From an uncultured Deferribacteres bacterium (GTDB lineage Bacteria > Zhuqueibacterota > Zhuqueibacteria > Zhuqueibacterales > Geothermadaptataceae): a DNA stretch of 27,039 nt. Below, piece after piece: positions 1 to 27,039 of the stretch. Positions within the stretch are counted from its first letter, which is position 1, and every line of letters starts with the position of its first letter. Under the pieces are notes generated by a model that ran no database searches, had not been told where the DNA came from, and worked only from the letters and a program-made list of their open reading frames with translations. The stretch lies in contig CAXHAT010000105.1 in NCBI GenBank assembly GCA_964014485.1, forward strand, positions 1 to 27,039. The letters run 5' to 3'. The translations under genes and the position numbers were made by a program.

Positions 1-44
1 CACCAAGAAGCTCGTCGGCAGCGTCAGATGTGTATAAGAGACAG
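1..44 (+). other. Illumina Nextera adapter contamination (end of P5 'CAC' + 8-nt i5 index CAAGAAGC + Read 1 adapter with Tn5 mosaic end)
   Basis: 12-44 exactly matches TCGTCGGCAGCGTCAGATGTGTATAAGAGACAG. It is preceded by an 8-mer and CAC, the layout of a Nextera i5 primer. Confidence 0.97.
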
Positions 45-191
45 GAAGACGAGCTTTATTCTTCCGTTGGATTTGGCCTAAGGTTTAAACTGCCAATCAT
101 CGGCCTGACGCGCCTCGACGTTGCGTTTCCGGGGAACATGTTTGAAGAGCAAAAAGCGCAGTTCCACTTTTCATTGGGGCACAGCTTTTGA
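45..191 (+). CDS. 5'-truncated Omp85 (BamA/TamA) family outer membrane protein, last 48 aa
   Basis: Manual translation EDELYSSVGFGLRFKLPIIGLTRLDVAFPGNMFEEQKAQFHFSLGHSF* fits the final Omp85 barrel strands (GxGLR..P.G..RLD.A..FxFSLGxxF). The TGA at 189-191 overlaps the TTG start of the next gene. Not in the ORF track. Confidence 0.85.
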   Translation, partial: EDELYSSVGFGLRFKLPIIGLTRLDVAFPGNMFEEQKAQFHFSLGHSF

Positions 192-859
192 GAAAAATTT
201 GTTACGCACCGGGTCTTTCGAAAGCGCTCCTCGGCTTTGTTTTATTGAATCTCATTTTTGCGACTTCGGCTTTTGGAGAAAAAGCGCGAGTCGAGCGCAT
301 TGACCCGGCGGTCAAAAACGATTCGTTGTTCGCGAGTTTTCAAATCTCGGAGCTTTTTTCGCCGAAAATCACCGGCGTTTTGCACAGCGGCCTGCCAGTG
401 CAGATCGAATTAGAACTTAGGTTGCTCGAAATCGGCGGCGGCGTGATCGTGCAGAAAAAGCTGCGCACGATTGTCACTTACAATATTTGGCAGGAGCAAT
501 ACGCTTTGCAATTTGCCGGTAAAACTGAACTCTTCGGCGAGCTCGATAAATTCAAAAAAAGAGCAGGGGCCTTTCTCGATATTTTTCTTGCTCCCGCCGT
601 CAAAATTTCGAAGGACAAAGAATACGTTTTGCGTGCAAAAGCGAACATTCAACGCGCGTCGGATCCGCAGAACAAAAAATTATCTCACTGGTTGGACGGC
701 GCTCAAAAACGTGACCAGGTTACTTCGCAAGAACGACGCAGCAGTTTTTCGTTGAACTTGAACCAATTGATTTCCTTTTTTGTCGCCAGCGGCGAATCCG
801 ACGATAAAAGCGCCGCTTGGCAGGAGCATCGTTTTCGGCTCTCAAAGTTAAGAAATTGA
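188..859 (+). CDS. Exported protein, DUF4390-like
   Basis: 223 aa with a signal peptide (VLLNLIFATSAFG) and a 'LHSGLPVQI...TYNIWQEQY' pattern resembling DUF4390. It lies upstream of an NtrY-like kinase, the usual context for this family. Confidence 0.7.
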   Translation: MRKICYAPGLSKALLGFVLLNLIFATSAFGEKARVERIDPAVKNDSLFASFQISELFSPKITGVLHSGLPVQIELELRLLEIGGGVIVQKKLRTIVTYNIWQEQYALQFAGKTELFGELDKFKKRAGAFLDIFLAPAVKISKDKEYVLRAKANIQRASDPQNKKLSHWLDGAQKRDQVTSQERRSSFSLNLNQLISFFVASGESDDKSAAWQEHRFRLSKLRN

Positions 860-915
860 GAGCCGTTTTTTTGACGGGATGAACAGGATCTACCGGATTT
901 TTTATTTGTCAAATC

Positions 916-1122
916 AGTCCTGGAGGGACGATCGAAACTAGCCCGCCAATTTATTGGCGGGGCAAAATCAGCCTTATGTTGAGTTAAGTCCCGTCAGGGA
1001 CGACCGAGATTTTTCACAACGCCGAACATCAATCGTCCCTTGCGGGACTTTACTAAAACGCGTGCGTAATTTCAATCCAGCCAATGAATTAGCTGGCTAT
1101 TATCGAATGTCCCTACGGGACA
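916..1122. repeat. Composite REP/REPIN-like palindromic element
   Basis: Inner arms 986-1003 and 1033-1050 are 16/18 reverse-complementary. Outer arms (about 925-961 and 1077-1113) are 29/37. Each arm is built from small hairpins (GTCCC..GGGAC; CCnGCCAAT..ATTGGCnGG). Confidence 0.85.
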
Positions 1123-1200
1123 AGATAAAGTTATCCATATTGTTTTTATCACGAATGCGACGGCTTCGGGATGGGAACAAGCCGGACGTAAGTTATACCT

Positions 1201-1464
1201 ATGAATGATGTGACAAAAATTATTTACAGACGCGCCTATATTTATCACATCGAGTTTGACGATGGCACAAAAGGCGAAGTGGACTTTTCAGGATATTTAA
1301 ATCGCGGGCCTGTATTTCGTCCATTGTCTGATTTAGAGTTTTTCAAAAAAGCGACAATCGACGGCGGAACGATTGCGTGGCCAAATGGCTTGGACATCGC
1401 ACCGGAAACATTGTATGAAAAATGCCAGCAAGCCCAGCGCCTTTCCGCGAATCAACCGGTTTAG
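1201..1464 (+). CDS. DUF2442 domain protein (putative antitoxin), no adjacent DUF4160 partner
   Basis: 87 aa with F-D-D-G..VD..GPVF.PL....F....[17 protein letters not shown], typical of DUF2442. Confidence 0.88.
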
Positions 1465-1487
1465 CGGAAAAATTGTCCGGTTGATTC
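1449..1487 (+). terminator. Hairpin spanning the DUF2442 stop codon; possible terminator or degenerate recombination site
   Basis: Perfect 11-bp inverted repeat GAATCAACCGG (1449-1459) / CCGGTTGATTC (1477-1487), followed only by a weak T-rich tract (TTATT). Confidence 0.4.
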
Positions 1488-1494
1488 TTATTAC

Positions 1495-1705
1495 AACGTT
1501 AAGCCTGACCGTCTTGGCAACAAAATAATGGTTCTCGTTCCAATGCTTTGCCTCCGGCGTCCCGAGGGTAAACCGTTGGAATGCAGTTTCCGGCGCTTTG
1601 CGCCGGTTCCGTCACCACTATTTTGAACTTGAACGAATCGGCGCGAAGCGCCGGAAACTGCATGACCACGCGAAGCATGGTCACGAGAATGCCGGACTTA
1701 ACGTT
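1495..1705. repeat. REPIN/MITE-like palindromic element (CTCGTTCC..GGAATGCA type) with outer 9-bp inverted repeat
   Basis: 1581-1605 vs 1639-1663 are 24/25 reverse-complementary. Ends TTCTCG (1532) / CGAGAA (1689). Outer AACGTTAAG (1495-1503) / CTTAACGTT (1697-1705). Confidence 0.85.
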
Positions 1706-1738
1706 TTAATATTCTGTAAATCCCGCCCCAGAAAATAA

Positions 1739-3253
1739 ATGAAAAGCATCCAAACCAAACTCGTCCTTTCTATTCTCTTCATCGCTCTCCTGCCCGTTCT
1801 GCCGCTTTTTTTTCTCGTTCAAAATCTCGTTGAATCCGGCTTAAATGTTGGTTTTAACCAACAAGCGGAGTCGGCTCTGGAAGAAGCGAGCTATCTTTCC
1901 CAAAGTCTTTTTGCTGAATATCGCGAAGAAACGCTCGGCTACGCCCAGCGGCTCGCGGAATCGCGCCGCGTTCGTCAAATGTTGGAGCAAAAAAACGGCG
2001 CATCGAATGCCACTTTCCAGGCCGATTCAAGTTTTCGCGTTTGCATTTACGATCTCGAAACCAACCTGTTCTGCGACGCTTCTCAAGATTCCGCGGCTTT
2101 GACCTCGCCGCTTGAAGACGCCCGGATTTTGGAAATATTGGAAAAAGGCGAGCCGGGATTTTTGACGATGCAGCATCCACCGGATTTTTTGACCGCGGTC
2201 GCGCCGGTCTTTGTGGACAACGTTAAATTTGGCGCGGTCGTGGTTACAAAAACAATTGATGAACGATTTCGAAACGCCGCTCGGCAGATCGTTGAAGTCA
2301 ATCAAATGTTTAAAATTCTGGGTGAACCCGGCGATCTGCGCTCTGGATTTATGTTCGCGTTTCTGGTGATTTACGCACCGCTGGTTTTGATTTCGGTCGC
2401 GGTCGGCTTGTTCTTCTCTAAAAAAATTACCGCGCCTTTGATTCGCTTAACGGCGGAAACGGAGAGAGTCGGAGAAGGCGATTGGAGCTATCGCAGCGAA
2501 AGCGCGTCGAGCGACGAGGTTGGGCGTTTGTACAAAGCCTTCGAAACCATGGTCGAGCGTTTGAAGGAAAAACAAAATCAGATCGTGCATTTGGAAAAAA
2601 TGGCGATGTGGCGGGAGATGGCGCGCGTCCTGGCGCACGAAATCAAAAATCCGCTGACGCCGATGCAGCTCACTGCCCAGCAATTGCGCGACAAATACAC
2701 TGGCGACGATCCGGTTTATGGAAAATTGTTGCGCGAATGCACCGACATCATGATCGACGAAATCCGCAGCCTGGAAAAGCTGGTTCGCGAGTTTTCGGAG
2801 TATGCTCGCACGCCAAAACTCAACCTCGCCGAAGCTGATTTTAACGCGCTGATTGAAGAGACGGCGAATCTTTACGCAGATCAAGCGATTCATCTCTCGC
2901 TCGATCCGGGGCTCAGGCCTTTTCGGTTCGACAGCGAACAAATGCGCCGCGTGCTCATCAATTTTTTCGAAAACGCAGCCCAGAGTATGGACGACAAAGC
3001 AGGCGGCGACATTTCAATTTCGACCAAGTTGATAGAAGACAAAGTTCTGCTTGAATTTGCTGATAACGGGCAAGGCATGTCGCAAGAAGTCGCCGCCCGT
3101 ATCTTTGAGCCTTATTTTTCAACAAAGAAAAAAGGCATGGGGCTAGGGTTGGCCATCGTCAAACGCATTATTGAAGAGCACGGCGGGAGGATTTGGGTGG
3201 AAAGCGCGCCGGGCGAGAGCGCGCGTTTTTTTGTAGAGTTATCGGTGAATTAG
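1739..3253 (+). CDS. Membrane sensor histidine kinase (2 TM, HAMP, HisKA, HATPase_c), NtrY-like
   Basis: H-box LAHEIKNPLTP, N-box NFFENA, G1 DNGQG, F-box IFEPYFSTK, G2 GMGLGL, HAMP ITAPL...DEVGRLYKAFETM, and two hydrophobic helices. Confidence 0.95.
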   Translation: MKSIQTKLVLSILFIALLPVLPLFFLVQNLVESGLNVGFNQQAESALEEASYLSQSLFAEYREETLGYAQRLAESRRVRQMLEQKNGASNATFQADSSFRVCIYDLETNLFCDASQDSAALTSPLEDARILEILEKGEPGFLTMQHPPDFLTAVAPVFVDNVKFGAVVVTKTIDERFRNAARQIVEVNQMFKILGEPGDLRSGFMFAFLVIYAPLVLISVAVGLFFSKKITAPLIRLTAETERVGEGDWSYRSESASSDEVGRLYKAFETMVERLKEKQNQIVHLEKMAMWREMARVLAHEIKNPLTPMQLTAQQLRDKYTGDDPVYGKLLRECTDIMIDEIRSLEKLVREFSEYARTPKLNLAEADFNALIEETANLYADQAIHLSLDPGLRPFRFDSEQMRRVLINFFENAAQSMDDKAGGDISISTKLIEDKVLLEFADNGQGMSQEVAARIFEPYFSTKKKGMGLGLAIVKRIIEEHGGRIWVESAPGESARFFVELSVN

Positions 3254-3256
3254 ACT

Positions 3257-3520
3257 TCAAGAATTAACAGCTTTGTCAGACAAATAATTTGCAGAAAGGT
3301 CTTCGCCTTCGGGCCAACAAATCCCGCCCAGTGGATCGACGGCGACTTGGCGGAAATAGCGCGGATTGCGCAACCGCCAAAAAATGTCACGTTCTTGAAT
3401 TCTCGAAGCTAATGAAAGTTTTGTCTGCCGTCCGTCTTCCCATTTTAATTCCAAAGAAAAGTTTTTTCCAGGAGAAACCGAAACGACTTTTCTCCAGGGC
3501 GTTTTAACCTGAGAGTTCAT
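3257..3520 (-). CDS. DUF2442 domain protein (putative antitoxin)
   Basis: 87 aa with L.WEDG...IF..LR.P.YF.QV.VD..GGICWPEGEDLS. It overlaps the upstream DUF4160 gene by 17 nt. Confidence 0.82.
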   Translation of the reverse strand: MNSQVKTPWRKVVSVSPGKNFSLELKWEDGRQTKLSLASRIQERDIFWRLRNPRYFRQVAVDPLGGICWPEGEDLSANYLSDKAVNS

Positions 3521-3731
3521 TCCATTTCTCCATTAATTCATCTTGATTGGCCAAGACCCACTCACGAATTTTCCTTTCCTGCTTTGGCGGCATTTGTCCG
3601 GCTAGTATAGCGCCGTCGCTGATTGCAATGGAAGCGGCGTAATCACCGTAGACGCCATGGCAGTGAGGCGTACCATGATCATCAAGGTACATATAAATGG
3701 AAATACCGAAAAAATAGGCGATTCTGGGCAT
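3504..3731 (-). CDS. DUF4160 domain protein (putative type II toxin)
   Basis: 75 aa MPRIAYFFGISIYMYLDDHGTPHCH...W...QDELMEKW, the classic DUF4160 pattern. Confidence 0.9.
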   Translation of the reverse strand: MPRIAYFFGISIYMYLDDHGTPHCHGVYGDYAASIAISDGAILAGQMPPKQERKIREWVLANQDELMEKWNELSG

Positions 3732-3763
3732 TGTTAATTTTCCGAATTGATTGGTACGAGGAA

Positions 3764-3791
3764 AATATAATCAGAATTCCAAGAATCGCAA
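3764..3791 (-). promoter_or_regulatory. Possible sigma70 promoter for the DUF4160/DUF2442 pair
   Basis: Minus-strand TTGCGA-N16-TATATT about 30 nt upstream of the ATG at 3731. Confidence 0.35.
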
Positions 3792-3794
3792 AAT

Positions 3795-4163
3795 CTAAAT
3801 TTGTACTAATCGTCTTTCTCGTTCTCCAAGAAGCGCATCCAGCATCTCAAACGCATAACGCAGGTGCGGAATCACGATGCTCCCGCCGATGATGAGCGCG
3901 ATGTTCATCGCTTCGTTTAATTCTTCTTTTGACGCGCCTTCCTGCACGCAACGGTCGAGATGGTAGAAAATGCAATCGTTGCAGCGCAAAACCATGCTGC
4001 CGACCAAGCCCATGAGTTCTTTGTGCTTCACTGACAGCGCGCCTTCCACGTAGGCTTTGTGATCCAGACCATAGAACTTTTTAAAATCCTTAAAGCCGCT
4101 GTTGAGTATTTTATCGTTCATCGCCGACCGATATTCACGCGCTTTTTTTAATTTCGATTCCAT
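3795..4163 (-). CDS. Carboxymuconolactone decarboxylase / AhpD-like protein
   Basis: GALSVKHKEL...RCNDCIFYH...EGAS.EE..EA with a CxxC motif. Start placed at ATG 4163 because of an upstream AGGAG; the longer ORF-track start overlaps the divergent gene. Confidence 0.9.
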   Translation of the reverse strand: MESKLKKAREYRSAMNDKILNSGFKDFKKFYGLDHKAYVEGALSVKHKELMGLVGSMVLRCNDCIFYHLDRCVQEGASKEELNEAMNIALIIGGSIVIPHLRYAFEMLDALLGERERRLVQI

Positions 4164-4224
4164 ATCAAACCTCCTGTTTTTGATGTGCTGAGAAGAAAGC
4201 AAGTTGTATGTTGCGTCGGGTTGG

Positions 4225-4253
4225 TTGACAAGCCCTGAGAAATTTTGTAGTTT
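4225..4253 (+). promoter_or_regulatory. Putative sigma70 promoter of the radical SAM gene
   Basis: TTGACA (4225-4230)-N17-TAGTTT (4248-4253), about 60 nt before the ATG at 4312. Confidence 0.55.
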
Positions 4254-4311
4254 TTCCAAGACGCAATATCCGGTAATAAAACATGAATCAAAGCAAGTGA
4301 CAAGCAATTCG

Positions 4312-5571
4312 ATGAGTTCGCAGAACGGCGCTGAAAAAAAGTACATTCCTTCCCTGATTTCCTGGAATCTCACCCAAAAATGTAATCTCAAATGTCCGCA
4401 CTGCTATATGGAAGCCGGGCGAAAAGCGGTAAATGAGTTGACGACCGACGAGTGCATCGGCTTGATCGATGAAATGAAATCGCTGGGCACGGAAATGGTC
4501 ATCCTCACCGGCGGCGAACCGCTGCTTCGGCGCGATATTTACGACATTGCCAGCTACGCCTCATCGCAAGGTCTGTGGGTGGTGATGGGCACAAACGGCG
4601 TGCTTTTAAACGATAAGGTTGCGCAGAGAATGCTGGAGTGCGGCGTAAAAGGCGTTGGCATTAGCATCGACTCCATCGATCCGGAAAAACACAATTCTTT
4701 TCGCGGCGGCCCGAATGCGTGGGAATACTCCGTGCGCGGTTTGGAGGTTGCACGCAAGCACGGCCTACAGGTTCTGGTGCAAAGCACGGTGATGGAATCG
4801 AACCAGGATGAAATTCCGCAACTTATTGAATTCGCCCGAGAAAAAGGCGCATGGTCGTTCAATCTTTATTTTCTCGTCCAAACAGGTCGCGGGCAGGAAA
4901 TGAACGATCTTTCGCCGCAGCAAACGCACGACATGCTTTCCTATTTAGTTGACGTGCAGGACGATTTTCGCCCTATGCTCGTTCGCTCCAAATGCGCGCC
5001 GCAGTTCAAGCAAATTTCTTATGAAAAAGGTCGCGGCGGTCTCGAAAGCGGCGGGTGCATGGCGGGAACGCAATACTTGCGCATCACGCCAAACGGCGAC
5101 GTGACGCCTTGCCCCTACATGACCGAAGTGGCGGGAAATATTCGCGAGCAGAGTTTTACTGAAATTTGGAAAAATTCGGCTGTTTTAAACGATTTGCGCA
5201 ATCCGAATAAGCTAAAAGGACGTTGTGGCGCTTGTGAATTTAACGAGTTATGCGGCGGCTGTCGGTGCCGAGCATTTGCGGCGTACGGCGATTATCTCCA
5301 GGAAGATCCGGCCTGCCTTTACCAGCCTACCGGAGAGCCTTTGAAATTAGAAAATGGGCAATTTGAGTGGAGCGCAGAAGCGCAAGCACGCCTCGACCGA
5401 ATTCCCATCGAGTTTATCCGCAAAAAAGTAAAAAAAGGCGTGGAGGCGTTCGCGTTGCGAAACAATGTTTATTTGATCACGGCTGACACGATGAAAGATT
5501 CGCTTGCAGGGGAAGGGCGCACGGAAGGTTTTGCAGGCATGTCGCGTTTTTTCACAAAACCAGGGAATTAA
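4312..5571 (+). CDS. Radical SAM/SPASM protein, AhbD/NirJ-like, with C-terminal PCP_red-like domain
   Basis: WNLTQKCNLKCPHCY (CxxxCxxC), LTGGEPL, SPASM cysteines (GCMAG..PC..CGAC...CGGCR..DPAC), tail WSAEAQARLDRIP.EFIRKKVKKGVE. Start set at ATG 4312 downstream of the promoter. Confidence 0.9.
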   Translation: MSSQNGAEKKYIPSLISWNLTQKCNLKCPHCYMEAGRKAVNELTTDECIGLIDEMKSLGTEMVILTGGEPLLRRDIYDIASYASSQGLWVVMGTNGVLLNDKVAQRMLECGVKGVGISIDSIDPEKHNSFRGGPNAWEYSVRGLEVARKHGLQVLVQSTVMESNQDEIPQLIEFAREKGAWSFNLYFLVQTGRGQEMNDLSPQQTHDMLSYLVDVQDDFRPMLVRSKCAPQFKQISYEKGRGGLESGGCMAGTQYLRITPNGDVTPCPYMTEVAGNIREQSFTEIWKNSAVLNDLRNPNKLKGRCGACEFNELCGGCRCRAFAAYGDYLQEDPACLYQPTGEPLKLENGQFEWSAEAQARLDRIPIEFIRKKVKKGVEAFALRNNVYLITADTMKDSLAGEGRTEGFAGMSRFFTKPGN

Positions 5572-5582
5572 GTTTTGTCCGG

Positions 5583-6500
5583 CTATAACTTTATAGCCAG
5601 CGAAAAACGATGGCTATTGCCAAAATCAAAGTCCGCCGGTGAATAGGAATAATCGAAGCGGTAATTACCGGATTTTAAGCCCAAGCCCCCGGCCAGGCTT
5701 TGCGTTTCGTTCCCGCCTTGATAACCTAACCTGACGGCCACAACATCGTGTGGCAGAATTTCCGCGCCAAAATTGAAGATTGTCTTTGCGTCCAAAACGC
5801 TGCGGACGCTGGCGAATAAGTTGGGCGAGCTGTTGCCGAGCTTAAAATCAGGGGCGAAAACCAGACCGGCGCGCAAGTAGGTCGGCAACTTCACGTCTTC
5901 GGTGCGAAATTCTTCGACGCTGCCTAAATTGTGAATCGACGCCGCCAAAGCAAACGGACTTTCCGGCGAGGTTTTGTAGCGAACGCCAAGATCGACGCCG
6001 AAGCCGTTGGATGCGTAATTCAGGATTTTTTCCGCCAAATATTTAACCGTCACGCCGCCGTTCAGTTTTGAAGAAAACTGGCGCGCGTAACTCAAACCAA
6101 ATGCAATGTGGTGCGAGGTTAATTCCGAGATCGGCTCTGCCGAAGGCCGCGTGCGCTGCATAATTCCCGGCACGTTTTGCAAGAGCAGTGAAACGCCCCA
6201 AAACGATTTCCCGCCGCCGAATTTTACCGCGACAAAATCATTCGTAATATCTTGCAGCCATTCGGAATGCGACAAATACAGTTCGCCGCCGGAAGAACTG
6301 GCGAGATTCGCGGGATTCCAGAACGTCGCTTCAGCGCCGGTTGCATCCGCAACGTGCGCCTCCGCCAAAGCCGCGCCCCTGCCGCCAATGCCAATTTTGA
6401 GGAAAGACAACCCAGTGTTGCCGGCGTCGCCGGTTTGTGCAAACGCTTGATTTAAAAGGAGAGAAACGAGCACTGCGGAACAAGAAAAATATTTTCGCAT
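5583..6500 (-). CDS. PorV/PorQ-family (FadL-like) outer membrane beta-barrel protein
   Basis: Signal peptide; FLKIGIGGRGAALAEA...FWNPA; amphipathic strands; C-terminal HRFSLAIKL. Confidence 0.85.
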   Translation of the reverse strand: MRKYFSCSAVLVSLLLNQAFAQTGDAGNTGLSFLKIGIGGRGAALAEAHVADATGAEATFWNPANLASSSGGELYLSHSEWLQDITNDFVAVKFGGGKSFWGVSLLLQNVPGIMQRTRPSAEPISELTSHHIAFGLSYARQFSSKLNGGVTVKYLAEKILNYASNGFGVDLGVRYKTSPESPFALAASIHNLGSVEEFRTEDVKLPTYLRAGLVFAPDFKLGNSSPNLFASVRSVLDAKTIFNFGAEILPHDVVAVRLGYQGGNETQSLAGGLGLKSGNYRFDYSYSPADFDFGNSHRFSLAIKL

Positions 6501-6544
6501 GATTTAATGTCTTTGTGAAGTGATTTTTGGGAAAAACTTTACAA

Positions 6545-6694
6545 AACGCTGAGTCGCAAAGGACGCTGAGTTCCGCCAAGAAAATTCAAGTGTGAGTTCA
6601 TTGCAGTTAAATCGCAAATGTGAGAATTCACAAGCCGAACTCTTATATTTTTTAAGAACTTCGCGAGGCTCTGCGAACTTTGCGTCTCTGCGTT
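6545..6694. repeat. Intergenic inverted repeat (AACGCAGAG.CGCAAAG.. type)
   Basis: 6545-6580 and 6659-6694 are imperfect 36-bp reverse complements built from 9-nt CGCWRAG units. Confidence 0.8.
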
Positions 6695-6730
6695 AAGCCT
6701 AAGCCGTAAGGTGCTGGCTTTCTTCAACTT

Positions 6731-7993
6731 TTAAAACTGAAACGACCACGAAAAAACATGCTCGCTCGAAATATCATCGCCCTGCATGACGAAAGCATAA
6801 TGCAGGAAAGTCAATCTTTTGCCAATGCTGAATTGATACGATCCGCCCGCCGTCGGGTAGCCGTTGCGTGCGCCGAGCCGCGCATTGATTTTGGGTGAAA
6901 CGCGATAGTCCGCGCCGAAATAAACTTTCGGATCGGTGACATTCGTCCCCTCGACGTCCGCCGCCAACAGCAGATCGTCAAGTAATCGCGTTGTTGCCAG
7001 ACCAACGCGCCAGGTTTTGGGAAATGGGCTGGTTGTTGTGCGCCCGCGGTCATAAATTTGATCCGTGTTCCAGTCGAACGACGCATTGATGTTTTTGTAA
7101 ACGCCGCCCAGCCAAACGCCTTCCGTCACTGTGACCATCGCGCCCAAGTCCACGCCGAACGCGCGCGCACCGACAGTCACGTCGCCGTCGCCGAGGCGGG
7201 GGAATCGATTCCAGAGAATGCGCGTGGTCAAGCCTATCGCGACTTTCTGATGGACGCGCAGACCGAAAGTAAAATTAAAAATGTTTTGGTTATTTGAAAA
7301 TGTATCGTAAAGCACGCCGTCGAAATCACGGCCTTCGATGTTATTGACGGAAGCATGAATCCAACTCAGCGACAGCCCGCCGCCCAACGGGCCTTTGCGC
7401 GGTTTGTTTTTAAGGCTGTCTGATTGGCTTGTTGAATCTTTTTTGGATTTTGGCCGAATCCCGGCGGAAAATCCGGCAAAGGCAAAGCGTCGGTCGAGCG
7501 AGAGCGCGCGCAAGGAAAGATCAACGCCGCGTTTTTCCATCATCGTGACAGCGGCGGGATTGTAAAACGCGCTTTCCGGGTTGCCGCCAACAGCCGTGTA
7601 AGCCCGTCCCATCGCCTCCGAACGCGCCGCGATTCCCATGCGCAAAACAGAGCCTGCGTAGCCGCCTTGAGCTTGGGCAAGCGTCGGGAGCATAAAGAAA
7701 AAGCAAAGAGCGAGCGAAGCGAAGCACAAAATTCCCCCTTTGAAGGAGGTTAGGGGGATGTTAATAGCAGCGCTCAAATTTTCCGAAAGCGACGCTTTTG
7801 TCATACCCGCGCAGGCGGGTACCCAGCTTTGGGGCGCTGTTGTCTGGATACCCGCCTGCGCGGGCATGACACAGTGGATTGAGCTCAGTTTTCTAAAGAA
7901 TCTACCCTTTAAAGGGCCTGGGGGAGCTATGTGCGCTTCGCGCTTCTTCCAAAATTTGAAAGTCCGTTTCAAAATTCTATTCTTCTTTTTCAA
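6731..7993 (-). CDS. PorV/PorQ-family outer membrane beta-barrel protein; start uncertain (TTG 7993, or repeat-supplied ATG 7867/7804)
   Basis: Mature part LRMGIAARSEAMGRAY...FYNPA, terminal HVFSWSFQF. The signal h/c region ILCFASLALCFFFMLPTLAQA lies after about 87 residues, most of them repeat-encoded. Confidence 0.8.
   Translation of the reverse strand: MKKKNRILKRTFKFWKKREAHIAPPGPLKGRFFRKLSSIHCVMPAQAGIQTTAPQSWVPACAGMTKASLSENLSAAINIPLTSFKGGILCFASLALCFFFMLPTLAQAQGGYAGSVLRMGIAARSEAMGRAYTAVGGNPESAFYNPAAVTMMEKRGVDLSLRALSLDRRFAFAGFSAGIRPKSKKDSTSQSDSLKNKPRKGPLGGGLSLSWIHASVNNIEGRDFDGVLYDTFSNNQNIFNFTFGLRVHQKVAIGLTTRILWNRFPRLGDGDVTVGARAFGVDLGAMVTVTEGVWLGGVYKNINASFDWNTDQIYDRGRTTTSPFPKTWRVGLATTRLLDDLLLAADVEGTNVTDPKVYFGADYRVSPKINARLGARNGYPTAGGSYQFSIGKRLTFLHYAFVMQGDDISSEHVFSWSFQF
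7731..7926. repeat. Nested palindromic repeats inside the 5' part of the PorV-like ORF
   Basis: TGTCATACCCGCGCAGGCGGGTACCCAG (7799-7826) / CTGGATACCCGCCTGCGCGGGCATGACA (7844-7871) are 26/28. They are flanked by two CCCTTT.AAGG..T.GGGGGA units (7731-7760, 7901-7926). Confidence 0.88.
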
Positions 7994-7999
7994 GATTCG

Positions 8000-9439
8000 T
8001 CAATCCATCACAATAAATTTTCCCCAATAAACGCCGTCGCCTTCCAGCGCAACGCTATAAAAATAAACGCCGTTCGCGACGATCTCGCCGCGATAATTTT
8101 GGGCGTTCCAGGTTTCGAAAAACGAGCCGTTCGCCGGACGGCTTTTTTGGCTGACCACGTCCGCGACTTTTGACATCGCGAAGTCGAAAATGCGAATGGT
8201 CACGCGCGTGTCGCTCAACGTGTTGTACTGAAATCGCAAGTGTCCGTCACCGCCAAGCTGGTTGTGGCGGGAGTGGGAAAACGGGCTGGGATAGGCGAAA
8301 GTGCGCGGTTCGTCGTCTTGCCCCGGCAGGCGTGTGCCGCGTTGAATTTCCCATGTAAAACCATCATCACGAGACACGGCCAGCCCGTCAGGACCGCCGA
8401 CAAAGAGCGTGTGATTGCTTGTCGCTCCTGCGCCGAAAAATTCATCTGACAGATAAAGATTGTTCGTCTCCGCGTCACGGATTTCGGGAAACTTCGCCCA
8501 GGTTTGGCCAAAATCCAGCGATTTAAACAAGCCTTCCTCCGCCGCGACGTAAGCGACGGAATCATCAAAACCAAAATTATGCGGGAAAGTGTTGTGCAGC
8601 GTGGTGTGCCAGGTAAAGCCGCCGTCGTTGCTGACGGAAACGCCGCGCACTTCGCTGGTATCGACGGCGTTGATGGTTGCCGCCCAAAGATATTCGCGCC
8701 CGTCGTAATTTTGGCTCGCCATTGCCACGACGAAATTGCCGGAAATCGGCGACGCTTGATTGCTGTGTTTAATGTTCGTCCAGGTTTCGCCGTTGTCGAG
8801 GGATTTGTTGATCCCGTCCGCCGTGCCGATCCACAGCGCGCCGTTGGCGCTGATTGCCGAGAACCCGCGATGGTTCAAATTGCCCAAAGGGTCAAACAAA
8901 AACGTGTCCGGCGGCACGACTTCCCACGTCTGGCCAAAATCGAATGTACGCTGAATGCCGCCGCCCCAGCTCGAGATCCAGACGGAGCCGTCATCGTGAA
9001 TGGCTACGTCAAAAGTGACGTTTTGCACCGGCGTCGGGCCGGGCTGTTCGACGTGCGTCCAGGTTTGACCGCCGTCTTCAGAATAGGACAAACCGCCGCC
9101 TGTCGGCAGTTCGCCCTCCGGCACAAGAGAATCGAACGCCGTGGAAACCCAAATCACCGCGTCGTTCACCGCCATCGCTGCAACGCCGCCTTGCCCGATG
9201 CCTTCCGCTTGCGTGAAAGTTTGCCACGAACGACCGTCGTCCCGCGAAACCGAAAGTCCTTCGCCGGTGCCTAGATAAATGGCGTCGTTATGCACCAAAA
9301 TATCGACGATTGAATTCGAGGCGATTCCTGTCTGCGCTTGCGTGAATTTTTGTTCGGTTCGAAAAACGCGTCCTTTTTGCGCCGAGACTTGCCCCGCCGC
9401 GAGAAGGACGATAAAAAGAAGCCAATTTATTTTCTTCAT
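8000..9439 (-). CDS. Secreted BNR/Asp-box beta-propeller protein with C-terminal FlgD-Ig/T9SS-like sorting domain
   Basis: Signal peptide; seven S/T-x-D-x-G-x-T/S-W boxes; C-terminal AYPSPF..VTIRIFD..WN....G..VANGVYFY..GKFIVMD. Confidence 0.85.
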   Translation of the reverse strand: MKKINWLLFIVLLAAGQVSAQKGRVFRTEQKFTQAQTGIASNSIVDILVHNDAIYLGTGEGLSVSRDDGRSWQTFTQAEGIGQGGVAAMAVNDAVIWVSTAFDSLVPEGELPTGGGLSYSEDGGQTWTHVEQPGPTPVQNVTFDVAIHDDGSVWISSWGGGIQRTFDFGQTWEVVPPDTFLFDPLGNLNHRGFSAISANGALWIGTADGINKSLDNGETWTNIKHSNQASPISGNFVVAMASQNYDGREYLWAATINAVDTSEVRGVSVSNDGGFTWHTTLHNTFPHNFGFDDSVAYVAAEEGLFKSLDFGQTWAKFPEIRDAETNNLYLSDEFFGAGATSNHTLFVGGPDGLAVSRDDGFTWEIQRGTRLPGQDDEPRTFAYPSPFSHSRHNQLGGDGHLRFQYNTLSDTRVTIRIFDFAMSKVADVVSQKSRPANGSFFETWNAQNYRGEIVANGVYFYSVALEGDGVYWGKFIVMD

Positions 9440-10947
9440 TCAGTAACCACTAATCGTTTGACCACGGTTGCGCTTTCCAACCCGGAACGGTCGCGCGCAA
9501 CAAATTCAAATCGAAATTCTCCCAGCAATGCGGTTGACGGAATTTGCGTAACGATAGTAAAAACGCCGTCGTTCGCCGTCTCGTCGCCGTTGAAGCCGTC
9601 GTCGAAAAGCGTAAAAGGATTGCCCGCCGCAGGCTGCCCGTCCGGACGAATGCTATTAAAAAATACGTCTTGAATATCCGCCGCCCCGTTCGGATCGACG
9701 ACGCGCGCCGTCACCGTTAATAACCTCGCTCCGGCAAGCGGGCGCTGTACCGTGTCCGGCGCTGAAACGCTCAAAATCACCGGCGTGTTCGGATCGAGAA
9801 TCGGCGTGACGACGATGGTGCGCAATTCTTCACGTGAACGATTTCCCGCTGCGTCTTCCGCAATGATCGCGAGCGTCATAAAATCCGCGTTATTTTGAAA
9901 ATCAGAGCTTTGCAAATTCACCCCAAAAACGCCGTTTCCGGCAACGCCGTCGTCATTCGTGCCATCGTCGCGTAGTGCGCCGAGAAGCAGAGCGTCGGCT
10001 GGCGCGGGGGGCAAGATGCGGTAACGCACTTCCTGAACGTCGTTGTTCGGATCGTCAATTGTGGCGAGAATTTGCACTTGATCGCTCGCGTCACTGCGAA
10101 CGGTGTCGGGGAAAACGATTTCGCGCACCGTGGGCGCCTGCGCGTCAAAATAGAAATTGATGACGCCGGGCAAGGCGCGATTGCCTTCATCGTCCTGAGC
10201 GGAGACGCGAAGCGTAAAAACGCCGCGCGCCGAACCAAATTCGCTCAAATTGAGCGTGCCGCGATAAAGCCCGATGTTGCCGCTGACGCCGAACAACTCG
10301 AGCGTTTTGGAAAGCAGCGGAGTCGGCGCGGCGGGCGGGAAAATCGCGTAAGAAATTTGAGAGATGTTGCCGACACCGTCATCGTCCGAAACAAAGGCGG
10401 ACAGGACGGCTTCGTCGGGCAAGCTGGTAAAAAGACTGTCGGGCAGGGTGATTTGCAAAATCTCAGGCGTTGCGCCGGGCGAGCCTTGTTCAATGATAAT
10501 TTGGTATGGGCCGCCGTCCGCGATGTTGCCGTTCTGGTCCGCCGCCTGAATGATCAAGGTCCCGATTCCGGACTGGTTTTGCCAAGTCGCGCCGGGAATT
10601 TTGACGACAAACTGGCCGTCGTTGGCAAGAATATCGCCGTCCGCGCCTTCGTCACGCATTTGAAAGCTTGTGCTTTGATTGTTCTGGCTGGTTGCTTCCA
10701 AAATCACCGAAGCAATATCCGAAACGCCCTGAGGATCAGCGACGCGAACCTGAAACAAGCGGCCGGCTGGATCATCGAGAAAAACTTTTTCCGGGCCGGT
10801 GAATTCTTCAATGGTTGGCGATTGCTCGACGGCGACTTCGACTGGATCGCCGTTGCAGGCAAGGATTGTGAGCGCTGAAACAAGAAGAGTAAGCAGGAAA
10901 GGATAGACAGCCAGAGATGATTTGTTTGAGAATTTATTTGTAGTCAT
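9436..10947 (-). CDS. Lipoprotein with four Ig-like repeats carrying choice-of-anchor-X-like motifs
   Basis: Lipobox TILAC; motifs MRDEGADGDILANDGQF, LRDDGTNDDGVAGNGVF and LFDDGFNGDETANDGVF; ATGA overlap with the next gene. Start ATG 10947 preferred to TTG 10977. Confidence 0.8.
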   Translation of the reverse strand: MTTNKFSNKSSLAVYPFLLTLLVSALTILACNGDPVEVAVEQSPTIEEFTGPEKVFLDDPAGRLFQVRVADPQGVSDIASVILEATSQNNQSTSFQMRDEGADGDILANDGQFVVKIPGATWQNQSGIGTLIIQAADQNGNIADGGPYQIIIEQGSPGATPEILQITLPDSLFTSLPDEAVLSAFVSDDDGVGNISQISYAIFPPAAPTPLLSKTLELFGVSGNIGLYRGTLNLSEFGSARGVFTLRVSAQDDEGNRALPGVINFYFDAQAPTVREIVFPDTVRSDASDQVQILATIDDPNNDVQEVRYRILPPAPADALLLGALRDDGTNDDGVAGNGVFGVNLQSSDFQNNADFMTLAIIAEDAAGNRSREELRTIVVTPILDPNTPVILSVSAPDTVQRPLAGARLLTVTARVVDPNGAADIQDVFFNSIRPDGQPAAGNPFTLFDDGFNGDETANDGVFTIVTQIPSTALLGEFRFEFVARDRSGLESATVVKRLVVTE

Positions 10948-10975
10948 GCGTTGTAATAAAATATCTGGCGCCGCC

Positions 10976-11073
10976 AAAGCAAACTGAAGTTTGAACTACA
11001 AACCACAGAGCATCCGACAGTTCTGAGCGTAAAGCAAGCACTGTCGTTTGTAGTTCAAGCTTTAACTTGTTTT
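10976..11073. repeat. REP-like inverted repeat (GTAG-type)
   Basis: Perfect 13-bp TTGAACTACAAAC (10991-11003) / GTTTGTAGTTCAA (11046-11058), extending imperfectly to about 28 bp. Confidence 0.8.
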
Positions 11074-11154
11074 CGGCAGGCAATCACAAAAACAGTTCAA
11101 AACATTCTTTCTGACGAATTAAAAAGTAAGCAATAAACGAAATTCTGCGGAGGA

Positions 11155-12150
11155 TCAAAACAGATTTGCAATCTCAATGCGCCCGATCTTGATTTTGTTA
11201 TGATTCGAACGTTCCGGCGCGTGAAATTTGTTTAGAGAATGCAACTTGTCTTCAGTGATCAAATCCAATTTTCGGAGAATTTCACACGCAACGGCTGGGG
11301 CGGCGCGATTGCCGCCGTCGCCGATTTTTACCGCCAACCCAATTGGTTCCGGCGTTTTCAGCGCGACGCATTGCATGCCTTCCGCGCCGATTTTGGTGAC
11401 CGCGCTTCCATCCATAGTACGCATAAACGCCGTATCAAAGCGATTCGTTCCCGCAACCATTTCCGGATGTTGCAACATACATTGAAAACTGTGATGAGCC
11501 TGAGAAGACGTTTTTGCCAAATTCGCGTACATTTGCGCGGCGTTTTTGAGCGGCATATTAAAAACCGGCGCGGTGCAGCCGTCAATCGCCACGCCGATTT
11601 TCAATTTGGAAAAATGTGAAGTGCGAGAAACCCATTCCAGGATTTCTTGCTGGTGCGGATGAGCCGGAGAAAGATAGTTTTCAATCGGCCAATTGTGAAA
11701 TCGGCAGGCGGCCAACATGCCAACGTGTTTTCCTGAGCAATCGCTTTGCAACGGCGAGCGTTCCCCTGTTTCCGGGACGCAATCATAATCGACGCCCATC
11801 GGACGATGCGTTCCGCATTGCAAGGCATTCGCGGGAACGCCAATTTTGTCGAGCATGGATTGCGCCGCCGCGACGTGAAAATCTTCGCCGTTGTGCGAGG
11901 CGCAAATCAACGCAAATTCGCGATTTGTGAAGCCAAAATGATCCGCAATTTTATGTTCGATCAACGGCGTGGCTTGCACAGGTTTCGCGGTTGAACGCAG
12001 AAAAACGCGCGTTTCCGGCTCGCCAATGCTGAAAATGATTTTGCCTGCGCCGTCCACGACGACGGCGTGACCGTAATGCTCGCTTTCGACGAACTCGCCG
12101 CGAAAGGCGCGCGCCAAAAGCGCCGGTTTTTGAGTGGTCTTTGTTATCAA
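11155..12150 (-). CDS. L-asparaginase II family (Rhizobium etli type) protein
   Basis: VESEHYG, RSTAKP, CASHNGEDFH, CSGKH, DGCTAP and KIGAEG motifs. TTG start. Confidence 0.9.
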   Translation of the reverse strand: MITKTTQKPALLARAFRGEFVESEHYGHAVVVDGAGKIIFSIGEPETRVFLRSTAKPVQATPLIEHKIADHFGFTNREFALICASHNGEDFHVAAAQSMLDKIGVPANALQCGTHRPMGVDYDCVPETGERSPLQSDCSGKHVGMLAACRFHNWPIENYLSPAHPHQQEILEWVSRTSHFSKLKIGVAIDGCTAPVFNMPLKNAAQMYANLAKTSSQAHHSFQCMLQHPEMVAGTNRFDTAFMRTMDGSAVTKIGAEGMQCVALKTPEPIGLAVKIGDGGNRAAPAVACEILRKLDLITEDKLHSLNKFHAPERSNHNKIKIGRIEIANLF

Positions 12151-12158
12151 AATAAAAG

Positions 12159-12383
12159 TTAACCTTGGCGGGACTTTTTTTCTGAAGAAATTCTGCTTGC
12201 GAGAACGGCGATTGCCGCTTCAACGTCTCGTACTCGCCGAAAGAAAACGGTTAGCTTCTGCAAGTTTTCAACCTTTTCGATTCTGTCAACCGCAGCGCGC
12301 AACTTGAGGCCTTCAGCGCCGAAGCGCGTTTCGAGAATGCTCATAACCTGTGTTCTTAAATCCTGCGCAGGTAATTCTTTCAT
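12159..12383 (-). CDS. Small hypothetical protein resembling the C-terminal helical domain of Rpn/DUF4351-type proteins
   Basis: 74 aa, fills the gap between co-oriented genes. ILETRFGAEGLKL...IEKVENLQKL pattern; family call by recall only. Confidence 0.55.
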   Translation of the reverse strand: MKELPAQDLRTQVMSILETRFGAEGLKLRAAVDRIEKVENLQKLTVFFRRVRDVEAAIAVLASRISSEKKSRQG

Positions 12384-12435
12384 TTTATATGATTCTATCG
12401 TTCAGGGATGAATGATCGAAAGGCGAAACATTCCG

Positions 12436-13146
12436 TCAAAGTAACGCTTTAAAGTCACGCACGGCCTTTTCCATGCCGACGAGCAGCGCCTTGTTGATCA
12501 GCGCCGATCCGACAGTGAATTCTTCCGCTCCGGGGAGGCGTGCGAATTCCTGAATATTTTGATAATTCAAGCCGCCGGAAACGGAAATGCCAAGCCCCAG
12601 CTTGCTTGCTCCGGCGATGACTGAGCGCAGTCGTTCAAATTCATCCATAACGCGATTATAATTGTCAGCTCTGGCGTACGTCCGCGCGTTGAGTTCGATA
12701 TAATCGACGTTCAAACGCGCCGCCGCTTTTGCTTGTTGAACGTCCGGATCGATAAGGGTGCAAACCGCAATGTTATGTGCGCGCAGCATTTGGATAACTT
12801 CCGAAAAATAATCCAGATTTGTGCTGACGTCGACGCTCCCCGCCGCGGAAACGCCGTCGCGAACTGGTTTGACCAACGTGACCATGTCCGGCAAAACTTC
12901 AATTGCCAATTTGACCATTTCGTCTGTTGCAGTTATTCTCAAGGTGAGATGGGTTTTGACAAGCTCTTTCAGCAAATAAACGTCTTTTTCTTTGATGATG
13001 CGCCGATCTTCGCGAATGTGGCAGGCAATGCCGTCGGCGCCGGCAAGTTCGGCAACAACCGCCGCCGCGACCGGATCGGGCTCGGCGCTTCGGTTCATTT
13101 CTCGAATCGCCGCGATATGATGGACGGCTACGCTTAAACGCGCCAT
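12436..13146 (-). CDS. pdxJ: Pyridoxine 5'-phosphate synthase (PdxJ) homologue with degenerate active site
   Basis: EPDPV.AA..AE.AGADGI..HIREDRR, IDPD..Q..AA, GLNY.N and ALLVGM..AV align over the full length with PdxJ, but many catalytic residues differ. Confidence 0.88.
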   Translation of the reverse strand: MARLSVAVHHIAAIREMNRSAEPDPVAAAVVAELAGADGIACHIREDRRIIKEKDVYLLKELVKTHLTLRITATDEMVKLAIEVLPDMVTLVKPVRDGVSAAGSVDVSTNLDYFSEVIQMLRAHNIAVCTLIDPDVQQAKAAARLNVDYIELNARTYARADNYNRVMDEFERLRSVIAGASKLGLGISVSGGLNYQNIQEFARLPGAEEFTVGSALINKALLVGMEKAVRDFKALL

Positions 13147-13231
13147 GCAAAAATTTCCCGGTTTAGTTTATCCTGGTTCGTCTTACCCCGGAATGGCACA
13201 ATTTGAAAATCTGATTGCAAATCACGCAAAC

Positions 13232-14365
13232 TTATTGGACGCTAGCGATCTGTTTTTGATTTCGTAAGTCCCGCACAGTTACAAATTGAAATCCTTGCTC
13301 CTGCAATTGCGGAATGAGCTTTTCCAAAGCCGCCAGCGTGTTTGGCCGAGGATGTCCAATGCCGATGGCGACGCCGTTCGCGCGTGCAATTTCAGCAAGC
13401 TTGTGAATTTTTTTTTCGATCGCTTCCTGCTCATCGACTGGATCGAGAAAAATGTTGTTTCTCAAAGACTGCACGCCCAATGAGACGGCAATGTCGTAGG
13501 CTACCGAGACGGAGGACGTTCGACTGTCAACGAACAAAAAATTCGGCGCGCTGATCGCGCTCAACGCCGCAAGCATCACCGAACTGTCCGCCGTCGCCTT
13601 TGATCCCATGTGGTTGTTCAAACCAATCGCAAAAGGCACGGCTTCAACAGCTTTTTTCATCCGAAGTTTGATTTCTTCGGCTGGCATGGAGGTCAACAAT
13701 GTGAAGCCGTCCTTTTCGACGCGCGCGTTCAACGGCTCCATCGGCATGTGAACTATAATCGTTTTTTTTCTGGCGTTCAGTTCTTCCGCCAGACTTTTGG
13801 AAAACGGCAGGCCCGGGATAATTGCATAGGTAATTGGGACTGGAAAATCGATAAAGCTGCGAACGACGCCGTTTTTGTTGTAGCCGAAGTCATCGATAAG
13901 AATTGCGATGGCCTTGTCGCCAATTTTTTCGCCGTACACAAAGCGCACTGTTCCGGCCAGTCCGCGATCAGTTTCAAAACGCAATTCCATGCCGTCTGTC
14001 AGCGCGTTTTCAGCCCCGACAATGGAGGACGCCCCGCTGGCTTTCAAAACGGCGTATGCTTTTTGATAATACGGCAGGAGCGCTTGTCCGTGCTTGAAAT
14101 TCGCTGTCAGCACATTGTTTTTAAATTCAAATTGCTCCGCCGGTACGCCGTTTTGCCGCAGCGCTCGGGTGACTTTTTCAAAAACCAGCGGTTGAGTAAC
14201 GCCGCCGGTTGGATTCTCCGCCGCTACGCTTCTGTTCGTGTCCGAGAGAAAATCCTTTGCTGAAATCAAAATGAGCGCTACGAGGCTGACGCAAGCCATG
14301 AAGACCAGCAGTCGAGCTTGCCCCGCGGAATTCTTTTTTTGATTTTTTTGAGTACGTCTTGCCAT
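13232..14365 (-). CDS. Divergent polysaccharide deacetylase family protein (YibQ-like), N-terminally membrane anchored
   Basis: IAILIDDFG, HMPMEP, GLNNHMGS, FVDSRTS, FLD and IGIGHP motifs. Confidence 0.93.
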   Translation of the reverse strand: MARRTQKNQKKNSAGQARLLVFMACVSLVALILISAKDFLSDTNRSVAAENPTGGVTQPLVFEKVTRALRQNGVPAEQFEFKNNVLTANFKHGQALLPYYQKAYAVLKASGASSIVGAENALTDGMELRFETDRGLAGTVRFVYGEKIGDKAIAILIDDFGYNKNGVVRSFIDFPVPITYAIIPGLPFSKSLAEELNARKKTIIVHMPMEPLNARVEKDGFTLLTSMPAEEIKLRMKKAVEAVPFAIGLNNHMGSKATADSSVMLAALSAISAPNFLFVDSRTSSVSVAYDIAVSLGVQSLRNNIFLDPVDEQEAIEKKIHKLAEIARANGVAIGIGHPRPNTLAALEKLIPQLQEQGFQFVTVRDLRNQKQIASVQ

Positions 14366-14377
14366 GTTCAATCGGTG

Positions 14378-14971
14378 TTAATTGCCAAAAAACGCCTTTA
14401 AGCGACTCCAGCTTTGTCCAGAGTCGCTCGGCAAATCTTCCCATCGGTGAATTGACCAGTCGCCAATATTGTCGGTGTTCATGAAAAAACGCGCTTGTCC
14501 GGCAAAAAGCGCCGGTATTTCCTGGCTTTGCCGTGTGTGATGCACGCGGAGCGTATAGTTTTCGATAAAGACTGCCGAGTCGGCGGAAATTGTGGTTTGC
14601 ACATTCCTAAAGGTAAGCAATCGAAGCGAATCATTCGGCACAAAAGCGCGCAATTGGCTAAAATAGAAACGCTCATTTTCTCTCGCCCAAGTATCAAAAA
14701 CGCCGGGGTTTTCTGTCGCGACGCTTTGGTCCGGAATAAAGGCGAAGTCGCGAGGATTTCGAGCGGGATCGCTCAAGTTTCGCAAGTAGTTTTCGATATT
14801 CTGTTCCAGAACGGCGTTTTTTAAGTTTTGCAAAACCACTTCCGGCGTGCGCGGCGGTATAAATTGCACCCCGCCCGCATCCGGCTGCTCAGGTTCGCGC
14901 GTCGAAAAAGGATTTGTGCAAGCCAGTATAAAAGGAATAAAGAATTTCAGAAGTATCAATGGATTTTTCAT
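14378..14971 (-). CDS. Hypothetical lipoprotein (possibly NTF2/SnoaL-like fold)
   Basis: Lipobox FILAC followed by TNPFSTREPEQP; 197 aa; tight spacing with its neighbours. Confidence 0.75.
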   Translation of the reverse strand: MKNPLILLKFFIPFILACTNPFSTREPEQPDAGGVQFIPPRTPEVVLQNLKNAVLEQNIENYLRNLSDPARNPRDFAFIPDQSVATENPGVFDTWARENERFYFSQLRAFVPNDSLRLLTFRNVQTTISADSAVFIENYTLRVHHTRQSQEIPALFAGQARFFMNTDNIGDWSIHRWEDLPSDSGQSWSRLKAFFGN

Positions 14972-14997
14972 GAAAATCGCTGCTGCAACTGCAATTT

Positions 14998-17028
14998 TTA
15001 GCGCAGAAGAAGCATCTTTCTGACAGACGAGAATTCCTCGGTTTGCATTCTGTAAAAATAAACGCCGGAAGGCGCTTCGGCGCCCGATTCGTCACGACCG
15101 TTCCAGAGCACTTCATGCACGCCCGGTCGAAAAGTTTCTTCGGCTAAAACGGCAATACGTTGACCAATGCCGTTATAAATTTCCAGAACAACTCTGGCCT
15201 GTTTTGGGACGCTGAATGAAATCAAGGTTTCGGGGTTGAACGGGTTAGGATAGTTTTGCGAAAGCGCGAACTCTGTGGGCGAAATTGGCGGTTTTTCATC
15301 TTCAACGGCAGTGGCGAGCGTGATGTCGGCGAGGCTGCGCGGCAAGAGCTGGTAGCCCGAGCTGTACGGCTCCGAAGTATCGAACTGTCCGATCACGCCT
15401 GTGATATCAACTGCATTGGCCGGGGCCGTTGTACCGTCGATATTGGTGTCACCGTCAATGCGCATTTGAGCTGACCCCGTCGCGTCGGAAATCGTCAGAT
15501 TCGCTGATGCGCCGCTGGCTGGATATTGCCCTGAAATAGTCGCCCCGAAAACCGTCACGAGCTTGCCTTCAAAAGCTTCGCCGCGTACGGCAATGTCCTC
15601 GGCGGTAACCTGTATGCTTTCCGGAAACGAACTGGAGCTAAGTCTTGTGACAGTGTAGGGAATCAATTCGGTCAAACCGTTGAACAAGCTGACTACGCCC
15701 GTTACTTCAAATTCCAGCGCAACGCCAGGGATGGTTTTGTCGGTAAACAATGAGCCGAAAACGGCGACGCCGCCCGTCTCATCTTGAATATACCCGGGGC
15801 CGCCAAACTCACGCCCGACCGTCGCGACGCCGCGCACAGTCACGTTTGCGCGCCCGAGAAAAGTCGGCACGCCGTTTTGTAAAACCTGGCGCAATTCAGA
15901 AATCGGGGTAACCGGATTGGCGGGCGGCGTGTATTCGCCGGACGAATTGACCCAGATTGGGCTCGACCATAACAAATCAGTATCGGCCTGGACAATTTTT
16001 ACAAAGTAAAACGTTTCGCCAAACGCTTCTTCGTCAGCAATCTGCCAGTTGAAACTGTTGCCTTCGGGAAAAAATATTTCCAGCAATCGGTTGTTTTTGT
16101 AGAGCTGCACGGAAAGGAAATTGTTTTGCGCTTGCGCCGCGATCTCAAAATCGACGCGATTGTCGTCATTGTCAAATTCTTCGCCCATCCAATTCCCGTC
16201 AGCCGTAAATTTGGTTAGAAAGATTCGGTCTGTCGCGGGCTTGGTCTCGAACGCGTAAGTCCGGCGATTTCGGATTGCGTCCAGGATTTTAGGCTTTGTC
16301 AGACTATCAGCGAGAACGCCGGTCAAATAAATTTTGTTTCCTGAAGACAAGCGGTTTCCATAAGCGCCGGCATGATTGTCCTGATTGCCGGTCGCGCCTA
16401 CATGCCAGCCTTTTTCAAGCGCCTGCAAGTAATACCTTTCAAAATCGCCAGACCTGAATCCACTGAGAACCTCGATGGCGTTCATGTTCAAATCGGCGGA
16501 CTCAAAATAATCGAGATTGAGAAAATTACTGTTGCCGTTGTCCGTGCCCGGGTGGTTAAATTGGCCGTTCAGATCATTGTCGATCAAGAATTGGTAGGCG
16601 TTCTGCAAATTGAAGCGCGTGTTGGCGTCGCCCGGATCGTCTGCTCGCGTCAAGGGCTCGAAAATATTCATGTGGCCGTAGCCCGTACCGCCGAGGCTGC
16701 CCAATTCCTGTCCTGCAATCGCAACAAACGTCAGCGCCGGATCATCATAAACCGCCGCAGCCGAACGTACGTCTTGGAAGTTCGTTTCGGACAAGCCGTT
16801 GGTATGATCGGTCAACGCCATGAAATCAATATTGGCGACAGTTCTGGCGTAGTCAAACGCAGCGGCAGGGTTTTTAGCGCCGGTCTTGCTGTCATGAGAA
16901 TAAATAGAGTGCTGGTGCAGGTCGCCAAAGTAAATGCTGTAATTTTGACTGAACGAATTTTGGGGCAAAATAAACATAAGCCCCGCTGAAAAAAAGAATC
17001 TGGCAAGTCGTCTCATCCTATCCGTCAT
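14998..17028 (-). CDS. Secreted PHP-type (CehA/McbA family) metallohydrolase with OB-fold-like modules and a C-terminal T9SS type A/FlgD-Ig sorting domain
   Basis: YFGDLHQHS, TDH, QFNHP and NQDNH metal-binding motifs; GYIQDETGG and ISDATG repeats; LSQNYPNPFNP...WNG....SGVYFY...KMLLLR. Confidence 0.88.
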   Translation of the reverse strand: MTDRMRRLARFFFSAGLMFILPQNSFSQNYSIYFGDLHQHSIYSHDSKTGAKNPAAAFDYARTVANIDFMALTDHTNGLSETNFQDVRSAAAVYDDPALTFVAIAGQELGSLGGTGYGHMNIFEPLTRADDPGDANTRFNLQNAYQFLIDNDLNGQFNHPGTDNGNSNFLNLDYFESADLNMNAIEVLSGFRSGDFERYYLQALEKGWHVGATGNQDNHAGAYGNRLSSGNKIYLTGVLADSLTKPKILDAIRNRRTYAFETKPATDRIFLTKFTADGNWMGEEFDNDDNRVDFEIAAQAQNNFLSVQLYKNNRLLEIFFPEGNSFNWQIADEEAFGETFYFVKIVQADTDLLWSSPIWVNSSGEYTPPANPVTPISELRQVLQNGVPTFLGRANVTVRGVATVGREFGGPGYIQDETGGVAVFGSLFTDKTIPGVALEFEVTGVVSLFNGLTELIPYTVTRLSSSSFPESIQVTAEDIAVRGEAFEGKLVTVFGATISGQYPASGASANLTISDATGSAQMRIDGDTNIDGTTAPANAVDITGVIGQFDTSEPYSSGYQLLPRSLADITLATAVEDEKPPISPTEFALSQNYPNPFNPETLISFSVPKQARVVLEIYNGIGQRIAVLAEETFRPGVHEVLWNGRDESGAEAPSGVYFYRMQTEEFSSVRKMLLLR

Positions 17029-17048
17029 TTCTGAATCCTTCCTGATTT

Positions 17049-17089
17049 AAAAAAATCGCCCTTCCAGCCTTTTGCTCTGAAAGGGCGAT
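17049..17089 (-). terminator. Rho-independent terminator-like hairpin
   Basis: Minus strand ATCGCCCTTTCAG-N9-CTGGAAGGGCGAT (13 bp, one G-U pair) followed by a T run. Confidence 0.7.
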
Positions 17090-17166
17090 CATAGTTTTTT
17101 TCTTTTTCAATGCTTGCGTCATCAATGGAAGCGCATTGTACCGCCGCCGCAAGCCATGCAAAGTCG

Positions 17167-17556
17167 TCATTTTAGTCGTTCTAGTCGGCCTTTTCGTCGA
17201 ACGATATTCTTATAGTCCCACTGGATGTCGCGCGCTTTTGCGATCCAGCGCTCAAGATTCTGTGCGTTTACCTGATCGACTGATGTGTATCGGGCTTCAG
17301 CAGCCTTGAAGCTGCCTTCCTTTTTTAGCCCGTCTTCATCGAAAGATTGCCCGCTCCAGAAAAGGAGGCGTACGCAATTTTTTAATTTGCTGTATCCAAC
17401 AATCGGGTTGCCGTCGAGAAACCACACCGGGTGAGCGTGCCAGATTTTATTTTCCGCTTCAGGCAATCTTTGATCAATCTCTCTCGCTAACAGATTGCAA
17501 ATATCACGATCATCTGCTTCTTGAGATTTATTGTACTTGTCAACGTCAGGGTGCAT
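17167..17556 (-). CDS. DUF1801 (YdhG-like) domain protein
   Basis: LPEAENKIWHAHPVWFLDGNPIVGY...LLFWSGQSF; GTG start. Confidence 0.88.
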   Translation of the reverse strand: MHPDVDKYNKSQEADDRDICNLLAREIDQRLPEAENKIWHAHPVWFLDGNPIVGYSKLKNCVRLLFWSGQSFDEDGLKKEGSFKAAEARYTSVDQVNAQNLERWIAKARDIQWDYKNIVRRKGRLERLK

Positions 17557-17608
17557 TTCGATTTCCAGCTAGCTAGTCGATGGCAATTGCCGATAAATGG
17601 TGTGATTT

Positions 17609-17754
17609 TAGAGTGCATTTGGAAAGTCCAAAATTGTCATGCTGGAAGCATCTTTTTTAGACTTTTCCACCAAAATTTCTGGAACGTTCAAGCCTGGCGA
17701 TCTAAAAAGATTCCTCCGGAATGACAAGAAAGGAACTTTGTCAAATTCGCTCTT
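17609..17754. repeat. MITE/REP-like element: inner GTCAT..ATGAC palindrome inside an outer inverted repeat
   Basis: TTGTCATGCTGGAAGCATCTTTTTTAGA (from 17634) / TCTAAAAAGATTCCTCCGGAATGACAA (to 17727). Outer GAGTGCATTTGGAAAGTCC (17611-17629) / GGAACTTTGTCAAATTCGCTC (17732-17752). Confidence 0.75.
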
Positions 17755-18805
17755 ATTGCTCAATATCCGTCGATAGCTTGAAGCGTACAATTCGGTTGTT
17801 GCCAGTATCCGCGACGTAAAGGGTTTTGTCGAAAAAAGCCACGCCTTGCGGGTTTTTAAATTGCCGTTCGCCAGAGCCGCTCCCGCCGAACGATTGCAAC
17901 TCGCCGCCGCTAGGGGAAAATTTATACAAATAATTTGCCTCGGCGTCAACAACGTAAATATTGCCGATTTGGTCGACCGTCACGTCTTCCGGCAGGCTGA
18001 ATTTATCGGGCTGGAAAATCGCAAGATTGCCTTGCGCTGGACTCAGCCGTGCGACAAAGCCAAATTCACCGGCGGTTAGCCACTGCACTTTAAAATTATT
18101 TTGACCAACCATGCAAAAAATGAAATCTTGCGAAAAATCGCGCAAAGCCGTTACGCCGCTTGGCTCGGAAGCCGAAAGAATACCCAGTCCGTTTGGTTCC
18201 AAATTCACCGCGTTCGCCACACGGACGTCGAACTCTTCCGGGAAAATCAGGACTTGATTGTCCCGCGTCTGTTGACCTGTCGCGGTCACCAGGTAAGTCA
18301 GCCGGGCCGTGCCCTGAAACGGCAATATCTGCGAAGAAATGCCGGTAAATCGACGATCCGGGTTATCGACCTCTTCAAACACCAATTCCACCGGCGCGTT
18401 TGCAATATCATGCCCGTGCGCCAGAAGATTGATGCGGTAAATTTTATTGTCATTCGAAACGATGAGTAACCGGAGTTTTGAGTCTTGCGTCATCGCAACG
18501 GGGTGCGGGACTGGCTGAGACTGCCCGAGTATATTTCCGGCGAGATCGAGCATAACAATGCGGTCGTTTCCAGTATCGGCGATATAAACAAGCGGCTCGC
18601 GCCCGAGCAGAACGTCTTGCGGCGCATTGAAATCGTACCCAGCGTCGGAGTCCCAGTCCGGGCGAAGTTGTAAGTAGGTGGTATCGCTGACGGCGGGGAT
18701 GTTGGTGATATCGTCGGGTTGCTCCGGCGGGACAAACTTTTCAAAGTTGCACGCTGCTGTGAACGCGAAGAGAAGAGACGCAAAGCATGTAATATATTTT
18801 TTCAT
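17753..18805 (-). CDS. NHL-repeat beta-propeller lipoprotein
   Basis: Lipobox FTAAC; YIADTGNDRI, P.DVTVD..GNIYVVD and FKNPQGVA..LYVADTGNNRI. Confidence 0.9.
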   Translation of the reverse strand: MKKYITCFASLLFAFTAACNFEKFVPPEQPDDITNIPAVSDTTYLQLRPDWDSDAGYDFNAPQDVLLGREPLVYIADTGNDRIVMLDLAGNILGQSQPVPHPVAMTQDSKLRLLIVSNDNKIYRINLLAHGHDIANAPVELVFEEVDNPDRRFTGISSQILPFQGTARLTYLVTATGQQTRDNQVLIFPEEFDVRVANAVNLEPNGLGILSASEPSGVTALRDFSQDFIFCMVGQNNFKVQWLTAGEFGFVARLSPAQGNLAIFQPDKFSLPEDVTVDQIGNIYVVDAEANYLYKFSPSGGELQSFGGSGSGERQFKNPQGVAFFDKTLYVADTGNNRIVRFKLSTDIEQ

Positions 18806-18824
18806 TCGGAAATCGCAGTTTAGA

Positions 18825-19817
18825 TCAGAATTTTAGATTTGCTGAAAACCGATTGGCTGTGCCAAGCCTGCCGAACTCCGAATAGGAAAAATCGACGTGT
18901 AATTCAAAGGCGTTTAGCGGAATGCGCAAACCTGCGCCAAAAGCGTAGGATTCTTCCTCGACGTTAACTTTGTAGCCGCCGCGCAGAGAGAGCATTTTTT
19001 TCCAGCCGTATTCAACGCCGATGTTGACGTTTTCGGCGTTGTCGTTTGGATGATTTAATTGGATTGAAGTCGTGATCCGGCTCTGCTCATTATCGACGAC
19101 TTCAGTCGCGAACCCAACGCGGAAAACCGTCGGCGGCGCAAAATCCTGGAAAGCGTTGACTTCAATGTCATCTCTTTGCACCACAGTTCCAGACGGTTCA
19201 ACGTTCGTGCCGAAATTGACCACGGAAACGGCGAAGCGCGAGGAACCAAATCCTGTCCAATAATACGTGCCGAAATCGATCAGTACATTCCGCGCGTGAA
19301 TATCATCGAGAGTTTCGTCAACATATTTCACGGTTGCACCGAGGCTGAATTTATCGGTCATTTGGCGCGCGAAAGTCACCCCAAGTGAAATATCGCCGAA
19401 AGTCACGAAACGGCCGGTGCCGAACGGCTGGAACTCGGTCGTTTCTTCAAAATCGTCGGTGTGTAATGCGATGGCGCTCAAACCAATGACATTGACGCCG
19501 AATCGGCGCGTGTAGCCGATGAATTCGTGCTGTATGTCCACCGGCCAATCGACGTGAGCGATAAAAAGTTCGTTGTTTTTGGTCTGCGTAATACCGGCGG
19601 GGTTCCAGTACAGCGCCGAAGCGTCATTCGCCACTGCAACGAAAGATTCGCCCATGCCGACTGCACGTCCGCCAACGCCGATTTTCAAGAATTGAAACAT
19701 CGCCGTCCCGGCACGTTGGCTGCCAAGCACCGGGATGAGCTGCGCCGAGACATTTTGACCCAACGTCATCAACGCGACGGTTATGGAAAAAATAAAAAGA
19801 TTGCGCTTAAATTGCAT
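18825..19817 (-). CDS. PorV/PorQ-family outer membrane beta-barrel protein
   Basis: FLKIGVGGRAVGMGESFVAVANDASALYWNPAG; terminal NRFSANLKF. ATG 19817 chosen; TTG 19829 is possible. Confidence 0.88.
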   Translation of the reverse strand: MQFKRNLFIFSITVALMTLGQNVSAQLIPVLGSQRAGTAMFQFLKIGVGGRAVGMGESFVAVANDASALYWNPAGITQTKNNELFIAHVDWPVDIQHEFIGYTRRFGVNVIGLSAIALHTDDFEETTEFQPFGTGRFVTFGDISLGVTFARQMTDKFSLGATVKYVDETLDDIHARNVLIDFGTYYWTGFGSSRFAVSVVNFGTNVEPSGTVVQRDDIEVNAFQDFAPPTVFRVGFATEVVDNEQSRITTSIQLNHPNDNAENVNIGVEYGWKKMLSLRGGYKVNVEEESYAFGAGLRIPLNAFELHVDFSYSEFGRLGTANRFSANLKF

Positions 19818-19872
19818 AGTTTGACTCAATTTTTCAGTAGTTACGAACCACTGTTTTTTCGATCCGACTGCC

Positions 19873-22734
19873 TTAGAACCTCAACAACAACCCAACCCGA
19901 ACGTTCCTCTGCGTCAAATAGCGCGCGGGATTAAACGGGAACGGCGAAATCGGCGCTTGCGTATCGGGGAACAACGGGTCATTCCAGCTTGTCGGCGTCG
20001 GATCGCCCACTTCGTAAGCGCGCCCGGTGACGGGGTTGATCACCTGCGAATTTTGGCGATTTAGCAGGTTCACAACCTCGACTTGAAAAGTGTAATCTAA
20101 TCCCTTCAAGCTGAAGTATTTCTCAAAATTCATGTTGATCCAAAACCAAGTCGCCGCCACGCGACCATAAGGATCATCCGCTTCACCGTTTTGGTCAAGA
20201 TCGCTGACGTACTCCGGACGTCCGTCAGGTAAAATTGTACCCGAGGCGAATTGCGGCGTGAAGCGTTTGCCCGCCTGCGCAAAAGCGCGCATGTTCAGAT
20301 TCCAATCGTCTGGCAAGCGCAGGCCAAAAAGTTTCGGGCCTTTGTTTTTGGCGACACTAAAGTTCGCAACCGCGGAAACCTGCCAGGGCCGGTCCCAAAT
20401 CAGAAAATCTTCCGTGATCGGTTTTTCGTTGATCGAGCCTTGCGCAACGAGAAAAGCGTCGTCCGGCGAAGAACTTTTACCCGTTGCAATCGAGTAGGTG
20501 CCGCTGATTGAGCCGGTCAAATAACTCCCCGCCCGCTTGCGATATTCCACTTCCACACCGCGTGAACGTGAATAATCCAGATTCAAGTATGTCGTAAAAG
20601 TTCTCCCGGAGAGTCGCCCGGTGCCGCGAAAGTTGATCGTAGTGACATAGTCGAAAATGTCTTTATAATAAGCAGTGAGCGTAAAAACGTCGTTTTCGCT
20701 GAATTTGTGACGCACGCCGAATTCATACGCGACCGTCGTTTCGTAGTCCAAATTCGGATTGCCGAATTTCTGGAATGTCGACTTCGCGCTGTTCTCGCCA
20801 AGCTTGGCGTAGACAAATTGAGGCTTCGGGCGCTTGGAAAAATGCCCGTAGGAAAAGAAAAGCATTTGGTTGTTCGAAATCGGATGCGAAATGCCGACCC
20901 GCGGGCTCATCCTGCCGCGCCAGCGCCGTCCAAAAAATCCGTTGGTTTCGTTTTTAAAATCCACGCGCGTCTGATCGGTGACGGTCGCGATATCCGGGTT
21001 ATCGATTGCGTCTTCGACGTACTTGCCGGGAAACCAATAGTCAAAACGCAGACCGACGTTTGCGATCAGTCCTTTGAATTTGATCTGATCCTGAGCGTAC
21101 ATGTGCCCGTACGCCGGGCTGACTTTGTAAATGTCATTATTCAAGCCGAGATCGCCGAACCATGGCTTAAAAATATCGATCATTTGGAAATCAGCGAAAC
21201 TTGTTTCTATCCCCGCCTTGAGTTTATGCGTGTTATTCGTCGTGTGTGAAGTCACGTCGAACTTGGCCGTCCACTCATCGACGTAGTGATCATGCCAGGT
21301 GAAACCGTCGCCATAGTCCCAGAAACCGTCGCCGGGAAAAACCGAAACAATCGTGCTGTCCTGGTTGAAAAAATAATCAATCGGCTGTGTGACAATGTCC
21401 TGCGGCTCTGTGTATTCACTCCAATGCTTGCCGTTGACATCGCTGCGCAACTGGCTGAAAAAACGCGAGAGTTTTACTTCATAAAACGTCTTGCTGTTGA
21501 TCGTGTGCGTCCAGGTTGCCGCGAGCTGCTTGTTGAGGTGGGTGAAAGTGTTAAAATTGTCGAGATTGTTCTGGAAATCGTAGGCGTAACCCGGACCCGG
21601 CTCGACAAATTCCAGGTTGGTTTGCAGAGACTTGGTGTTTTGATTCAGGGTGATCGATTGGTTGCCGGAAATGACCAGCTTGTGCGTCGGATCGATTTTC
21701 CAGGTCAGCTTTGCTATCCCCGACCAACTGTTATCCTGTCGTGGTGCGAAGTCCGTTCCATTGAACGTCGAGGAGAACAACTGATTCGCAGTGTTTTTGA
21801 GATAGCTGTCGCTGATAAACATGTAGCCGCTGGTGAACAGGCTGAATTTCCCGGGCAAATTCAAGCCAAGCGCCGGCAGCACGTAATTCGTGATCGGCTC
21901 AGGGCCGCTGATACTAAACTCGGCCACGTCCGTATTGAAGCTATAGCGGCTGTCATTGCTAAAAATTCCGACGACCGGCGTGGTTGGATCAAAATTCCCA
22001 AAATGGTCGCGCTTGTAGCTCAAAGAGCCTTTGTATTTTTCACCGCCTTCCTTTGTTTTAACGTTAATAATACCTGACATGGCCTGTCCGTACTCGGCGT
22101 TAAAACCGCCGGTAATCACCTCAACTTGTTCGATGGCGTCAGTGCTGAGCTGCAGACCGAAGCCGGTGCCCGAAAGCGGGTCTTGTACGGAAACGCCGTC
22201 AAGCAAGTAGGCGTTTTCATAGGATCGTCCGCCGCGAATGTGAATCTCGTCGTCGTTTTTCACCACGCCGACCTGATTGGCGACGATGTCTTGGACGGTT
22301 TCAACCACTTCCGCTTCGATTTCCACGCTGGAAATGCTGCGAATGCTTGAGGTTTCCTCAATATCGAAAAGCGGCTTTTCCCCGATGACCACCACTTCCT
22401 CGCCGAAGGCCAGAACCGTCGTTTCCAGTTTAAAATCAATCGTTGTCGGCGTTCCGGCGGAAACCTTGACGCCCGTCTGTTCAATTTTTTTGTAACCAAT
22501 CATCGAAACGTCGATTGAGTACGTGCCCGGTTTAACGTTATTGATAACAAAAACGCCGTCAAGATCAGTCGCGGCGCCGTAGTAAGTGCCTTTGACGATG
22601 ACGTTCACGCCGGGAAGACCTTCGCCGGTCTCTTTGTCGGTTATTTTACCTGTAATTTTGCTGACGGTTTGAGCGGAGAGAAAGAGAGACGACGAAACAA
22701 GAAAGGCGGCGCTGAGAAGGATTTTACCTTTCAT
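19873..22734 (-). CDS. TonB-dependent receptor with N-terminal carboxypeptidase-regulatory-like domain
   Basis: GKITDKETGEGLPGVNV..GAATDLDG; plug IHIRGGRS..LDG..TGGFNAEYGQAMSGIIN; SPRVG, GNPNL; C-terminal Phe. Confidence 0.95.
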   Translation of the reverse strand: MKGKILLSAAFLVSSSLFLSAQTVSKITGKITDKETGEGLPGVNVIVKGTYYGAATDLDGVFVINNVKPGTYSIDVSMIGYKKIEQTGVKVSAGTPTTIDFKLETTVLAFGEEVVVIGEKPLFDIEETSSIRSISSVEIEAEVVETVQDIVANQVGVVKNDDEIHIRGGRSYENAYLLDGVSVQDPLSGTGFGLQLSTDAIEQVEVITGGFNAEYGQAMSGIINVKTKEGGEKYKGSLSYKRDHFGNFDPTTPVVGIFSNDSRYSFNTDVAEFSISGPEPITNYVLPALGLNLPGKFSLFTSGYMFISDSYLKNTANQLFSSTFNGTDFAPRQDNSWSGIAKLTWKIDPTHKLVISGNQSITLNQNTKSLQTNLEFVEPGPGYAYDFQNNLDNFNTFTHLNKQLAATWTHTINSKTFYEVKLSRFFSQLRSDVNGKHWSEYTEPQDIVTQPIDYFFNQDSTIVSVFPGDGFWDYGDGFTWHDHYVDEWTAKFDVTSHTTNNTHKLKAGIETSFADFQMIDIFKPWFGDLGLNNDIYKVSPAYGHMYAQDQIKFKGLIANVGLRFDYWFPGKYVEDAIDNPDIATVTDQTRVDFKNETNGFFGRRWRGRMSPRVGISHPISNNQMLFFSYGHFSKRPKPQFVYAKLGENSAKSTFQKFGNPNLDYETTVAYEFGVRHKFSENDVFTLTAYYKDIFDYVTTINFRGTGRLSGRTFTTYLNLDYSRSRGVEVEYRKRAGSYLTGSISGTYSIATGKSSSPDDAFLVAQGSINEKPITEDFLIWDRPWQVSAVANFSVAKNKGPKLFGLRLPDDWNLNMRAFAQAGKRFTPQFASGTILPDGRPEYVSDLDQNGEADDPYGRVAATWFWINMNFEKYFSLKGLDYTFQVEVVNLLNRQNSQVINPVTGRAYEVGDPTPTSWNDPLFPDTQAPISPFPFNPARYLTQRNVRVGLLLRF

Positions 22735-22756
22735 GTTTTTACCTGGTTGGTTTTTG

Positions 22757-22853
22757 GCAAGTAAAATTCATAATTTCGTATTGCGTCGCGAATGTAAAAA
22801 GAAATCCGCCACTAACGCAAGACCAACGACGCCGAAGTTATGAATTTCATTGC
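22757..22853. repeat. Inverted repeat in the divergent promoter region upstream of the TonB receptor
   Basis: AAATTCATAATTTCG (22764-22778) / CGAAGTTATGAATTT (22833-22847) are 14/15, with inner TTGCGT/ACGCAA. Confidence 0.65.
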
Positions 22854-22864
22854 GGGAAAATAAT

Positions 22865-23044
22865 ATGCCCTCGCTCTGCCCCAAATGCCGCCACGTGAAA
22901 ACGATTACCAACCGCAGCGGCTCAACATTTTTTCTCTGCCTGCTCGCCAAAACCAACCCGCAATTCCCCAAATACCCGCGCCAACCCGTGTTGCAATGTC
23001 CGGGATTTCAAGAAAAAGTGCATCGGGGCCGTCCAAAAACATAG
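22865..23044 (+). CDS. Small four-cysteine protein (putative metal binding)
   Basis: 59 aa LCPKCRH...GSTFFLC...FPKYPRQPVLQCPGF; ATG start. It resembles, from recall, a conserved uncharacterised small-protein family. Confidence 0.7.
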   Translation: MPSLCPKCRHVKTITNRSGSTFFLCLLAKTNPQFPKYPRQPVLQCPGFQEKVHRGRPKT

Positions 23045-23363
23045 TATTTTCAAGTTGCGATACAATATGCCGTAGATGGCAAGATTTGGACCCCCTGCAT
23101 ATGGTGTGCGTCGCATTCAGAAATCATGTTTTTAGACAACTCCAACGAGCTTTTTGAAGTAGTATTCGGGGTAAGCGATGCGTCATAGCGCCAGCGAATA
23201 GCATCAGCTATAAATTCAATTATTGCTTGATGTTACGCGCAGTAACGCACATTCTGGGTTTTGGAGTAAACGTCATCTCTCGATGAAAGGCATGCCACGT
23301 GTAGGGGGTCAAAATCTTGAACCCCTACGACATACTGATACTGTGTAACATCTTGAAAATATT
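23043..23363. mobile_element. MITE/REPIN-like element with about 60-bp imperfect terminal inverted repeats containing GTAG-type REPs
   Basis: 23043-23100 aligns with the reverse complement of 23299-23363 (TATTTTCAAG..., GTAGGGGGTCAAAATCTTGAACCCCTAC). The spacer of about 200 bp has no convincing ORF. Confidence 0.7.
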
Positions 23364-23367
23364 GCGG

Positions 23368-23433
23368 CTCATTCCCAAACTCCGGTTTCGAGCCAAAGAA
23401 TTGCCCTCCCAATCCAGAGATTGGGAACGAGAA
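23368..23433. repeat. Degenerate CTC.TTCCCAA..TTGGGAACGAG palindrome
   Basis: CTCATTCCCAA / TTGGGAACGAG ends; related in pattern to the element at 1532-1689. Confidence 0.65.
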
Positions 23434-23586
23434 TTTTGGGCGTCCCGAAATTAGGTTGACGGAAGTGCGTCTCCGCGGAATGACGTTGATAAAAGGTTGC
23501 TATATTATGAAGCTGGCGCGTAACATCAGTTATTACCAAAAATCAATAGCTGGACAGTTACACGATGCAAGTCTTACGCGCCTGTT

Positions 23587-25125
23587 CTATTGCGCCCAGA
23601 CAGGCGGGCCGGAGCCGACGCCGAAAAGCGGAACGACGACGAAGTAGGTGATCAGCGTCACCAAAAGTATGCCGATGAGGTTGAGAATGATCCCCGTGCG
23701 CGCCATTTGCGGTATGGTGACGTAGCCGGAAGCGAAAATGATGGCGTTGGGCGGCGTCGCGACGGGGAGCATGAAAGCGCATGAAGCGGAGATCGTTGCC
23801 GGGATCATCAGCAAAAATGGATGCACGTCAATAGCGATGGCTGTACTGGCGAGAATGGGCATGAACAGCGTCGTCGTGGCCAGGTTTGAGGTAAGCTCGG
23901 TCATGAAAGTCAGGGTCAGGCAGATCATAAGAATCATGACGATGAGCGGCACGGCTCCAAAAAGAGAAAGCTGCCCGCCAATCCAGACAGCGAGACCGCT
24001 GGATTTGAATCCTTCCGCGAGCGCAATACCGCCGCCGAAAAGCAGCAGGATGCCCCAGGGGATTTTAACCGCTGTTTCCCAATCGAGCAGAAATTTTCCT
24101 TCACGAAAGCTGGAGGGCGTCATGAAAAGCACGAGGGCTGCCAGCATCGCCACCGTGGCGTCGTGGATAAACCCTGAAACGCCGATGAGCGACACCCAGC
24201 CTTGAATGGTCGTTTCGCCGAGCGTGAGGTCTTTGCGCGTAATCCAGGCCAGCGCGGTCACTGCAAATACCACGGCCACGATTTTTTCTTCCCGCTGCAT
24301 CCGCCCCAGTTTGGCGATTTCTTCACGAATGAGCGCGCGTCCGCCGGGCGTTTTTTTCGCGCTGATTTTGAAGGCGACTCTGGTGAGCACGAACCAGCAA
24401 ATCGGCAAGAACAAAAACAGCAAAATCAATCCGACCATAAACCAATCGAGAAAGCTTATTTCCGGCGCTTCGGGGTAAAGCTGCGAGACCGCACTGACAA
24501 AAACCAGGTTGGGCGGCGTCCCGACCAGCGTTGTAATGCCGCCAATACTCGCGGCGTAGGCAATGCCAAGCATCAGCGCGGTGCGGAAATCTGTTTTTTT
24601 GCGCTCAGCATGCTCTCCGCCTTGAGAAGTTTCCTCCATCAAATGCAGAATAATCGCGAGGCCAATCGGGTACATCATCACGGTGGTGGCGGTGTTGGAA
24701 ATCCACATCGAAAGGAATGCCGTCGCGACCATGAAACCGAGAATAATGCGTCTGGGGCTTGAGCCAATGAGCCAAATCAGGCGCAGCGCAATGCGGCGAT
24801 GCAGCCCCCATTTTTGCATCGTGAGCGCAATGAAAAATCCGCCCATAAAAAGAAAAATATTGCTGTTCGCGTAGCTGGCCGCCACGTCCGCGAATTTGTT
24901 GACGCCAAAAAACGGGAAGAGCACGAGCGGCAAAAGCGCGGTAACGGGAATTGGAATGCATTCGGTCATCCAAAGCACGGCCATGAGCGCGGCGGCGGCA
25001 AAAACGCGCCACCCGCCAACGGCGAGACCTTCGGGAGCGGGGAGCGCGAGAAGCAATACGAATAATGGCAGGGCGATCAAGTAGCCGATTTTTTGGCGAG
25101 TCGAAAATTGAGGCGTACTTTCCAT
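23587..25125 (-). CDS. SLC13/DASS family sodium:dicarboxylate or sulfate symporter
   Basis: LSMWISNTAT, GTPPN, TELTSN.AT and AFMLPVATPPNAI motifs; many TM helices. Confidence 0.95.
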   Translation of the reverse strand: MESTPQFSTRQKIGYLIALPLFVLLLALPAPEGLAVGGWRVFAAAALMAVLWMTECIPIPVTALLPLVLFPFFGVNKFADVAASYANSNIFLFMGGFFIALTMQKWGLHRRIALRLIWLIGSSPRRIILGFMVATAFLSMWISNTATTVMMYPIGLAIILHLMEETSQGGEHAERKKTDFRTALMLGIAYAASIGGITTLVGTPPNLVFVSAVSQLYPEAPEISFLDWFMVGLILLFLFLPICWFVLTRVAFKISAKKTPGGRALIREEIAKLGRMQREEKIVAVVFAVTALAWITRKDLTLGETTIQGWVSLIGVSGFIHDATVAMLAALVLFMTPSSFREGKFLLDWETAVKIPWGILLLFGGGIALAEGFKSSGLAVWIGGQLSLFGAVPLIVMILMICLTLTFMTELTSNLATTTLFMPILASTAIAIDVHPFLLMIPATISASCAFMLPVATPPNAIIFASGYVTIPQMARTGIILNLIGILLVTLITYFVVVPLFGVGSGPPVWAQ

Positions 25126-25150
25126 GTAGAGCTAATTGAAATTTTGAAAA

Positions 25151-25630
25151 TTAAAAGCGAAGAAGCAGCGTCCATGACGTGCCGGATTCGCCGACTTTGA
25201 CAAAACCTTCCGACTCATACAATCGCCGGGCTTTGTTGGCCGGGTCAACGCTGAGGCTTAGCGCCGGGAAACCGTCTTCTTTTGCTTTGGCAATGATCTT
25301 TTGCAACAGCTTGCGCCCGCAGCCCTTTGAACGCCAAGCCTGGCTCACGGCGATGGCGATTTCCGGCGTTTTGTCGTCGACGAAACCGTAGGAGTGGTTT
25401 TCTGCCGTCCACAGGCGAAACCACGCTGCGCCGATTTTTGTCTTTTCAGCCTCGGCGATGAAGGCCGTGTCTCCAGTGCGCCCCCAATTGTTCAGCAATT
25501 TGCGAAATTCCGTGTTTGACTGAAAATCTTCAAGTTTCGGGCGAGATTCTTTTGGATCCCAGAAAAACGCTTCGAAAAGCATTTTTTTCAGGAAAGGGAG
25601 ATCGTGAACGTCTCCGGGCCGAAAAATCAT
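25151..25630 (-). CDS. GNAT family N-acetyltransferase
   Basis: IAV...WRSKGCGRKLL (motif A) and LSV...N.ARRLYE..GF. Confidence 0.92.
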   Translation of the reverse strand: MIFRPGDVHDLPFLKKMLFEAFFWDPKESRPKLEDFQSNTEFRKLLNNWGRTGDTAFIAEAEKTKIGAAWFRLWTAENHSYGFVDDKTPEIAIAVSQAWRSKGCGRKLLQKIIAKAKEDGFPALSLSVDPANKARRLYESEGFVKVGESGTSWTLLLRF

Positions 25631-25716
25631 GCTGCAAAAATCCGTTTTGTTTGCGGGCTAGGGTGAATCGCTGCACTCTGAAAAGAATGACTCACTGACT
25701 TTTGAAACGCAGCGTG

Positions 25717-26967
25717 TCAGTCGCTCTTGTAGAACGAAACGATGCTGTCCGCAATGTGCTCCACTTCGCCGTCGCTCAACCACGGGTAGCTCGGCAGACG
25801 AAGAACGTGCGTCGACGCATACGCGGAATGCGGGCAGTCGGCTTTGAATTCGGAGAATTGCTCGAGCTGCGAGCAATTGTAGTATTCCTGCGGGTTCGCT
25901 TCGACGCCATGCTCCGCCAAATGTTGAGCAAGCTCTTTGGTGCGCGAGGCATAGACGCCAAAATACGAAGCGTTCGTCTGGCCGTGCTTGTCTTCATTGA
26001 GCACCTTGATTTCCGGGACTTCTGCGACGCGCTCTTTGATGCGGGCGATGATTTCTCTGCGACGCGCAATGTTTGTAAGCGCGCGCTTGAGCTGCAATTG
26101 GTGCATTCGCAGCATAAACGGCTTGAACGGCGCACGGCTGTGTTGCTCGAAGCGATAATTCGGATCGTCTTTCGAAGGATCGAGCACGGCTTTGAGCTGC
26201 GGCCTGCCGTTGTCGGCCATTTTCATGGCGAAATTCAGACCGGGGTAATAAGTGTAGCCGTAAAATTTTGGCGTGGTCATAAACGAAGTCAGCACGCGGC
26301 TGAACGTGTCGAAGAAAGGGCCGCTGCCGCCCACGTTGTGCTCCGGCAAGGGCTTGCCTTCAACCCATTCTTTTTTAATCGCCAGAAGCCCGCCGCCAAA
26401 TGAATTGATCAGTTTTTGAATGCCGAAGCTGAAGAGTGCGCCGTCCCCGGCTTGCCCGACCTGCTCGCCGTTGTGCGTTGTCCCAACGGCATGGGCGCAA
26501 TCTTCGAAAAGCAGGAGATCGTTTTTTTGACATATCTCCGAAATACGCGTCAAATCACCCGGATTGCCAAACATGTGCGTGACCATGACGCAGCGGCTTT
26601 TAGGAGTAATTTTCTTCTCTAAATCATCCGGATCCATGCACAAGGTTTCGGGATCAATGTCAACGAAAACGGGCTTGCAGCCGCGTTGCACAACGAGGCG
26701 AACGATGATGTAAAAATTATAACCGGCAAAGAGCACCTCGTCGCCTTCTTTCAGATCGACGAATTGCATGAAATACCAAAGCGCGTGGCGCCCGGTCGGC
26801 GCCGGAATCAGCTTTCGTTTGGGCAGCGTTTCATGCCAGACAGTCTCGGCGGAGAGTTTTTGAAAACCGCTCTTTAAACTCGCGCCAAAGTAAGGCATGT
26901 AATCTTTAAAATTCAGGCACGACGAATGTTTTGGAATCGTTTTAACGCGTCTTTTTGATGTTGCCAT
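25717..26967 (-). CDS. DegT/DnrJ/EryC1/StrS family PLP-dependent aminotransferase (start 26967 or 26898)
   Basis: TGRHAL, GDEV, PVFVDIDP.T, EDCAHA, FSFGIQK (Schiff-base Lys) ..GGG, LRLP. Confidence 0.92.
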   Translation of the reverse strand: MATSKRRVKTIPKHSSCLNFKDYMPYFGASLKSGFQKLSAETVWHETLPKRKLIPAPTGRHALWYFMQFVDLKEGDEVLFAGYNFYIIVRLVVQRGCKPVFVDIDPETLCMDPDDLEKKITPKSRCVMVTHMFGNPGDLTRISEICQKNDLLLFEDCAHAVGTTHNGEQVGQAGDGALFSFGIQKLINSFGGGLLAIKKEWVEGKPLPEHNVGGSGPFFDTFSRVLTSFMTTPKFYGYTYYPGLNFAMKMADNGRPQLKAVLDPSKDDPNYRFEQHSRAPFKPFMLRMHQLQLKRALTNIARRREIIARIKERVAEVPEIKVLNEDKHGQTNASYFGVYASRTKELAQHLAEHGVEANPQEYYNCSQLEQFSEFKADCPHSAYASTHVLRLPSYPWLSDGEVEHIADSIVSFYKSD

Positions 26968-27039
26968 TTTAAAATGTCGTTACAGATGTTACGCACGCAT
27001 CGTCTGGCACGTGCGATCAAAGCCTGCGGGCAACTTTTG

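Follow-up and report, generated by a model that had tools for sequence, protein, structure and literature searches.

PdxJ is the pyridoxine 5'-phosphate (PNP) synthase (EC 2.6.99.2), which forms PNP from DXP and 3-amino-1-hydroxyacetone phosphate. In PMC10471632 it is described as an octamer, and residues 95-105 of the E. coli protein as its mobile active-site loop. PMC9997740 states that pdxJ serves as the signature gene of the DXP-dependent vitamin B6 pathway and describes PdxA2, a PdxA paralogue with a role outside B6 synthesis. A literature search for degenerate PdxJ proteins yielded no description of such a protein in the portions of text it returned, and its pseudoenzyme matches concern PDX1.2, a member of the PdxS family. 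PDX1.2 of Arabidopsis is a pseudoenzyme paralogue of PDX1/PdxS and exerts its effect by forming hetero-oligomers with the catalytic member of the pair. Here we describe a PdxJ-like ORF in a 27,039-nucleotide stretch of DNA (henceforth the window) from an uncultured bacterium. Judged by its sequence, this ORF probably encodes a barrel that is dead for PNP synthesis and has been kept by selection in a shifted role. The features discussed below are collected in Table 1.

Table 1. Positions in the window of the PdxJ-like ORF, of its altered active-site segments and of the neighbouring genes.
Feature	Position	Strand	Basis
PdxJ-like ORF, 236 aa; pdxJ positional ortholog with degenerate active site	12436..13146	minus	ATG start, 236 codons, open frame
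Codon AGA = R70, replaces E. coli E72	12937..12939	minus	alignment
Residues 93-104 (KPVRDGVSAAGS), counterpart of the E. coli mobile active-site loop 95-105, heavily replaced	12835..12870	minus	alignment
Codon GGC = G191, replaces E. coli H193; following G192 (E. coli G194) retained	12574..12576	minus	alignment
G213-S214 = E. coli G215-H216; glycine retained, histidine gone	12505..12510	minus	alignment
Divergent polysaccharide deacetylase (PF04748), N-terminal membrane anchor, upstream neighbour	13232..14371	minus	PF04748, 234 bits
orf197, lipoprotein-like, first gene of the conserved cluster	14378..14971	minus	no Pfam match; syntenic homologues in relatives
Asparaginase II family (PF06089), downstream neighbour	11155..12150	minus	373 bits
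74-aa ORF between the PdxJ-like and asparaginase genes	12159..12383	minus	seen in the window's genome only

The PdxJ-like ORF matches the PdxJ family PF03740 with residues 3-235 on profile positions 1-233 of 234 (226.5 bits, E 3.3e-67), above the Pfam cut-off of 24.5 bits. It also exceeds two of the NCBIfam 'equivalog' cut-offs for PNP synthase, NF003625 (233 versus 190) and, narrowly, TIGR00559 (195 versus 192.75), so that automated annotation would label it a PNP synthase; its scores lie under the cut-offs of the remaining four PNP synthase equivalog models. HMMER aligns E. coli PdxJ (1ho1/1m5w) to query residues 4-235 without a gap (E 3e-44). An AlphaFold2 model built on a 52-row alignment predicts a confident (beta/alpha)8 barrel (pLDDT 95.0, pTM 0.91), in which residues 91-110 form the stretch of lowest confidence (10-residue block means of 73 for 91-100 and 86 for 101-110). 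The modelled barrel superposes in Foldseek on the solved PdxJ structures 5dlc, 3gk0, 3f4n and 1ho1 (TM 0.94-0.95, 36-38% identity), and its fold neighbours are phosphate-binding barrels of varied chemistry.

The active site within this barrel has been extensively rewritten. A preliminary description of the window had aligned the ORF by eye with E. coli PdxJ, and the HMMER alignment contains every substitution that it listed: VNIDH becomes VAVHH, R20 becomes N, RRHI becomes RRII and NLEM becomes TLRI, followed by VPEKR..TTEGG to VKPVR..SAAGS, EIHTG to ELNAR, AGHGL to VSGGL and NIGH to TVGS. Likewise, the residues and motifs said to be retained (H12, H45, R47, PDP, AGADGI, REDRR and GLNY) are all found. 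The mobile loop is not conserved, PEKRQEVTTEG at E. coli residues 95-105 having given way to KPVRDGVSAAG. At each changed position, 113-119 of the 119 other proteins in the set of the 120 best database matches have the canonical residue. At 19 near-invariant sites the ORF reads AHHNHRITRPRSAAENRGS and the consensus NDHRHRHNEERTTEEHGHH, a difference at 14 of 19 sites in a set that was drawn partly from the list in the preliminary description, and whose Fisher tests are therefore biased. Two further sets, of 43 and 107 columns, were defined without the query; in the former, made up of columns identical in 15 canonical E. coli-type and three type-2 (6w6a-like) PdxJ proteins, 15 of the 43 are changed. 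Twelve pocket positions are shared by the two subtypes that work as synthases (N9, R20, H45, R47, H52, N70, E72, T102, T/S103, E153, H193 and H216 in E. coli numbering). Here the ORF reads A N H R I T R S A E G S and thus keeps three of the twelve, H45, R47 and E153. The catalytic roles of the individual pocket residues are presumed throughout, and their conservation is what we computed.

Two of the replacements are coupled across the family: among 292 members compared, 17 of the 20 proteins with R at the E72 position also have G at the H193 position, and E72R and H193G each take two base changes. Taken together, the replacements in the PdxJ-like ORF drop D11, E72, E96, E100 and E104 and introduce R70, K93 and R155. 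The net charge of the protein is -3, compared with -4 to -16 in 15 canonical orthologs, and lies about 6 units above the canonical median. The combination A7, H9, N18, I50, T68, R70, G191 and S214 is unique to this ORF among the sequences found. With these residues in its pocket, the protein would no longer make PNP.

Across the class to which the source genome belongs, the genes of this locus stand in the conserved order orf197, deacetylase, pdxJ (or PdxJ-like gene) and asparaginase II. The deacetylase adjoins the pdxJ or PdxJ-like gene in 27 of 29 relatives' loci and asparaginase II does so in 20 of 29. When degenerate copies are considered, the deacetylase is adjacent in 27 of 33 loci, the six exceptions all belonging to family f7, and it adjoins pdxJ in five of eight metagenome loci. 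The genes flanking the PdxJ-like ORF most resemble those found in its own family (48-49% identity for the deacetylase, 54-55% for orf197), and in none of the 125 genomes of the class do canonical and degenerate E. coli-type copies occur together. The PdxJ-like ORF is the lineage's original, vertically placed E. coli-type pdxJ, found where its positional orthologs are found. As for the 74-aa ORF downstream of it, there was no match in Pfam or NCBIfam, nor any tblastn match in the fetched relatives' loci besides the window's own.

The preliminary description had proposed searching the genome for a second canonical pdxJ and for pdxA and pdxS/T. In the window's genome (G000; an 8.4 Mb assembly of 465 contigs, 97% complete) we found a canonical-looking pdxJ of type 2 and one copy of pdxA, and no pdxS was found in the assembly. 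Most of the second, 6w6a-like PdxJ (243 bits, profile 35-233) is encoded at one end of contig C206, and its N-terminus at one end of contig C177. Because the C177 end continues into adapter-like sequence, this split across two contig ends looks like an assembly artefact; we assume that the gene, seen in two pieces, is intact. The fragment is 70.8% identical over 202 residues to the full-length type-2 copy of a related genome, G001, with a syntenic downstream gene, and the G001 protein matches the solved PNP synthase 6w6a of Stenotrophomonas maltophilia (E 8e-62). Type-2 PdxJ differs from the E. coli protein at D11N, H12K and H155Y and retains N9, R20, H45, R47, H52, N70, E72, T102, E153, H193 and H216, and is a working subtype. 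The PdxJ-like ORF is only about 28% identical to it. A dead copy and a catalytic member of the same family would thereby occur side by side in G000 (the latter on C206/C177), the co-occurrence expected of a PDX1.2-type pair.

Within the class (125 genomes), PF03740 scores fall into two modes. The upper one, at 320-343 bits, contains 63 genomes, and three more have truncated hits of the same kind; each of the 52 genomes of families f3, f4, f7, f8, f11, f12 and f13 has one hit only, at 154-245 bits. (Canonical counts for family f2 include the unpublished genomes G016 and G023; no result depends on either.) PdxS is encoded in 51 of these 52 low-scoring genomes (the exception, G089, is 90% complete). 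No PdxS was found in any of the 72 genomes that make up the other eight families. A PdxA-family gene is missing from 28 of the 52, in a census that is blurred by PdxA2-type paralogues (f4 5/5, f12 13/14). The 36 low-scoring copies that were read residue by residue are all degenerate. Whole clades of relatives thus show degenerate PdxJ-like genes, as a shared-clade check suggested in the preliminary description was meant to reveal. Copies checked from f7, f8, f11, f12 and f13 have a new conserved set, C7, N9, D50, A70 (V in one) and N68, and usually add Q10, Q151, N153 and R191. The copies of f3 and f4 have separate residue sets of their own, and the group to which G001 belongs, the KDQ group, conserves K7, Q70, W96 and Y153. 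The six degenerate lineages differ in their residues at the same replaced positions, and 26 invariant positions are retained across all six, among them a set of charged residues and the glycines G192 and G213 (G194 and G215 in E. coli).

The only degenerate copies in PdxS-free families are those of G000 (226 bits) and G001 (259 bits), and both of these genomes carry type-2 PdxJ. In five genomes (G022, G025, G048, G051 and G116) the two subtypes are both canonical, which means that change does not follow from redundancy alone; in G116, K at the E72 position is the sole change among the 19 sites. In all, 54 of the 125 class genomes, G000 included, carry a PdxJ-family gene that, as far as its residues tell, very probably cannot make PNP, even though it exceeds the Pfam threshold. 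Beyond the class, 147 of the 150 nearest 50%-identity representatives are full length. Among these 147, departures at 8 or more of the 19 sites are seen in 62, and departures at 5 or more of the 12 universal sites in 60. These figures do not amount to a frequency, as the representatives were ordered by their similarity to a query that is itself degenerate, and clustering over-represents lineages that evolve fast.

Is the window gene decaying, or has it been kept? We defined as invariant the 107 columns that are at least 95% conserved among 139 close canonical sequences. The PdxJ-like ORF is changed in 41 of these (about 40%) versus 0-3 in canonical relatives, whose changes fall in the 88 other invariant columns (0-3) and never in the 19 sites. 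Ordinary columns tell a different story: 9 of 43 'high', 33 of 64 'mid' and 17 of 22 'low' conservation columns are changed in the ORF, compared with 4-17, 13-29 and 10-17, respectively, in canonical relatives. Only the 'mid' class lies slightly above the relatives' range, the rates being otherwise similar. The excess of change is confined to formerly invariant columns, and the loss is focused, as the preliminary description had maintained, and not general decay. Neither frameshifts or stops nor a uniform relaxation over site classes, as would mark a decaying pseudogene, are seen in the ORF, and its positional GC content resembles that of the genes around it.

We also simulated neutral drift, starting from the ortholog of G002 and continuing until a set number of the 12 universal sites had changed (400 runs, indels ignored). 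Changing 9 of the 12 sites took a median of 412 substitutions, left none of the 400 frames stop-free and lowered the median identity to 0.32; with 5 of 12 sites changed, 18 of 400 frames were still open. The observed identity between the PdxJ-like ORF and the G002 ortholog is 0.53. Thus, either the sites were lost faster than under neutrality or the frame was long protected, and either implies selection. The degenerate copies of G000 and G001 are 53% identical (dN 0.40, dS saturated), and the presumably working neighbours in the same two genomes are 42% (deacetylase), 55% (orf197) and 47% (orf172) identical, with type-2 PdxJ at 71%. For most pairs that include the window gene dS is saturated or undefined, YN00 giving values for two pairs only. 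Where dN/dS is measurable, in the copies of family f4, it is 0.07-0.15 and hence far below 1.

The proteins nearest to the PdxJ-like ORF anywhere are 57-58% identical, and the best match in a search of 50%-identity representatives is 47% identical. A metagenome scan for close relatives recovered eight loci, the best of them 55-56% identical and all of them canonical at the 19 sites, one locus ending after the 14th. No differing letters were seen at the locus in the three DNA sequencing runs (one study) that contain it, and no RNA sequencing run is listed as containing it. The preliminary description had named canonical close relatives together with a dN/dS near 1 as the signature of recent decay. 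The first half of this applies, since canonical copies are found in eight of the family's nine other genomes. Recent neutral decay is nonetheless hard to square with the open frame and with the way in which the changes are distributed. We infer that the PdxJ-like ORF is maintained by selection for a different role.

The tree does not place the window gene in a single position. With all columns it joins family f4 (96/99), with a long-branch warning. After removal of the active-site columns, FastTree groups it with P0074 and the KDQ group, and IQ-TREE puts it at the base of all degenerate copies, a placement that is not settled. Its end branch is long (0.45-0.61), and AU tests reject neither a grouping of the query with the KDQ group and P0074 (p 0.445) nor a position outside all other degenerate copies (p 0.477). 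The type-2 locus of G000 and that of G001 are related by descent, and the simplest reading would therefore be that constraint was lifted once, in an ancestor of both.

How might such a protein have been retained? On the reading we favour, a barrel dead for PNP synthesis and kept for another purpose, the original E. coli-type pdxJ would have stopped being the PNP synthase once the lineage held a type-2 pdxJ. The barrel would still fold, and it keeps the glycines at the ends of beta7 and beta8 (G192 and G213) together with H45, R47 and E153, a set that we take to be the usual phosphate cradle of the barrel superfamily. A pocket made some 6 or 7 charges more positive would bind a phosphorylated small molecule, and the protein would act as a binding or regulatory protein and not as a synthase. 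Binding of a phosphorylated ligand would fit a kept barrel and phosphate cradle around a more cationic pocket; a scaffold role, or one linked to the neighbouring envelope deacetylase, is conceivable as well. The preliminary description had also read the protein as non-catalytic, offering a hetero-oligomer with a canonical PdxJ, a ligand sensor or a new reaction. This interpretation is borne out in part, by the focused loss, the second pdxJ and the pdxA with no pdxS found, the clades with degenerate copies and the low dN/dS in family f4. The hetero-oligomer is not the general explanation, because 52 related genomes keep the degenerate gene without a canonical-scoring PdxJ, and a sensor and a new reaction are not separable by sequence.

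A new reaction, in which the barrel would act on a different phosphorylated substrate through its new pocket residues, is the less likely course, but several observations speak for it: related families (f7, f8, f11, f12 and f13, and the KDQ group) carry new, conserved residue sets at the replaced positions, E72R occurs with H193G in 17 of 20 proteins even though each needs two base changes, and the fold neighbours are phosphate-binding barrels whose chemistry varies. The window's own pattern, however, recurs in none of the other sequences found, which leaves no conserved new catalytic set to be demonstrated for it, and the disparity in residues among the six degenerate lineages fits a lifted constraint better than one new chemistry. 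That the ORF is instead a relic, functionless after the takeover by type-2 pdxJ and simply not yet broken or deleted, is improbable. It is a singleton with a pattern of its own on a long end branch (0.45-0.61), in a family in which 8 of the 9 other genomes are canonical, as a relic might be. Yet its frame is open, whereas neutral change sufficient for the active-site losses broke 400 of 400 simulated frames, and even 5 of 12 losses left only 18 of 400 open with indels ignored. Ordinary columns have moved at the rates of canonical relatives, positional GC is like that of the neighbouring genes, and intact copies of a comparable kind persist in the sister lineage G001 and in 52 other genomes.

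We consider it very improbable that the protein is a regulatory pseudoenzyme in the manner of PDX1.2, which would co-assemble with the working type-2 PdxJ and modulate it. PDX1.2 belongs to the other B6 route and is the precedent; the genome also encodes a catalytic homologue, and many charged invariant positions are retained in all degenerate lineages. PdxJ is, moreover, oligomeric according to PMC10471632. Against such co-assembly, the window protein and type-2 PdxJ are only about 28% identical, and 52 related genomes have a degenerate copy and no canonical-scoring PdxJ, which confines the arrangement to G000 and G001. Least credible of all is continued PNP synthesis, or a close variant of that reaction, with substitute residues, a view for which we see hardly any room. 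The protein does pass the Pfam threshold and two NCBIfam equivalog thresholds and retains H45, R47 and E153, and type-2 PdxJ shows that D11N, H12K and H155Y are tolerated in a working enzyme. But the ORF has other residues at 9 of the 12 positions that the two working subtypes share, and its mobile loop has been rewritten; canonical relatives are invariant at the replaced positions, the genome has another pdxJ, and 28 of the 52 genomes in the seven families with degenerate copies are without any PdxA-family gene.

The class-wide pattern invites a broader, more speculative idea, to which we give a modest chance: PdxJ of this class would have a second, PNP-independent role tied to the envelope cluster of orf197, deacetylase and pdxJ, and selection would preserve that role when the supply of PLP is replaced. 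The takeover would have been by PdxS in the seven families and by type-2 PdxJ in G000 and G001. If so, the window would be a recent, separate case of an enzyme shedding its textbook activity but retaining a hidden second one, and canonical PdxJ would be moonlighting. Whichever role applies, database labels that name the PdxJ-like ORF a B6 synthase are probably wrong, because the gene has lost most of the required residues, the genome has a second PdxJ and the gene appears to be kept for another job. For these uncultured lineages, both the assignment of the B6 pathway and the prediction of auxotrophy would be mistaken as a result. The class also forms a natural series, from genomes with a canonical copy only, through those with both subtypes canonical and one with a single catalytic glutamate changed (G116), to fully rewritten copies (G000, G001 and the seven PdxS-bearing families), which could show how an enzyme turns into a pseudoenzyme or takes a new job. 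A widely kept, conserved barrel beside an envelope deacetylase is a concrete target for experiments.

Among known systems, E. coli PdxJ (PDB 1ho1 and 1m5w; PF03740; TIGR00559) shares family, fold and length with the PdxJ-like ORF and aligns with it without gaps. The ORF also stands in the genome where its relatives have their canonical orthologs. It retains H12, H45, R47, E153, G194 and G215 of the E. coli protein (E. coli numbering), whereas N9, D11, R20, H52, N70, E72, T102, T103, E104, H155, H193 and H216 are replaced, as is most of loop 95-105. Type-2 PdxJ (6w6a) belongs to the same Pfam family and is present beside the PdxJ-like copy in G000 and G001, but the two are about 28% identical and type-2 keeps pocket residues that the window protein has lost. 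PdxA2, as PMC9997740 presents it, offers a parallel as a member of a B6-pathway family whose B6 annotation misleads pathway calls; PdxA2 is active with known chemistry, whereas the window protein is not known to have an activity. By analogy with PDX1.2, the window protein would be a dead descendant of a vitamin B6 synthase kept beside a working one. PDX1.2, however, is of the PdxS family and not of the PdxJ family, and a hetero-oligomer of that kind is ruled out where a canonical-scoring PdxJ is missing, as in the 52 relatives. Two things set the present case apart: replacement came by way of a second PdxJ subtype and not of PdxS, and the change took place within a family in which canonical copies persist.

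A residue-level reading covering 27 of the 43 genomes in five families that carry PdxS (f7, f8, f11, f12, and f13; loci L057-L080 and L088-L090) revealed that their degenerate PdxJ-like copies have common, conserved new residues at the former active-site positions. In the numbering of the window's 236-residue PdxJ-like protein (two lower than in E. coli PdxJ), the new set comprises C7, N9, N68, D50, and A70 (V in one copy), usually with the addition of Q10, Q151, N153, and R191. Judged from these residues, the copies look like a defined subfamily with a pocket of its own.

The neighborhood of the PdxJ-like gene holds several further features (see table). The pairing of a radical SAM/SPASM module with a PCP_red domain in one protein is unusual. 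Among the envelope and type IX secretion features are PorV-like proteins, proteins with BNR/Asp-box or Ig-like repeats, and one of 676 residues that carries a C-terminal sorting domain. The 74-residue ORF matched no family in Pfam or NCBIfam, and tblastn against the loci compared returned only the window's own locus; it could be an insertion that only this genome has, or else no real gene.

Other features of the window
Feature	Position	Strand	Location
Radical SAM/SPASM protein with C-terminal PCP_red (protochlorophyllide reductase 57 kD subunit) domain	4204-5571	+	
Envelope / type IX secretion features, abundant	5583-10977 and 14998-19829	-	
74-residue ORF	12159-12383	-	flanked by the PdxJ-like and asparaginase II genes

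The contig end bearing the N-terminus of the type-2 pdxJ of the same genome (L003, G000:C177, 1-140) passes into sequence resembling a transposase adapter, with the translation LIHISEPTRL, and Logan contigs aligned to the window likewise terminate in adapter letters (window positions 12811 and 12934). Thus, the breaks in the assembly look technical.

Among the nearest PdxJ-family representatives clustered at 50% identity, about two in five (62 of 147 full-length proteins) are degenerate, differing at eight or more of 19 near-invariant active-site positions, a proportion drawn from a list ranked by likeness to the degenerate query and hence not a frequency in the family. Several matches among the representatives are 331-782 residues long, lengths that suggest fused forms. 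In an alignment of 292 family members, 17 of the 20 proteins with arginine at the position of E72 also have glycine at that of H193, and the proteins with this pair are spread over many 50%-identity clusters. The pairing could reflect convergence, structural compensation, or an old subfamily.

A change at the E72 position was also seen in a genome carrying both PdxJ subtypes (G116). Its E. coli-type PdxJ (L085 on contig C103, 327 bits) has lysine at query position 70, where the catalytic glutamate would stand, and this is its sole difference across the 19 sites. The substitution may represent an initial step of the same process that gave rise to the degenerate copies.
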